A stretch of DNA of 47,841 nucleotides, from contig JBDRHP010000005.1 of NCBI GenBank assembly GCA_043816785.1, positions 1 to 47,841 on the forward strand, written 5' to 3'. Of the stretch, positions 1-47,841 are shown piece by piece. The notes beneath the pieces were generated by a model. That model had not been told where the DNA came from. It searched no databases and saw nothing but the letters and a program-made list of their open reading frames with translations. The DNA is from Candidatus Margulisiibacteriota bacterium (GTDB lineage Bacteria; Margulisbacteria; WOR-1; O2-12-FULL-45-9). The first letter of the stretch is position 1; every line of letters begins with the position of its first letter. The position numbers and the translations under genes were made by a program.

Positions 1-138
1 GAATTGAGCAACTGTCAGAGCATGGTAGAATCTTTTCTAAAGAGGTATCATACTCACAGACCGCACATGAGTCTGAATATGCAAACGCCAGAAGAATTTA
101 GGAGATTGCCGGAGTGTCGGATATTTACGGAGAACTAA
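1..138 (+). mobile_element. C-terminal fragment of an IS481/IS3-type (rve integrase core) transposase, cut by the window edge
   Basis: Frame +1 from base 1 reads ELSNCQSMVESFLKRYHTHRPHMSLNMQTPEEFRRLPECRIFTEN*, matching the YNxxRPHxSLxxxTP end motif of rve transposases. Not in the ORF track. Confidence 0.75.
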
Positions 139-151
139 GCGGCAAGTTTGT

Positions 152-634
152 TTACCCAAAAATCGAAGCTATGCAAAGACCTGCATAGTGCGTGAGAAAG
201 ATCACGATAACCGCGATCAAGAGATGTTCAAAAACAACTTTTAAAGGCTTCTCCTCCCCGGCTGCTCCCATCTTGTAACTTAAAATGCCCAGAATGCTCA
301 AGCCCCAGGCCGCGCTGATAAGAACAGCAGCTGCCAATTCAAACAGCAGGACCGGCACAATAAAAGTCAGCGCGAAAAAGAATTTGGAAAGAAAGGTCGC
401 CAGGGTCGCTTCCCAGATCTCTCTTGGAGTATGAACATTTTCCGACTCTTCTGAAACATGGATCCCCAGGGCATCAGAAAAAGCGTCCGCAATAGCAATG
501 GTTAAAATACCACCGATCACCACCAGCTTGGAATGCGTGCCAGCAGATAATCCGACCATCAACCCCAGCGTGGTAATTATTCCTGAAGTTAAACCAAAAC
601 TTAAGCCGGTCTTTAAAGAGTGCTTTAATTTCAT
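152..634 (-). CDS. VIT1/CCC1 family membrane protein
   Basis: SFGLTSGIITTLGLMVG and IAIADAFSDALGIHVSEESE motifs; multiple hydrophobic helices. Confidence 0.8.
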   Translation of the reverse strand: MKLKHSLKTGLSFGLTSGIITTLGLMVGLSAGTHSKLVVIGGILTIAIADAFSDALGIHVSEESENVHTPREIWEATLATFLSKFFFALTFIVPVLLFELAAAVLISAAWGLSILGILSYKMGAAGEEKPLKVVFEHLLIAVIVIFLTHYAGLCIASIFG

Positions 635-900
635 ATTATTTTAACTCCTGAAAAAAAGTCTGGGCGATCCAGCCGGCCAGCGCCGGAATCTGTACCGATA
701 AAATTAGCAATAAGCTCGCGCGGCAGCATGGCCTGCACCATGCCCGCAACAATAAAAGCAAAGATCAGCATGGGGAGGATCTCAGCCACTAGCAGGAGTG
801 AAGTTTTAATCCCTGCAATGTGCGCCCCATTCCCTCTAAAATAACCAACCGCCAGCAGGGAAACAGCCAGCACTCCCATGATAATAGTAGGTATTAACAT
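631..900 (-). pseudogene. Permease (DUF318/ArsP-like small subunit) with internal deletion and frameshift
   Basis: GGAGG RBS before ATG at 900; LPMLIFAFIVAGMVQAMLP...IGTDSG ends abruptly; a family-like tail LAGWIAQTFFQELK* follows in another frame. Confidence 0.6.
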
Positions 901-959
901 ATTTGAGTTCCTCCCTGTCTTATTCATAATAAGGGATTATAACATATTCTGGTTTTTAA

Positions 960-988
960 TTGACTTTAAAACGCCATGAGTCTAGAAT
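960..988 (+). promoter_or_regulatory. sigma70-type promoter TTGACT-N17-TAGAAT
   Basis: Near-consensus hexamers with 17 bp spacer, upstream of the GGGGGTG RBS and ATG at 1009. Confidence 0.7.
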
Positions 989-1008
989 CACGCCAAAGGG
1001 GGTGAATC

Positions 1009-1263
1009 ATGAAATTAGACGCTGTTAAATTCGGTTTGACCCTCGGGATCGTTTGGGCCGGCTGCGTATTGTCCTTAGGCATAACCAGCATGTTTGGTTT
1101 TGGTGCAGGATTAGTCAAAGCAATTGGCTCTATCTACATTGGTTACGGAGCAGGCATCGGAGGAGCCGCAATTGGCACGGTCTGGGCATTCTTAGACATG
1201 GGTGTTGGCGGTTTGATCATTGCCCTGATCTATAACAAGCTGCTTGACCTAGGCAAGAAATAA
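1009..1263 (+). CDS. Small two-TM membrane protein (family often labelled holin-like)
   Basis: 84 aa, Gly-rich hydrophobic, IYIGY...G..WAFLD.G.GG..IA.IYN pattern; good RBS. Confidence 0.6.
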   Translation: MKLDAVKFGLTLGIVWAGCVLSLGITSMFGFGAGLVKAIGSIYIGYGAGIGGAAIGTVWAFLDMGVGGLIIALIYNKLLDLGKK

Positions 1264-1272
1264 ATAACCTGT

Positions 1273-2421
1273 CTAAAGTTCTTCTGGGTTACGGTCGGGA
1301 ACTTCATTTCGACTTCCGTCCGTAACCTTTTCTTTTTGCAGAGCAGTAAAGGTAGTTGTGTAGTTATTGCTCGCATTCCAGATCAGGTAGCGGCTGGTGC
1401 CCGCGTCTTTACAAGCCTGGATCTGGGCTTCAATATACTTTGGCCCAAAGTTAGGCGACCTGAGATTGAATCCCTGCAGCCACGGCACCACTGCGACTGA
1501 TTCCCCGGAGAGCAGGTCCAGCGCTCTTTTCACTCCAGTGTAGATAAAATGATAGGGTTCTGACCCAGGATTGGCGTAGCCGTCATAGCCGGAATGAAAA
1601 TGGGACGGGTAAAACATTGGCGAGATAACATCAATGTACTTGGCCATTTGTTTGAGGTCTTGCCCTAGATTAGCACTGTCGTTTTGACCCTGCCAGGCTG
1701 TTACCCCAAAAATATCCACTGCCAATGAAACATTATACTTACTTAAACGATGACGAGTGTCCCTTAAAAAAGTGTTGATACAGTCTATCTTGCTCATGCC
1801 TGGTTTTTCAAAAGGATAAACTGCCAGATGGGATTTTCTTTCCGCTGGGAAGCGAATGTAATCAAATTGGATCTCGTCAGCGCCGGACATTGCAGCACGC
1901 TCCGCGACCAATTCATTGAATAGCCTGACCTCATCCGAATATGGGTCAGCCCACTTTCCACCTTTAAGATCACGGTAAAGCTCGCCATTGGGCATTTTAA
2001 CACCCAGGTCCGGCCGAGTTAGAACCAGATGATCATCTTTAAACACCACCAGCCGCACACTGACAATAAAGCCCTCGGCATGCAGCTCCTCAGTCAACTT
2101 TGATAACCAAGGATCTGGCTCAATGCGGGACATAAAGTTGAGCTTCTTCTCTTTGGCCAGCTTGAGCAGCGGCTGACTTATAACATGCTTAGCGTCAACA
2201 ACAATTGTATTCAAGCCGCTTTTCCTGGCTTGTTCCTTAATGTGGGCAAAACGGGTCGACGTCAAGCTCATATAGTACGTAACATACAGCCCTCGGTCAG
2301 CCATCCGCTTGGTCCGCGTGCCTGCCCCCTGCTGTTCCTCGTTGAAATTAAGGGACAGGGCCAGAAAAAACACCGGCACCAGGATAAAAGTTGTTGTGGT
2401 TTTGATCAGACCCTTTAACAT
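1273..2421 (-). CDS. Putative glycoside hydrolase, DUF4015 family
   Basis: RGLYVT, NTIVVDAK, RLVVFKD, DEIQFDYIRFP, SPMFYPSHF, PWLQGF motifs; start moved to ATG 2421 (signal anchor, TGnTATAAT 7 nt upstream). Confidence 0.85.
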   Translation of the reverse strand: MLKGLIKTTTTFILVPVFFLALSLNFNEEQQGAGTRTKRMADRGLYVTYYMSLTSTRFAHIKEQARKSGLNTIVVDAKHVISQPLLKLAKEKKLNFMSRIEPDPWLSKLTEELHAEGFIVSVRLVVFKDDHLVLTRPDLGVKMPNGELYRDLKGGKWADPYSDEVRLFNELVAERAAMSGADEIQFDYIRFPAERKSHLAVYPFEKPGMSKIDCINTFLRDTRHRLSKYNVSLAVDIFGVTAWQGQNDSANLGQDLKQMAKYIDVISPMFYPSHFHSGYDGYANPGSEPYHFIYTGVKRALDLLSGESVAVVPWLQGFNLRSPNFGPKYIEAQIQACKDAGTSRYLIWNASNNYTTTFTALQKEKVTDGSRNEVPDRNPEEL

Positions 2422-2488
2422 GTTCACTATTATATCATGTTTGACGTGATTTTGATTTTGTGAGAGAATTACGCCGGAGGTAGCAATT

Positions 2489-2959
2489 ATGGCTAAACAT
2501 ATGGTCATGGTCGTTGATGATGAAGTTGATGTAGCCAATTCTATTGCCAATACCATCAAAGACACGGACCGCTACGATGTCATTACTGCCTATTCCGCTA
2601 AGGAAGCACTGGAGCATTTAAAAAAGAACAAGGTCATGATGGGCCTGGGCGGCAATCGCATCGGGCTGATCCTGCTGGACATCAAGATGCCCGAGATGGA
2701 CGGCCTGCAGCTGCTGACCAAGATCCGCCACGACTTTGGCGAAGATATCGGCATTGCCATGCTCACCGCCTGGGAAGACGAGGAAAAATGGGATCGCGCC
2801 ACTTCCGGTTTTGTCGTTAATTACATCAAGAAGCCTTTTAAATCGGAAGAATTGATCACCACCCTCGATGACTTTTTCTCCGGGGAAGAAGGCCAGATGG
2901 TGCTCAAGACTTTTGAAAAACACATTAGCAAAAGAGAAGAATTCAATCAGAAAGATTGA
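2489..2959 (+). CDS. Stand-alone response regulator receiver protein
   Basis: VVDDE, LLDIKMPEMDG, MLTA, YIKKPF receiver motifs; GGAGG RBS. Confidence 0.9.
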   Translation: MAKHMVMVVDDEVDVANSIANTIKDTDRYDVITAYSAKEALEHLKKNKVMMGLGGNRIGLILLDIKMPEMDGLQLLTKIRHDFGEDIGIAMLTAWEDEEKWDRATSGFVVNYIKKPFKSEELITTLDDFFSGEEGQMVLKTFEKHISKREEFNQKD

Positions 2960-2986
2960 TGCCAGCGCTGACAGACCTGCCCCCAA

Positions 2987-5071
2987 CTAAAACAGGATCT
3001 TAAAAGTCGTTCCTTTGCCCTCTTCGCTCTTGACCCTGATATCTCCGCCGTGTTCCCTGATTATGCGATAAGCGATCGACAGTCCCAGGCCAACCCCCTC
3101 ATGCCGGCTGGAAAAAAACGGGTCAAAGATCTTTTCCATTATTTGGGGCGGAATGCCATTGCCAGTGTCTGTTACTTCCGCCACGGCCCGGCCTTCATCA
3201 ATATAGGTCCTGATCGTCAGGGTTCCGCCTTCGGGCATGGCTTGGATCGCGTTCTGGAACAGATTAACAAAAATCTCTTCCAGCTCGATCTTGTCTCCCT
3301 TGATCAAAGGGACCAGCTCCAGGTCCTTTTTCAAGTTAACCGCGCTGATCGCGACTAACTGCAGGGAGGAAATAATGGCTTCATTTAAATCAACCTCTTC
3401 TTCCTGGCGGGGTTTTTCCTTGGCCATGCGCAGCATGCGCTGGATTATCGCGGCGATACGGTCAACATGCCTCAAAACAAGATCGCGGTGATTTTTAAGA
3501 TAGGCCAGATCTCTTTCCCGACTGGGCAACCTGTCGGTTTCGGAGCGGATAACTGTCAGCGGGTTGCGGATCTCATGCGTCACCCCGGCGGTAAGTGTTC
3601 CCAGAGAAGCCAGGCGCTGGGAACGTGACAACTGCCTTTCAGCAACTTCCAGTTCCGCCCTGATCTTTTCATAGGAGCGCGTATGATCCAGGGTGATTGC
3701 TGCCTGACTGGCCAGGACCATTAAAAGCTGAATATCATCATCCGTATAGTGGTCTTCAGAAAGCTTCCTGCCTAGAACGAAAATAGCGATCAAGCGGTCT
3801 TCCAGCAAACAGGGTACCACAAGTTCCCTCTTAGGATCATGCGGAAATAGCACCGGCGCCCGGGTTAATATCAACTGCTTGACCAACTGGTCATCAATTC
3901 TGATCTCTTCACCGCTTTGTTTTGCCGAAGCCGTCTCTTCATCAAAGACCACGTAACGCTTCGAGGTTGCCTCCGCGCGGCTAAAATTCTCAGGCAAAAA
4001 TATGCGTGGATTGGAGATCTCAACCACATCATGAAAGGTTCTGTACAGGATCTGGAGAATCGAAGCCAGGGAAAGCTTTTCCCCTACTTTCATGCTGGCT
4101 TCAGATAATTCTTTGTAATAGTCATATTTGCCGTGTAAAAAAAGCTTGTCAGATGTTGTTTGGATGAAAAGCCGGATACGCTGATGGATCTGGCCGACCA
4201 GAATACCGTAAAGCACGGTGATAGCAATAAAGGTGAACGTTATGCTTGTGGAGATGTAGGTCCAATGAAGCCAAACAAGGCCTAAATAAATCAAGCCAAG
4301 AAACAGAACCGCAATTACTTCGGCCACCGCCCGGCTGATGATAACAGAAATATCCATCAGGCGCGATTTTGTAATAGCGTAAGAGATAAAGCCAACAGTA
4401 ATAACCGTAGAAAAGGGGCCGACCCCGGCCAAAAGCGAATAACCAAACAAGGGCAAAACTAAATTGGTAATCACCGGAAATATAAAACCCAAAAAGAAGC
4501 CCAATAAAACATATACGATCTGCCGCCTATTCAGGCCCCGATAGGCATAATATCTTTCGATCAATCTAGAAAAAGCAAAAACCAGAAAGCCCAAAAAATA
4601 AACAACAAACAGAGCGAAGGCTGGCCCGGGAATAAAAACGAAACCTTCTTTCAGCCTCAGGATGTCTTTTATGATTAAATCCGTAAAAGATATCAGCGCA
4701 AAAAAGGTTGCCACACAAAACCAGGCAATCATTTGGTATCTTTTTGGAACAACATCTTCTTTTGGAAAAACAGAAAAGAAATATATAAATGGTATAGGAA
4801 TATAAGCATAAACACCGGCTGCGATCTTGCTCCACAACAAGGCTTCAGCAGGCGTATTGGCTAAACCATAAAATAATATAAGCATCGCCCATAAAGCCGT
4901 GAGCAGGGCGGTTGCAGCATAAGAGAGGTTGATCTTGTTTTTCCAATCTTTTAACAATACAAACATTCCCAGGGATAAATTGCCGAATATGGCATAAAAG
5001 GGAAAAACATATTTAACATCCTGTGTCAGCAGAATAAAAGCCGTTCCTGCAAGAACAATCGTTAATAACAA
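2987..5071 (-). CDS. Membrane sensor histidine kinase (7TM-type N-terminus, GAF-like, HisKA, HATPase)
   Basis: THEIRNPL H-box, NLFQNAIQAM, DTGNGI, FDPFFS, GVGLGL; many TM segments; start codon uncertain. Confidence 0.9.
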   Translation of the reverse strand: MLLTIVLAGTAFILLTQDVKYVFPFYAIFGNLSLGMFVLLKDWKNKINLSYAATALLTALWAMLILFYGLANTPAEALLWSKIAAGVYAYIPIPFIYFFSVFPKEDVVPKRYQMIAWFCVATFFALISFTDLIIKDILRLKEGFVFIPGPAFALFVVYFLGFLVFAFSRLIERYYAYRGLNRRQIVYVLLGFFLGFIFPVITNLVLPLFGYSLLAGVGPFSTVITVGFISYAITKSRLMDISVIISRAVAEVIAVLFLGLIYLGLVWLHWTYISTSITFTFIAITVLYGILVGQIHQRIRLFIQTTSDKLFLHGKYDYYKELSEASMKVGEKLSLASILQILYRTFHDVVEISNPRIFLPENFSRAEATSKRYVVFDEETASAKQSGEEIRIDDQLVKQLILTRAPVLFPHDPKRELVVPCLLEDRLIAIFVLGRKLSEDHYTDDDIQLLMVLASQAAITLDHTRSYEKIRAELEVAERQLSRSQRLASLGTLTAGVTHEIRNPLTVIRSETDRLPSRERDLAYLKNHRDLVLRHVDRIAAIIQRMLRMAKEKPRQEEEVDLNEAIISSLQLVAISAVNLKKDLELVPLIKGDKIELEEIFVNLFQNAIQAMPEGGTLTIRTYIDEGRAVAEVTDTGNGIPPQIMEKIFDPFFSSRHEGVGLGLSIAYRIIREHGGDIRVKSEEGKGTTFKILF

Positions 5072-5150
5072 TAAAAGAATAGAAGTCTCTCCTTTTTATC
5101 TATATGCGAATTATAGGAATAATCTTAAACGGAGTCAAATGAAGTATTTG

Positions 5151-6728
5151 TTATTCTGAGGTGTAGCGGCCTGTGCGATGAATAGAAAAAGTTCCCCGGG
5201 TCAGTATTCTATCCTGTCCCGGCAAATAAAATTCTCCCTTCTCTGGATCAAGTTTTAATGCGCTTCGGTCCGGCCACATGGCTCTTACCTCGGTTAACAT
5301 GTGCGGTAAATCCAGCAGAGATTCATCTTTGGTTGGAAAACCAAAACTAATGCGAGCGGCATGGTAATCTTGATCCCCAGGTAATGCCGCACATCCAGCT
5401 CGGCCCTTTCTCGCATGCTTCATGGCGTGCTCAAGTGCCTCCATCTGAGAGGCTCTTAGCAAAGTATACAAATAGGGGTGGGCACAAAATTGACCGGGCC
5501 TTGAATCAACTCCATAAAAAACCTCCAGGGCTTTTAGCACAAACCCAGGAGGAATATTTCTCCCGCCATCATCTTTGAGGCTGAAACTGATAACCGGTCC
5601 ACGCGGAACAACATCCAAATTCGCTTCTCCCAAGACCCTGAGGCCTGGAACATTCAAGATATTTGCCATGACGAGACGAGTTAGGCGTTCTTCCTCTTTC
5701 TCTATTTCAACCATCCCTGCCCGCGCTAATGTTAAGGCCGCCTTGCCTAATGAAACCTGGGCAATATATGCCGGGGTTCCCGGCTCAAAATTATAGGGCG
5801 GTCCAGCATAAAAAATATCCTGTAAAGTAACCCCGGTTATAGTTCCTCCCGCAGGTATCAGGGAGGGTCCTTCAAAAAAGTCTTTGGGCCCAACAATTGC
5901 TCCGCTCCCATCCCTGGCATACATCTTGTGGCCTGACACTGCCAGAAAGACTCTGCCGGGCAAAACGCTCAAGTCAAGTTGCATTGAAGTGGCGCCTTGA
6001 GCATGATCAATAAAAACTAAAGTATTATAGCGCGCTGCAATATTGGCTATCTCTGTGATTTGATTCTTATATCCGGTTACATTGGATGAGGATTCAACGC
6101 AGAGAACTGGATGATGATTTCGAGAATATGATTTAAGCTTAATTTCAAGATCATTTAAATCGTAGGTGCCATCGGGTTTCAAACGGAAATAATCATAATG
6201 ATCTGTTTCCCGGGCGGGCAGCATTGTCGAATGATGAGCCGCGGGAGAGATAAGAAAAAAACTTTGTGGGTCTCTGGCAGCGACCCTGGTCAAGACAGAC
6301 ATTCCTTGACTGGTGTTTTGAACAAAGATTACAACATGCTCAGCAGGATTATATCCAAAAAATTCCCCGATTGCTTCACGCGCTTCTTCAAGCGCCATTG
6401 TCATAATTTCAGCGTTGGGCCCTGCCCCTCTGCCAATATTTTCTCTATACCAAGTTTCTAAACTGACCGCCGCATCCTGCACAGGCACTAGTAACGGCTT
6501 GGTTGCAGCATAGTTCAAGCCAATGTGTGGCACAACACCTTTTGCCTTCCCATTTCTAGGACTATAAACTTTGACCGTCGTTCCTGATCCCAAGGCCAGG
6601 TATTTCAGAAGCTCCATTGTTAAGGGCTGACTATTAGCATAGGCCTTTAGGGCTCTTCGTGTATCCCTACAACTAGGATTAAGTCCATATTGTCTTGCTA
6701 AAGATTTAGCCCTAGAACCAAAAATCAT
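5151..6728 (-). CDS. Class V PLP-dependent aminotransferase, cysteine desulfurase (SufS)-like, with N-terminal extension
   Basis: HHSTMLP, SNVTG, IDHAQ, SGHKMY (PLP lysine), FEPGTP, RPGQFCAHP (catalytic Cys), ARISFG. Confidence 0.8.
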   Translation of the reverse strand: MIFGSRAKSLARQYGLNPSCRDTRRALKAYANSQPLTMELLKYLALGSGTTVKVYSPRNGKAKGVVPHIGLNYAATKPLLVPVQDAAVSLETWYRENIGRGAGPNAEIMTMALEEAREAIGEFFGYNPAEHVVIFVQNTSQGMSVLTRVAARDPQSFFLISPAAHHSTMLPARETDHYDYFRLKPDGTYDLNDLEIKLKSYSRNHHPVLCVESSSNVTGYKNQITEIANIAARYNTLVFIDHAQGATSMQLDLSVLPGRVFLAVSGHKMYARDGSGAIVGPKDFFEGPSLIPAGGTITGVTLQDIFYAGPPYNFEPGTPAYIAQVSLGKAALTLARAGMVEIEKEEERLTRLVMANILNVPGLRVLGEANLDVVPRGPVISFSLKDDGGRNIPPGFVLKALEVFYGVDSRPGQFCAHPYLYTLLRASQMEALEHAMKHARKGRAGCAALPGDQDYHAARISFGFPTKDESLLDLPHMLTEVRAMWPDRSALKLDPEKGEFYLPGQDRILTRGTFSIHRTGRYTSE

Positions 6729-6793
6729 TATTTTATCACCTATTAATAAATTCGAACGCAGGCTGCCCCCTGGGAAGATTGCATTCTAAATAT

Positions 6794-6820
6794 GTTTCGG
6801 CCTATAAACAAAGAAATTTC
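6794..6820 (-). promoter_or_regulatory. sigma28-like promoter GAAATTTC-N11-GCCGAAAC
   Basis: Resembles the FliA consensus TAAAGTTT-N11-GCCGATAA; same architecture at 19347-19373 and 42966-42992. Confidence 0.6.
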
Positions 6821-6902
6821 AGTGAGTTTACAAATAAAATGGATTAGTAACTGCCCCCTCCGGGGTCAAGGCTGAGGCTAACATGTAACAGATAGCAGTA
6901 AA

Positions 6903-7106
6903 CTATTTATGAGTGTTAATGCCCAGTAGATTGTAAAGCGGACAATAACCGAGTAACCCCGTTACAATCAACCACAACGCAGCAAAGAGCAAAATTACAA
7001 CAAAGATAAGATGAAGTGGCAGATAAAAAGCAAAAAACAGAACTATGCCGCCAATCAGCATCTTTACAAATCGATCAAAAATATTTTCATTCTTCTTTAT
7101 CTCCAT
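6903..7106 (-). CDS. DUF2892 (YgaP-like) membrane protein
   Basis: KNE..FDR...TGLLGYCPLYNLLGINT motif; GGGAGG RBS 7 nt before ATG 7106. Confidence 0.85.
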   Translation of the reverse strand: MEIKKNENIFDRFVKMLIGGIVLFFAFYLPLHLIFVVILLFAALWLIVTGLLGYCPLYNLLGINTHK

Positions 7107-7212
7107 GTCCATTCCTCCCAATCTGCCGATTTAAGAAAATTATATTCCGGAAAATGGAGAAAGTAAAGAGGAAATGATGATAATTTGAATTTCAATAGTT
7201 TAGCTGCGCTGG

Positions 7213-8778
7213 TCAAGGGATATTTTTATAGATCCTGGCAGTAAGGTCGATATTCTCAAAGCGCTCGGAAGAGTGAAGGCCAACTTTGCCGTTTATCTCC
7301 TTTTCCCGCAACCAGGCGTTCCAGCGGTAAAGCGAATCATCCAGCAGGTCTTTTTTGTAGCGGCTGTCAGCATCCAGATCAAAGGTAAGGTAATAAACGC
7401 TCTCGCCTGATAACCCTCCCCGTTCAAGGGTTTCCTCTGACAATATCCTGCCGGGGCGATCCCGAAAATGGAAACGCAGGACATCGGGATTAAAGTGTTT
7501 CAAATTGAGAATAGTTCCGAACCTGGCGGCCTCCGGCACGTTTGTTTTAAAATAATCAAGAACATCAACCATGTTTTGCCCGGTCCTTTCCGGCAGATAA
7601 AGACCATAGATCCTGGGCAAAGAGATCAGCGACGGCAACATCAAAACCAGGACCAGCAGCCAGGCCAGTTTCTTATCTCGCCGCCAGAAACGTTCCAGCC
7701 AGTGAAAGAAAACCGCGGAAAAGATCATAAATATAAATGGCACAATAATGTAGATGATCTGGGGCGCTTTGGTAGAAATTATCAGGGTAGCCAGCAGCAA
7801 AACTGTCCAGACAAAAACATAGAGCTTTTTTAAGCCCTCAAAGTGCCTGGCCACAAAAGGCACGAACAGGGACAGCAGCAGAAAAATGCCGATCCAGGGA
7901 GAAAAGGAGATTTGCTCAACAATCACCCTGGGATAATAGACTAAGCTTTCCAGCCAACCCGGTCCCTGGCCCATTCCAGAACGCAGGATCACATCAAGCA
8001 GCAGCGCTACTCGCCTGGAAAAATTAAAGGAAAACCAGCCCGCAGCCAGCACCAGTAAAACACCCAGGACTATAAGTTTTTTGTAAGCCCACCAGATAAA
8101 CGGCACAGCGACCTTTTCCCCTTTTTTGCTGAGCCGGCGCGCTGCCAGGGTCAAAGGACCAAGTTTGACCAGGGTGACTACCAAAAACGAGGGCAGCATC
8201 AAAAAGGCATAAACATAATTCGTATATAAGGACAAGCCGAGAATAAACGCTAAAGTCACATAATATAAAACTTCCCGGTGCTCCTCACAAACCAAATACA
8301 TATATGTTGCCGAGAGAAAAAGCAGCATCCCCAAGCTCTCGATCATATTCTCCGAGGCAAACCGCAACATCAGCGGAGAGGTTAACATTAAAACCGCAGT
8401 AAGCGCGCCGACTTTCCAGCCCAACCTTTCACAAAATTTGTTTGCCAAAAGATAGGCCAGGACCACAGACAAGAGAAATAAGATCAAGCTCAAAAAACGG
8501 GCTGAAACATAGCCCACGCCAAAGATAAGAAAAAAAACAGCCAAGATCCAGGAATGCAGGAATGGCCAGATCATCTGCCGGCCGGTATCATACCAGAAGC
8601 CGCGCCAATCAGCGCTGGTTATGTCCTTCCAGATCCAGGCGCCGTAGAGAGCATGCTGCGCTTCTTCCTGGTTAAAAGCATCGCCATTAAGAATTCGGGT
8701 GGTAAAAACAATAATTCCGGCAAAAATAGTAATAGCCAGAACAAATATTAATCCTTTAGCAAAAGGGGTCAACTTCAC
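7213..8778 (-). CDS. GT-C fold glycosyltransferase family 39 (ArnT/PMT-like)
   Basis: EEAQH, WPFLHSW, FGVGYVSARFLS, polytopic membrane profile. Confidence 0.75.
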   Translation of the reverse strand: MKLTPFAKGLIFVLAITIFAGIIVFTTRILNGDAFNQEEAQHALYGAWIWKDITSADWRGFWYDTGRQMIWPFLHSWILAVFFLIFGVGYVSARFLSLILFLLSVVLAYLLANKFCERLGWKVGALTAVLMLTSPLMLRFASENMIESLGMLLFLSATYMYLVCEEHREVLYYVTLAFILGLSLYTNYVYAFLMLPSFLVVTLVKLGPLTLAARRLSKKGEKVAVPFIWWAYKKLIVLGVLLVLAAGWFSFNFSRRVALLLDVILRSGMGQGPGWLESLVYYPRVIVEQISFSPWIGIFLLLSLFVPFVARHFEGLKKLYVFVWTVLLLATLIISTKAPQIIYIIVPFIFMIFSAVFFHWLERFWRRDKKLAWLLVLVLMLPSLISLPRIYGLYLPERTGQNMVDVLDYFKTNVPEAARFGTILNLKHFNPDVLRFHFRDRPGRILSEETLERGGLSGESVYYLTFDLDADSRYKKDLLDDSLYRWNAWLREKEINGKVGLHSSERFENIDLTARIYKNIP

Positions 8779-8855
8779 TATAGATTAAATTATAGAGCTC
8801 CCCCTCCCCCAAGTCAATCTTTACATTCTGACTTGACTGGGGTAAACTAACTTTC

Positions 8856-10193
8856 GTGAGCAGGCTAAAAGGCAAAAATTTACCCGAAGGGGCGCTTAAA
8901 ATAACCAAAACCCTCAAGGCCAAAGGGCACCAGGCTTATTTGGTCGGCGGCTGCGTGCGTGATCTTTTACTGGATCTGCCGGTCAAAGAATGGGACATCA
9001 CCACCTCAGCTAAACCAACAGAGGTAAGTTCGCTTTTCCATAAAGTCGTGCCCACTGGTATTGAATACGGCACGGTCACGGCCTTAGTTGATCAAGGAAC
9101 CTATGAGGTTACAACCTTTAGGTCAGATGAAAAATATGTGGATGGCAGGCATCCAGCTAACGTTGCTTTTACTGATGACCTCCATAAAGATTTAGCCCGA
9201 AGGGACTTCACCATCAACGCCCTGGCCTATGATCCTGAAACAGACCAGCTGATCGATGATTTTGAGGGCCAGCAGGACCTGAAAAACAAGTTGATCAAAA
9301 CAGTGGGCAACCCAATTGATCGCTTTTCAGAAGACGGCTTGCGCTCGGTGCGCGCCTGCCGCTTTGCAGCCAAGTTGGGGTTTACGATCGAAAAAAGCAC
9401 TTTAGCCGCTATTCCCAAAACCCTCGAGGTAACAAAAAAGGTCGCGGCTGAGCGTCTTCATGATGAATTGGTTAAAATGCTGGCCGCTGACCAACCTTCC
9501 ATTGGCCTTGAGCTAATGCGCCAAACCGGCCTACTCAGTTTGATCCTCCCCGAGTTAGAAGTTTGCCATGGTATTGACCAGCCGCCCAAGTTTCACAAAT
9601 ACGACGTTTACTGGCACAGTCTATATGCCTGCGACGCCGCGCCCAAAGATAACCTGCCCGTTCGTCTGGCTGCCCTGCTCCATGATATTGCTAAACCAGC
9701 CTGCAAAGTTGATTACACTTTCTACAATCACGACAAAGTCGGGGCCAAAACCTGTGAGGAAATCTTAAAAAGGCTGAAATTCAGCAACCATGACATAAAA
9801 AAAGTGAGCAACCTGGTGGACAATCACATGTTCAATTACACTGCGCAATGGAGCGACGCCGCGGTGCGCCGCTTTATCCGCCGGATTGGCGGCGTGCAAA
9901 ATGTTGCAGATCTATTTGCTGTGCGGCAAGCCGATACCAGCGCCATGGAACAGGAGATCGGCTCACAGTACCTGATCGAGCTGCAGCAAAGAATTGATAA
10001 GATCATCAAAGAAGAGCACGCGCTGGACGTTTCAGACCTCAAGGTTGACGGCCAGGATATTATGAAGGCCCTCAAGATCAAACCAGGGCCTAAAGTCGGC
10101 CAAATATTACACCAACTGCTGGAAAAAGCCCTTGATGATCCCAAGCTCAATCAGCGCGCCACGCTGCTCAAATTAATTAAAGAGCATGAATAA
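8856..10193 (+). CDS. cca: Class II tRNA nucleotidyltransferase (CCA-adding) with HD domain
   Basis: LVGGCVRD, EVTTFR, DLARRDFTINA, EDGLR, ERLHDEL, LLHDIAKP. Confidence 0.9.
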   Translation: MSRLKGKNLPEGALKITKTLKAKGHQAYLVGGCVRDLLLDLPVKEWDITTSAKPTEVSSLFHKVVPTGIEYGTVTALVDQGTYEVTTFRSDEKYVDGRHPANVAFTDDLHKDLARRDFTINALAYDPETDQLIDDFEGQQDLKNKLIKTVGNPIDRFSEDGLRSVRACRFAAKLGFTIEKSTLAAIPKTLEVTKKVAAERLHDELVKMLAADQPSIGLELMRQTGLLSLILPELEVCHGIDQPPKFHKYDVYWHSLYACDAAPKDNLPVRLAALLHDIAKPACKVDYTFYNHDKVGAKTCEEILKRLKFSNHDIKKVSNLVDNHMFNYTAQWSDAAVRRFIRRIGGVQNVADLFAVRQADTSAMEQEIGSQYLIELQQRIDKIIKEEHALDVSDLKVDGQDIMKALKIKPGPKVGQILHQLLEKALDDPKLNQRATLLKLIKEHE

Positions 10194-11217
10194 AAAAAAC
10201 ATCACCGCTGTTTTTCTCGCCTTGATCCTGGCCGGATCCGCCCTGGCCAAAGTGGAAATCAAGTTAATCCAGGGAAACCGCGACCGGGGCTTTGATTATC
10301 TGGATATTTATACCTCTGACAATGTTAAAGCCACCGGCTTGCTGCTTGAAAACCAGTTGTTGATCGACTTTCCCGATACAGAAATCGCCAAAGATATCAC
10401 TATCTCAAAAAAATATCTTGAAAAATCAAAGCGGATCAAGGATGTTCGCATTGAACAGCTTGACACCAAGACCACCCGGGTCATTATTGACCTAAAAAAT
10501 GAAATTGATTACGACATTGTTAATGTCTTTGGCCGCAACAAAAATGTCATTGAGATCAGCGACCGGGTCGGCCAGGCAGCCCGCATTATGGCTGCCTGGG
10601 AAAAAGCCAACCTGCAAAAGAAGGGAGAGGAGCTTAAGCCTTATAAATATGCCGAGGGCAAAGGGCAAGCCCTGCGCGGCAAAGTCATTGTCCTTGATCC
10701 AGGACACGGGGGAAAAGATCCCGGCTCATTTTCCTTAAACGGAGTTCCCGAAAAACACTTAACCCTGCAGCTGGCCAGAAAAATAGCCAGCTTGTTAAGC
10801 GACTCCGGCGCAACAGTTTATTTAACCCGCAATAACGATCGCACTTGCAGCATAAAAGACATTGTAAAATTTACCAACAGCAAAAATGCCGACATTTTTA
10901 TTTCCATCCATTATAATTATTATTACCAAAGGGACATCTCTGGAACGGAAACCTATTATTATAACCGCCAGAGCCGGGGATTAGCCCTGGAGATCCATCG
11001 TTCCCTGGTTCAGGGAATAAAACGAAAAGATCGGGGTCTCCGCCAAGCCATGTTTTATACTATCCACCACACCGAGATGCCGGCAGTTCTGTTGGAACCT
11101 CTTTATATAAGCAATCAAAAAGAAAGCGAACTAGCTGGTTCTGCTAAATTCCAGGCAGAGATGGCTCAAGACATCCTAAGGGGGGTAAAAGCCTATTTCC
11201 GAAGTAATTCTAGTTAG
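10186..11217 (+). CDS. N-acetylmuramoyl-L-alanine amidase (AMIN + Amidase_3)
   Basis: Signal peptide, RVIIDL AMIN motif, LDPGHGGKDPG, EK, ISIHYN, MPAVLLE. Confidence 0.9.
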   Translation: MNKKNITAVFLALILAGSALAKVEIKLIQGNRDRGFDYLDIYTSDNVKATGLLLENQLLIDFPDTEIAKDITISKKYLEKSKRIKDVRIEQLDTKTTRVIIDLKNEIDYDIVNVFGRNKNVIEISDRVGQAARIMAAWEKANLQKKGEELKPYKYAEGKGQALRGKVIVLDPGHGGKDPGSFSLNGVPEKHLTLQLARKIASLLSDSGATVYLTRNNDRTCSIKDIVKFTNSKNADIFISIHYNYYYQRDISGTETYYYNRQSRGLALEIHRSLVQGIKRKDRGLRQAMFYTIHHTEMPAVLLEPLYISNQKESELAGSAKFQAEMAQDILRGVKAYFRSNSS

Positions 11218-11239
11218 AAAAGTCGTTACCGAACGGGTT

Positions 11240-12079
11240 GTGACAAAAACCGGTGGCAAGCAGAGGGCGGAGAAAACCATTCCCTCTTCGCCGATCGGCA
11301 TTTTTGACTCCGGTGTGGGCGGGCTAACCGTGTTTTCTCAGATAATGAAGAAACTTCCCTATGAAGACATTATTTATCTGGCGGACACTGCCCGCGTTCC
11401 TTATGGAGGAAGGACTCCTCAAGAGATCATTAAAATAAACCATGAGATAATTCCTTATCTCATCAAGCAGGAGGCCAAGATGATAATCATGGCCTGCGGC
11501 ACTTCTTCTGCTATCGCTTTTCCAGTAGTAAAGGATGAGTATCCTTTGCATATTATTAATCTAATTGATCCGGGTGCCCGCGCCGCCAGCGCTGCTACAA
11601 AATCCGGCCGCATAGGAGTGATGGCAACCGCAGCAACTGTTAATTCACATGCCTACCAGAAGCAGCTCAAGGAACTCAAGCCCGAAGCAGAAGTCCACGC
11701 GATCGGCTGTCCACTTTTTGTTCCTTTGATTGAGGGCGGCTTTATTGAAGCTGAAGAAACAAAACGGGTTGCTAAAGAATATCTTAAACCATTGCTCAAA
11801 GCCAAGGTCGATACCTTGATCCTGGGCTGCACCCACTACCCCCATCTTGCCAAGGTGCTTCAGTCTATTGCCGGACCAAACGTTGTGCTTATTGATCCGG
11901 CTGAGGAAGCGGTGGAAGATGCCAAGAAAATGCTTAAGAAAGCTGGGACTCTTAAGACCAATGCAGTACCAGCAAAATACCAATATCTAGTAACCGGCTC
12001 CCCCATTCAATTCCAGGACCTGGGCAGCCGGCTGCTGGGCAAACCTATTATTGGCGCCAAGCAGGTGACACTTCCCTGA
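11240..12079 (+). CDS. murI: Glutamate racemase
   Basis: PIGIFDSGVGGLTV, PYG, ACGTSS, ILGCTHYP. Confidence 0.95.
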   Translation: MTKTGGKQRAEKTIPSSPIGIFDSGVGGLTVFSQIMKKLPYEDIIYLADTARVPYGGRTPQEIIKINHEIIPYLIKQEAKMIIMACGTSSAIAFPVVKDEYPLHIINLIDPGARAASAATKSGRIGVMATAATVNSHAYQKQLKELKPEAEVHAIGCPLFVPLIEGGFIEAEETKRVAKEYLKPLLKAKVDTLILGCTHYPHLAKVLQSIAGPNVVLIDPAEEAVEDAKKMLKKAGTLKTNAVPAKYQYLVTGSPIQFQDLGSRLLGKPIIGAKQVTLP

Positions 12080-12099
12080 AAATCCTGTAAAATTATTCT

Positions 12100-12456
12100 A
12101 TGTTCGAATTAATGGTGGAAGAAAGCTTTGCGGCAGCCCATGCCTTGCGTGAGTACCGCGGCCCTTGCGAAAACCTCCATGGACATAATTGGAAGGTCCA
12201 GGTTTTTCTGCAGGGAGAAAAACTCAATAAGATCGGCCTACTGGAAGATTTTAAAGTTATCAAAAGCAAACTCAATGATGTCTTGGCGGAATTTGACCAC
12301 AAGCTGCTAAACGATATCCCGCCTTTTGATATTGAAAACCCTTCTTCCGAAAACCTGGCCAAGATTATTTTTAAAAAGCTGAAGAAAAAGATCAAATCGA
12401 TCAATAAGGTCGCTGTTTGGGAATCACCTACAGCACAAGCAAATTATTGGGAGTAG
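12100..12456 (+). CDS. queD: 6-carboxy-5,6,7,8-tetrahydropterin synthase
   Basis: FAAAH, CENLHGHNW, DHKLLND, NPSSENLA, VWES. Confidence 0.93.
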   Translation: MFELMVEESFAAAHALREYRGPCENLHGHNWKVQVFLQGEKLNKIGLLEDFKVIKSKLNDVLAEFDHKLLNDIPPFDIENPSSENLAKIIFKKLKKKIKSINKVAVWESPTAQANYWE

Positions 12457-12459
12457 CTT

Positions 12460-13269
12460 ATGACAGAAATAAATTTTACAAAAATGCATGGTCTTGGTAA
12501 CGACTTCATATTAATCGACAGCCGCAAAGAAAAACTGGAAGGAATTGACCTCAAACAACTGGCCATTGATCTCTGTGACCGGCATTTCAGCATCGGGGCA
12601 GATGGATTGCTGATCGTCTGGCCATCCCAAAAAGCCCACTACCGCATGCAGATCTTTAATCCGGATGGTTCAGAGCCGGAAATGTGCGGCAACGGCATCC
12701 GTTGTTTTGCCAAATATGTTTATGAAGCCGACCAGTTAAAAGAAGAGGTCCTCTCCGTTGAAACTTTATCAGGCATCATGCTGCCGGCGGTGATCAAAGA
12801 CCTGGCCGGCCAAGTCATTGGTGTGGAAGTGGACATGGGCCTGCCCAAGGACGAAGGCGAAGTAAGCCTGCATGGTTATAAGTTTAAGAAAATCAACATG
12901 GGCAATCCGCATGCGGTCGCGTTTGTTGACGATCCGGCAAAACTGGATCTTTACGATCTGGGCTCCAAGATCGAAAATGACCGCCATTTTCCCAACCGCA
13001 CCAATGTGGAGTTCGTTCGGGTCTTAAATGAGAAGGAACTCGAAGTGCTGGTCTGGGAACGCGGGGCTGGCGAGACCCTGGCCTGCGGAACCGGCGCCTG
13101 CGCCAGTGTGGCGGCCGCGATCTTGGATGGCAAAACCGGCAAACGCGTACTTGTCCACCTGCCGGGAGGGAATCTGGATATCGAATGGGCCGAAGACAAG
13201 CATATTTTGATGCGCGGCCCGGCGGAAAAGGTGTTTGAAGGAAAATATCTTCTCCCGCAAGTTGATTGA
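12460..13269 (+). CDS. dapF: Diaminopimelate epimerase
   Basis: KMHGLGNDF, EMCGNGIRC, MGNPH, ERGAGETLACGTG. Confidence 0.97.
   Translation: MTEINFTKMHGLGNDFILIDSRKEKLEGIDLKQLAIDLCDRHFSIGADGLLIVWPSQKAHYRMQIFNPDGSEPEMCGNGIRCFAKYVYEADQLKEEVLSVETLSGIMLPAVIKDLAGQVIGVEVDMGLPKDEGEVSLHGYKFKKINMGNPHAVAFVDDPAKLDLYDLGSKIENDRHFPNRTNVEFVRVLNEKELEVLVWERGAGETLACGTGACASVAAAILDGKTGKRVLVHLPGGNLDIEWAEDKHILMRGPAEKVFEGKYLLPQVD
13213..13248 (+). repeat. dapF 3'-end segment, repeated at 13949-13984
   Basis: cgcggcccggcggaaaaggtgtttgaaggaaaatat; 34/36 identical to the downstream copy. Confidence 0.9.
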
Positions 13270-13275
13270 AGCATT

Positions 13276-13617
13276 ATGAAAATAGTCGATAATCAGATCA
13301 CTCACAAAGAATTAAAAGAAATGGCGGCGGCTAGTTTCGGCAATATGATCAAAGCGGTCGTTGATCTAAAAAAGGGGATCATGGCTGTCGACGCTCCGCT
13401 CCATGCCGATGAAGAGGCCCTGCTGCTTGAACACGGCTCAAAAAACGAGGATCTCTGGGGGATCAATCTTTATCCTGACCTGACCGGACCAGATCTTATC
13501 GAATATGATTCAATGATCAATCTCCGGCCGGCGCAGAACAACCAGACCAGAGGCGTGGAAGATCCTGCTATTCGGCAAAATATCGCCGCGCTGGTCAACA
13601 AATTGGTGATCGGATGA
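13276..13617 (+). CDS. DUF5674-like protein
   Basis: KAVVD...HADEEALLLE.GS..EDLWGINLYP...IEYDSMINLRP.Q.N motif. Confidence 0.75.
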   Translation: MKIVDNQITHKELKEMAAASFGNMIKAVVDLKKGIMAVDAPLHADEEALLLEHGSKNEDLWGINLYPDLTGPDLIEYDSMINLRPAQNNQTRGVEDPAIRQNIAALVNKLVIG

Positions 13618-13946
13618 ATCATCAGCATCAGGGTCTTTCGGCTGAAAGATGGGCCAAATTAACCTTGTATCAGCAAATGGCCAATATTGGCAGCGAGGTC
13701 GGCCGGGCGCTTAATTGGCGGACCAAAGGGAACGAGGAATACAGCCGTCTGGCTTTTTACCGGTCATTGGAATTGCTGGACCTGACGCTTGAGGTAGACC
13801 GCAAACCTTCTCACCTGAAGGAAATGACTCGGTTGCGCGAATGCTTAGTCGATTATTTTGCCGGGGGCAACCAATACGATTCTTCGGCCACCTCTTGGAA
13901 AAAATATTTCCATCCCTTCAATTTCGCGGCCCGAGCCTCACGTTAA
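13614..13946 (+). CDS. Conserved helical hypothetical protein, coupled to the DUF5674-like gene
   Basis: ATGA overlap with the upstream gene; QMANIGSEVGRA, LELLDLT, E..RLRE..VDYF pattern. Confidence 0.7.
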   Translation: MNHQHQGLSAERWAKLTLYQQMANIGSEVGRALNWRTKGNEEYSRLAFYRSLELLDLTLEVDRKPSHLKEMTRLRECLVDYFAGGNQYDSSATSWKKYFHPFNFAARASR

Positions 13947-13984
13947 TCCGCGGCCCGGCGGAAAAGGTTTTTGAAGGGAAATAT
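13925..13984 (+). repeat. Junction repeat A (cgcggcccg-N15-cgcggcccg) running into a duplicate of the dapF 3' end
   Basis: 13925-13959 is 34/35 identical to 15907-15941; 13949-13984 copies dapF 13213-13248. Confidence 0.9.
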
Positions 13985-14008
13985 TTCCTACAACATCTTC
14001 AGTGATTT

Positions 14009-15124
14009 TTAATAAAATTTAAATTTAATTAAATTAACAATTACATTTTTGCCGGCTTTAGATCCCAGCAAATAAATATGATTCCCAGATGGAGTAACAG
14101 CAATATCGCTAAAATACGGCGGACTTTCTAGTTGTTTTTTTGCAACAGGCACACCCACCTGATTAAATTTGCAGAGGGTGGGAGTGCCCAGAGTTATGGG
14201 AGTGGATTCTGATCCTCCTGATTTAATTGTTTGTGGAAGAAAGAGCGCATAAACATTGTACGCGGAATCAACCGCTACGCGATCTCTCCAACCACTAAAG
14301 ATGCCACTCCAATAGACAAGGTTGCTAGTCGACCAATCGTATGCCATGGGATCAAGCTTTAAGATCACAGTAGTGTTTTTCCAAGCCGCCACTAATGGTT
14401 CCTCGTAAAGTCCATAAGGAAAACCCCTGAGATAGCAGTTCCCTTCTGAATCCACCGCCAAAAACCCTTGTACCCACGCCATACCACCTAAGTATTCTTT
14501 GCTTACTATTATCTCTCCGTTAGAATCAAAGATTAAAAGCGAAGTTAATGGCGTGTTTGGATCGTTAAATATCGCATAAACTTTTCCAGAAGGCTGAACA
14601 TGGAGAGAGTTAGGACCATCATACAATATTTTCCCCCAATCGGTAATTTTCTTTCCGGTCGAGTCAATTTTCTTGATGGCGCTTTCTGTTCCTACTGTTC
14701 TTGCGGCAATATAAACATTTTTGGAATTATCAACACCTATATCAAATATGCCCTTAAACTGGCCGCCTACCACCCCATTATTTCCCCATGCAGCATCAGG
14801 CACTCCAGCAGAAGAAAATTTTCTTATAACAGAGACGTTGTATCCCCCCATATAAATAGAACCCTCGGAATCAATTGCCAATCTGTCTGCGCCATCAAAA
14901 GGAAAATACCAACTTTTTGCTTCAATATACTTTTCAGAAAAAGTAATAGTGGTGGTGGTAGTAACGGGAGCAAGGTCTCCTTTCTCTCCCGCTTTAGGCG
15001 GCCAGTTTTTTTGCGGCACAATAGGGGACATCCTTCTTGTTGCCGCCACAGCAACAAACATCGAGGACATTAAAACAAAAAACAGAAACACAGTAACCAC
15101 TAGCAAAATCTTCTTTCTCATCAC
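14009..15124 (-). CDS. Secreted NHL/SBBP-like beta-propeller protein, paralog 1
   Basis: Signal peptide MMRKKILLVV, Pro/Thr linker, repeated (L/V)A(I/V)DS.G..Y blades; AAGGAGG RBS. Confidence 0.75.
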   Translation of the reverse strand: MMRKKILLVVTVFLFFVLMSSMFVAVAATRRMSPIVPQKNWPPKAGEKGDLAPVTTTTTITFSEKYIEAKSWYFPFDGADRLAIDSEGSIYMGGYNVSVIRKFSSAGVPDAAWGNNGVVGGQFKGIFDIGVDNSKNVYIAARTVGTESAIKKIDSTGKKITDWGKILYDGPNSLHVQPSGKVYAIFNDPNTPLTSLLIFDSNGEIIVSKEYLGGMAWVQGFLAVDSEGNCYLRGFPYGLYEEPLVAAWKNTTVILKLDPMAYDWSTSNLVYWSGIFSGWRDRVAVDSAYNVYALFLPQTIKSGGSESTPITLGTPTLCKFNQVGVPVAKKQLESPPYFSDIAVTPSGNHIYLLGSKAGKNVIVNLIKFKFY

Positions 15125-15241
15125 TTTTTACCTCCTTCGTTTTTTCGGATATCCTGATCCCCTAATATCCAGATACCCCATTCTACCCCCCCCCCCCCCA
15201 GAAAAAGTCAACGCCGGTTTGGCTCATCAGCAAAATCCTCA
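15102..15241. repeat. Repeat B: shared start, leader and promoter region of the two beta-propeller genes (copy 1)
   Basis: Aligns with 16954-17088 from agcaaaatcttctttctcatcac through cagcaaaatcctca. Confidence 0.9.
15180..15211 (-). promoter_or_regulatory. sigma70 promoter with poly-G spacer: TTGACT-ttttct-G14-TAGAAT (20 bp spacer)
   Basis: C14 tract at 15186-15199 lies between attcta and agtcaa on the + strand. Confidence 0.75.
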
Positions 15242-15304
15242 GGCGCAGCCTAGGTGGGGAAAAATCGCTTTTTTTGTGCTTTTTTTTGTGTTAAAATCTG
15301 TCAT

Positions 15305-15487
15305 ATGCCAATATTTAAGGCCCGAAAAAGCAACGAAAAAAAGGAATTGGAGTTTGAGCTTAAGTATCAGCGGTCGCTTTCGCTGACCGAAAGATTCCGC
15401 ATGGCGCTTCGCCAATCAAGATTGGTCCTCCAGATGTTGATCAACCATGGACATAGAAAACCTGCTGAAATTATTAAAAGAGCATAA
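15305..15487 (+). CDS. Small basic protein, putative antitoxin/partner of the downstream nucleotidyltransferase
   Basis: 60 aa from ATG 15305 (TGnTAAAAT 7 nt upstream); SLSLTERF motif; overlaps the next gene. Confidence 0.55.
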   Translation: MPIFKARKSNEKKELEFELKYQRSLSLTERFRMALRQSRLVLQMLINHGHRKPAEIIKRA

Positions 15488-15884
15488 AGTAAAATTCGTA
15501 ATTATCGGGGCGATGGCCTTCCCCGCCTATGGTTATTCAAGGGTAACCCTGGACACGGACATCTTTATCGAACCAACTGAAAAGAACGCGGAAAACACCT
15601 GGAAAGCGCTTAAAAGATTTGGTTATGATATTGCCGATATCACCATTAATGACCTGCTCACCAAAAAATTATTGATCAGGCAATATCTGGTTGAAACTGA
15701 CATCCATCCATTTGTAACCGGTGCTACCTTCGAGGAAGTATGGAAACACAAGAAAACCGGCAAAATAGGGACCATTTCCGTTTATTTCGCTTCTTTGAAC
15801 GATCTGATAAAAATGAAAAAAGCTGCCGGACGGAAAAAAGACAAAGAAGACCTCAAAATACTGAAAATGTTACATGAGCAATAA
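15447..15884 (+). CDS. Nucleotidyltransferase (DUF6036/MNT-like), putative TA component
   Basis: VIIGAMA...R.T.DTDI pol-beta motif; LIKMKKAAGR.KD.EDL C-terminal motif. Confidence 0.8.
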   Translation: MDIENLLKLLKEHKVKFVIIGAMAFPAYGYSRVTLDTDIFIEPTEKNAENTWKALKRFGYDIADITINDLLTKKLLIRQYLVETDIHPFVTGATFEEVWKHKKTGKIGTISVYFASLNDLIKMKKAAGRKKDKEDLKILKMLHEQ

Positions 15885-15906
15885 CAAATAATCCCGCCAC
15901 CTAATG

Positions 15907-15941
15907 CGCGGCCCGAGCCTCACGTTGATCCGCGGCCCGGC
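15907..15941 (+). repeat. Junction repeat A, copy 2
   Basis: cgcggcccgagcctcacgttgatccgcggcccggc, preceded by atg as in dapF (atgcgcggcccg). Confidence 0.9.
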
Positions 15942-15944
15942 AAG

Positions 15945-15974
15945 AAAAAAGCCGCCGGAGATTTCCGACGGCTT
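15945..15974 (-). terminator. Intrinsic terminator of beta-propeller paralog 2
   Basis: AAGCCGTCGGA-AATC-TCCGGCGGCTT followed by a T run on the minus strand. Confidence 0.7.
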
Positions 15975-15995
15975 AAAAATTGGTAGCGCCAAAAA

Positions 15996-16976
15996 TTACC
16001 GTTTTAGATAGGGTTTTGGTATGGCTTGAACCTTATAAGTTAATCTTACAATGCCTCCCTGGCCAACATCGATAACTCCGACCAGATAAATATTATTTCC
16101 AGATGGATCAACAGCCACATCGTAAAAAGGCCCTCCCGCCGGTTTTTTTACCTTAATTATTAGATTGCCCGCCTTTCCAAATTTGAAAATGATATTGCCA
16201 TCCTTGTCTCCCATCGGCTTAAGCACATAAACATTATATGAAGAGTCAATCACCACACGTTCGTTCATGCTATTTATCATGCCAACGTCGTAAGTCGCTA
16301 ATACATTAGTGCCCCCCGGATCGCGCTTGGTAATTTTCCCTCCTCCATCATTAAGATAAAAATTCCCCGCGGAATCCACCGCCAAAAATCCTAGTCCCCA
16401 CATCCCCTGCACCTCTTTTTTTGCAAAAACAGTTTCGCCAGAATTAAATGTGTAAAGCCATGTTATTGGCTGTGGACCAAAAGCAAATACCGCAGAGACT
16501 TTCCCGGAAGACTGAACATGAAGAGCCGTAGGCCCCTGATATAATATTTGTCCCCAGTTAGTTATTTGCTTTCCATTCGGGCTAATTTTTTCAATGCGGC
16601 CGCTGGTCCAGCCCTCTGTTTCTGCGATATAAACATTTTTATTCGCGTCAACTCCCATATCAATTACGGATTTTAGCTGACCGCCCGCCACGCCGTTGGT
16701 CCCCCAAGTAGTATCCAATAAACCGGAAGAAGAATATTTCCTTATGCTGCCACCCATCATATCTCCAGCCAAATAAATAGATCCCGAAGAATCAACCGCC
16801 AATCTCCCTACATTAACATTAGGGACATCCCACCTTTTGGTTTCAACATAGGAATAGGACGTGGGCGCAGGTGTCGGCCCCGGCTTGCTTATCGCCGCCA
16901 TGGCAACAAACAAAAAGGATGTGGCAACAGAAAACAAAAACACGGCAACAACCAGCAAAATCTTCTTTCTCATCAC
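15996..16976 (-). CDS. Secreted NHL/SBBP-like beta-propeller protein, paralog 2
   Basis: Same signal peptide start and blade pattern as 14009-15124 (RLAVDSSGSIY, WGTNGVAGGQ, ITNWGQILYQGP, GFLAVDS). Confidence 0.75.
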   Translation of the reverse strand: MMRKKILLVVAVFLFSVATSFLFVAMAAISKPGPTPAPTSYSYVETKRWDVPNVNVGRLAVDSSGSIYLAGDMMGGSIRKYSSSGLLDTTWGTNGVAGGQLKSVIDMGVDANKNVYIAETEGWTSGRIEKISPNGKQITNWGQILYQGPTALHVQSSGKVSAVFAFGPQPITWLYTFNSGETVFAKKEVQGMWGLGFLAVDSAGNFYLNDGGGKITKRDPGGTNVLATYDVGMINSMNERVVIDSSYNVYVLKPMGDKDGNIIFKFGKAGNLIIKVKKPAGGPFYDVAVDPSGNNIYLVGVIDVGQGGIVRLTYKVQAIPKPYLKR

Positions 16977-17088
16977 TTTTACCTCCTTCGATTTTTTTCC
17001 GAATATCCTAATATCCTAATATCCAGATATCCTATTCTACCCCCCCCAGAAAAAGTCAATGCCAGTTTGGCTCTCAGCAAAATCCTCA
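16954..17088. repeat. Repeat B, copy 2
   Basis: Aligns with 15102-15241. Confidence 0.9.
17034..17059 (-). promoter_or_regulatory. sigma70 promoter with poly-G spacer: TTGACT-ttttct-G8-TAGAAT (14 bp spacer)
   Basis: C8 tract at 17040-17047 between attcta and agtcaa. Confidence 0.75.
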
Positions 17089-17152
17089 TGCGTGTTTGAC
17101 GAAAAATTTAAAAATAGAAGATTTAGTGGGGGAAAGGTACTATAATATCCCT

Positions 17153-17741
17153 ATGCTGGGACAAAAAGAAGTATATATCGTTAGCGGACCAAATGGTTCC
17201 GGGAAAACTACTTTTGTACGACAATTCCTGCCGGAATATGTCAATGTTAAAAACTTTGTTAATGCTGATGACATCGCGGTTGGGCTTTCCCCTTTTGATT
17301 ATTCATCGATGAATATTAAATCGGGAAAACTAATGCTGGGGTTGATAGACGAATATATCGGAAAAGGTGAATCATTTGGTTTTGAAACCACTCTGGCCGG
17401 AAAAAGATGGCTGAAAATGATGCGGGAATTAAAAGATGCCGGTTATAATATCTTCCTTTTCTTTTTAGATATTGCTTCAGCTGAATTAGCCATTTCAAGA
17501 ATTAAATACAGAGTTGAATCAGGCGGACACGATATCCCCGAAGAGACTGCACGTCGCAGATACATTCGCTCCAGAGCCAATTTTTGGTATAATTATAAGG
17601 CGATAGCTGATAATTGGTACTTGTTTGTTCGACAATTCAAGCAAGAACCCGGCAGTTGTCGCTAATAGTATAAAAGACAAGTTAACGATCATAACTTCCA
17701 AATACTATGATTTCTTTATTGCTTCAATTGAAGGAGCGTGA
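17153..17741 (+). pseudogene. Zeta-toxin-like P-loop ATPase, frameshifted by a 4 bp duplication
   Basis: GPNGSGKTT, FVNADDIA, FETTLAG, RVESGGHDIP; removing one TTGT at 17621-17628 restores WYLFDNS and a frame ending at 17741. Confidence 0.75.
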
Positions 17742-17743
17742 TC

Positions 17744-17932
17744 ATGGTCAGCCGAGGAAAAACAGATAAGATCGGTCAAATGGCCGAGAAGGCGTTAAAA
17801 GAAGCAGTCAAAAAAGCGCTTGTCCAGCATCAACAGATGGGCATTCCAGCCGTCTACATGCAAAATGGTAAGATCGTTTATCTAATGCCCGATGGTAAAG
17901 TAGTTGCCAATCCTAAACAACACAAAAAATGA
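17744..17932 (+). CDS. Small partner protein (putative antitoxin) of the zeta-like ATPase
   Basis: AAGGAG RBS; AVKKAL..H...GIP.VY..NGKIV pattern seen downstream of such ATPases. Confidence 0.65.
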   Translation: MVSRGKTDKIGQMAEKALKEAVKKALVQHQQMGIPAVYMQNGKIVYLMPDGKVVANPKQHKK

Positions 17933-19095
17933 AAAAATCTAAAAGGCTGGAAAAAATACCACCCTATCTCTTTGTCAAGATCGAAGAGAAAAAAGAAAAA
18001 CTGCAAAAAGAAGGCAAGGACATCATTGACTTTGGCATTGGCGACCCGGACCTGCCCACCCCCAAGCACATTTTTAAAAAAATGAAAGAAGTGCTGGAAA
18101 AACCGGAATCCGGCCAATACCCAACGTCTAAAGGCGAATTCGCTTTTAGGAAGGCTGTTTCCAAATGGTACAAGAAACGCTTTAAGGTTGAGTTAAACCC
18201 TAGAGATGAAATCTGCTGTTTGCTCGGCTCAAAAGAGGGACTGGCTCACCTGCCCTTATGTTTTATTGATCAGGGAGATGTTTCCTTAGTTCCAGATCCG
18301 TCATACCCGGTTTACAAGATCTGCACTACCCTGGCTGGCGGCGAGCCGTATCTCATGCCCCTGACCGCGGAGAATAATTTTATTCCTGACCTGGACAGCA
18401 TTCCCAAGGACATCCTGAAACGGGCCAAACTGCTCTATATCAATTATCCGAATAACCCCACTGGCGCAGTAGCAGGAAAAGATTTCTTTGCCAAATGTGT
18501 TCAGTTTGCCAAGCAGCATGATCTGCTGCTTGTGTCCGACCTGGCTTATTCTGAAATGGGCTACCTTGGACCTAAACCGATCAGTGTGCTGGAGATCCCG
18601 GGCGCCAAGGATGTAACAATTGAGTTCCACTCCCTGTCCAAAACATATAATATGACCGGCTGGCGTATTGGCATGGCAGTCGGCAACAAAGAAGCGGTCC
18701 AAGCCCTGGCCACCATCAAATCAAACATGGACAGCGGGCAATTCAAGGCCATTCAATTCGCAGCTATTGAGGCATTAAGCGGGCCTCAGGACTGTGTGGA
18801 TGAACACAACAAGATCTTTGGCCAACGCGCCAAAGTCCTGGTCGATGGGCTTAATTCACTTGGCTGGAAACTGGAACCCCTGAAAGCTACTTTTTATGCC
18901 TGGGTTCCGATCCCCAAAGGAGAAACTTCCTCATCTTTTACAGAAAAGCTGCTGGAGAAGTGCGGGATTTTGGTAGTTCCAGGCAGTGGTTATGGTCCTT
19001 CCGGCGAAGGCTACGTCAGATTCGCCATTACTATCCCCAAGGAAAGAATCGCCGAAGCAATCGAGCGGATGAAAAAGAACGGGATTAAGTTTTAA
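17929..19095 (+). CDS. dapL: LL-diaminopimelate aminotransferase
   Basis: PPYLF, FGIGDPDLPTP, GSKEGLAH, NYPNNPTGA, EFHSLSKTYNMTGWRIG; proximity to dapF. Confidence 0.9.
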   Translation: MKKSKRLEKIPPYLFVKIEEKKEKLQKEGKDIIDFGIGDPDLPTPKHIFKKMKEVLEKPESGQYPTSKGEFAFRKAVSKWYKKRFKVELNPRDEICCLLGSKEGLAHLPLCFIDQGDVSLVPDPSYPVYKICTTLAGGEPYLMPLTAENNFIPDLDSIPKDILKRAKLLYINYPNNPTGAVAGKDFFAKCVQFAKQHDLLLVSDLAYSEMGYLGPKPISVLEIPGAKDVTIEFHSLSKTYNMTGWRIGMAVGNKEAVQALATIKSNMDSGQFKAIQFAAIEALSGPQDCVDEHNKIFGQRAKVLVDGLNSLGWKLEPLKATFYAWVPIPKGETSSSFTEKLLEKCGILVVPGSGYGPSGEGYVRFAITIPKERIAEAIERMKKNGIKF

Positions 19096-19101
19096 ATAGC
19101 C

Positions 19102-19265
19102 AATCCCGAATAAAACATAATTTTATCCCTAATCAACTTCACGAAACAATCCGAATTCCTCTCATATAATTATTTGAGATTAATCAGAGGTAATTAGGGA
19201 AAAAGAATTCGAGACAAATCTTCGAGATGCTTCGTGAAAAGTGATTAGCGATAGAATTCGCGATT
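19102..19265. repeat. Dispersed imperfect palindromic element (MITE/REP-like), copy 1
   Basis: Ends aatcccgaat / attcgcgatt and inner arms ttttatccctaatcaacttcacgaa / ttcgtgaaaagtgattagcgatagaa; related copy at 27473-27680. Confidence 0.7.
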
Positions 19266-19272
19266 AAAGAAC

Positions 19273-19340
19273 AAACAAAAAACCCCTGAACAGGCTCAGG
19301 GGTTTATTTGATGGTGAAGGAAGGTATGGTATGTCTTCCT
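19273..19340 (-). ncRNA. Candidate ~68 nt small RNA
   Basis: Bounded by a sigma28-like promoter (19347-19373) and an intrinsic terminator; no ATG; 5' hairpin AGGAAG/CUUCCU. Confidence 0.5.
19277..19308. terminator. Bidirectional intrinsic terminator
   Basis: AAACCCCTGA-ACAGGC-TCAGGGGTTT perfect stem; longer U tract on the minus strand. Confidence 0.85.
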
Positions 19341-19346
19341 GTATAT

Positions 19347-19373
19347 ATATCGGCACTTTTTAGGAGAAATTTC
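19347..19373 (-). promoter_or_regulatory. sigma28-like promoter GAAATTTC-N11-GCCGATAT
   Basis: Closest match in the window to the FliA consensus; back-to-back with the ispH promoter TTCACT-N17-TATAAT (19371-19399). Confidence 0.65.
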
Positions 19374-19406
19374 ACTTTTTCTTGAAATTCATCTATAATG
19401 ATTTCC

Positions 19407-20249
19407 ATGGAAATTAGCCTTGCCACCTGCGCTGGTTTCTGCGAAGGAGTCGAACGGGCTTACCGGATCGCCCTTGAACAAGTAAAAGCCGGCCAAACAG
19501 TTTTTATGCTCGGTAATCTGGTACACAACACCCAGGTAATAGAAAAATTTAAAGCCCTGGGAGTAAAGACTGTTAATAATATTGCCGAGATCCCTAATAA
19601 TGCACCAGGCATCCTGCTCATTTCCGCCCACGGCGTTCCACCCAATATATATGAAGAGGCCAAAAACAAAGGCTTAAGCATGGTTGATACCACCTGCGCC
19701 TGGGTGAAGAAAGCCCAAAGGATCGCCAAGGAATTAACAGCTGAAGGCCGCCAGGTGATCATAGTCGGAGATAAAGGCCACGTTGAGGTTAAGGGAATTG
19801 TTGGCTGGAGCGGCGGCACAGCAATAGTTATTGAGGACCTTAAAGATCTTAATAATCTCTCTCTTTCCCCTGATGCAAAAGTCGGCATCATCGCTCAAAC
19901 CACTCAATCTGAAGATCATTTTTTTAAACTGGTCACTGAACTTAAAAAACGAGTCAAAGATGTTGTTGTATTCGATACGATCTGTGGTGCCACCTCTAAA
20001 CGCCAAAATGCCGCGGTTAAATTAGCCAAACAGGTAGACTTGATGCTGGTCATTGGCGATAAAATGAGCGCTAACACTAAACGCTTAGCTGAACTCTGTT
20101 CTAAGACCGGGGTGGCAACCCATCAGATCCAAACAGTAGCAGAATTGGATCTTAGCTGGTTAAAGGGTAAAAACAAGGTCGGCATTACTGCCGGCGCCTC
20201 GACCCCGGATTGGGTCATCAAAGAAGTTGTTGCTAAACTAGATATCTGA
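19407..20249 (+). CDS. ispH: 4-hydroxy-3-methylbut-2-enyl diphosphate reductase
   Basis: GFCEGVERA, LVHN, SAHGV, DTTCAWV, AQTTQ, TICGAT, GITAGASTP. Confidence 0.95.
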   Translation: MEISLATCAGFCEGVERAYRIALEQVKAGQTVFMLGNLVHNTQVIEKFKALGVKTVNNIAEIPNNAPGILLISAHGVPPNIYEEAKNKGLSMVDTTCAWVKKAQRIAKELTAEGRQVIIVGDKGHVEVKGIVGWSGGTAIVIEDLKDLNNLSLSPDAKVGIIAQTTQSEDHFFKLVTELKKRVKDVVVFDTICGATSKRQNAAVKLAKQVDLMLVIGDKMSANTKRLAELCSKTGVATHQIQTVAELDLSWLKGKNKVGITAGASTPDWVIKEVVAKLDI

Positions 20250-20264
20250 TAAAATTCGTCTATT

Positions 20265-21797
20265 GTGACTGAACATCATAAACCACGCATTACCTGGGGT
20301 TCACAAGTTGGTTTCCTCTTTGCCGCGATCGGTTCGGCAATTGGCCTGGGCAATATCTGGCGTTTCAGCTACATGACTTATGAGAACGGCGGCGGAGCCT
20401 TCCTGGTCCCCTACTTCATCGCTCTGCTTACAGCTGGAATTCCTTTGATGATCCTGGAATTCGGCCTGGGACACAAAAAACACGGCGCATCTTCCCTGGC
20501 TTTTGCCAAGATCGGCCGCGGCTTTGAATGGCTGGGCTGGTGGATGCCGGTTTTTGCCACTTTTGGCATCATGCTTTTTTATTCGGTAGTAATTGGCTGG
20601 TGTGTCAATTATGTTTTATTCAGTTTTAACCTGGCCTGGGGCGCGGATGCCCAAACTTTCTTTTTAAATGACTTTTTAAAGTTAAGCCCCGGTGTGTTTC
20701 AGCTCGGCGGCCTTCCACTTCACATCTTGCTTTCTTTAGCTTTTGTCTGGTTCTTGACCTGGCTGATCTGCTTTCGCGAAGTTAACCACGGCATTGAAAA
20801 AGCCTGTTTAATCTTTATGCCCTTACTTTTCGTCCTGACTTTAATTTTAGTGGGATGGGGATTGACTCTTCCTGGCGCCTGGGAAGGAATTAAATGGTAC
20901 TTGAAGCCGGATTTTTCCAAAATTATTAACTGGAAAGTATGGATTGCTGCTTATGGCCAGATATTTTTCACTTTGACTTTGGGTTTTGGTGTGATGATTG
21001 CTTATGCCAGCTATTTACCTAAACGAACAGATATTGTTAAAAACGCGGTAATAACCAGCCTGGTTAATTGTTTTTATTCTTTTGTGGCCGGGTTTGCTGT
21101 TTTTGGGGTTTTGGGTTACATGTCTGTTAAAAGCGGTTTGCCGGTTGATCAAGTAGTCAAGTCCGGCCCGATCTTGGCTTTTGTCGCTTATCCGCAGGCG
21201 ATTTCTTTATTGCCGTTTATGCGGGAAGCGTTTGGCGTGATTTTCTTTGGCGCTTTGGTTATCGCTGGAATTTCCTCAGGCATTTCTTTAATCGAAGCCT
21301 TTAGCCGGGCTGTGACAGATAAATTTGACTGGAACCGTAAAATAGTTGTTTCTGCGCTCTGCGCAGTCGGTTTCCTTGGCAGCTTAATATTTGCTTCGGG
21401 CGCAGGACTCTACTGGTTGGATATTGTTGACCATTATATTAACCAGTACGGCTTAATTATTGCTGGAATTCTCGAATGCCTGGTGGTAGGCTGGTTTCTT
21501 AAGGCTAAAATTTTGCGCACTCATATTAACGCAGTGTCTGACTGGGGCATTAACCGTCTCTGGGACATTGCTATAAGATATATAACGCCAGGCGTGCTTT
21601 TAATCATTTTTGTCTCGAACCTTATCTCAGAATTCCAAAAACCCTATGGCGGTTATGATGTTTTGGCTTTGGTCTTGTTAGGCGGCTGCTGGCTTTTAGC
21701 CACGCTTCTGGTAGGCATTGTTTTAAGTTTCCCTAAGTGGGACAAGAAAAAGCTGGCCTATGACCATTTTGCCGAAGAGGACAAACTCCTTGTGTAA
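20265..21797 (+). CDS. Sodium-dependent transporter, NSS (SNF/LeuT) family
   Basis: GSAIGLGNIWRF, NGGGAFLVPY, AYGQIFFTL, YASYLP. Confidence 0.95.
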   Translation: MTEHHKPRITWGSQVGFLFAAIGSAIGLGNIWRFSYMTYENGGGAFLVPYFIALLTAGIPLMILEFGLGHKKHGASSLAFAKIGRGFEWLGWWMPVFATFGIMLFYSVVIGWCVNYVLFSFNLAWGADAQTFFLNDFLKLSPGVFQLGGLPLHILLSLAFVWFLTWLICFREVNHGIEKACLIFMPLLFVLTLILVGWGLTLPGAWEGIKWYLKPDFSKIINWKVWIAAYGQIFFTLTLGFGVMIAYASYLPKRTDIVKNAVITSLVNCFYSFVAGFAVFGVLGYMSVKSGLPVDQVVKSGPILAFVAYPQAISLLPFMREAFGVIFFGALVIAGISSGISLIEAFSRAVTDKFDWNRKIVVSALCAVGFLGSLIFASGAGLYWLDIVDHYINQYGLIIAGILECLVVGWFLKAKILRTHINAVSDWGINRLWDIAIRYITPGVLLIIFVSNLISEFQKPYGGYDVLALVLLGGCWLLATLLVGIVLSFPKWDKKKLAYDHFAEEDKLLV

Positions 21798-23322
21798 TTT
21801 TTGGAAGCCAGCGAGGAAACCGAGACGTTTCGTCTCGGGTTTCCGAGCTGCACTTGTTTTGCTGCTATTAATTGTTGGCGCTAACCTAGCCCAGGCCTCA
21901 ATTCTCTATCGCATCCGTTTTGGCTATTATCCCGACAAGATCCGCACGGTCTTTGATTTCGACGGCGCCTTTAGTTATGATACCGATGAGTCAAAAGAAA
22001 AAATCATCCTGCGCCTGAAAAATACTATTGCCAGCCCGGACATCCAAAGCTATGTTGAGCTTAACGATCTGATCGTGCGCTATTTGGAAGTGGAAAAAGA
22101 CGGCCAAGATATCAAGATCACTATCCCGCTGGCTGAACCGATTGACTACAACATTTTTTATTTAAATGATCCGCCCCGGCTGGTAGTAGATTTTGGCCGG
22201 GAATATCTGAACATTGTTTCCGGTGGAACCATCGCCGACGGAGTTGAGTTTCTCAAGGTTAAAAAAGGCCTGGCCGCCGGACCAGTTACAGCCAGTGTGC
22301 TGCGCGTTGACCTTAACAAGGCGCGGGTTCGGCCTGCCCTGGCCCAGGCACAAACGCCTAACATAGTCGAATCATTTGTCAATCTCTTGACCCCCTGGGT
22401 GCAAAGGGGCTCAACCAGCCATTTTTATCTTGATAAAGTCAGTAACATTGTGGCGGAGCAGCAGGCCCTGGCAGGGATAAATGGCACCTACTTTGCTTCC
22501 AATGGCAGACCATTGGGCGCCCTGATGATAGACCAGGAATTGCTTTCCTATTCCATCCATGATCGAACAGCTTTTTTTCTCGATGAGGCCAATCAACCCT
22601 ACATCGACAATCTTTTTATTTCCGCCTATTTTACGATCAAGAACGGCACCCGCTATAAAATCACGGGCATCAACCAGCAGCGGAGCAGCAACGATGTGAT
22701 CATGTATACGCCGGTCTGGGGAGAAAAAACCGGCACCAACAATAATGGCATTGAAGTAGTGGTCGCCAACGGAAAAATCAGCCAGATCAACGTCTCTGAT
22801 TCAAAAATCCCTGAGGACGGCTATGTCCTATCAGCTAATGGCCCGGCCATTGAGGTCCTGGCAGATAATCTTAGATTGGGGGATAAGCTTACGACCCAGA
22901 TCAAAATTGTCCCTTATAACACCTCGCCAGAGAAGATCATCCATCTTATTTCCGGCGGCCCCCGGCTGCTCAAAACCGGCCGGACCTATATTTCCAAACA
23001 CGAGGAAAAATTTCAAACAGACATTGCCAAAGGCCGGGCAGCCCGCACAGCTGTTGGGATCACCAAAGAAAAAGAGTTACTGCTGGTTACTGTTGACGGC
23101 CCTCCCCGGCGCCAGCAAGTTAGAAAAGATGCAAAAATAAGCATTGGAGTAACTTTAGAAGAACTCTCTAATTTGCTGTTAAGCCTGGGAGCTTACGAGG
23201 CCATGAATCTGGACGGCGGCAGCTCCAGCACCATGATCATCAACAACCGGCTGGCAAACATACCAACCAGCGGTTATCAAAGAAGGGTTAGCAACGCGAT
23301 CATTATCCGGCCGGAGCTTTAA
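21760..23322 (+). CDS. Phosphodiester glycosidase (NAGPA) family protein with N-terminal AMIN-like region; start uncertain
   Basis: AGINGTYF, GGPRLL, ARTAVG, AMNLDGGSS, RRVSNAI; PPRLVVDF AMIN motif. Confidence 0.85.
   Translation: MTILPKRTNSLCNFWKPARKPRRFVSGFRAALVLLLLIVGANLAQASILYRIRFGYYPDKIRTVFDFDGAFSYDTDESKEKIILRLKNTIASPDIQSYVELNDLIVRYLEVEKDGQDIKITIPLAEPIDYNIFYLNDPPRLVVDFGREYLNIVSGGTIADGVEFLKVKKGLAAGPVTASVLRVDLNKARVRPALAQAQTPNIVESFVNLLTPWVQRGSTSHFYLDKVSNIVAEQQALAGINGTYFASNGRPLGALMIDQELLSYSIHDRTAFFLDEANQPYIDNLFISAYFTIKNGTRYKITGINQQRSSNDVIMYTPVWGEKTGTNNNGIEVVVANGKISQINVSDSKIPEDGYVLSANGPAIEVLADNLRLGDKLTTQIKIVPYNTSPEKIIHLISGGPRLLKTGRTYISKHEEKFQTDIAKGRAARTAVGITKEKELLLVTVDGPPRRQQVRKDAKISIGVTLEELSNLLLSLGAYEAMNLDGGSSSTMIINNRLANIPTSGYQRRVSNAIIIRPEL
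21809..21850. repeat. REP-like hairpin in the 5' end of the NAGPA-family gene
   Basis: ggaaac-cgagacg-TTT-cgtctcg-g-gtttcc with outer cagc/gctg. Confidence 0.6.
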
Positions 23323-23609
23323 TTGGCAGTGCTTAAGAAGTCTGAAAAATATCCCTTGAACTCTTCTGAGAGAGGAACCTTGCCGTCCCAGCGGGCCAGG
23401 ACATCGCTTTGGGCCTCGATCACCGTGGCGGGGATTTTGATTACTTCGTAGAAAGCGCCTTCAGCCAGACCATCAACTGTTTCCATGTCAAAGAAAGATA
23501 ATTTAACCTTGTTGGCATCAATGTTCCAACGGCCAAGAAAAGTCTCAAATTTCTTCATGGTGGTCTTGCAAAATTCGCAGCCAGGTTTGCCGAAAACTTT
23601 TACTTCCAT
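23319..23609 (-). CDS. Thioredoxin/glutaredoxin-like protein (NrdH-type)
   Basis: GKPGCEFC active site; DGLAEGAFYEV..IP and WDGKVP pattern. Confidence 0.75.
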   Translation of the reverse strand: MEVKVFGKPGCEFCKTTMKKFETFLGRWNIDANKVKLSFFDMETVDGLAEGAFYEVIKIPATVIEAQSDVLARWDGKVPLSEEFKGYFSDFLSTAN

Positions 23610-23612
23610 AAG

Positions 23613-23930
23613 TTATTCCCTGCTATCCAGTGTTTTCTTAATGGCCAGGTACTGGACCAGCAAGCCAGAAAAAAGAAAGACCGTAAAGACCAGGTACATT
23701 GACTCCTGCACAACTCGCGAAGAAGTATAAATACTATATTCAATAAAAAAATCGTAGACACGCAGCACGGCCATAATAATGACCGCTGGCACCAGGTATT
23801 TCCAGCCCTTGGCCAGAACATACAGATCATCCCTGCCAACAGACCGGAAGATCTCCAGCACCAAAAAAACAGAACTGAGAATCAAAACAATATTCAGGCC
23901 AACAATTATATCCGTAATAAACTCAAGCAT
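23613..23930 (-). CDS. Small 3-TM membrane protein
   Basis: Three hydrophobic helices; TTGACA-N16-TATAAT 7 nt before the ATG; shares AVLRV...IEY with 28182-28481. Confidence 0.7.
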   Translation of the reverse strand: MLEFITDIIVGLNIVLILSSVFLVLEIFRSVGRDDLYVLAKGWKYLVPAVIIMAVLRVYDFFIEYSIYTSSRVVQESMYLVFTVFLFSGLLVQYLAIKKTLDSRE

Positions 23931-24031
23931 TGTATAAATTATACTCCCAGGCTAAAAGTTGTCAAGCTGGGATTCGGATTGTTCGGCTTAAGTTGACTTT
24001 AGGCCGCAAAAATTATATATTACTAAAAATC

Positions 24032-25714
24032 ATGCCTAAGGCAAGAAAAACTCTTGGCGAGTTCTTGGTTGAAAACAAAATCATCAGCACTAACCAGCTG
24101 CAAACGGCACGGCTTGAGTCTGAAAAGACCGACGAAGCGCTCAGCCACGTAGTAGTTCGGCTGGGAATGGCCAGCGAAGATTCGGTCTTAAAATATTACA
24201 CGGAGTTCTGCAAGATGCCCCAGGCTGATCTGAAGAATATCGACCCACAAATCTTATCCCTTATCCCGGAAACCTTCGCCCGCCGCTACCATCTGATCCC
24301 GATCGTGCGCAAAGAAAAAAAACTGGTCATTGCCATGTCCGATCCGCTCAATGTGATCGTCAAAGATGAAATCAAGTTTAAGACCGGGCTGGAGGTTGAA
24401 GCGCAGGCCGCGCCGAATTCAGAAATCACCCAAGCCATCAGTCAACTCTACAAGACTACCGGTTCGCTGGGCGAGATCCTGGAAAAGATTGATCTAAAAT
24501 CCGTGGCCGTGGCCGAAGAAGAGAGCGATCCCTCAAAATTGCAGAGCCTGGCCGAAGAAGCTCCAGTGATCAAACTGGTCAACTCTTTTATTGCCAGCGC
24601 CTTTCATGATCGCGCCTCAGACCTGCATATTGAACCGGATGAAAATATTTTGCGCATCAGACAACGGGTTGACGGCATCCTTTATGACATCGCCACTATG
24701 CCCAAACACCTGCAGCCAGCCATTATCTCTCGCGCCAAAATCATGTCTGACTTAAACATCGCGGTAAAGCGCGCGCCCCAGGACGGCCGATTCCAGATCG
24801 AGATCGAGGGTAACCCAATTGATGTGCGCGTTTCAACCTATCCCACGATCTACGGCGAAAACGTGGTCATGAGGCTGCTGGATAGCCGCGCGGTCCTGTT
24901 TGGCGTTGAAGAAGTGGGCTTTTCCAGTGAGGATAACAAGCGTTTTAAGAAACTCCTGGCCACTCCTTACGGCATTATTTTGGTTACCGGCCCAACCGGC
25001 AGCGGAAAAACTACTACACTCTACTCAGCGCTTAACACCCTTAATTCCCCCAAGAAAAATATCATGACCATTGAGGATCCGGTTGAATATCACCTCTTTG
25101 GCATCAGGCAGGCGCAGGTCAATCCGCAAGGCGGCTTGACCTTTGCTACTGGCTTGCGTTCCATCCTGCGCCAGGACCCGGACATCATCATGGTCGGAGA
25201 AATCAGGGACCTGGAAACAGCCGAGATCGCGGTCCACTCGGCCCTGACCGGCCACCTGGTGTTAAGCACCTTGCATACCAATGACGCGACCAGCGCTCTT
25301 ACTCGTTTGATCGACATGGGAGTTGAACCGTTCCTGGTCTCCTCCTCAGTCGTTGGTATCCTGGCCCAGCGGCTGGTACGCAAGCTTTGTGATGAGTGCA
25401 AAGAGCCTTTTACCCCCAATCCCCAGGTGCTGGAAGAAATCGGGCTGTCCCACGAAAAGAAAGCCCAGACCTTTTACAAGGGAAAAGGCTGTAAGAAATG
25501 CAAAGACGGGTTCAGAGGCCGCATTGGCATTTTTGAACTGCTGGTAATGACCGAACAGATCAAAGAAATGGTCCTGTCCAAAGCTCCGTTATCAACGATC
25601 AAAGCAACCGCTAAAGAGGCTGGGATGAAAACCCTGCGGGAAAACGGCATTGAAAAAGTACTGCAAGGGGTCACTTCCATAGACGAGATACTCGAAGTGA
25701 CCCGAATGGAGTAA
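24032..25714 (+). CDS. pilB: Type IV pilus/T2SS assembly ATPase (PilB/GspE)
   Basis: LGEFLVE MshEN-like start, ASDLHIEP, PQDGR, GPTGSGKTTT, EDPVEY, LRQDPD, TGHLVLSTLH, Zn-binding Cys pairs. Confidence 0.92.
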   Translation: MPKARKTLGEFLVENKIISTNQLQTARLESEKTDEALSHVVVRLGMASEDSVLKYYTEFCKMPQADLKNIDPQILSLIPETFARRYHLIPIVRKEKKLVIAMSDPLNVIVKDEIKFKTGLEVEAQAAPNSEITQAISQLYKTTGSLGEILEKIDLKSVAVAEEESDPSKLQSLAEEAPVIKLVNSFIASAFHDRASDLHIEPDENILRIRQRVDGILYDIATMPKHLQPAIISRAKIMSDLNIAVKRAPQDGRFQIEIEGNPIDVRVSTYPTIYGENVVMRLLDSRAVLFGVEEVGFSSEDNKRFKKLLATPYGIILVTGPTGSGKTTTLYSALNTLNSPKKNIMTIEDPVEYHLFGIRQAQVNPQGGLTFATGLRSILRQDPDIIMVGEIRDLETAEIAVHSALTGHLVLSTLHTNDATSALTRLIDMGVEPFLVSSSVVGILAQRLVRKLCDECKEPFTPNPQVLEEIGLSHEKKAQTFYKGKGCKKCKDGFRGRIGIFELLVMTEQIKEMVLSKAPLSTIKATAKEAGMKTLRENGIEKVLQGVTSIDEILEVTRME

Positions 25715-25716
25715 TT

Positions 25717-26931
25717 ATGGCGGATTTTAATTATAGAGTAAGGGATGATAAGGGCAAGGCGATTCAAGGCAAGATGTCTGGCACCAGCTCCGAGGTAGTT
25801 GCCGACCATCTGCACGACCTAGGCTACACCGTAATACAGGTCAAAAAAGCAGGAGAATTTTTTTCGTTCCGGGCCGAACTTCCCAGCCTGAGCAGGATCA
25901 AGACCGAAGATTACGTTATGCTTACCTCCCAGCTTTCAGCCATGATCGGCGCCGGGCTTTCACTGACCGTTGCCCTTGAGGTTTTGGCTGATCAAACTGA
26001 AAACCCGCGCCTTAAATCCGCCATCGCCACAGTGGCAGAAGATATCCGGGGCGGCGCCTCTTTTGCAGAAGCCCTACGCAAGCACCACGGGATCTTTTCA
26101 GCCTTATTCATCAACATGGTTGCAGCCGGTGAAGTGGCCGGTAATTTGGATGATGTCTTGGCTCGGCTGACGATCTTTATTGAAAAGCAAGCCGAGATCC
26201 GGCAAAAGATCCTCACCGCCCTCTTTTATCCGATAATCTTGCTTATCTTCAGCTTGTTTGTTGTTATTTTTATTATCATAACCGTACTGCCCTCGTTCGT
26301 AAAGATCTTTCAAGATGCCAAAGTCCCTCTCCCCTTGCCTACCCTAATACTTTACAAGATGAATCTTTTTATCCGCAGCAGCTGGCTGTTAATTATCTTG
26401 TTTTTGGTCGCTGCTTATATTGGTCTGCACTTCGCCAAAAAAAGCCAGACCGGCAAAGCCTTTATGGACAGGCTTATTCTTGACCTGCCCATCATCGGAA
26501 GCCTAGCGCGTAAGATAGAAATAGCCAGGTTCTCCCGGACCCTGTCAGCGCTGCTTGTTTCCGGCGTGCCCATGCTGCAAACGCTTGAAACATTATCCCG
26601 GACCACGGAAAACTCGGTCTTTGCCGGAGTGATCAAGGATACGTACGAGTATGTGCGCAAGGGCGGGACGTTATCCGATCAGCTTAAAAGAAGCGGTGAG
26701 CTGCCTGCCTTGGCGGTCAAGATGGCTGCGGTCGGGGAAGAAACAGGTTCTTTGGACAAGATGATGACAAAGGTAGCGAACTTTTATGAGATGTCAGTTG
26801 ACTATTCCATCAAAAGGGTCACAGCTTTAGTTGAGCCCTTGCTGCTTGTTTTTGTTGGTGGCATAGTCGGTTTTATCATGGCCTCGGTTATCCTGCCTAT
26901 CTTCCGGATGGTTGGCACACTGCGCCGGTAG
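25717..26931 (+). CDS. pilC: Type IV pilus/T2SS inner-membrane platform protein (PilC/GspF)
   Basis: AGEVAGNLD, ALFYP, RFSRTLSALLVSGVP, GEETGSLD, LVEP. Confidence 0.92.
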   Translation: MADFNYRVRDDKGKAIQGKMSGTSSEVVADHLHDLGYTVIQVKKAGEFFSFRAELPSLSRIKTEDYVMLTSQLSAMIGAGLSLTVALEVLADQTENPRLKSAIATVAEDIRGGASFAEALRKHHGIFSALFINMVAAGEVAGNLDDVLARLTIFIEKQAEIRQKILTALFYPIILLIFSLFVVIFIIITVLPSFVKIFQDAKVPLPLPTLILYKMNLFIRSSWLLIILFLVAAYIGLHFAKKSQTGKAFMDRLILDLPIIGSLARKIEIARFSRTLSALLVSGVPMLQTLETLSRTTENSVFAGVIKDTYEYVRKGGTLSDQLKRSGELPALAVKMAAVGEETGSLDKMMTKVANFYEMSVDYSIKRVTALVEPLLLVFVGGIVGFIMASVILPIFRMVGTLRR

Positions 26932-26946
26932 TTAGTAAGTTAAACT

Positions 26947-27375
26947 TTAAATCCTTGAAGCAACCGCTAAACGCAGGAAAATGTAGATTGCCGCCAGGAT
27001 CAGGACGATCCCCAGGCTGACGCGCGAACCAATGGCGACCTGATCAAAGGTAATAACCGTTTGTTCAGCCAAAGTTGAGAAGCGACTCGCCCAATCCGGC
27101 AAAAAGACATAGAACAGGCCAAAGATCACCAAGGGCACGCCCAAAAACTGCAAAAACCACAATTCCGGGTATTGTAGGGCAAAAAAGATGGTCCAGGTCC
27201 CAACGATCAAAAACACAAACCCAATGACAAAGTTATGAGTCCGTAATTTTTGATCGATCGCTAAAACCGGTCGATTGAACAGCCGGGCAAATTGCTCCCA
27301 AAAAGCTGCCGGTAGGACAAGAAGCAGGATGCCAAAGATCAGGCTGATAATGCCGGATAGCAAAATCAAAATCAT
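26947..27375 (-). CDS. 4-TM membrane protein with internal duplication
   Basis: Two similar halves; own promoter TTGACA-N17-TATATT 9 nt before the ATG. Confidence 0.65.
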   Translation of the reverse strand: MILILLSGIISLIFGILLLVLPAAFWEQFARLFNRPVLAIDQKLRTHNFVIGFVFLIVGTWTIFFALQYPELWFLQFLGVPLVIFGLFYVFLPDWASRFSTLAEQTVITFDQVAIGSRVSLGIVLILAAIYIFLRLAVASRI

Positions 27376-27472
27376 AGTAGGATGAATATATTTGAAAGTA
27401 AGCCGCCTGTCAAGCCCTATCTCAATAAAAAGCGGGTCTATAGCAAAAAGTGTGCTTATGGTTTTGGCAGTA

Positions 27473-27680
27473 AATCCCGAATCTTTATAATTTTATCTCT
27501 TATCACCTTCACGAAGGATCTCGAAGATTTGGTCTCGAATTTGTTGTCTCGTATTTTAACGGATTTTTCGCATATATATATTAATTTTCGTGAGGAATTT
27601 GAGGTAATTAGGGAATGACTCATTCGCGATTAAGTATTCGAATTGATTAGGGACTAGTGATTAGTGATAAAATTCGAGAT
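27473..27680. repeat. Dispersed imperfect palindromic element, copy 2
   Basis: Shares aatcccgaat..ataattttatc.ct.atca.cttcacgaa, gaggtaattaggga and gtgattag.gata.aattcg.gat with 19102-19265. Confidence 0.7.
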
Positions 27681-27724
27681 CCATTGAGACCCAAAACCCA
27701 CCTCGGTCGAAGGTAATTTTATTA

Positions 27725-27740
27725 TGGCACACTTATTGCT
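27725..27740 (+). promoter_or_regulatory. sigma54-type -24/-12 site
   Basis: TGGCAC-ACTTA-TTGCT is an exact match to TGGCAC-N5-TTGCW, upstream of the pilin pseudogene. Confidence 0.55.
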
Positions 27741-27815
27741 AAGGAACTCAAAAAACCTTGACAACAACAAAAAGCTTAGTCAAAATGAAGACAAAACTTT
27801 GAGGAATAATTTTAA

Positions 27816-28144
27816 ATAAAAAAAGAGCCCTTACTATCATAAGAGCTACTAATTGTGATCTCTGTTATCGTCCTGCTGGTCAGTATCGCGATCCCCAGCG
27901 TCCGGGCAATACGCGACCAGGGAAAGACAACGACGCTTTTCCCGCAGACGATGTTAATCAGGCTCAAACCATACTACCGGGCATTGCTGATCCAGTGTTC
28001 ACATCTAAAATATCCGCTAATGGCAATTATTATGTTGTTTACTCAATCGGCTCAGGCGGCATTGGGGTCATGACCATTAATGATACCGGTGAGGTAGAGG
28101 TCACGACCGGCAGCCCCATCTACATAAGCAACGGCAAGCAATAA
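27816..28144 (+). pseudogene. Degenerate copy of the major pilin gene
   Basis: KRALTII / ELLIVISVIVLLVSIAIPSVRAIRDQGK / DNDAFPADDVNQAQTIL...KISANGNYYVVYSIGSGG...GSPIYISNGKQ* in shifting frames; no ATG; two deletions relative to 28634-29074. Confidence 0.85.
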
Positions 28145-28181
28145 AAAAGCGGCTTTCCAGCCAGGCGGCTGGTTTTAAGTT

Positions 28182-28481
28182 TTACTTTTTCGCTGCTTTT
28201 GACTCGGTCAGATAAAATATACCCAACAACATTACAAAGGTAAAGACAAAGCCAACAATCTCAAAAGTTGCCTTATTCATGGTAACACTTGGGTTAACCA
28301 TCATATATTCAATTAGAACAGTAACTCTCAACACGGCGTAAAAAAGCAAACCGCCAGAAATAAACAGCCAGGGACTTGTGTTCTTTAACAAATAAAACCT
28401 GAAGGCAATGGCGACCGCTAAAACCAAGCTGGAAATCGTCAAACTGATAAATATCGCGTGAACATATTCGGGACTAATCAT
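28182..28481 (-). CDS. Small 3-TM membrane protein, probable paralog of 23613-23930
   Basis: AGGAGG RBS; three hydrophobic helices; W...AVLRV...IEY. Confidence 0.7.
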   Translation of the reverse strand: MISPEYVHAIFISLTISSLVLAVAIAFRFYLLKNTSPWLFISGGLLFYAVLRVTVLIEYMMVNPSVTMNKATFEIVGFVFTFVMLLGIFYLTESKAAKK

Positions 28482-28633
28482 AACTAAACCCTCCTATTTT
28501 TTAGATGTCCATATCCTACAACAACCCTAATTAAGATGCAACAACTTAATCTAGGCGCAACTTAAAAAAGCCCTTGACAACATTACAGGGAATTGCTAAA
28601 GTTGCTCATATTTTATTAAGGGGGGGTTTCAGA

Positions 28634-29074
28634 ATGAAAAGAAGAGGATTCACGATTATCGAGCTCCTGATTGTTATGGCTGTTATTGCTCTGTTGGTTG
28701 GTATCGCGATCCCTAGTTTCCGGGCAGTGCAGGACCAGGCTAAGGTAGCACGCGCCCAAGGCGACCTTAGGGTTATGAAGCTGGCTATGGAAGATTATTA
28801 TATCAATAATAACTCTTATCCAGCGGACGACGCTAACCAGGCCCAAACCATCTTGCTGGGCGTCAGCAACCCGGTCCTTGAATCAAATATCTATGATCCG
28901 TTCGGGGCAACCACAACTACCTTATACGAATACAAAATATCTGCTAACGGCAGCTATTATGTTGTTTACTCAATCGGCTCAGGCGGCAGCGGTGTCGTTA
29001 CTATTAATAATACTGGTGAAGCCGATACCACAGCTGGCTCACCGATTATAGTCACGAACGGCCAAATTCAGTAA
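28634..29074 (+). CDS. Major pilin/pseudopilin (PilA/GspG-like)
   Basis: MKRRG|FTIIELLIVMAVIALLVGIAIP class III signal; YP, DPFG, YEY, YSIG GspG-like motifs; G-rich RBS. Confidence 0.9.
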   Translation: MKRRGFTIIELLIVMAVIALLVGIAIPSFRAVQDQAKVARAQGDLRVMKLAMEDYYINNNSYPADDANQAQTILLGVSNPVLESNIYDPFGATTTTLYEYKISANGSYYVVYSIGSGGSGVVTINNTGEADTTAGSPIIVTNGQIQ

Positions 29075-29090
29075 TTACCTAACTCAGTAA

Positions 29091-29486
29091 ATGAGTTACA
29101 CAGGGGGAAGCCCACCTAAGTTGTTTCAACTAAGAGTGGGCTTCACTCTTTTTGAGCTGATCATCACCATCAGCTTTATCCTGCTGGCGCTTATCCCGCT
29201 CCTTAACGCTCTAAGCAGTACCCTGGCTGTCTCCTCTGAGTCGCATTCAGATATCATGGCCATAAATCTGGCCCAGACAAAAATGGAAGAGATCCGAAGC
29301 CTGGCCTATGCCGGCATTGCTTCTGAGGCCAAGGCAGCTGTTTCCAGCTTCCCTGCCTTTCAAAGGGAAGTTATTGTAACCACGCCAAACGCTGACCTAA
29401 AGAAGGTTGTGGTTCTTGTTTACTGGACCCCTTCCGGGGGCGTGGAGGAGATTGTTTCCTTTGAAACCTATATTGCGAATTTCTAA
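29091..29486 (+). CDS. Minor pilin (PilV-like)
   Basis: G|FTLFELIIT; A.NLAQ.KMEEIR. Confidence 0.8.
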   Translation: MSYTGGSPPKLFQLRVGFTLFELIITISFILLALIPLLNALSSTLAVSSESHSDIMAINLAQTKMEEIRSLAYAGIASEAKAAVSSFPAFQREVIVTTPNADLKKVVVLVYWTPSGGVEEIVSFETYIANF

Positions 29487-29949
29487 GGGTTTTACAATAC
29501 TAGAATTTGTTCTGGCAACCAGCCTGTCGCTTATGGTGATCGGCGTGGTTGTTTCCGCCTACATAGTAAGTATGCGGGTTTTTAATCAGCAGATCAGCCA
29601 GTCAGACATTTTTTGGGACGGGCACAGGGCAGTTGAGACTATGACCAAAGAGATCAGGGAATGCCTGGAAGTCACCAGCGCTGAAGCAAGCACTATTACC
29701 TTCTGGTGGAAGGATCTGGATGGCAGCACCACCAGAGATGCCAATGAAACCGTTAGCTACGCCCTTGCCAATCAAAATCTGCGGCGCACCATTGGCAGCA
29801 CAAGTCGGGGAATAGCTAACAATGTCACATCTTTGAGTTTTGCTTATAATACAAATCCCAATCCAAGCCTGGTCACAGTTACAGTTACTTTAAGTAGACA
29901 AGGAGAAACAACTACCGTAGAATCAAAGGCAAGGATTAGAAATGAGTAA
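29461..29949 (+). CDS. Minor pilin (PilW-like)
   Basis: KG|FTILEFVLA; MTKEIR; GGAGGAG RBS before TTG 29461. Confidence 0.8.
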   Translation: MKPILRISKGFTILEFVLATSLSLMVIGVVVSAYIVSMRVFNQQISQSDIFWDGHRAVETMTKEIRECLEVTSAEASTITFWWKDLDGSTTRDANETVSYALANQNLRRTIGSTSRGIANNVTSLSFAYNTNPNPSLVTVTVTLSRQGETTTVESKARIRNE

Positions 29950-29960
29950 AGGGGCTCACT

Positions 29961-30476
29961 GCCCTCACCCTGATAGGCAGTTAAAAGATTACTTATGGTT
30001 TTATGGTCCCTCTCCCAGTGGGAGAGGGACGGTTGAGTGGACAAAAACATGAGAATGGATTATAGGAAAAGGGAGTTTGCTAGAATGTTGAGGGTGGACC
30101 AAACCCCTTATGAGGAGCAAGTTTGGGAGCTTTTGCGAAACAGAAAATTTATGGGGCTTAAATTTAGAAGGCAGCATGTTATTGAAGGATTCGTTGTTGA
30201 TTTTTATTGTCATGAATATAGATTTGGTGTTGAATTAGATGGCAAAATCCATGATAAGCAAAAAGATTATGATGGATTAAGAGACGAAGAGATTGGGGCC
30301 GAAGACATCACCCCAATTCGTATTCGCAATCAAGATATTGAAAAATATCCTGAAATAGTTTTACGAAAGATAAAAGAGCATATAAGTAAACTTCAACCAC
30401 AAACCCTACCCCTCTCCCTCTGGGAGAGGGGTCTTAAAGAAAAAATAGACCTTGAACAAGAAGTCGGGGTGAGGGC
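29961..30476. mobile_element. Hairpin-flanked DUF559 cassette with 10 bp terminal inverted repeats
   Basis: GCCCTCACCC (29961-29970) / GGGTGAGGGC (30467-30476); CCCTCTCCC-N3-GGGAGAGGG hairpins at 30006-30030 and 30408-30432. Confidence 0.6.
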
Positions 30477-30492
30477 TGGAGATAAGCCATGA
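30037..30492 (+). CDS. DUF559 / Vsr-like endonuclease domain protein
   Basis: AR.LR...T..E..VW..LR, KFRRQH, VDFYC, ELDGKIH, YD..RD. Confidence 0.9.
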   Translation: MDKNMRMDYRKREFARMLRVDQTPYEEQVWELLRNRKFMGLKFRRQHVIEGFVVDFYCHEYRFGVELDGKIHDKQKDYDGLRDEEIGAEDITPIRIRNQDIEKYPEIVLRKIKEHISKLQPQTLPLSLWERGLKEKIDLEQEVGVRAGDKP

Positions 30493-31631
30493 AAAAAGGC
30501 AACCTCCTGATAGTCTTTATTTTAATCATTGGTTTAGCCGCTATCGTGGGCAGCATCGCCTTCTTGACCTCAACCAGCATTAAAAGTGCTGGCTATCTCA
30601 TAAAGAATGATAAAGCTTTCTACATTGCCGAAGCAGGCTTGGAAAAAGCTATCTGGAATTTTAACACTGGCATTGGCAGCTCGTGGCGCACCAGCGGCAG
30701 CACGGAAAGCTTTGGCGGCGGAAGTTATACCATGCGGGTCGCGGACGCGCCAAATGGTGACGTTATAATTACTGCTGAAGGGAGCTATCAAGGACGGACC
30801 AGATCGCTGCAAATCCGCTATCAACAATATTCTGATGCTTTTGACTACGCGGTTTACAGCATCCAGGATCTTTCCCTGGGCAATAACACTACTATTTCCG
30901 GCGATATCTTCGTTGACGGTGACGTGGAAATTAAAAATAATGCTGAGGTTGTTGACGGCGTGGTAGTTACCACCGAAGGCCATTCTGTTACCGGCGGGGG
31001 AAGCTGGACTCCCGGCACGCCGCCTGATCCCCTGCCCACCCCGCCAACCCTGGATACAACCTTCTACGACAATGAAATTGCCACAGCGCTGGCCAGCGGC
31101 ACGGTTAATTACAATTATTCTGGGACTTTAAATCTGGCCGGGGGCACGATCTATGCCAGCAATGATATTAACATCGACGGCACTATAATTGGGCCGGGGA
31201 GCCTGGTGGCTGGCAATAATATTACTATTGATAACAGCACGGCGATCGGCAGCAATATACTTTTGATCTGCCAGAATATTCTTGATATTAACAATAATAC
31301 TTCTATCGAAGCAGATAACACCACCCTCTTTGCCACAACCCAGGTAAGCCTTTACAACAACGTGGTTGCGTCTGAGGTAATAATCCTGTCTCCAGGCACA
31401 ATTTCTATTAACAATAACGTTACCATAACCGGTTTTATTTTTTCAGGTCAGCTCAACATGGATAATAATGTTGATTTTAGCGGCAGCATCCAGACTGGCG
31501 GATTTAGCACTAACAACACCATAGGAAACAATTCAAGCATTACCTATGACCCAAGCTATCTGCCGGATGTCCTTCCCCCCGGCCTGGATGTTGGTTACTC
31601 GTTGGCCGAAGATTCCTGGAAGGAACTGTAA
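30489..31631 (+). CDS. PilX-like minor pilin with Asn-rich beta-helix C-terminus
   Basis: MKKG|NLLI (no E5), AFYIAEAGLEKAI, repeated (I/L).NN motifs, ends SWKEL. Confidence 0.8.
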   Translation: MKKGNLLIVFILIIGLAAIVGSIAFLTSTSIKSAGYLIKNDKAFYIAEAGLEKAIWNFNTGIGSSWRTSGSTESFGGGSYTMRVADAPNGDVIITAEGSYQGRTRSLQIRYQQYSDAFDYAVYSIQDLSLGNNTTISGDIFVDGDVEIKNNAEVVDGVVVTTEGHSVTGGGSWTPGTPPDPLPTPPTLDTTFYDNEIATALASGTVNYNYSGTLNLAGGTIYASNDINIDGTIIGPGSLVAGNNITIDNSTAIGSNILLICQNILDINNNTSIEADNTTLFATTQVSLYNNVVASEVIILSPGTISINNNVTITGFIFSGQLNMDNNVDFSGSIQTGGFSTNNTIGNNSSITYDPSYLPDVLPPGLDVGYSLAEDSWKEL

Positions 31632-31744
31632 CTGGAGAATATCAGAGTATCGGAAGACCAGAGCCGGATTAACAGAAAATCAGAATATCTGATAACCTGA
31701 TACTCTGATTCTCCAGTTCTGACAATCTGGTCTTCTGATATTCT
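31630..31744. repeat. Imperfect palindrome built from ATCAGA/TCTGAT units
   Basis: aactggagaatatcagagtatc vs gatactctgattctccagtt; gaagaccaga vs tctggtcttc. Confidence 0.7.
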
Positions 31745-31827
31745 TAAACTAAGAAACAAGATGCCTCTAGTTTATTTATTTGACAAATCCCCTATATTTC
31801 TATAATATTCAAAGTCAGGAGTCTTAC

Positions 31828-33390
31828 ATGATTGGCGTAGACATCGGCGAAAAACTTATCAAGATCGTAGAGCTGAAAGAAAGCCCCCAAGGCTTGATGC
31901 TTTCCAGATACGCCATGGTCGAGGTCTTGATCAAGCTGGAAAACGAGACCAATGCCCAGGCCCAGGCCCACGCTATTGCTTCAGCGCTTAAAGACTTTGG
32001 CTTTGAAGGCAAGGAGGCCTTTACCAACATCTCCGGCCCCAAGGTCCAGGTCCGGCGCATCGTCCTGCCCCCCATGCCAGCATCAGAACTAACTGAAGCA
32101 GTCAAGTTTGAGATAAAAAATGATCTCAACTATCCCATCAGCTCCGCGGTGCTGGACTACTATCTCCTGGGCAAATCAGAAAGCCAGGGAGGTAAACAAG
32201 AGCTCCTGGTAGTCACGGTTAACGAAGAGTCCTTAAAAGACCGGGTTGCCATTCTTGAACAGGCAGGCTTAAAATGTATTGGGGTAACGATCGCGCCCTT
32301 TGCCATTCTGCAGATAATCAAGCAATCGCCGCAGGTTTCCAAGGATGACCTGGTCGCGCTGGTCAATATCGGCGAAAGCTCCTCTAACTTTGATATTTTT
32401 CAAAATAATACGCTGCAGTTTACGCGCGAGATCACCATTGCCGGCGCCAACATCACAGAATCCCTGGCCCAAAATCTTAAGCTGGATTTTGCGGACGCGG
32501 AAGTTTTAAAGGTCAAACACGGCATACCGGATGAGGGCGAAACCTCCAGCACGCCCGAGGGCATCTCCCTGGCTGATGTCCGGCAAATCATGCTCGCTAG
32601 CGTAGAAAAGCTGCAGGCTGAGATCTCCGCCTCCCTGAATTATTTTCGCGAACACTTTGGCGGGGGGACGATCTCCCATATCTTTGTGGCCGGCGGATCG
32701 ATCCGGCTGAAAAACCTAAAAGAATTGCTTAACCAGCATCTGGGTATCCCGGTCAGCATGGTGGACCCTTCCTTGTCCCTTAGTGTCGACCAAACTATCG
32801 ATCCCATTCAGTTTACGCGGGACCTGCCCCACCTGCCGCTGGCTATCGGCCTGGCCTTAAGTAAAGGCATGGAAATTAACCTCTTAAAGATCGAGCAAAA
32901 TAAAACAGATAAAAATAAAACTACCCAGAAATTACAACAGATCCTGGATCGCATCCAGATCCCAACCGCTGCTGTAGTTGCCGCCTTTGTTGTTTTGCTG
33001 GCACTGATCATCGGCCTTAACTTTTTTCTCGTCCGCTCAATGGAAAAAACCAAGAACGAGCTTGATGCCAATAAAATTAAATTAGACCGCCTGACCAAAT
33101 TTCGCGACCGAAAACTGGCCTTTGAAGACATCACCAAAAAAGAAATTGACGTAAAACTTCTTCTGGCTCGCATCAATTCGCTCATGCCGCAGGGAGTCAC
33201 CCTGGCCTTTTTGGATTTTAACAAGGTTAACAGAAGCGTTGAGCTGTCCGGTGAAAGCCTAGATCCTCAGGCCGCCTCCAACTTTCACAAAAGGGTTGAA
33301 GAATCTGCCTATTTTTCGCAAAGCAAATTACTTAGCATCAGAAAGATCGGCGACACGATCATTTTTAAGATGAGATTTAATATAAGATGA
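31828..33390 (+). CDS. pilM: PilM (actin-like) fused to a PilN-like domain
   Basis: IGVDIG, LVNIG, FTREI, VAGG, AIGLAL, then INLL, a TM helix and a PQGVTL..L...VELSG PilN-like region; AGGAG RBS at ATG 31828. Confidence 0.85.
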   Translation: MIGVDIGEKLIKIVELKESPQGLMLSRYAMVEVLIKLENETNAQAQAHAIASALKDFGFEGKEAFTNISGPKVQVRRIVLPPMPASELTEAVKFEIKNDLNYPISSAVLDYYLLGKSESQGGKQELLVVTVNEESLKDRVAILEQAGLKCIGVTIAPFAILQIIKQSPQVSKDDLVALVNIGESSSNFDIFQNNTLQFTREITIAGANITESLAQNLKLDFADAEVLKVKHGIPDEGETSSTPEGISLADVRQIMLASVEKLQAEISASLNYFREHFGGGTISHIFVAGGSIRLKNLKELLNQHLGIPVSMVDPSLSLSVDQTIDPIQFTRDLPHLPLAIGLALSKGMEINLLKIEQNKTDKNKTTQKLQQILDRIQIPTAAVVAAFVVLLALIIGLNFFLVRSMEKTKNELDANKIKLDRLTKFRDRKLAFEDITKKEIDVKLLLARINSLMPQGVTLAFLDFNKVNRSVELSGESLDPQAASNFHKRVEESAYFSQSKLLSIRKIGDTIIFKMRFNIR

Positions 33391-34217
33391 GCAACAAAGA
33401 AAAAATAATCAAACTGATCGCCCTGTTGGTGATCCTGGTTTTGGCCTTTATGTCTTATCGTGCTTTAGTCGCTCCCAAGCGTCAAGGCATCAGCAATTTG
33501 CAACGCTCTTTGGAGAATGTTGAGTTACAAATGAGCTCCATTTTGGGTGAAAAAGTTTCCTTAAAAACCGGATCAACCGGCGCAGCTGAGCTGGAAAAAG
33601 AACTGGAAAACCTGACCCTTAAGATCCCGTCAGAAAGCGACCTGCCGCGGATCATTAATCAGCTGTTAACGCAGACCGGCCAAGGCCTGGGGCTTGATTA
33701 CACCTTGGTTGAGCCTAAATCAGCCCAAAAAGAAGGCCGCTACAATAAGATCCCGATTGAACTGCAGTTCATTACCACTTTTAGTAAGCTCAACACCTAT
33801 TTAACCCAGCTTGACAAACTACCACAGCAAATAATCATTGAAAATCTACTCTTGCGCCGGCTGGCGGAAAAGCCGGGTGCGCTCGAGGTTCAGCTTACCC
33901 TGGCTGTTTTCGTTATGCCAGGTGAAGAAACAGAAAAAGAACCCGCCATTACTGACAGCAAAATCCTCAAGATCCCGACCGCAAACCCCTTTAGACCCGG
34001 CGGAAGCCGCAATACCATAACAACTGGAAACGGACAAGCGCAAAAACCACTTAAGCTTCAGGGAATAATAAGAGGCAATTTCAGCGCTGCTATCATCAAT
34101 AATCAGGTGGTTTATGTTGGCGATGTGATCAATGGCTACCGTGTCATGAACATCAGAGAGAGCAGCGTGGTTTTGATAAAAAATGGCAAAACACTTACCC
34201 TGCAGGAAGAAGACTAA
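33387..34217 (+). CDS. pilO: PilO-like protein with C-terminal PilP/GspC-like beta domain
   Basis: TM, coiled coil, KIPSESDLP, YNKIPIEL; then NPF and LKLQGII...AIINNQVVYVGD.I.GY.V..I. Confidence 0.75.
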   Translation: MSNKEKIIKLIALLVILVLAFMSYRALVAPKRQGISNLQRSLENVELQMSSILGEKVSLKTGSTGAAELEKELENLTLKIPSESDLPRIINQLLTQTGQGLGLDYTLVEPKSAQKEGRYNKIPIELQFITTFSKLNTYLTQLDKLPQQIIIENLLLRRLAEKPGALEVQLTLAVFVMPGEETEKEPAITDSKILKIPTANPFRPGGSRNTITTGNGQAQKPLKLQGIIRGNFSAAIINNQVVYVGDVINGYRVMNIRESSVVLIKNGKTLTLQEED

Positions 34218-34224
34218 AAACTAG

Positions 34225-36360
34225 CTAGAGTTCGCTCGTTCTGTGCCGCTCGCGCAACTCCCCGATCTTGCCTTTGTTCCAGCCAGGGATCCGAGAAAAG
34301 TAACCCGTGATCCTTGTTATCCCCTCAATGTTGCCTGAACTGCACTTTGGGCAGCGCTCATGTAAACCGCGGCTCGTCTTGCCGCAGTCAGCGCAAGCTG
34401 TAAACTCTGGCGAGAAGGCGATCTGCGCGTTCTGGGTGTTTTTGAACGTTTTGATCACAAAGTTGGCGATCGATGCAGCACTTGGCCGGGATTCCCCTAG
34501 CCAGACATGGGTCAACGCGCCGGCATCGATCAAGGGATGGAACAGCCCTTCCTGCTTGACCCGGTCGATCGGGTTCATGGGATGAGCAACATTAAAATAG
34601 GTTGAGTTAGTGTAATATATTTCTTTGTTGGCAGGGTTGCCCTTAATAACCTGCCGGGTCTGCTGGGGATAATGCTCCATATCCAGCTTGGCAAAGCGAT
34701 AGGCAGTTGATTCAGCCGGCGTCTGTTCCAAGACAAAATGCAGATCGTATTTCTCAGAAATCTCTTCACATTTTAGCTTAAGAAAAGAAACTATCTTTAA
34801 ACCAAAGCGCAGCGCCTCATTATCGGCGTGTAGTTCCTTACCCAGGTGATACTGGACCATTTCATTTAAGCCCAATATACCGATCAAGTGAGTAACGCGG
34901 CGCAAACGAAGATATGATTCTCCGTCACGGTTCGTGGTCAAAAGGGCCAAAGGACCACTAGCCCCTTCCCTAAGCAAATCCTCAATAAATACTCTTTTAT
35001 CCTTATGGGCCCTGGCCGCGACATCCAGCATTCTTTCGATCTGCTCAAATAATTGCGCGTCATTTTTTTCCGCCAGATAGGCGATGCGCGGCAGGTTAAC
35101 AGTCACATTCTGGATCGCGGAATATCTCATGCGCCAGGGCTCTTTAGCATCCTGAAGATCAGAATACTCCAGTTTAAACGACAGGCGGCAGCATTCGGAG
35201 ATCTTAGCAGTATCGCCGCGGTCAAAAACAAAATAGGTATTACCCTTGTCCGCTGCCACATCAGAGATCAAACTAAGAAATTCATCACAGCCCGGAGTAG
35301 CAAAGAACTTGTCGGTCATGTGCACCAGCGGCTTGGGAAAAAAGAACGGCCGGCCTGCCCCATCACCCTCCTGGTAGACTTCAAACAGGGCCCGGGCAAA
35401 AGATTGTGACTCAGGCAAATAATCCGCGTAATTTTTTCCGGTGAAGCGGCCTCCCCGGCCAATTGCCGGCACTGACTCAAAGTGCTTGGGCACTTCCCAG
35501 TAAATGTTCAAGTCAGAGAACAACCCCTGACCTCCCCGGGAAACCGCTACCGAAGCAAATTCAGTAATTAGTTTGCGCGCCAGCTTTTTCACATGGCCAA
35601 AACCGTAGCCTTCAAGATAAGGCGCGATAAAAAGATTGACCGCATCCCAGCCAATGGCCCCGGCAAAATGGCCATGCAAGGCAGTGGAAAACTTTACCAG
35701 GTGGGAGATCAATTCGTCAGCGTCTTCGGCTGGCTTGGCAGTGGCGGCCGCATCCGGCAGGTCCAGGCCAAACTTCTTAAGATACTCGATCGACTGGCCG
35801 CTGCAGTAAGGCCGGTCAACAAAACCCAGGTCATGCAAATGGATGTCCCCGCGCATATGGGCGTCAGCCACGGGCAAAGAAAAAACATTAAGTAACGCGT
35901 ATTCTTTTTTAATGTTCTCAGCCAGGGTCAGGTTGGTGGCTTCCGGTGAATGCGGCGTATTGGCGTTCTCTTTGTTCTTGTGGCAGATAATTTTTTTGAC
36001 ATCATAGACCGGAACGCCCAAACGGGTATGTTTGCGCCGGGCATCCTCCAGGCCGTATTCTAAAAGTTTAACGTCAACCAGTTCGCGGACCAGCGGCGCG
36101 GTAATGTTCTTGACTGCCATAGCCCGGATCTGCTTATCAACTTCAATGGCAATGATCGAGGCGATCTCAGAGTTGAGCCCGGTTTCTTTGACCAGGGCGG
36201 CCACGATCTTTTCCCGGTCCCAGGCAACGATATCGTCTGTTGAGGTGCGAACAAAAACCGAAAGATCTGTTGCTTCGGTTTCAGAACCTGCGACTGAACG
36301 TCGCGGTTCCGAAAATAAGGAACCGAGAAGTTTATTCTCAGGTTCCGTCTTAACTGACAT
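34225..36360 (-). CDS. nrdD: Anaerobic (class III) ribonucleoside-triphosphate reductase, copy 2
   Basis: ATP cone, ENAN, HLHDLG, PYCSG, SECCRL, EQTPAES, YYTNS, CxxC..CxxC, RITGYF glycyl-radical loop. Confidence 0.93.
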   Translation of the reverse strand: MSVKTEPENKLLGSLFSEPRRSVAGSETEATDLSVFVRTSTDDIVAWDREKIVAALVKETGLNSEIASIIAIEVDKQIRAMAVKNITAPLVRELVDVKLLEYGLEDARRKHTRLGVPVYDVKKIICHKNKENANTPHSPEATNLTLAENIKKEYALLNVFSLPVADAHMRGDIHLHDLGFVDRPYCSGQSIEYLKKFGLDLPDAAATAKPAEDADELISHLVKFSTALHGHFAGAIGWDAVNLFIAPYLEGYGFGHVKKLARKLITEFASVAVSRGGQGLFSDLNIYWEVPKHFESVPAIGRGGRFTGKNYADYLPESQSFARALFEVYQEGDGAGRPFFFPKPLVHMTDKFFATPGCDEFLSLISDVAADKGNTYFVFDRGDTAKISECCRLSFKLEYSDLQDAKEPWRMRYSAIQNVTVNLPRIAYLAEKNDAQLFEQIERMLDVAARAHKDKRVFIEDLLREGASGPLALLTTNRDGESYLRLRRVTHLIGILGLNEMVQYHLGKELHADNEALRFGLKIVSFLKLKCEEISEKYDLHFVLEQTPAESTAYRFAKLDMEHYPQQTRQVIKGNPANKEIYYTNSTYFNVAHPMNPIDRVKQEGLFHPLIDAGALTHVWLGESRPSAASIANFVIKTFKNTQNAQIAFSPEFTACADCGKTSRGLHERCPKCSSGNIEGITRITGYFSRIPGWNKGKIGELRERHRTSEL
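36273..36330. repeat. Palindromic insert in the 5' end of nrdD copy 2
   Basis: gaacc-t-gcgac-tgaac-gtcgc-ggttc with outer ttcggtt/aaccgag; adds about 16 aa relative to copy 1. Confidence 0.65.
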
Positions 36361-38461
36361 TAAAGTGCTCCTCGTTCCTGTAGCGATCTTTAAGTTCTGC
36401 GACCTTGCCCTTATTCCAGCCAGGGATCTTGGAAAAATATCCCGTGATCCTGGTTATCCCTTCAATGTTTTCCGACTGGCAATAGGGACAGGTATCGCGC
36501 AAGCCGCGGACGATCTTGCCGCACTCGTTGCAGGAAGTAAATTCCGGAGAAAAAGCGATCTGCGCGTTCTGGGTGTTGCAAAAGGTCTTGGTCACAAAAT
36601 TAGCAATTGAGGCCGGGCTGGGTTTTGATTCACCCAGCCAGACGTGGGTTAGCGCACCGGCATCGATCAACGGATGGAATAAGCCTTCCTGTTTGACCCT
36701 CTCAACCGGGTTCATCGGCTGGGAAACATTAAAATAGGTTGAGTTGGTATAATAGATCTCGCCGTCCTGGCCATTGCCTTTGACCACTTTTTTAGCAAAA
36801 CTGGGAAAATGTTTAATGTCAAGTTTCGCAAAACGATAAGCAGTGGACTCAGCCGGCGTCTGTTCCAGGACAAAATGCATCTTATACCGCTTGGACATCT
36901 CCTCGCACTTAAGCTTCATGTGAGAAGTAATTTTGAGCCCAAACCTTAGAGCGTCATTGCCTTCATGAAGCTCTTTGCCCAAATGCGCCTGGACCATCTC
37001 GTTTAAGCCTAAGATCCCGACCAGGTAACTCACCCGCCACATGCGTAAATAGGGCGAGCCGTCGCGTTTCATGGCTAGCATGGAAAGCGGGCCGCGCTGG
37101 CCGCTGGCCAGCAATTCCTCAATAAATTTCTTCTTCTGGATATGCGCCTGCGCGCACAGATCAAGGTACTGGTCAAGCAGCTCAAAAAGCTTGGCATCTG
37201 AACCGCCGGCTTTATAAGACAAACGCGGCAGGTTGATGGTTACGTTCTGCAAAGCTGAATAGCGCATGCGCCAGGGCTCACGGGCGTCATCCAGATCTGA
37301 CTTCTCAAGTTTAAAAGACAGGCGGCAGCATTCAGAGATCTTAGCGGTATCACCGCGGTCAAAAACATAATAAGTATTGCCCATTTCTGTTGAGACCTCG
37401 GAAATGTGCATTAAAAATTCTTCGTGGCGCGGGGTCTTAAAGAATTTGTCTGTTATGTGGACCAGCGGCTTGGGGAAAAAGAACGGCCGGCCTGCCCCAT
37501 CACCTTTCTTATACACATCGAACGGGGCCCAGGCAAAACGCTGAGACTCGTCTATATAATCAGCGTAGGTTTTGCCGGTGTACTCGCCGCCAGGGCCAAT
37601 GGCTGGCACCGTTTCAAAGTGCTTGGGTATTTCCCAGTAGATATTGATATCTGAGAAGATCGCCTGGCCGCCGCGAGCCACGGCCTGCTGGCTGTATTCA
37701 TAGATCATCATCTGGGCGATCTGATGGATTTCCTTATCAGATAACCCGACGAGAAACGGGGCAAAGAAAAGATTGACCGCGTCCCAGCCGATCGCGCCTG
37801 CAAACACGCCTTGCAGCGCGGCAGAGAACTTGACCATCTGGGCCAGGAGGACCTCGGCGTGCCTGGCCGGCTTGGCGATCGATAAAGCGTTTGGCAGGTC
37901 CAAGCCAAACTTCTTGACGTACTCAACTGACTGGCCGCTGCAGTACGGACGATCAATAAAACCCAGGTCATGCAAATGGATGTCGCCCAGCATGTGCGCG
38001 TCAGCAATATCCTGGGTAAAAACATAAAGCAGGGCAAATTCTTTTTTAATGCCTTCGGAAAGGGTCAGGTTAGTGGCTTCCGGGCCGTGCGGCACATTGG
38101 CATTCTCTTTGTTCTGGCTAAAAATGATCTCTTTCACGTCAAAGAGCGGCGAACCAAGTCGGGTATGGCGGCGGCGGGCTTCTTCTAAGCCATGCTCTAA
38201 AAGTTTAACGTCGACTAATTCGCGGACCAGCGGGGCGGTCACTGTGCGCAGGTTTAAATGCTTGATCTGCTCTTCAACTTCCGCGCCAATTATCTCCGCC
38301 ATCTCGCGATCTATGTTGGTCTCACGGATCAGCGCGGCAATGATCCGTTCCCTACTCCAACCAACGATATCCTCGGACGAAGTTCTGACAAATAATGCCA
38401 GGTCCGTTGCATCGGATTGTTTATTATTTTGTTCTTCAACGGTCGCTTGAGTCTGCATCAT
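36350..38461 (-). CDS. nrdD: Anaerobic (class III) ribonucleoside-triphosphate reductase, copy 1
   Basis: Same motif set as copy 2; AGGAGG RBS; directly after nrdR. Confidence 0.95.
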   Translation of the reverse strand: MMQTQATVEEQNNKQSDATDLALFVRTSSEDIVGWSRERIIAALIRETNIDREMAEIIGAEVEEQIKHLNLRTVTAPLVRELVDVKLLEHGLEEARRRHTRLGSPLFDVKEIIFSQNKENANVPHGPEATNLTLSEGIKKEFALLYVFTQDIADAHMLGDIHLHDLGFIDRPYCSGQSVEYVKKFGLDLPNALSIAKPARHAEVLLAQMVKFSAALQGVFAGAIGWDAVNLFFAPFLVGLSDKEIHQIAQMMIYEYSQQAVARGGQAIFSDINIYWEIPKHFETVPAIGPGGEYTGKTYADYIDESQRFAWAPFDVYKKGDGAGRPFFFPKPLVHITDKFFKTPRHEEFLMHISEVSTEMGNTYYVFDRGDTAKISECCRLSFKLEKSDLDDAREPWRMRYSALQNVTINLPRLSYKAGGSDAKLFELLDQYLDLCAQAHIQKKKFIEELLASGQRGPLSMLAMKRDGSPYLRMWRVSYLVGILGLNEMVQAHLGKELHEGNDALRFGLKITSHMKLKCEEMSKRYKMHFVLEQTPAESTAYRFAKLDIKHFPSFAKKVVKGNGQDGEIYYTNSTYFNVSQPMNPVERVKQEGLFHPLIDAGALTHVWLGESKPSPASIANFVTKTFCNTQNAQIAFSPEFTSCNECGKIVRGLRDTCPYCQSENIEGITRITGYFSKIPGWNKGKVAELKDRYRNEEHFNVS

Positions 38462-38470
38462 GCTATCCTC

Positions 38471-38938
38471 CTACCTGCCTGCCGGCAGGCAGGCGGTTAT
38501 TTCTTTTACTTCTTTGATGAACTCTGACAGGTCTTCAAACTTACGATACACCGAAGCAAAGCGTATGTAAGCGATCTTATCAACCTGCTGCAATTTTTCC
38601 ATGACCAATTCACCTAGTTTTGAGCTCAAGACTTCGCGGCCAGCTTCTTTGTGGATCTCTTTTTCGATCTCATCTACCATGCCTTCAATTAAATCCGCTG
38701 CCACCGGTCTCTTTTCACAGGCCCGGAAAATGCCCGCCAGAATTTTATCCCGGCTAAACTGTTCCCGACGGCCATCGCGCTTGATAACCAGAACGGGCTT
38801 TTCTTCTACCCGTTCATAAGAGGTAAAACGGCCGCGGCAGTCAGCACATTCTCGGCGGCGGCGAATAGCTTTGCCCTCATCAATTTCGCGGGATTCCAGG
38901 ACCTTATCTTCAATATTTTCACAAAATGGACATTTCAT
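38471..38938 (-). CDS. nrdR: Transcriptional repressor NrdR
   Basis: MKCPFC, IRRRREC..C..RFTSYE, ATP cone, AYIRFASVYR. Confidence 0.97.
   Translation of the reverse strand: MKCPFCENIEDKVLESREIDEGKAIRRRRECADCRGRFTSYERVEEKPVLVIKRDGRREQFSRDKILAGIFRACEKRPVAADLIEGMVDEIEKEIHKEAGREVLSSKLGELVMEKLQQVDKIAYIRFASVYRKFEDLSEFIKEVKEITACLPAGR
38474..38493. repeat. Perfect 20 bp palindrome CCTGCCTGCCGGCAGGCAGG at the nrdR 3' end
   Basis: Self-complementary; encodes the non-family tail CLPAGR. Confidence 0.8.
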
Positions 38939-38953
38939 CTAAAGACTCCATAA

Positions 38954-39000
38954 ATCACACATCTAGGGTGTGTGTGAATTTATCACACCATATGTGGGGG
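38954..39000. promoter_or_regulatory. Tandem NrdR boxes overlapping the nrdR-nrdD promoter
   Basis: acaccatatgtggggg (38985-39000) and accctagatgtgtgat (38954-38969, minus) resemble acaCwAtATaTwGtgt, 31 bp apart; TTGACA on minus at 39001-39006. Confidence 0.75.
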
Positions 39001-39020
39001 TGTCAAGAGGCTTCTTTCCC

Positions 39021-39968
39021 TTAATTGGGAAGGGATTCGCCGATTTTTACGTCGTGACCAATAACAAAATCATAAGCCGGCAGCCGCTTTTTACCGGCCG
39101 CTTGAACCTCCCGGATAAGCAGATGCCCCTCTCCAGTAGCGACAATAAAACCGTAATTCTTGACCAGCTGAACAACTGTCCCCGGCTGTTTATATTTTGT
39201 CTCTAAATCAACTACATGGATTTGCGACTGCCAGATCTTTAGCAACTTTTCTTTATAAAAAGTATGGGCAACCGGCCAAGGCACCAGCGCCCGGATCCGA
39301 TTGTGGATCTGTGCCGCGCTCTGGCGCCAGTCGAGCTCTCCGCTTTCTTTAGTGATCGCCGGCGCGTTAGTTGCGGCTGCCTCGTTTTGAGAGATATATT
39401 TTTCGTTTCCCTCTGCTATCTGCTGCAAAGCCTCAAGCAGTAGTTTGCCGCCAGCCGCGAATAATTTTTTCAAGAGAGTTTCTGTATTATCAGCCTCATC
39501 AATCTTCACTTTTTCCTGCAGGATGATCTCACCGCTGTCTAACAGCTCGTTGATCCGCATGATCGTGATGCCAGTTTCTTTTTCTCCATTGAGTAAAGCC
39601 CATTGCACAGGCGCCGCGCCGCGGTACTTTGGCAGCAGCGAGGCATGAACATTAATACAACCATATCGGGGAATGTCGATAATCGACTTGGGCAGGATCT
39701 TGCCGTAAGCAACGACAACAATAATGTCCGGCGCAATTGATTTTAGCAGGGAAATTAAAATCTCATTGCCCTTCACTTTTTCCGGCTGTTCCAAAGGCAG
39801 AGCATGTTTTAAAGCAATTTCTTTGACTGGCGGATAAGCCATTTTTTGTCCGCGGCCTTTAGGCCGGTCCGGCTGGGTAATGACCGCGGCCAGCTGATGT
39901 TTCTCTTTGACCAGCTGCGCCAATATCTGCGCCGCTTCCGCAGAAGTCCCCATAAAAACAATTTTCAT
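39021..39968 (-). CDS. fmt: Methionyl-tRNA formyltransferase
   Basis: IVFMGT, TQPDRPKGRG, VAYGKIL, NVHASLLPKYRGAAP. Confidence 0.97.
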   Translation of the reverse strand: MKIVFMGTSAEAAQILAQLVKEKHQLAAVITQPDRPKGRGQKMAYPPVKEIALKHALPLEQPEKVKGNEILISLLKSIAPDIIVVVAYGKILPKSIIDIPRYGCINVHASLLPKYRGAAPVQWALLNGEKETGITIMRINELLDSGEIILQEKVKIDEADNTETLLKKLFAAGGKLLLEALQQIAEGNEKYISQNEAAATNAPAITKESGELDWRQSAAQIHNRIRALVPWPVAHTFYKEKLLKIWQSQIHVVDLETKYKQPGTVVQLVKNYGFIVATGEGHLLIREVQAAGKKRLPAYDFVIGHDVKIGESLPN

Positions 39969-39969
39969 T

Positions 39970-42429
39970 TCACACCTTCTCCGCTACCGGCAAAGTAAAG
40001 AGGATCGTGGTCCCTTTACCCTGCCCAGCAGACTCAGCCCAGATCTTGCCGTTATGGTTGCCGATGATCTCTTTCACTATCGCCAAGCCCAACCCCACCC
40101 CGCCAACCTTGCGGGTCATAGTATCCTCGATCTGGTAAAACTTATTGAAGATCTTTTCCAGGTGCTCTTTATCAACCCCGATCCCGTTATCCTTAACTTC
40201 CACCTGAATAAAATCACCTTCATCCCTGGTGGAGATTTCTACGTTCAACGGCTCTTGCTCCTGCCCAAACTTCAGGGCGTTCTCGATCAAATTAATGAAA
40301 ACCTCGATCATCTTTTCCCGGTCGCCCATAAAATTGGCATTGCTGGCTTTTAAGTTCAACTTGATTTTGGTTTGCTTCTTGGACAGCTGTTGTTCAAGGG
40401 TCTTGGCCGCGGCATTAATGATATCATTGAGCGAAACCAGTTCCCGCTTAATAGTAAAACGTCCAGCCTCGATCTTAGAAAAATCAAGCAGCCGGTTGAT
40501 CAAGGTCAAAAGGCGCACATCATTCTCCTTCACGATATTCAAGTATTTCTTTTGATCCTCTGTCAGCGGACCGGTGGCCCCCGCCAGGAACAGAGAAACA
40601 TACCCGTCAACCGAGGTAACCGGCGTGCGCAGCTCATGCGAAACCATCGAGATAAATTCATTTTTCAGGCGGTCCAACTCGGTTAACCTGGCTACGGCTT
40701 CCTTTTCTTTTTCGTAAATGCCGACATTTTCCAGGGAGATCGCCAGCTGGTCGGAAATAGCCGCTAAAAGATTAACCTCTCTGTCCCCGGCATAATTGCG
40801 CATACCGCGCGAACCAATGATCAGGATACCCATTATTTTGCCCTTGGCTCGCAAAGGTGAAACCAGCAGGGTTTTTAAGCCGGTTTGTTTATAATAATCG
40901 TCCTGACAACGAGGGTCCCGGGACACATCCTCGGAAAAAATAACCGCCTTCTTTTGTAACGCCTCCCCCAGCAGTCCCTGGCCTTCTGTTATCTCAAGAT
41001 CATTAAACTCAATACCGCGAGAAAGGCGGGAGATAAACTTGCCTGCTTCATTTGGCACCAAGACGCAATAGCCGTCCGCTTTGATCACCGGCAAAAGATT
41101 ATCTATGGCCCGGCTGATCAGTAACTTAAAGTCCAGGCTGGAGCCGATCGCTTTAGAAATATTATAAAGGGCGCGCAGGTCCTCGGTCCGCTCTGCCACC
41201 TTCGTTTCCAGCTCGCGGTTCCATTGCTGCATGATCTCACGCGAGCGCTTGATCTCATCTGACATGTCATTGAAATAATTGGCCAGGTCACCGATCTCAT
41301 CATTGCTGTCCGGCTGGACCCTAAAACTAAAATCCCCCTTGGATACCCGCCCCATACCCAGGGAAATATTGCGCAAAGAAACCGAGAGTGTTTTAGCGAT
41401 CAGCACTGCCGCTAAAAAGACCAGCAGCCCGGTCAGCACCAGTAAAAACAGGGACTGGACCTGCAGATGGTCAAGTGCCATAACAAAGGCTTCACGCGAG
41501 GTCTTCACATCCCAGAGCAGCGGCTTATGGACGTATTGATCAATGATCTCCTTAAAAGAAACAAACATCAACAAAGATGAAATGGTGATCGGCAGCACAG
41601 CCAGCGCAGTAAAAAAGAACAGCAATTTTGTAAAGAACGGTACGCGAATCATTTTGCGCGGCGGCAACTCCTGGGCCCGAGGAATAAATCTGTTCTCCTG
41701 CACCCGGCTGACAAAAAACAAGTAGGCGCCAAAAGCAATCAAAATATACAACAAGCGCGCCAGCAACCTTTGCCAGGTCACCACCACAATGGAAATTTGC
41801 AGATATTCCAACAGGACAAAGATACCCGCCCCAAAATAAAGGGTAAAGTTGGCGGACTTTTTCTTCAGCAGCATTTCCAGGCTATCCTTAAGAATCGAAT
41901 AAACAGCCAAAACCGCCAGGGGCAAAAGCAGGCCAACTATATAGATCAGGCGGGCTAAGGCCCCGACTTGCCATTGCACACCCCAATAAGTAATAGTATG
42001 CAGGGTACTGTCCAAACGCCAGCTGACTACCACCATGGCCGAAGCCGCAACCACAAACAAAAAGGTCACCCGCCGGACAGTTGACTTGTTCTGCCAGATC
42101 CCTGCGGCAAAAAAATAGCCCAGGACTACGGCAGGCAGAACAAAGGTGATCTTTATTGGATAAGCGAACCAGCTAGCGAGCTGGACCAGATTAAGCCAGG
42201 CCGTCAGGTTGCCAAAAACCACTCCCAGCCAGTGCAGTCCGACCAAGCCTAAAAAGAGCGCGAAAGCTTTTTGCGTCAGGTCCTTTTTGCCTCGGGAATA
42301 GATCATCCAGGCGGCATAAGCACAGCCAAAAAAAACCAAGAAAGAGACAACAACATTATACAAATTACCAGCGTTAAGCCCTGCTACCTGAGCCGGGATA
42401 TAGCCTAGAGACGTTGTTTCACCTAACAT
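39970..42429 (-). CDS. Membrane sensor histidine kinase (multi-TM, HAMP, GAF, HisKA, HATPase)
   Basis: DEIGDLANYFNDM HAMP, SHELRTP, NLIENALKF, DNGIG, GVGLGL. Confidence 0.92.
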   Translation of the reverse strand: MLGETTSLGYIPAQVAGLNAGNLYNVVVSFLVFFGCAYAAWMIYSRGKKDLTQKAFALFLGLVGLHWLGVVFGNLTAWLNLVQLASWFAYPIKITFVLPAVVLGYFFAAGIWQNKSTVRRVTFLFVVAASAMVVVSWRLDSTLHTITYWGVQWQVGALARLIYIVGLLLPLAVLAVYSILKDSLEMLLKKKSANFTLYFGAGIFVLLEYLQISIVVVTWQRLLARLLYILIAFGAYLFFVSRVQENRFIPRAQELPPRKMIRVPFFTKLLFFFTALAVLPITISSLLMFVSFKEIIDQYVHKPLLWDVKTSREAFVMALDHLQVQSLFLLVLTGLLVFLAAVLIAKTLSVSLRNISLGMGRVSKGDFSFRVQPDSNDEIGDLANYFNDMSDEIKRSREIMQQWNRELETKVAERTEDLRALYNISKAIGSSLDFKLLISRAIDNLLPVIKADGYCVLVPNEAGKFISRLSRGIEFNDLEITEGQGLLGEALQKKAVIFSEDVSRDPRCQDDYYKQTGLKTLLVSPLRAKGKIMGILIIGSRGMRNYAGDREVNLLAAISDQLAISLENVGIYEKEKEAVARLTELDRLKNEFISMVSHELRTPVTSVDGYVSLFLAGATGPLTEDQKKYLNIVKENDVRLLTLINRLLDFSKIEAGRFTIKRELVSLNDIINAAAKTLEQQLSKKQTKIKLNLKASNANFMGDREKMIEVFINLIENALKFGQEQEPLNVEISTRDEGDFIQVEVKDNGIGVDKEHLEKIFNKFYQIEDTMTRKVGGVGLGLAIVKEIIGNHNGKIWAESAGQGKGTTILFTLPVAEKV

Positions 42430-42921
42430 TTATATTAATTCTTCCTTTTTTTCCTTGGCAAAAACCACATGCTTTATCAGGCTCGGGTCTGATACCCGAT
42501 CAATAAAGACCTTGCCATCAAGGTGGTCGATCTCATGCTGCAAAACCGTGGCCAGCAGATCCTCGGCCTCAATAGTAACGGCTTGTCCTTCACGGCTCAA
42601 GCCCTTAACAGTAACCCGGGCAGCGCGTTCAACCGGCGCCTCTACCCCGGGCAGCGACAAGCAGCCTTCGGTAAAGGTTTGTTTGCCTTGCTTGGTCACA
42701 ATCCTTGGATTAGCCAGCGCGATTTCTCCTGCCCCAATATCCGCCACAATTATTCTCAGCGACTCGCCGATCTGCGGCGCGGCCAGACCGATCCCGGGCG
42801 CCGCGTGCATGATCTTGATCATTTGATCCATTAGTTTGATGATCTGCGGAGTGATCCGTTTTACTGCCTTGGCTTTTTTGCGCAAGACCGGATTGGGAAA
42901 TCTAATGACCTGTTGTTTCAC
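42430..42921 (-). CDS. def: Peptide deformylase
   Basis: GIGLAAPQ, EGCLS, QHEIDHLDG; start placed at GTG 42921 (TATAAT 6 nt upstream). Confidence 0.96.
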   Translation of the reverse strand: MKQQVIRFPNPVLRKKAKAVKRITPQIIKLMDQMIKIMHAAPGIGLAAPQIGESLRIIVADIGAGEIALANPRIVTKQGKQTFTEGCLSLPGVEAPVERAARVTVKGLSREGQAVTIEAEDLLATVLQHEIDHLDGKVFIDRVSDPSLIKHVVFAKEKKEELI

Positions 42922-42965
42922 GCCCAAATTATACCTTACTTTATGGCTGATTTCACATCAAAAAT

Positions 42966-42992
42966 GAAATTTTGCCTGTAAATTGATGATAA
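42966..42992 (+). promoter_or_regulatory. sigma28-like promoter GAAATTTT-N11-GATGATAA
   Basis: Same spacing as the two other copies; upstream of the AAGGTG RBS and ATG 43011. Confidence 0.5.
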
Positions 42993-43010
42993 ATATAAGG
43001 TGAGAGATAA

Positions 43011-43580
43011 ATGATCAACTTAAAAAAATCAGCTCTAATAATCATCTGTCTGGCCTTTTTTGCCTTTGTTCTGTCCGCTTTAGACAGCCAGGCTGGCCGG
43101 GAAAAAGAAGTGCCCCGCCTATTGTACTTCAAGCAGAAGGTCTGGGAGTTTGCCCAAAAATATCGGGATCAAGATGTTATTGTAGTCAGCAAGAAAGACC
43201 ATCTGCTTTATTATTATAGGAATGGGAAACTGGTTAGAAACGATAAGTGGAACGGGTTTATCTACAATTTTCCGGTCAAGGTCTCTTTAGCCAATAAATA
43301 TCACCGCACGCCAGAAGGTGAAACGTATGTTGACGGGAAAAACAACCGGAGCCGCTACACCCTGTTCCTAAGCCTGAGCAATCCTGGCGCCTACGGCATC
43401 CATGGCGCAGCAACCAGTGTTTCTCGTTACTTAGATCGCATGGAAAAGAAAGATCCAAACTTTACTTTTGTAACAAAAAAAGATGACACCCGGGGCTGCG
43501 TGGCAGTGGAGAATCGAGTCATCAAGTATCTCTTTTCCAAGATCGACCTCAAGACGCCGGTGCTGATCATCCCGGACTAA
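43011..43580 (+). CDS. L,D-transpeptidase (YkuD) family protein
   Basis: Signal peptide, IVVSK..H.LY, RTPEG, YGIHG, TRGCVAV.N, TPVLI. Confidence 0.8.
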   Translation: MINLKKSALIIICLAFFAFVLSALDSQAGREKEVPRLLYFKQKVWEFAQKYRDQDVIVVSKKDHLLYYYRNGKLVRNDKWNGFIYNFPVKVSLANKYHRTPEGETYVDGKNNRSRYTLFLSLSNPGAYGIHGAATSVSRYLDRMEKKDPNFTFVTKKDDTRGCVAVENRVIKYLFSKIDLKTPVLIIPD

Positions 43581-43581
43581 A

Positions 43582-45570
43582 TTAAAGCAGCCCCATTGGC
43601 TCAACATCAACGGTTACCCGGATCTCCTGGGGAACGACCACTTTGGCTAGAGTTTCCTGGACTGCCTGCCGCAGCAGACCAAGATCCTTTCCTTTTAAAA
43701 GTATTTGCCAGCGCCATTGCCCCCGCAGCCTGGGAATAACCGCTGAGGCCGGCCCTAAAACTTGTTTAGCTAATCTTTTTCGAAGAAATTGCCCAAGATC
43801 CGCTGCGATCTTTTCAACCTTACTTGCCTCTGGCCCGCTGATCAGCAAACTGATCAGCCTGGCAAAAGGCGGATAGCTCAGTTCCTGGCGATGTTTTATC
43901 TCCTGCGCGTAGAACGCCTCATAGTCATGTCCAGTTGCGGTTTTAATGGCGTAATGCTCTGGGGTATAGGTTTGGATAATTACTTTGCCGGGCAGGTGAT
44001 GCCTGCCGGCCCGGCCTGCCACCTGGGTCAGCAGCTGAAAAGTATGTTCCGCTGAGCGAAAATCAGGCAGCTGCAAAGCAGTATCAGCTGAAACGACCCC
44101 GACCAGGGTAACATTGGCCACATCCAACCCCTTGGTCACCATCTGGGTGCCGATCAAGACATCTGCTTTGTGCTCGGCAAAAGCGGCAAAAAATGTTTCA
44201 TGAGAACCCCGTTTACTAACCGAGTCGGTGTCATAGCGCAGGATCCTAGCTTGAGGAAAAACCTGTGCCACTTCGTTTTCAATGCGCTGGGTGCCAATAC
44301 CAAAATAGGCGATCGAACTACTGTTGCAGCGCGGACAGGTTGACGGCACTGCGGCCCTATAGTCGCAGCGGTTACAAAGCACTTGTTGGCTATCCGAATG
44401 GTATGAAAGCGAGATGGCGCAATCAGGACACTCGATGGGGTTGCCGCAGGCGCGGCACATGACAAAAGTATAAAAGCCGCGGCGGTTAATAAATAAAATG
44501 GCCTGTTCGCCTTTAGCCAGGGTCGTTTTCAGCTCTTCACGTAATTCTTTTGACAAAAGGAATCTGCCCTGGCGCCGCATATCAATCACCTCAACCGGCG
44601 GCAGCGGCCGGTCATCAATGCGTTTGGCCAGAACAAGTTTCTGATACTCGCCCTGCTCCGCCTTATAAAAAGTTTCAACCGAAGGAGTTGCTGACCCCAG
44701 GATCACCACTGCCTGGTGCTGACCAGCCAAAAAGCCAGCAACTTCTCTAGCATGATAACGAGGGCTTTTATCTTGTTTATAGCTCGTTTCAAACTCTTCA
44801 TCAATAACGATCAAGCCAAGGTTCTTAACTGGGGCAAAAACAGCGGAACGAGCACCTAAAATAATTTTGGCTTCACCTGTAGCGATTCTTTGCCATTCAT
44901 CCCTTCGCTGTTTTTGCGTCAGGTGGCTGTGGAGCACCGCGATGTGGTCGCCAAAACGCGCCTGAAAGCGTTCAACTAATTGAGGGGTTAGAGAAATCTC
45001 CGGCACCAGCACAATAGCGCTCTTCCCTTTGGCCAAAGCATGCGCCACTGCCTGCAAATAAACTTCCGTCTTTCCGGAGCCAGTAACACCATAAAGCAAA
45101 TATTTTTCTGGTCTACTTTGATCAAGGGCTTGCTTAATAGCTTGCAGTGCGGCTTGCTGTTCTGGGGTCGGTGTCATTGGGCTTTGGGTCTGTTTTACTT
45201 CCTTTGCCTCAGGCCTCTGGCCTTGGATCTTTGGCCTCCGGCCTTCTCTTTGACTCGTCCCCGGAGGCATTACAAGCCTTAAAGCGGTTAAAAAGAAAGA
45301 ACAATAATAATCAGCCAGCCACTTGGCCAGCTCAACCTGTTCTTTAGTAAAAACCGGGTGTTCCGAAGCGATGGAAAGGATATCTTTAACATTTTTGACC
45401 TCGGCCTTTTCCACAAACCCAACCACATAGCCCAGATCCGTTCTACGGCCAAAGGGTACCAGGACCTGATGCCCGATCTTGATGTCAGCTACTAATTCCC
45501 TGGGAATAGAATAGTGGAAGATCTTGTCTATTCCGCGGGATACTTTGGAGAGGATGATTTCAGCGAACAT
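43582..45570 (-). CDS. priA: Primosomal protein N' (helicase)
   Basis: GVTGSGKTEVY, LVPEISLTPQ, GARSAVF, GSATPS, Cys-rich region, GTQMVTKG, QVAGRAGR. Confidence 0.96.
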   Translation of the reverse strand: MFAEIILSKVSRGIDKIFHYSIPRELVADIKIGHQVLVPFGRRTDLGYVVGFVEKAEVKNVKDILSIASEHPVFTKEQVELAKWLADYYCSFFLTALRLVMPPGTSQREGRRPKIQGQRPEAKEVKQTQSPMTPTPEQQAALQAIKQALDQSRPEKYLLYGVTGSGKTEVYLQAVAHALAKGKSAIVLVPEISLTPQLVERFQARFGDHIAVLHSHLTQKQRRDEWQRIATGEAKIILGARSAVFAPVKNLGLIVIDEEFETSYKQDKSPRYHAREVAGFLAGQHQAVVILGSATPSVETFYKAEQGEYQKLVLAKRIDDRPLPPVEVIDMRRQGRFLLSKELREELKTTLAKGEQAILFINRRGFYTFVMCRACGNPIECPDCAISLSYHSDSQQVLCNRCDYRAAVPSTCPRCNSSSIAYFGIGTQRIENEVAQVFPQARILRYDTDSVSKRGSHETFFAAFAEHKADVLIGTQMVTKGLDVANVTLVGVVSADTALQLPDFRSAEHTFQLLTQVAGRAGRHHLPGKVIIQTYTPEHYAIKTATGHDYEAFYAQEIKHRQELSYPPFARLISLLISGPEASKVEKIAADLGQFLRKRLAKQVLGPASAVIPRLRGQWRWQILLKGKDLGLLRQAVQETLAKVVVPQEIRVTVDVEPMGLL
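45206..45247. repeat. Six degenerate heptamers in frame within priA
   Basis: gcctcag gcctctg gccttgg atctttg gcctccg gccttct. Confidence 0.65.
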
Positions 45571-45574
45571 ATGC

Positions 45575-46783
45575 TCAGAAAAGGGCTTTGACCTTATCAA
45601 GAATGAGGTGAGCGGCTTGCTCTTTAGACTGCTGTGGAAAATCTAAAACCTTATCATTTTTTAAAACTATTGAAAACTTGATCGAATCACTGTCGAACGT
45701 CGAGTCATCGTTAGCAACGATCAGATCTAAATCTTTATCCTTCAGCTTTTTCTTGGCATTCCTGATCAAGTTATCAGTTTCCAGCGCAAAACCAGCCAGC
45801 ACCCTACCTTTACGTCCTTTTTGCCTGGCAATCGTTTTAAGTATATCTGTTGTCGGGACCAAATTTAATTGCAATCCGTTTTTGCTTTTTTTTATTTTTG
45901 ATTTAGAATTTGTTTCGGATTTAGAATTTCGGATTTCGGATTTGAAGTCACTCACCGCCGCAGCCATAATAACCGCGTGCGCGTTATTGCAAAAATCAAG
46001 CACTGCCTCCAGCATGCCAGCAGCTGATTCAACTTTAATTGTCTTGATATCAAGCAGATCAGGTAAATGCCCGTTGGCAGAAATTAAAGTGACTGCCGCG
46101 CCTCTTTCCCGGGCCGCTCTGGCCAAGGCATAGCCCATTTTGCCTGAGGAACGGTTGGAAATATATCGCACTGGATCAATCGCTTCTTTTGTCCCTCCCG
46201 CTGTCACCAAAACATGCTTACCTTTTAAATCCTGATCAGGAATCAGCAAGCTAACTGCCTTACCTACTATTGCCTCTGGCTCAGACATCCTGCCAATATC
46301 CTCATCACCACAAGCCAATTTTCCTTCTTCCGGCCCTACGAACTCAAAACTCCGAACTCCTAATTTCTGAATATTCTCTTTAACAACAACGTTCCGCCAC
46401 ATTTCACAGTTCATGGCCGGAGCAAGCAATTTCTTTGCTGTGGAAGCTAACGCTATGGTGGTCAAAGGATCATCAGCAATACCATTCGCCAGTTTTCCGA
46501 CAATATTAGCAGTACATGGGGCGATCAAAAGAAGGTCGGCTTTTTTAGTTAAGGAAATATGAGGAATAGGCAGATCGGTCAGCTCTGGAGAAAAAAGATC
46601 AGTAATAACCGGGTTCCCGGACAGCGTACGAAAAGTCAGAGGGGTAATCAGCTTAGCAGCTTCTTTGGTCATTACCACCCACACCTCAGCCCCCAGCTTT
46701 TTTAAACGCGAAACAACTTCACAAGCCTTATAAGCTGCTATACTGCTGGAAACGCCGAGAATTATGGTTTTCCCTTTTAACAC
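45575..46783 (-). CDS. coaBC: Bifunctional phosphopantothenoylcysteine decarboxylase/synthase
   Basis: SIAAYKA, APCTAN, PAMN, LACGD.DIGRM, TAGGT.E.IDPVRYISNRSSGKMG, AAVSDF, GFALET. Confidence 0.96.
   Translation of the reverse strand: MLKGKTIILGVSSSIAAYKACEVVSRLKKLGAEVWVVMTKEAAKLITPLTFRTLSGNPVITDLFSPELTDLPIPHISLTKKADLLLIAPCTANIVGKLANGIADDPLTTIALASTAKKLLAPAMNCEMWRNVVVKENIQKLGVRSFEFVGPEEGKLACGDEDIGRMSEPEAIVGKAVSLLIPDQDLKGKHVLVTAGGTKEAIDPVRYISNRSSGKMGYALARAARERGAAVTLISANGHLPDLLDIKTIKVESAAGMLEAVLDFCNNAHAVIMAAAVSDFKSEIRNSKSETNSKSKIKKSKNGLQLNLVPTTDILKTIARQKGRKGRVLAGFALETDNLIRNAKKKLKDKDLDLIVANDDSTFDSDSIKFSIVLKNDKVLDFPQQSKEQAAHLILDKVKALF
45900..45943. repeat. Degenerate heptamer run in frame within coaBC
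   Basis: Minus strand aaatccg aaatccg aaattct aaatccg aaac aaattct aaatc, encoding KSEIRNSKSETNSKS. Confidence 0.7.
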
Positions 46784-46791
46784 TGGAGTTC

Positions 46792-46830
46792 TTCCGTGGT
46801 TATCCGTGACCCTATCCGCGCAAATCCGTG
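46792..46830. repeat. Four ATCCGYG-like units between rpoZ and coaBC
   Basis: ttccgtg gtt atccgtg accct atccgcg caa atccgtg. Confidence 0.55.
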
Positions 46831-46834
46831 TATA

Positions 46835-47152
46835 TTATTTCTTCTTCTTTTCCTTCTTAGCAGCCTTGCTTTTTTTCTCTTTGGCCAGGCGATTCAGTGC
46901 CGAAGGGGCCTCTTCCACATCTTTACTTAAGATTTCCTGCGGTTTTTTGCTGGGGCCGGTAAGCACCTTAATTCGGATCTTATCTGCGGCAATCTCGCGC
47001 AGCGCGGTAATGACCGGATTATTCGGGTCAAAATGGTCAACGTAGGGCAGCGAGCCCTCAACTATCTGCTTGGCCCTGCCTGCCGCCGCATTAGCCAGCA
47101 GGAATTTATTTTTAGCCTTTGTCAATAGATCATCAATATTTACTTCATTCAA
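46835..47152 (-). CDS. rpoZ: RNA polymerase omega subunit
   Basis: IDDLL, NKFLL..AAAGRAKQI, PVITALREIA; gmk-rpoZ-coaBC-priA synteny. Confidence 0.9.
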   Translation of the reverse strand: MNEVNIDDLLTKAKNKFLLANAAAGRAKQIVEGSLPYVDHFDPNNPVITALREIAADKIRIKVLTGPSKKPQEILSKDVEEAPSALNRLAKEKKSKAAKKEKKKK

Positions 47153-47760
47153 TTTAGCAACGTCCTTTCTTTTTCAACATTAACAATGGCCTTGATTTTT
47201 TCGGCCGCTGATTCGACCTTATCATTGACCACGATGTAATCATATTTTTCCATGACCTGCAGCTCTGCAATGGCTGCCCGCAAACGATAATTTACCACCT
47301 CCTGGTCCTCAGTTTTCCTTTTCTTCAGCCTGAAAGCCAAAATATCAACAGAAGGCGGGATCAGAAAGATAAAGACTGTCGCCGCGTTAAGGCCGCCTTC
47401 TTCAACTACCGCCTTCAAAGCGGCCGCGCCCTGCACATCAACCTCGCAAACAACAGTCTTGCCCTTGACCAGCAGTTCCTTTAAACTACTGATCGGGGTG
47501 CCGTAATAATAGCCATGGACCTTGGCCCATTCCAGAAATTCGCTCTTCTTAACTTTTTTATCAAACTCCGCCTGTGTGATAAAATAGTAATGCTCGCCGT
47601 GAGTTTCCCCTGGCCGCGGCGGCCGGGTGGTAGCAGAAGTTGACAAACGCAGGTTCTTATCAAGTTTAAGCAGTTTTATAACTACCGTGGATTTTCCCAC
47701 ACCTGAAGGCCCAGAAACAACCACTAACAACCCGCGCTTCCGTCTTGCTTTTTTAGCCAT
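47149..47760 (-). CDS. gmk: Guanylate kinase
   Basis: SGPSGVGKST, SATTRPPRPGE, EWAKVHGYYYGT, VDVQGA, YDYIVVND. Confidence 0.97.
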   Translation of the reverse strand: MAKKARRKRGLLVVVSGPSGVGKSTVVIKLLKLDKNLRLSTSATTRPPRPGETHGEHYYFITQAEFDKKVKKSEFLEWAKVHGYYYGTPISSLKELLVKGKTVVCEVDVQGAAALKAVVEEGGLNAATVFIFLIPPSVDILAFRLKKRKTEDQEVVNYRLRAAIAELQVMEKYDYIVVNDKVESAAEKIKAIVNVEKERTLLN

Positions 47761-47788
47761 AAATCGTCTATATTTTATCACGATTTGC

Positions 47789-47816
47789 TTGACAAATCAA
47801 TGGTATCTGATATATT
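47789..47816 (+). promoter_or_regulatory. sigma70 promoter for a gene beyond the window edge
   Basis: TTGACA-N16-TATATT with TG extension, followed by an AAAGGGGG RBS at the window end. Confidence 0.55.
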
Positions 47817-47841
47817 TAGAACACCTTTTGAAAGGGGGAAC

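Follow-up and report, generated by a model that had tools for sequence, protein, structure and literature searches.

What kind of locus separates dapF and dapL in this bacterium, and do its repeats and long G runs amount to a new genetic system or to a known one in a new host? The window analysed here is a stretch of 47,841 nucleotides from the genome of an uncultivated environmental bacterium with a small genome (about 1.5-1.8 Mb, 47% GC), and contigs from three studies (a biofilm, groundwater and an unlabelled metagenome) contain pieces identical to it. In this window dapF (diaminopimelate epimerase, 12460-13269, plus strand; TIGR00652, E 5e-89) and dapL (LL-diaminopimelate aminotransferase, 17929-19095, plus strand; NF006756, E 2e-180) lie 4.66 kb apart. 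Both genes could be located by tblastn in 20 loci of relatives, and in 17 of them they abut, with a gap of at most 37 nucleotides. The remaining three loci (G009, G022 and G019) carry differing inserts of 0.87-1.66 kb, coding for an AAA_14/DUF4143 ATPase, an unknown protein of 273 amino acids, and a DUF4116 protein together with a Phd/YefM antitoxin; all three inserts are located 3' of an intact dapF stop codon and are free of dapF remnants. The dapF-dapL junction is an insertion hotspot in this lineage, and the interval varies among relatives, the outcome that the first-pass annotation had relied on.

The insert in the window contains two paralogous propeller genes and three interleaved two-gene modules, in the order that had been proposed, which gene calls and profile matches confirmed. 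The first module starts with a gene for a DUF5674 protein (13276-13617, plus strand; PF18924, E 6e-38), followed by a partner gene for a helical protein of 110 amino acids (13614-13946, plus strand), for which AF2 predicts a helical bundle (pLDDT 71) with no fold match and no Pfam match; the two genes described as a DUF5674 pair are thus present, but only the first contains DUF5674. In the second module a 60-aa protein gene (15305-15487, plus strand), with 80% identical homologues in L030 and L031, overlaps the gene for a nucleotidyltransferase of 145 amino acids (15447-15884, plus strand), whose only family matches are DUF2204 (E 1.6e-7), DUF6036 (E 1.8e-6) and Aminoglyc_resit. The model of a complex between the two proteins scored 0.88, the best of three controls 0.00, and the mark for this score is passed by 58 of 80 solved complexes and by 2 of 110 mismatched pairs, counts that are only roughly valid here since the complex was run on self-supplied three-row alignments. 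At least 97% of the contacts are shared between runs, the partner reaches a pLDDT of at least 77 and contacts residues 22-36, so the model supports binding of the 60-aa protein to the nucleotidyltransferase.

The third module consists of a zeta-like ATPase gene with the P-loop motif GPNGSGKT (17153 to about 17737, plus strand; PF06414, E 5.9e-10) and a gene for a 62-aa partner (17744-17932, plus strand), whose stop codon overlaps the dapL start. Proteins of relatives aligned by tblastn split into two frames here, showing a frameshift in the ATPase gene near 17625: the open frame stops at 17665, and another 36 residues, the last of the protein, are encoded in the following frame, as far as about 17737. 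Homologues of the partner that are 62-78% identical adjoin zeta-like genes in L032 and L033; the partner has no family match in Pfam, NCBIfam, PADLOC or PHROGs, and the PDB search gave no sequence match. A zeta-like ATPase with partner had been described correctly, except that the gene is disrupted. All three modules recur at other loci in relatives: the DUF5674 pair between def-like and fmt-like genes in G059, the zeta pair beside an MNT/HEPN-like pair in G010 (neighbours named according to our reading of the sequences), and the nucleotidyltransferase module, with 75-78% DNA identity, in G055 and G052, in no case with a dapF-like flank. The modules are mobile. Their earlier designation as TA-like gains support from this mobility, from the zeta-toxin domain of one and the predicted complex of another. 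The zeta partner matches no antitoxin family.

The repeat termed A occurs at 13925-13959 and at 15907-15941 (both plus strand), and the copies match in 34 of 35 positions, whereas their flanks match in only 16/47 and 24/66 and the coding sequence next to them shows about 46-64% identity. It had been taken for a non-coding end, but it is made of two gene tails. Its first half is the last codons of the 110-aa partner gene, whose homologues in L034 and L035 end in ..NYAARAN and ..NYAARL before the stop, with the same AAR(A) codons. Its second half reads LIRGPA(EKVFEGKY..), the C-terminus of dapF. The terminal 63 nucleotides of dapF (13207-13269) recur at 13943-14005 (plus strand) with 79% identity, and this remnant, read in six frames as LIRGPAEKVFEGKYFLQHLQ up to a stop, resembles the dapF ends of relatives; in the second copy of the repeat the remnant is shortened to 17 nucleotides (15925-15941). 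A pattern for the dapF tail matched 39 of 65 genomes of the class, with two matches in G000 alone, and the same 65 genomes contain no copy of repeat A beyond the two described here. The repeat is composed of direct 9-mers and shows no inverted-repeat structure, with folding z-scores of -0.66 to 0.09 in the four stretches limited to the repeat and its near flanks. Repeat A appears to be a scar and not a dedicated or demonstrated recombination site. Its near-identity is left unaccounted for by this reading and counts against our explanation, since the passive scar of an old duplication should decay, and conversion of or constraint on the repeat must be invoked.

Both propeller genes are encoded on the minus strand, propeller 1 at 14009-15121 and propeller 2 at 15996-16973, the latter with an intrinsic terminator at 15949-15974 (an 11-pair stem, then a T run). 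Their products share 41% of residues. Propeller 1 is predicted to consist of a Sec signal peptide, a Thr/Pro linker and a six-bladed NHL-type beta-propeller; the AF2 model (pLDDT 68, pTM 0.71) was matched by Foldseek to the NHL propellers of Brat, TRIM71 and Pizza6 (E 4e-12 to 1e-10), and matches to SBBP/NHL HMMs are weak and fall under the curated cut-offs. A hydrophobic N-terminal helix (residues 2-27) is conserved, and the N-termini (MRKKILLVV..VAVAAT and ..VAMAAIS) contain no lipobox cysteine, so that they are not lipoproteins; the Sec signal predicts secreted or surface proteins. No internal size-variable repeats were found in the two genes. At E<=1e-15 the 30 other genomes of the order contain no homologue, and in all sets searched a single close homologue was found elsewhere, on the 1.9-kb metagenome contig L038. 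There it also adjoins a dapF remnant, and the arrangement is the same as here: the remnant (LLMRGPAEKVFEGKY, then a stop), a terminator and a convergent propeller gene. The family has three members, the two described here and P0007.

Upstream of each propeller gene lies repeat B (15122-15245 and 16974-17092, minus strand), which contains a 5'UTR with a ribosome binding site, a promoter and 34 conserved nucleotides upstream of it; the 5'UTR of the second copy carries (GGATATNN)x4 at 16998-17034. Between the copies 63/79 positions match in the part encoding the signal peptide, 50/61 in the 5'UTR and 30/34 upstream of the -35 element, while the DNA for the mature propellers matches in 247/383 and 258/567. 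The frame of A, propeller and B does occur twice, with conserved ends (34/35 for A, 80-88% for the parts of B) and diverged mature proteins (46-64% for coding sequence), as had been reported. No further copy of repeat B exists in the 65 genomes of the class. Function has probably preserved its promoter, 5'UTR and signal peptide during the divergence of the mature parts.

The two promoters have a consensus-like anatomy on the minus strand, TTGACT-TTTTCT-G14-TAGAAT and TTGACT-TTTTCT-G8-TAGAAT, followed by AAGGAGGT and the ATG. In promoter 1 the -10 element TAGAAT (15180-15185), the G14 run (15186-15199), TTTTCT and the -35 element TTGACT (15206-15211) follow one another; in promoter 2 the -10 element is located at 17034-17039, the G8 run at 17040-17047 and the -35 element at 17054-17059. 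Both runs, which had been noted before, fall exactly into the spacer between -35 and -10. In a scan of the 1.53-Mb genome these were the only TTGAYW...TAnnnT pairs with a G/C run of at least 7 in the spacer, and the G14 run is the longest G/C homopolymer of the genome, followed by one run of 9 and five of 8. The assembled spacers measure 20 nucleotides (G14) and 14 nucleotides (G8), and G11 would give the optimum of 17. Neither promoter was called by a standard scan for spacers of 16-18 nucleotides, which shows that the assembled tract lengths are off-optimum. In the public sequencing run X1 a contig carries one extra C in the tract at 17040 (length 9, against 8 in the window, at depth 9.6 of 12.5), and at both edges of the tract at 15186-15199 contigs stop; only contigs were compared, and the difference as well as the contig ends could also be homopolymer sequencing error. 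None of the runs that contain the stretch is registered as RNA. The homologue on L038 has the promoter TTGCAT-16 nt-TATAAT, with only G4 at the same position. The long G runs probably switch each propeller gene on and off, and this idea of slippage, put forward by the first-pass annotation, gains from the spacer position of the runs and from the one difference in tract length.

We consider it likely (probability about 0.6) that a duplicated propeller unit, placed in an insertion hotspot, is subject to promoter-spacer phase variation of the fetA/porA and vlp type. The functional core would be two old paralogous propeller genes, each with its own promoter, read as sigma-70-like on the assumption that the sigma factor of this host has that specificity, in which the G run supplies most of the spacer. 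Slipped-strand mispairing at replication would shift transcription of each gene up or down independently, which is transcriptional phase variation. For the history of the locus we infer that the DUF5674 pair inserted into the 3' end of dapF and left repeat A as a scar, which would then have been copied along with the propeller unit; the three modules would be TA-like passengers, each mobile on its own, which came to lie beside the promoters, and any role for them would be conjecture. That the G runs are neutral or error-prone sequence instead of switches, in a locus that arose by old tandem duplication and later insertions, seems to us unlikely. Both assembled spacers are non-optimal, so that the genes may just be weakly and constitutively expressed or otherwise driven, homopolymers of this kind are hard to sequence and to assemble, with contigs breaking there, and the L038 homologue manages with G4. 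On the other hand, two independent long runs occupy the same promoter position, which no other promoter of the genome shares, G14 is an extreme outlier in a genome with 47% GC, and experimentally proven switches have the same position, for example the poly-C tract of fetA, located between -10 and -35 (in the part of PMC5320596 available).

The remaining explanations give the repeats an active role, and we regard them as improbable. If A and B were recombination handles for swapping or excising propellers, with the TA-like modules penalising deletion between the direct repeats, it would be understandable that the ends are far better conserved than the mature coding sequence, that repeat A stands out as an isolated stretch of identity, for which passive decay gives no explanation, and that the mobile two-gene modules differ from slot to slot, a tight complex being predicted for one. 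Yet no sign of exchange or excision was found: both repeats occur just twice and in this genome alone among the 65, other cassettes are missing, as are homologues at E<=1e-15 in the 30 other genomes of the order, a single close propeller homologue turned up in all sets searched, repeat A lacks inverted-repeat structure, and the conservation of B is as predicted from promoter, 5'UTR and signal-peptide function. The frameshift in the zeta-like toxin gene speaks against the guarding role. The contig of the window (C5) is without a recombinase; the PF00589 search of the genome, which bears out the earlier statement that an integrase is absent, found only two tyrosine recombinases, on contigs C11 and C62, of 291 and 296 amino acids and by their length presumably XerC/XerD-like. 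These lie just as far from the locus for the slightly less improbable scenario that the dapF tail (ATGCGCGGCCCGGCGG...) is an attachment-like site where integrase-less modules are captured by a recombinase in trans, each event regenerating the dapF end and displacing the old one downstream, so that a serial stack arises with the newest module adjoining dapF. Three tail copies stand in register (13207-13269, 13943-14005 and 15925-15941), the remnant on L038 is preceded by different cargo (a gene for a DUF4116 protein) and begins no more than about one codon away from the corresponding point, CGCGGCCCG occurs five times in the locus out of 23 in the genome, and the remnant includes a small GC hairpin. 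But the three inserts of other relatives follow an intact dapF, a second tail exists in only one of the 39 matching genomes, the modules have no dapF-like flank at their other loci, and both full tails carry a C-terminal extension (YLLPQVD and YFLQHLQ) that is absent from relatives, which argues that the new dapF end was copied within the lineage and not imported. It is a long shot that small integrase-less modules are captured time and again within the final 20 codons of dapF, with repeat A near-identical as the functional joint of capture; if true, this would be an undescribed kind of chromosomal gene-capture array that supplies a single site with phase-variable surface genes and TA-like modules.

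In host-adapted pathogens (Neisseria, Haemophilus, mycoplasmas) homopolymer switches in promoter spacers belong to textbook knowledge, and to our knowledge scarcely any have been documented from uncultivated environmental bacteria with small genomes. A pair of genes for exported propellers, each switchable on its own and present across contigs of three studies, would suggest bet-hedging against phages, grazers or partner cells. The case is also an example of a pair of "conserved non-coding repeats" that could be read as gene-tail scars, and it identifies a hotspot between dapF and dapL in the lineage.

Compared with known systems, the dapF tail, duplicated so as to flank the DUF5674 pair (63 nt, 79%), recalls genomic islets at the 3' ends of genes, as at tRNA genes, and the array of small promoter-bearing units recalls integron cassettes, but the locus has no integrase, intI or attC-like inverted repeat, and its repeats are diverged and accounted for by gene tails. 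Similar to epsilon/zeta (PezAT), the zeta-like ATPase has a match to the Zeta_toxin domain and is invariably accompanied by a single small gene, but here the small gene is located downstream instead of upstream, has no antitoxin family match, and accompanies a frameshifted toxin-like gene. In contrast to AbiE/MenAT and MNT-HEPN, the nucleotidyltransferase module has no DUF1814 toxin, no HEPN partner and no PADLOC match. In fetA, as far as the available part of the source goes, a poly-C tract between -10 and -35 ranges from 10 to 14 across strains (PMC5320596), and the parallel with Neisseria fetA/porA is that an exported protein is encoded behind a promoter whose spacer is a poly-G/C run, with run length setting the spacing. 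There the products are outer-membrane porins and receptors, here they are predicted NHL propellers in an uncultivated host, with switching that we infer. In Mycoplasma hyorhinis, according to the accessible part of PMC10502178, indels in promoter homopolymers switch transcription of the clustered vlp paralogues. The propeller genes are likewise clustered paralogues, each with its own homopolymer-containing promoter, but they are only two, their tract is poly-G instead of poly-A, mobile modules lie between them, and the proteins have neither a lipobox cysteine nor size-variable internal repeats. In the vlp genes the 5' region and the signal peptide are conserved and the mature parts divergent; here, too, promoter and signal peptide are conserved and the mature part is divergent, in two copies only. 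The label "candidate new system" claims too much where there are two copies, where relatives with other cassettes are lacking and where no recombinase is present; the locus is probably a known type of switch in a new host.

The gene order between dapF (12460-13269) and dapL (17929-19095) was confirmed by an ORF listing and HMM scans, and the repeated frame by alignment of its two copies, so that the observations of the first-pass annotation were borne out. dapF is followed by a DUF5674 gene with an overlapping gene for a 110-aa partner, then by propeller 1 on the minus strand (14009-15121). A 60-aa gene overlapping the gene for a 145-aa nucleotidyltransferase (DUF2204/DUF6036) lies between this and propeller 2, which is again on the minus strand (15996-16973), and the last two genes before dapL are that of a zeta-like P-loop ATPase and one for a 62-aa protein, the stop of the latter overlapping the dapL start. 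The neighbourhood is made up of housekeeping genes (cca, an amidase, murI, queD, ispH and others). The genome was assembled to 1.53 Mb in 106 contigs (86.75% complete), of which C5 corresponds to the window, and elsewhere it encodes another dapL-like aminotransferase with 46% identity (C24, 9343-10503). We read the locus as a case of phase variation by promoter-spacer homopolymers, which would affect a small family of paralogous exported proteins and is set in a gene-insertion hotspot.

On the coding strand, both propeller genes are preceded by TTGACT-TTTTCT-Gn-TAGAAT, a leader of about 55 nucleotides, AAGGAGGT and the ATG, with n = 14 for propeller 1 (15186-15199) and n = 8 for propeller 2 (17040-17047). 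The hexamers are close to consensus. The spacers between -35 and -10 are thus 20 and 14 nucleotides long (17 would need G11), and for this reason both promoters were missed by a standard scan allowing 16-18 nucleotides. In a genome-wide regex search, these were the only -35/-10 pairs whose spacer holds a G/C run of at least 7. G14 is the longest G/C homopolymer of the genome, followed by one run of nine and five of eight. Among these shorter runs are a C9 at C95:17228 and the G8 runs at C44:3044-3051 and C69:3400-3407; the latter two are located 6-7 nucleotides upstream of start codons and look like Shine-Dalgarno runs, and the products of the genes behind them start like signal peptides (MKIKK...). 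Four tandem GGATATNN octamers in the 5´ UTR/leader of propeller 2 (16998-17034), degenerate in propeller 1 (15140-15175), form an array present nowhere else in the genome; their role may be that of an operator, or of a further repeat prone to slippage. Rfam returned a single sub-threshold match, RcsR1 (22.9 bits versus a gathering score of 60).

Tract lengths and joints were compared in the Logan assembled contigs of four public metagenome runs (X1-X4), leaving aside stretches of X2-X4 without cover. Three studies (X1/X2, X3 and X4) contain contigs with pieces identical to both propeller genes. In X1, possibly the source sample, the 17040 tract is longer by one C in one contig (depth 9.6 of 12.5); at the 15186-15199 tract two X1 contigs end, one at each edge, and an X4 contig ends at 15182. 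These observations lend weak support to length heterogeneity of the G tracts, weak because homopolymer error would give the same pattern.

In the alignment of the two frames (13880-15300 and 15860-17150), repeat A (13925-13959 and 15907-15941) matches at 34 of 35 positions and its flanks at just 16/47 and 24/66. The propeller genes match at 258 of 567 positions in the 3´ half and at 247 of 383 in the middle, their linkers are unalignable, and the encoded proteins are 41% identical, a divergence at which synonymous sites are saturated. The parts coding for the signal peptides match at 63/79 positions, the 5´ UTRs at 50/61 and the 34 nucleotides upstream of -35 at 30 positions, falling to 18/58 farther out. 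This conserved B end (15122-15245 and 16974-17092) would represent nothing more than a functional promoter with its leader and signal peptide. Further copies of A or B, for which the first-pass annotation had suggested a search, were found neither in the other contigs of the genome nor, with up to 3 mismatches, in the 64 other genomes of the class.

For the propeller, AlphaFold2 run on a two-sequence alignment gave a model (pLDDT 68, pTM 0.71) in which a helix at the N-terminus is followed by a disordered linker and about 24 strands; Foldseek grouped this model with NHL propellers of six blades (Brat, TRIM71, Pizza6; E 4e-12 to 1e-10). Both N-termini resemble Sec signal peptides and lack a lipobox. 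A word-index search returned the protein itself and two weak matches among 3840 candidates, the 30 other genomes of the order contained no match at E<=1e-15, and a scan of species genomes gave 71 loci, none of them close. The profile search gave 12895 matches; among the 150 listed, all but three are long or giant multi-repeat proteins, the three being the query, a propeller 2 fragment and P0007, a full-length relative of 323 aa. The family thus appears to be almost an orphan. P0007 is encoded on a 1.9-kb metagenome contig (L038), the one close propeller locus among 79 kept in a metagenome scan.

To compare the interval in relatives, 60 were searched at the DNA level and then by tblastn, and both genes could be placed in 20 loci. 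In 17 of these the gap between dapF and dapL is at most 37 nucleotides; the other three carry inserts encoding an AAA_14/DUF4143 ATPase (1.4 kb, G009), an unknown protein of 273 aa (0.9 kb, G022) and a DUF4116 protein with a lone Phd/YefM antitoxin (1.7 kb, G019). The interval is therefore variable; propeller cassettes between dapF and dapL were absent from the relatives. In one relative (G027), the match to dapL (L029, 565-1645) is split between residues 1-68 and 114-388, so that the gene may be broken or misassembled.

The DUF4116 protein gene of the G019 insert (L027, 1695-3205) has a homologue on L038 (1275-1901), where it precedes a dapF remnant (LLMRGPAEKVFEGKY followed by a stop) that faces the end of the propeller gene. 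This layout would be ancestral and shared with our locus, which argues that a propeller gene convergent with dapF predates the present array. The promoter of the P0007 gene, TTGCAT-16 nt-TATAAT, contains G4 only, and so the long G runs are probably derived in this lineage.

Relatives carry each of the three two-gene modules elsewhere, again as a pair: the nucleotidyltransferase module in G055 and G052 (DNA 75-78% identical), the zeta pair in G010 and G057, and the DUF5674 pair in at least 23 genomes, with similarity between loci confined to the coding parts. The modules thus seem to behave like toxin-antitoxin-type modules. In one of these genomes, G059, the DUF5674 pair sits in inverted orientation between genes that resemble def and fmt, with hardly any intergenic DNA (L035, 2190-4362); this would be a further housekeeping junction at which a module has landed. 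A complex model of the 60-aa protein with the nucleotidyltransferase scored 0.88 (best of 3 controls 0.00). Of 80 solved complexes 58 attained the mark for binding, as did 2 of 110 mismatched pairs, counts that are only rough since our own 3-row alignments were supplied. At least 97% of contacts are shared between runs, and the 60-aa partner (pLDDT at least 77) is predicted to lie over nucleotidyltransferase residues 22-36, which we read as the catalytic Gly/Asp region; the model supports binding of the two proteins but does not speak to toxicity. The zeta-like gene (PF06414, E 5.9e-10) is frameshifted near 17625, after ..NWYLF, by what looks like a 4-nt tandem duplication, and the last 36 residues of relatives' proteins can be read in the next frame. 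An X2 contig is identical across this site, where X1 contigs are interrupted (17625/17631). No match to a known antitoxin family was obtained for any of the small genes, and PADLOC, PHROGs and PDB sequence searches with them gave nothing specific; the Atlas returned only unnamed clusters for the 62-aa protein, at 0.77. For the 110-aa partner a helical bundle was predicted (pLDDT 71), to which Foldseek found nothing similar at E<=0.001. The literature search yielded no mention of DUF5674, and none of DUF6036 among the matches listed for DUF6036/toxin-antitoxin.

The last 63 nucleotides of dapF are found again at 13943-14005 (79% identity, reading LIRGPAEKVFEGKYFLQHLQ and a stop), and the dapF ends of relatives match this remnant as well. 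Homologues of the 110-aa gene in G018 and G059 end in ..NYAARAN and ..NYAARL with similar codons, and the first half of A is thus this gene's own native end. As both halves match these gene ends, A is a joint of partner-gene tail and dapF remnant, which would have arisen when the DUF5674 pair entered the dapF 3´ end. Copy 2 has the same joint with just 17 nucleotides of remnant kept before the propeller 2 terminator; it might possibly be a microhomology deletion scar, dapF ..HLM-RGP being joined to the partner tail (about 6/9 extra matching bases). A is 97% identical between the copies while everything around it has diverged, for which gene conversion, a recent secondary event or another function are possible explanations. 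As a terminator or RNA element A folds no better than shuffles, and as dif or attC it lacks an inverted repeat.

The dapF tail might also be an attachment-like insertion site. This idea has some appeal, since three dapF tails are in register and L038 carries independent cargo at nearly the same codon; however, in the other three insert-bearing relatives the dapF stop is intact and the insert lies behind it, and an extension absent from relatives is common to the two full tails, suggesting that the dapF end was copied locally. A degenerate dapF-tail pattern matched 39 genomes of the class, with two matches only in this one.

The first-pass annotation had interpreted the locus as a cassette array in which propeller variants are exchanged through A and B. 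The variable interval supports part of this interpretation, but exchange lacks evidence: there is no second population of cassettes, no recombinase in the locus and no junction. A-A or B-B joints are absent from the X1-X4 contigs, which says little because contigs drop rare variants. Two joints between dapF and dapL, 13241->18019 and 13252->17968, rest on sides no longer than 28-32 nucleotides with 85% likeness and are read as coming from relatives in the sample; a further joint, 14037->18073, contains 8 extra letters. Contigs joining dapF straight to dapL (X1 and X2, 13241-18019) have a depth above that of this organism's contigs and probably stem from island-less relatives in the same sample.

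Our preferred reading is an insertion hotspot with a duplicated propeller unit, in which the expression of each propeller would be set separately by slippage in the G run of its spacer. Phase variation by promoter-spacer homopolymers is already known; what is unusual here is the organism. The slippage proposed is like that described for fetA, where passages of PMC5320596 present the mechanism as established. According to a passage of PMC10502178, the same mechanism is established for the vlp genes of Mycoplasma hyorhinis, which use poly-A, whereas the propeller promoters contain poly-G.

What the first reader, a model, noticed from the sequence alone, without database searches (positions are those of the whole stretch)
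15180..17059. Twin poly-G promoter spacers, one 3 bp too long and one 3 bp too short
Seen: both propeller genes have TTGACT-ttttct-(G)n-TAGAAT, with n=14 (20 bp spacer) and n=8 (14 bp). G11 would give the optimal 17 bp, and the same hexamers occur with 17 bp at 960-988. Known: Neisseria porA expression is tuned by a poly-G tract between -35 and -10. Inference: slipped-strand phase variation, with both genes OFF or low in this consensus, consistent with phage- or host-exposed surface proteins.
Basis: partly seen in the sequence, partly recalled or inferred. Interest (0 to 1): 0.78.

Follow-up and report, generated by a model that had tools for sequence, protein, structure and literature searches.

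The report
Twin poly-G promoter switches, Margulisbacteria
Two neighbouring genes for secreted propeller-shaped proteins in an uncultured groundwater/biofilm bacterium each have a slippage-prone run of G's filling the gap between their two promoter boxes, which is the classic design of a random on/off switch known from pathogens and turns out to be common across this bacterium's whole class.

Summary
On the minus strand, TTGACT-TTTTCT-G14-TAGAAT (15180-15211) and TTGACT-TTTTCT-G8-TAGAAT (17034-17059) precede two paralogous genes for signal-peptide-bearing six-bladed NHL-like propellers. G14 is the longest G/C run in the 1.53-Mb genome; the next longest is 9. This genome's sigma-70-like promoters peak sharply at a 17-nt spacer, so 20 and 14 nt are off-optimal.

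The exact run lengths are not secure. No public contig bridges tract 1. One contig from the probable source sample reads C9 where the window has C8.

The new result is comparative. The organism is a Margulisbacteria-type MAG. The same architecture (-35, 5-10 nt, G7-G17, -10) recurs in 28 of the 65 genomes held for its class, and sits at chance level in the rest of the phylum. It lies mostly ahead of orphan secreted or lipoprotein genes, with spacers from 11 to 23 nt.

Slipped-strand transcriptional phase variation is the best explanation (about 0.6). It is inferred: switching within a population, the transcription start site and the expression effect were not measured.

This is a known mechanism (porA, T. 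pallidum tp0126) in a lineage where my searches found no report. Earlier notes of this scan describe the same design in other uncultured phyla.

The parts
15206..15211 (-). -35 hexamer TTGACT of the gene A promoter
15186..15199 (-). Poly-G tract (G14; C14 on the + strand). With TTTTCT (15200-15205) it makes a 20-nt spacer.
   Evidence: It is the longest G/C run in the genome. No Logan contig bridges it.
15180..15185 (-). -10 hexamer TAGAAT of the gene A promoter
15212..15240 (-). 29-nt block upstream of the -35, conserved between the two copies (26 of 28 aligned bases). Possible activator site, or a product of gene conversion.
15125..15179 (-). 5' leader of gene A, with degenerate GGATAT-type 8-nt repeats and an AAGGAGG Shine-Dalgarno sequence
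14009..15121 (-). Gene A: 370-aa propeller protein with an N-terminal signal-peptide-like segment (ATG at 15121; an in-frame GTG at 15124)
   Evidence: weak SBBP/ScyF-NHL hits
17054..17059 (-). -35 hexamer TTGACT of the gene B promoter
17040..17047 (-). Poly-G tract (G8 in the window; 9 in one Logan contig of run X1). With TTTTCT (17048-17053) it makes a 14-nt spacer (15 if G9).
17034..17039 (-). -10 hexamer TAGAAT of the gene B promoter
17060..17087 (-). Conserved upstream block, copy B
16998..17034 (-). Tandem 8-nt repeat (TATTAGGA-type, 4.6 copies) in the 5' leader of gene B
   Evidence: similar 8-nt repeats sit in the leaders of relatives' poly-G promoters
15996..16973 (-). Gene B: 325-aa six-bladed NHL-like beta-propeller with an N-terminal signal-peptide-like helix
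   Evidence: model pLDDT 73.7; PDB matches to Brat NHL and the PknD sensor domain
15949..15974 (-). Intrinsic-terminator-like hairpin just after gene B, so gene B looks monocistronic
13270..17928 (.). 4.66-kb accessory island between dapF and an aminotransferase gene. It holds both propeller genes, a DUF5674 gene, a DUF2204 nucleotidyltransferase pair and a zeta-toxin-like NTPase.
   Evidence: In 5 of 5 family relatives examined, dapF directly abuts the aminotransferase.
960..988 (+). Reference promoter with the same hexamers and a 17-nt spacer, ahead of the 84-aa ORF 1009-1263

Best explanation
Each of the two paralogous secreted NHL-like propeller genes is driven by a sigma-70-type promoter. 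Its spacer is six fixed bases (TTTTCT) plus a poly-G run that abuts the -10 box, so run length alone sets the -35/-10 distance.

G/C runs of 8 or more are prone to slipped-strand mispairing at replication. Run length, and with it promoter strength, should therefore drift stochastically and heritably in the population. Each gene would then have its own independent on/low/off dial, and two genes would give four or more expression states.

In this consensus both spacers (20 nt, and 14 or 15 nt) lie outside the 16-18-nt range this organism uses. Both genes are therefore probably low or off here. G10-G12 would give 16-18 nt.

Shown: the anatomy, its statistical singularity, the genome's 17-nt spacer preference, the class-wide recurrence of the design with variable run lengths, and the secreted nature of most downstream products.

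Inferred: slippage within populations, the use of these hexamers as the promoter, the effect on expression, and the selective agent (phage or predator pressure on surface or secreted proteins).
For: (1) Anatomy and rarity. G14 is the longest G/C run of the genome.

(2) Genome-wide spacer preference. Counts of TTGAC[AT]-Nx-TANAAT peak at x=17 (29), with 12 at x=16 and 13 at x=18, against 1-9 in the other bins from 10 to 24.

(3) No rival promoter. No 16-18-nt sigma-70-like site lies upstream of either gene. By inspection, the hexamers at 16-18 nt from either -10 match TTGACA at 0-1 positions.

(4) The two copies. The two core promoters are 26 of 26 identical apart from the 6-G indel. The flanking block is 26 of 28 and the leader 48 of 54, while the proteins are 41% identical.

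(5) Class-wide pattern. TTGM-N6-24-G7+-TANNNT gives 46 matches against 16 for the backward control, in 28 of 65 genomes. A stricter pattern gives 22 against 3 inside the class and 4 against 6 in the 81 other genomes of the phylum.

(6) Spacer spread. 28 such promoters were tabulated from fetched loci, two of them the window's own. Runs are G7-G17. Spacer counts are 11:1, 14:2, 15:5, 16:4, 17:8, 18:5, 20:2, 23:1, so 11 of 28 lie outside 16-18. That is far more dispersed than ordinary promoters. Twin cassettes with identical flanks in G006 carry G14 and G17.

(7) Downstream genes. By my reading of the N-termini, 17 of the 28 downstream ORFs begin like signal peptides or lipoproteins. One, in G005, is an NHL propeller homologue.

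(8) The one close homologue. L015 has TTGCAT-16 nt-TATAAT with an interrupted GGGGAGG at the same place.

(9) Assembly behaviour. 2 of 5 contig breaks in run X1 over 2.7 kb fall exactly on the tracts, and tract 2 reads C9 against C8.

(10) Precedent. T. pallidum tp0126 and N. meningitidis porA have poly-G between -35 and -10, with the optimum at 17 nt (passages of PMC7864442; abstract of PMC3639595 in the listing).
Against: No raw reads were available, so no tract-length histogram exists. The contig breaks could come from sequencing error and low depth (3-10x) alone.

There is no TSS or expression data. One contig of an RNA library covers 16532-16719 inside gene B. If that is true RNA, gene B is not silent everywhere; the tract length in that population is unknown.

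MutS and MutL are present, so slippage is not boosted by loss of mismatch repair.

Several relatives carry G9 with a 15-nt spacer: G013 twice, G005, G016 and G036. This could mean the optimum for this promoter class is not 17, or that G9 is simply a stable resting length. In G013 (three copies, all G9) and G063 (two copies, both G10) the paralogous cassettes have equal G runs.

The pattern required the G run to abut TANNNT, so that adjacency is partly built into the search.

The two cassettes differ by about 10% in point substitutions. A 6-G difference between them does not by itself prove fast switching.
Confidence: 0.62

Rival explanations
1. The G run is a fixed, lineage-specific promoter element and its length is stable within populations. 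It might be a spacer contact for RNA polymerase or sigma, giving G at -14, or part of the site of an activator bound to the conserved upstream block, as with Bordetella fim or MerR-type long-spacer promoters. Length differences would then be slow evolutionary drift, and expression would be set by a regulator rather than by slippage.
For: A 28-29-nt block just upstream of the -35 is conserved between the two copies. A shared AAAWTYCCRC motif precedes the -35 in G006, G007, G025 and G010. G9 with a 15-nt spacer recurs in five promoters of four genera. Equal G runs occur in the paralogous copies of G013 and G063. Mismatch-repair genes are present.
Against: One regulator can hardly serve both a 14-nt and a 20-nt spacer with identical flanks. 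Runs up to G14-G17 are well beyond lengths known to be stable. Spacers range from 11 to 23 nt across the class. No regulator gene lies in the island.
Confidence: 0.2
2. The stated lengths are assembly or sequencing errors around a common functional length (about G10-G11). Both promoters would then be ordinary constitutive promoters.
For: Depth is low, 3-10x. Contigs break at both tracts, and tract 2 differs by one base between the window and a Logan contig of the probable source sample.
Against: A 6-nt difference is far beyond Illumina homopolymer error at G8. The X1 contig that does cross tract 2 gives 9, not 11. Independent genomes of the class show the same wide range, including another G14 and a G17.
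Confidence: 0.08
3. The two genes sit in a recently acquired accessory island and are being silenced or decaying. On this view the off-optimal spacers are one-way degeneration of promoters, not reversible switches.
For: The genes lie in a 4.66-kb island absent from 5 of 5 family relatives examined. Its G+C is slightly low, 0.39-0.45 against 0.469 for the genome. The protein family is tiny: 4 database hits at E<=1e-5, of which only one, at 52% identity, is a close relative outside this organism.
Against: Both ORFs are intact, and both hexamers and the leader are perfectly or nearly conserved. Degeneration would not preserve consensus hexamers while changing only the run length.
Confidence: 0.1

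Closest known systems
Neisseria meningitidis porA promoter (poly-G between -35 and -10)
   Same: A G homopolymer makes up most of the spacer of a sigma-70 promoter for a surface or secreted protein gene, and spacing sets transcription level (PMC7864442 discussion passage; PMC3639595 abstract in the listing).
   Different: The organism here is an uncultured environmental Margulisbacteria-type bacterium, not a host-restricted pathogen. There are two paralogous copies with the same cassette. The lengths (14 and 8-9) lie further from the optimum than the 9-11 range I recall for porA (recalled, not seen in a call). Switching has not been demonstrated.
Treponema pallidum tp0126 (OmpW homologue) and the tprE/G/J/L poly-G promoters
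   Same: In tp0126 a poly-G lies between -35 and -10 and is optimal when the spacer is 17 nt. A family of paralogous outer-membrane protein genes each carries its own tract. Lengths vary within isolates (passages of PMC7864442).
   Different: In the tpr genes the tract lies upstream of the TSS rather than strictly within the spacer. Those cases have fragment-length and reporter evidence; this one has none.
Bordetella pertussis fim genes (poly-C between the activator site and -10) and Mycoplasma hyorhinis vlp genes (poly-A in the promoter spacer); both recalled, not checked in a call
   Same: Several paralogous surface-protein genes each carry their own homopolymer in the promoter, which gives combinatorial expression. 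A conserved block upstream of the tract could be an activator site, as in fim.
   Different: No activator is known here. The base and the lineage differ.

Membership tests
Homopolymer promoter-spacer phase-variable locus (porA / tp0126 type) | A homopolymeric tract lies between the -35 and -10 hexamers of the promoter of the regulated gene | tested here: met
   Searches show consensus-like hexamers TTGACT and TAGAAT, with the tract abutting the -10, 55-57 nt upstream of the start codon and an SD sequence. The promoter assignment rests on sequence only; no TSS was mapped.
Homopolymer promoter-spacer phase-variable locus (porA / tp0126 type) | The tract is long enough to slip (about 7-8 or more) and is over-represented relative to genome composition | tested here: met
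   G14 is the longest run and G8 is among only 7 G/C runs of 8 or more in 1.53 Mb; 3 matches against 0.04 expected.
Homopolymer promoter-spacer phase-variable locus (porA / tp0126 type) | Tract length varies at high frequency within a clonal population or between near-identical populations | tested here: inconclusive
   One search used contigs only. It shows C9 against C8 at tract 2 and no contig across tract 1 in 3 of 3 DNA runs that cover the flank. Between species and between paralogues, lengths range from G7 to G17. No raw reads were available.
Homopolymer promoter-spacer phase-variable locus (porA / tp0126 type) | Transcription or protein level changes with tract length | not testable with these tools
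   The only indirect evidence is this genome's spacer optimum of 17 nt.
NHL-repeat six-bladed beta-propeller | Sequence match to NHL/SBBP repeat models above the curated cut-off | tested here: not met
   SBBP scores 19.5 and 17.7 bits (cut-off 20.5) and TEN_NHL 16.3 (cut-off 27.1). ScyF-NHL scores 25.7 and 31.1 (cut-off 350). The G005 homologue does pass NHL, E 9.8e-20.
NHL-repeat six-bladed beta-propeller | Six-bladed, four-stranded propeller fold | tested here: met
   the model has about 24 strands, pLDDT 73.7 and pTM 0.73; the top PDB matches are Brat NHL 1q7f (E 1.5e-10, TM 0.64/0.73), TRIM NHL domains and the PknD sensor domain 1rwl.
Bordetella fim-type (tract between an activator site and -10) | A defined activator-binding site upstream of the tract | not tested
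   A conserved 28-29-nt block exists, but no binding protein is known.

The most novel reading that the evidence does not exclude
A whole class of free-living, uncultured Margulisbacteria-type bacteria uses a portable contingency cassette. The cassette is a consensus -35, a short A/T-rich stub, a poly-G run that sets the spacer, TAGAAT, and often a leader of tandem 8-nt repeats. It sits on many unrelated, species-specific genes for secreted proteins, lipoproteins and small Cys-rich peptides.

These environmental bacteria would then run a combinatorial 'phasome' like that of host-restricted pathogens, presumably under phage or predator pressure. The 8-nt leader repeats could be a second, independent slippage dial.
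Probability: 0.3. Interest if true: 0.7.

Novelty: new member of a known kind. Interest (0 to 1): 0.5.

Why it matters
Homopolymer promoter switches are textbook for host-adapted pathogens. A 2026 review I searched (PMC13742949, term search only) contains no word beginning 'metagenom' or 'uncultur'.

If the tracts here do switch, stochastic surface or secretome variation is also a routine strategy in small-genome environmental bacteria from biofilm and groundwater samples. It would be encoded by a recognisable cassette that can be counted in metagenomes.

It would also bear on the practical reading of MAGs. Consensus homopolymer lengths at such sites hide population states, and assemblies break there.

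Full-text searches found no report for this lineage. 'Margulisbacteria' with 'phase variation' gave 1 unrelated paper. 'Margulisbacteria' with 'homopolymeric' gave 1 unrelated paper. 'Contingency loci' with 'groundwater' and 'metagenome' gave 0 papers. Earlier notes of this scan describe the same design in Saccharibacteria, Bacilli, Actinobacteria and Lachnospiraceae (unchecked by me), so it may be a general phenomenon.

Tried and rejected
Collection scans for the promoter. Exact-pattern scans for TTGACTTTTTCT-G6+-TAGAAT in metagenome contigs and genome contigs found 0 matches. I therefore had no second assembly to compare tract lengths.

DNA search in relatives. A search with the 156-nt cassette in 60 relatives gave only short, weak hits, E 1e-5 or worse. 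Two of them (G013:C1, G006:C92) later proved to be poly-G promoters.

Protein searches. Only one close homologue appeared outside this organism: P0004/L015, 50-52% identity, on a 1.9-kb contig. The other 78 metagenome loci and the 71 genome loci are distant propellers, with best-segment identities mostly 21-35% (up to 41% over short stretches). I did not examine them.

Orthologue comparison within a genus. This failed. The gene behind the G016 poly-G promoter was not found in its 3 congeners.

Runs X3 and X4. They hold only small parts of the stretch, so I draw no conclusion on habitat or expression from them. The parts of the stretch without cover in X2 to X4 say nothing.

5' leader folding. 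It gave only a modest hairpin, z -1.7 and -0.6, which is not significant.

GGATAT/GAATAT repeats elsewhere in the genome. A search found only a hairpin-like repeat at the 3' end of a gene on C44 and one coding hit, and no further promoter.

Very long runs in relatives. G28 and G33 in G019, and the clustered runs at a contig end in G035, look like assembly or sequencing artefacts. I did not count them.

A second public assembly. A 4,897-nt contig ends inside gene B at residue 85, and gene A's exact protein is recorded on two contigs, so this contig may also carry gene A and tract 1.

Supplements. Supplementary files of the papers were not seen.
Full report
OBSERVATION. Reading 14900-17400 and a pattern search confirm two minus-strand sites: TTGACT-TTTTCT-G14-TAGAAT at 15180-15211 and TTGACT-TTTTCT-G8-TAGAAT at 17034-17059. 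The spacers are 20 and 14 nt. A third site, TTGACT-N17-TAGAAT, lies at 960-988 (+). The pattern has 3 matches against 0.04 expected, and none of 100 shuffles reaches 3. In the whole 1,529,549-base assembly (106 contigs, 46.9% G+C) there are only 7 G/C runs of 8 or more. G14 is the longest and the next longest is 9.

THE GENES. Each site lies 55-57 nt upstream of an AAGGAGG Shine-Dalgarno sequence and a start codon. Gene A is 14009-15121 (370 aa) and gene B is 15996-16973 (325 aa). Both proteins start MRKKILLVV followed by a hydrophobic stretch and an A-x-A motif; I read this as a signal peptide from the sequence, with no predictor run. They are 41% identical to each other.

An AlphaFold model of B (3-row alignment, pLDDT 73.7, pTM 0.73) is an N-terminal helix plus about 24 strands. 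Its best PDB matches are NHL six-bladed propellers: Brat 1q7f (E 1.5e-10), TRIM NHL domains and the PknD extracellular domain. Pfam and NCBIfam repeat hits stay below the curated cut-offs. Gene B is followed by a strong terminator-like hairpin at 15949-15974.

THE CASSETTE. Aligning the two upstream regions shows a conserved block. It runs from about 29 nt upstream of the -35 to about codon 28, and similarity is lost further upstream. Segment by segment:
- upstream block: 26 of 28 aligned bases identical
- core promoter: 26 of 26, the only difference being six G's
- leader: 48 of 54
- first 28 codons: 67 of 84
- next 100 nt upstream: 53 of 90

The leader of B contains 4.6 tandem copies of an 8-nt unit.

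IS IT A PROMOTER, AND IS THE SPACING WRONG? Genome-wide, TTGAC[AT]-Nx-TANAAT peaks at x=17 (29 sites), with 12 at x=16 and 13 at x=18, against 1-9 in every other bin from 10 to 24. The organism therefore uses canonical sigma-70-type spacing. The 960-988 site sits 20 nt upstream of an 84-aa ORF with its own SD sequence. No promoter-like site with a 16-18-nt spacer lies upstream of either propeller gene. By inspection, the hexamers 16-18 nt from either -10 match TTGACA at 0-1 positions. As assembled, both promoters would have to work from the -10 box alone, which I infer means low or off.

HOW FIRM ARE THE LENGTHS? Only Logan contigs were available, not raw reads.
- In run X1, the best holder (0.91 of the words) and probably the source sample, one contig ends at 15199 and the next begins at 15186. 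The break is exactly at tract 1.
- X2 has a contig that ends inside the tract, at 15194.
- X3, from another study, ends at 15182.
- No listed contig bridges tract 1.
- At tract 2, one X1 contig (depth 2.9) ends at 17047, and another (depth 9.6) crosses the tract with one extra C, i.e. C9 rather than C8.

Two of the five X1 contig breaks in 2.7 kb thus fall on the 22 tract bases. This fits length heterogeneity. It fits homopolymer read error at 3-10x depth equally well. The 6-nt difference between the tracts is too large to be error.

ORGANISM AND SURROUNDINGS. The window carries housekeeping genes: dapF, ispH, priA, coaBC, two nrdD genes and T2SS/T4P genes. The best named relatives of its IspH are Candidatus Margulisiibacteriota, Saganbacteria and WOR-1 MAGs, at 65-76% identity. 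The runs that hold the sequence are labelled biofilm and groundwater metagenomes.

In 5 of 5 family relatives examined, dapF directly abuts the aminotransferase gene. In this genome the two are 4.66 kb apart. The propeller genes therefore lie in an accessory island (13270-17928), together with a DUF5674 gene, a DUF2204 nucleotidyltransferase pair and a zeta-toxin-like NTPase. The island's G+C is slightly low. MutS and MutL are present.

RELATIVES OF THE GENES. The protein family is tiny. At E<=1e-5 the 5.8-billion-protein collection gave 4 hits. One is a fragment from this same organism, one is a 52%-identical protein, and two are distant. The locus of the 52% homologue (L015) has TTGCAT-TTTCTATTAGGGGAGG-TATAAT upstream. 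That is a 16-nt spacer with an interrupted G-rich stretch in the same position. Exact-pattern scans of the two large contig collections found nothing.

THE CLASS-WIDE PICTURE (NEW). G10+ runs occur in 44 of the 65 genomes held for the class. Among the 30 loci I inspected, several runs sit between -35-like and -10-like hexamers ahead of signal-peptide genes.

A directed pattern, TTGM-N6-24-G7+-TANNNT, gave 46 matches in 28 of 65 genomes, against 16 for the backward control. A stricter pattern over 146 genomes of the phylum gave 22 matches against 3 control inside the class, but 4 against 6 in the 81 genomes outside it. The design is therefore specific to the class.

From fetched loci I tabulated 28 promoters. 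These are the matches in which the G run starts within 12 nt of the -35-like hexamer, plus one, and two of them are the window's own. I dropped the looser matches and G010:C37, which lies at a contig end.
- Runs are G7-G17.
- Spacer counts are 11:1, 14:2, 15:5, 16:4, 17:8, 18:5, 20:2, 23:1. Eleven of 28 lie outside 16-18.
- Twin cassettes occur elsewhere too: G006:C92 (identical flanks, G14 and G17, spacers 20 and 23), G061:C235 (G10, G8) and G063:C136 (G10, G10). G013 has three copies, all G9.
- By my reading of the N-termini, 17 of the 28 downstream ORFs start like signal peptides or lipoproteins.
- About six downstream ORFs are small Cys-rich peptides; one gives a weak, sub-threshold ScmA-precursor hit.
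- Nine of the ten relatives' proteins scanned against Pfam have no hit above the curated cut-off; eight have no hit at all. The G005 one is an NHL propeller related to A and B.
- The gene behind G016's poly-G promoter was not found in its 3 congeners.
- Leaders with tandem 8-nt repeats recur in G013, G036 and G061.

INTERPRETATION. The anatomy matches the defining layout of homopolymer promoter-spacer phase variation. In passages of PMC7864442, the T. pallidum tp0126 poly-G lies between -35 and -10 and is optimal at a 17-nt spacer. The same passages describe the porA poly-G as lying between -10 and -35, with transcription lost when spacing departs from 17, and report that tpr-associated tracts vary within isolates.

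The wide scatter of spacers among otherwise stereotyped promoters is what hypermutable tracts sampled in different states would give. So are the different run lengths in identical paralogous cassettes (G000, G006), the association with orphan secreted proteins, and the assembly breaks. I put this explanation at about 0.6.

Against it:
- There is no read-level, TSS or expression evidence.
- The recurrent G9/15-nt state and the equal lengths in G013 and G063 could mean the runs are stabler than assumed, or that the optimum differs.
- The conserved upstream block could be an activator site, as in the fim type.
- An RNA-library contig inside gene B hints that B is not silent everywhere.

COMPARISON AND NOVELTY. 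The mechanism is a known kind. What is new is the lineage and the scale. Full-text searches found no relevant paper: each returned 1 unrelated paper and one search returned 0. A 2026 review of phase variation has no word beginning 'metagenom' or 'uncultur' (term search only).

Earlier notes of this scan report the same design in Saccharibacteria, Bacilli, an actinobacterium and Lachnospiraceae. I did not check them. None concerns this genome. I rate this a new member of a known kind, with moderate interest.

Noticed in passing
window 16998-17034; L256, L230, L257 (G013), L251 (G036) and L263 (G061) leaders: Tandem 8-nt repeats fill the 5' leader just downstream of the -10 box of many poly-G promoters: AGGATATT-type here, AGAATATC x3-4 in G013, and GAACTAAG about x6 in G061. 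They could be an operator array or a second slippage-prone element.
   Followed up: partly
window 13270-17928: A 4.66-kb accessory island is inserted between dapF and an aminotransferase gene, which are adjacent in 5 of 5 family relatives examined. It holds the two propeller genes interleaved with toxin-antitoxin-like modules: a DUF2204 nucleotidyltransferase with a small upstream ORF, a zeta-toxin-like NTPase, and DUF5674.
   Followed up: partly
window 28620-28626; G000 C44:3044-3051; C69:3400-3407: G7-G8 runs lie 6-7 nt upstream of ATG start codons, apparently serving as Shine-Dalgarno-like elements. These may be translational counterparts of the promoter tracts.
   Followed up: no
L259, L260 (G004), L268 (G007), L264 (G063), L266 (G032): Poly-G promoters in relatives also drive small Cys/Gly/Ala-rich peptides with a shared leader motif of the Y-K-x-P-G/E-L type. 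They look like RiPP precursors, but the only family hit is a weak, sub-threshold match to the ScmA precursor.
   Followed up: partly
window about 16663-16764 (gene B, near codon 85): There is a recurrent assembly break inside gene B. The X1 Logan contigs leave a gap here, and a separate public 4,897-nt contig ends at residue 85 of B. This may reflect strain variation in the N-terminal blades.
   Followed up: partly
window 16532-16719: A 190-nt contig from a groundwater metatranscriptome library (X4) matches the inside of gene B with 1 mismatch. It is a weak hint of transcription, and DNA carry-over is not excluded.
   Followed up: no
L265 (G006), L268 (G007), L261 (G025), L209 (G010), just upstream of the -35: A shared AAAWTYCCRC motif directly precedes the -35 hexamer of poly-G promoters in four genera.
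   Followed up: no
L225 (G019), L202 (G035): There are very long runs (G28, G33) and clusters of G/C runs at a contig end. They are probably sequencing or assembly artefacts, but I did not examine them.
   Followed up: no
window 34225-38461 (-): Two adjacent full-length anaerobic ribonucleotide reductase (NrdD) paralogues, 711 and 703 aa.
   Followed up: no
G000 C44:57000-57110: A long imperfect hairpin built of ATCAGA/TCTGAT units lies at the 3' end of a gene. Its units resemble the 8-nt leader repeats of G013 and G036.
   Followed up: no
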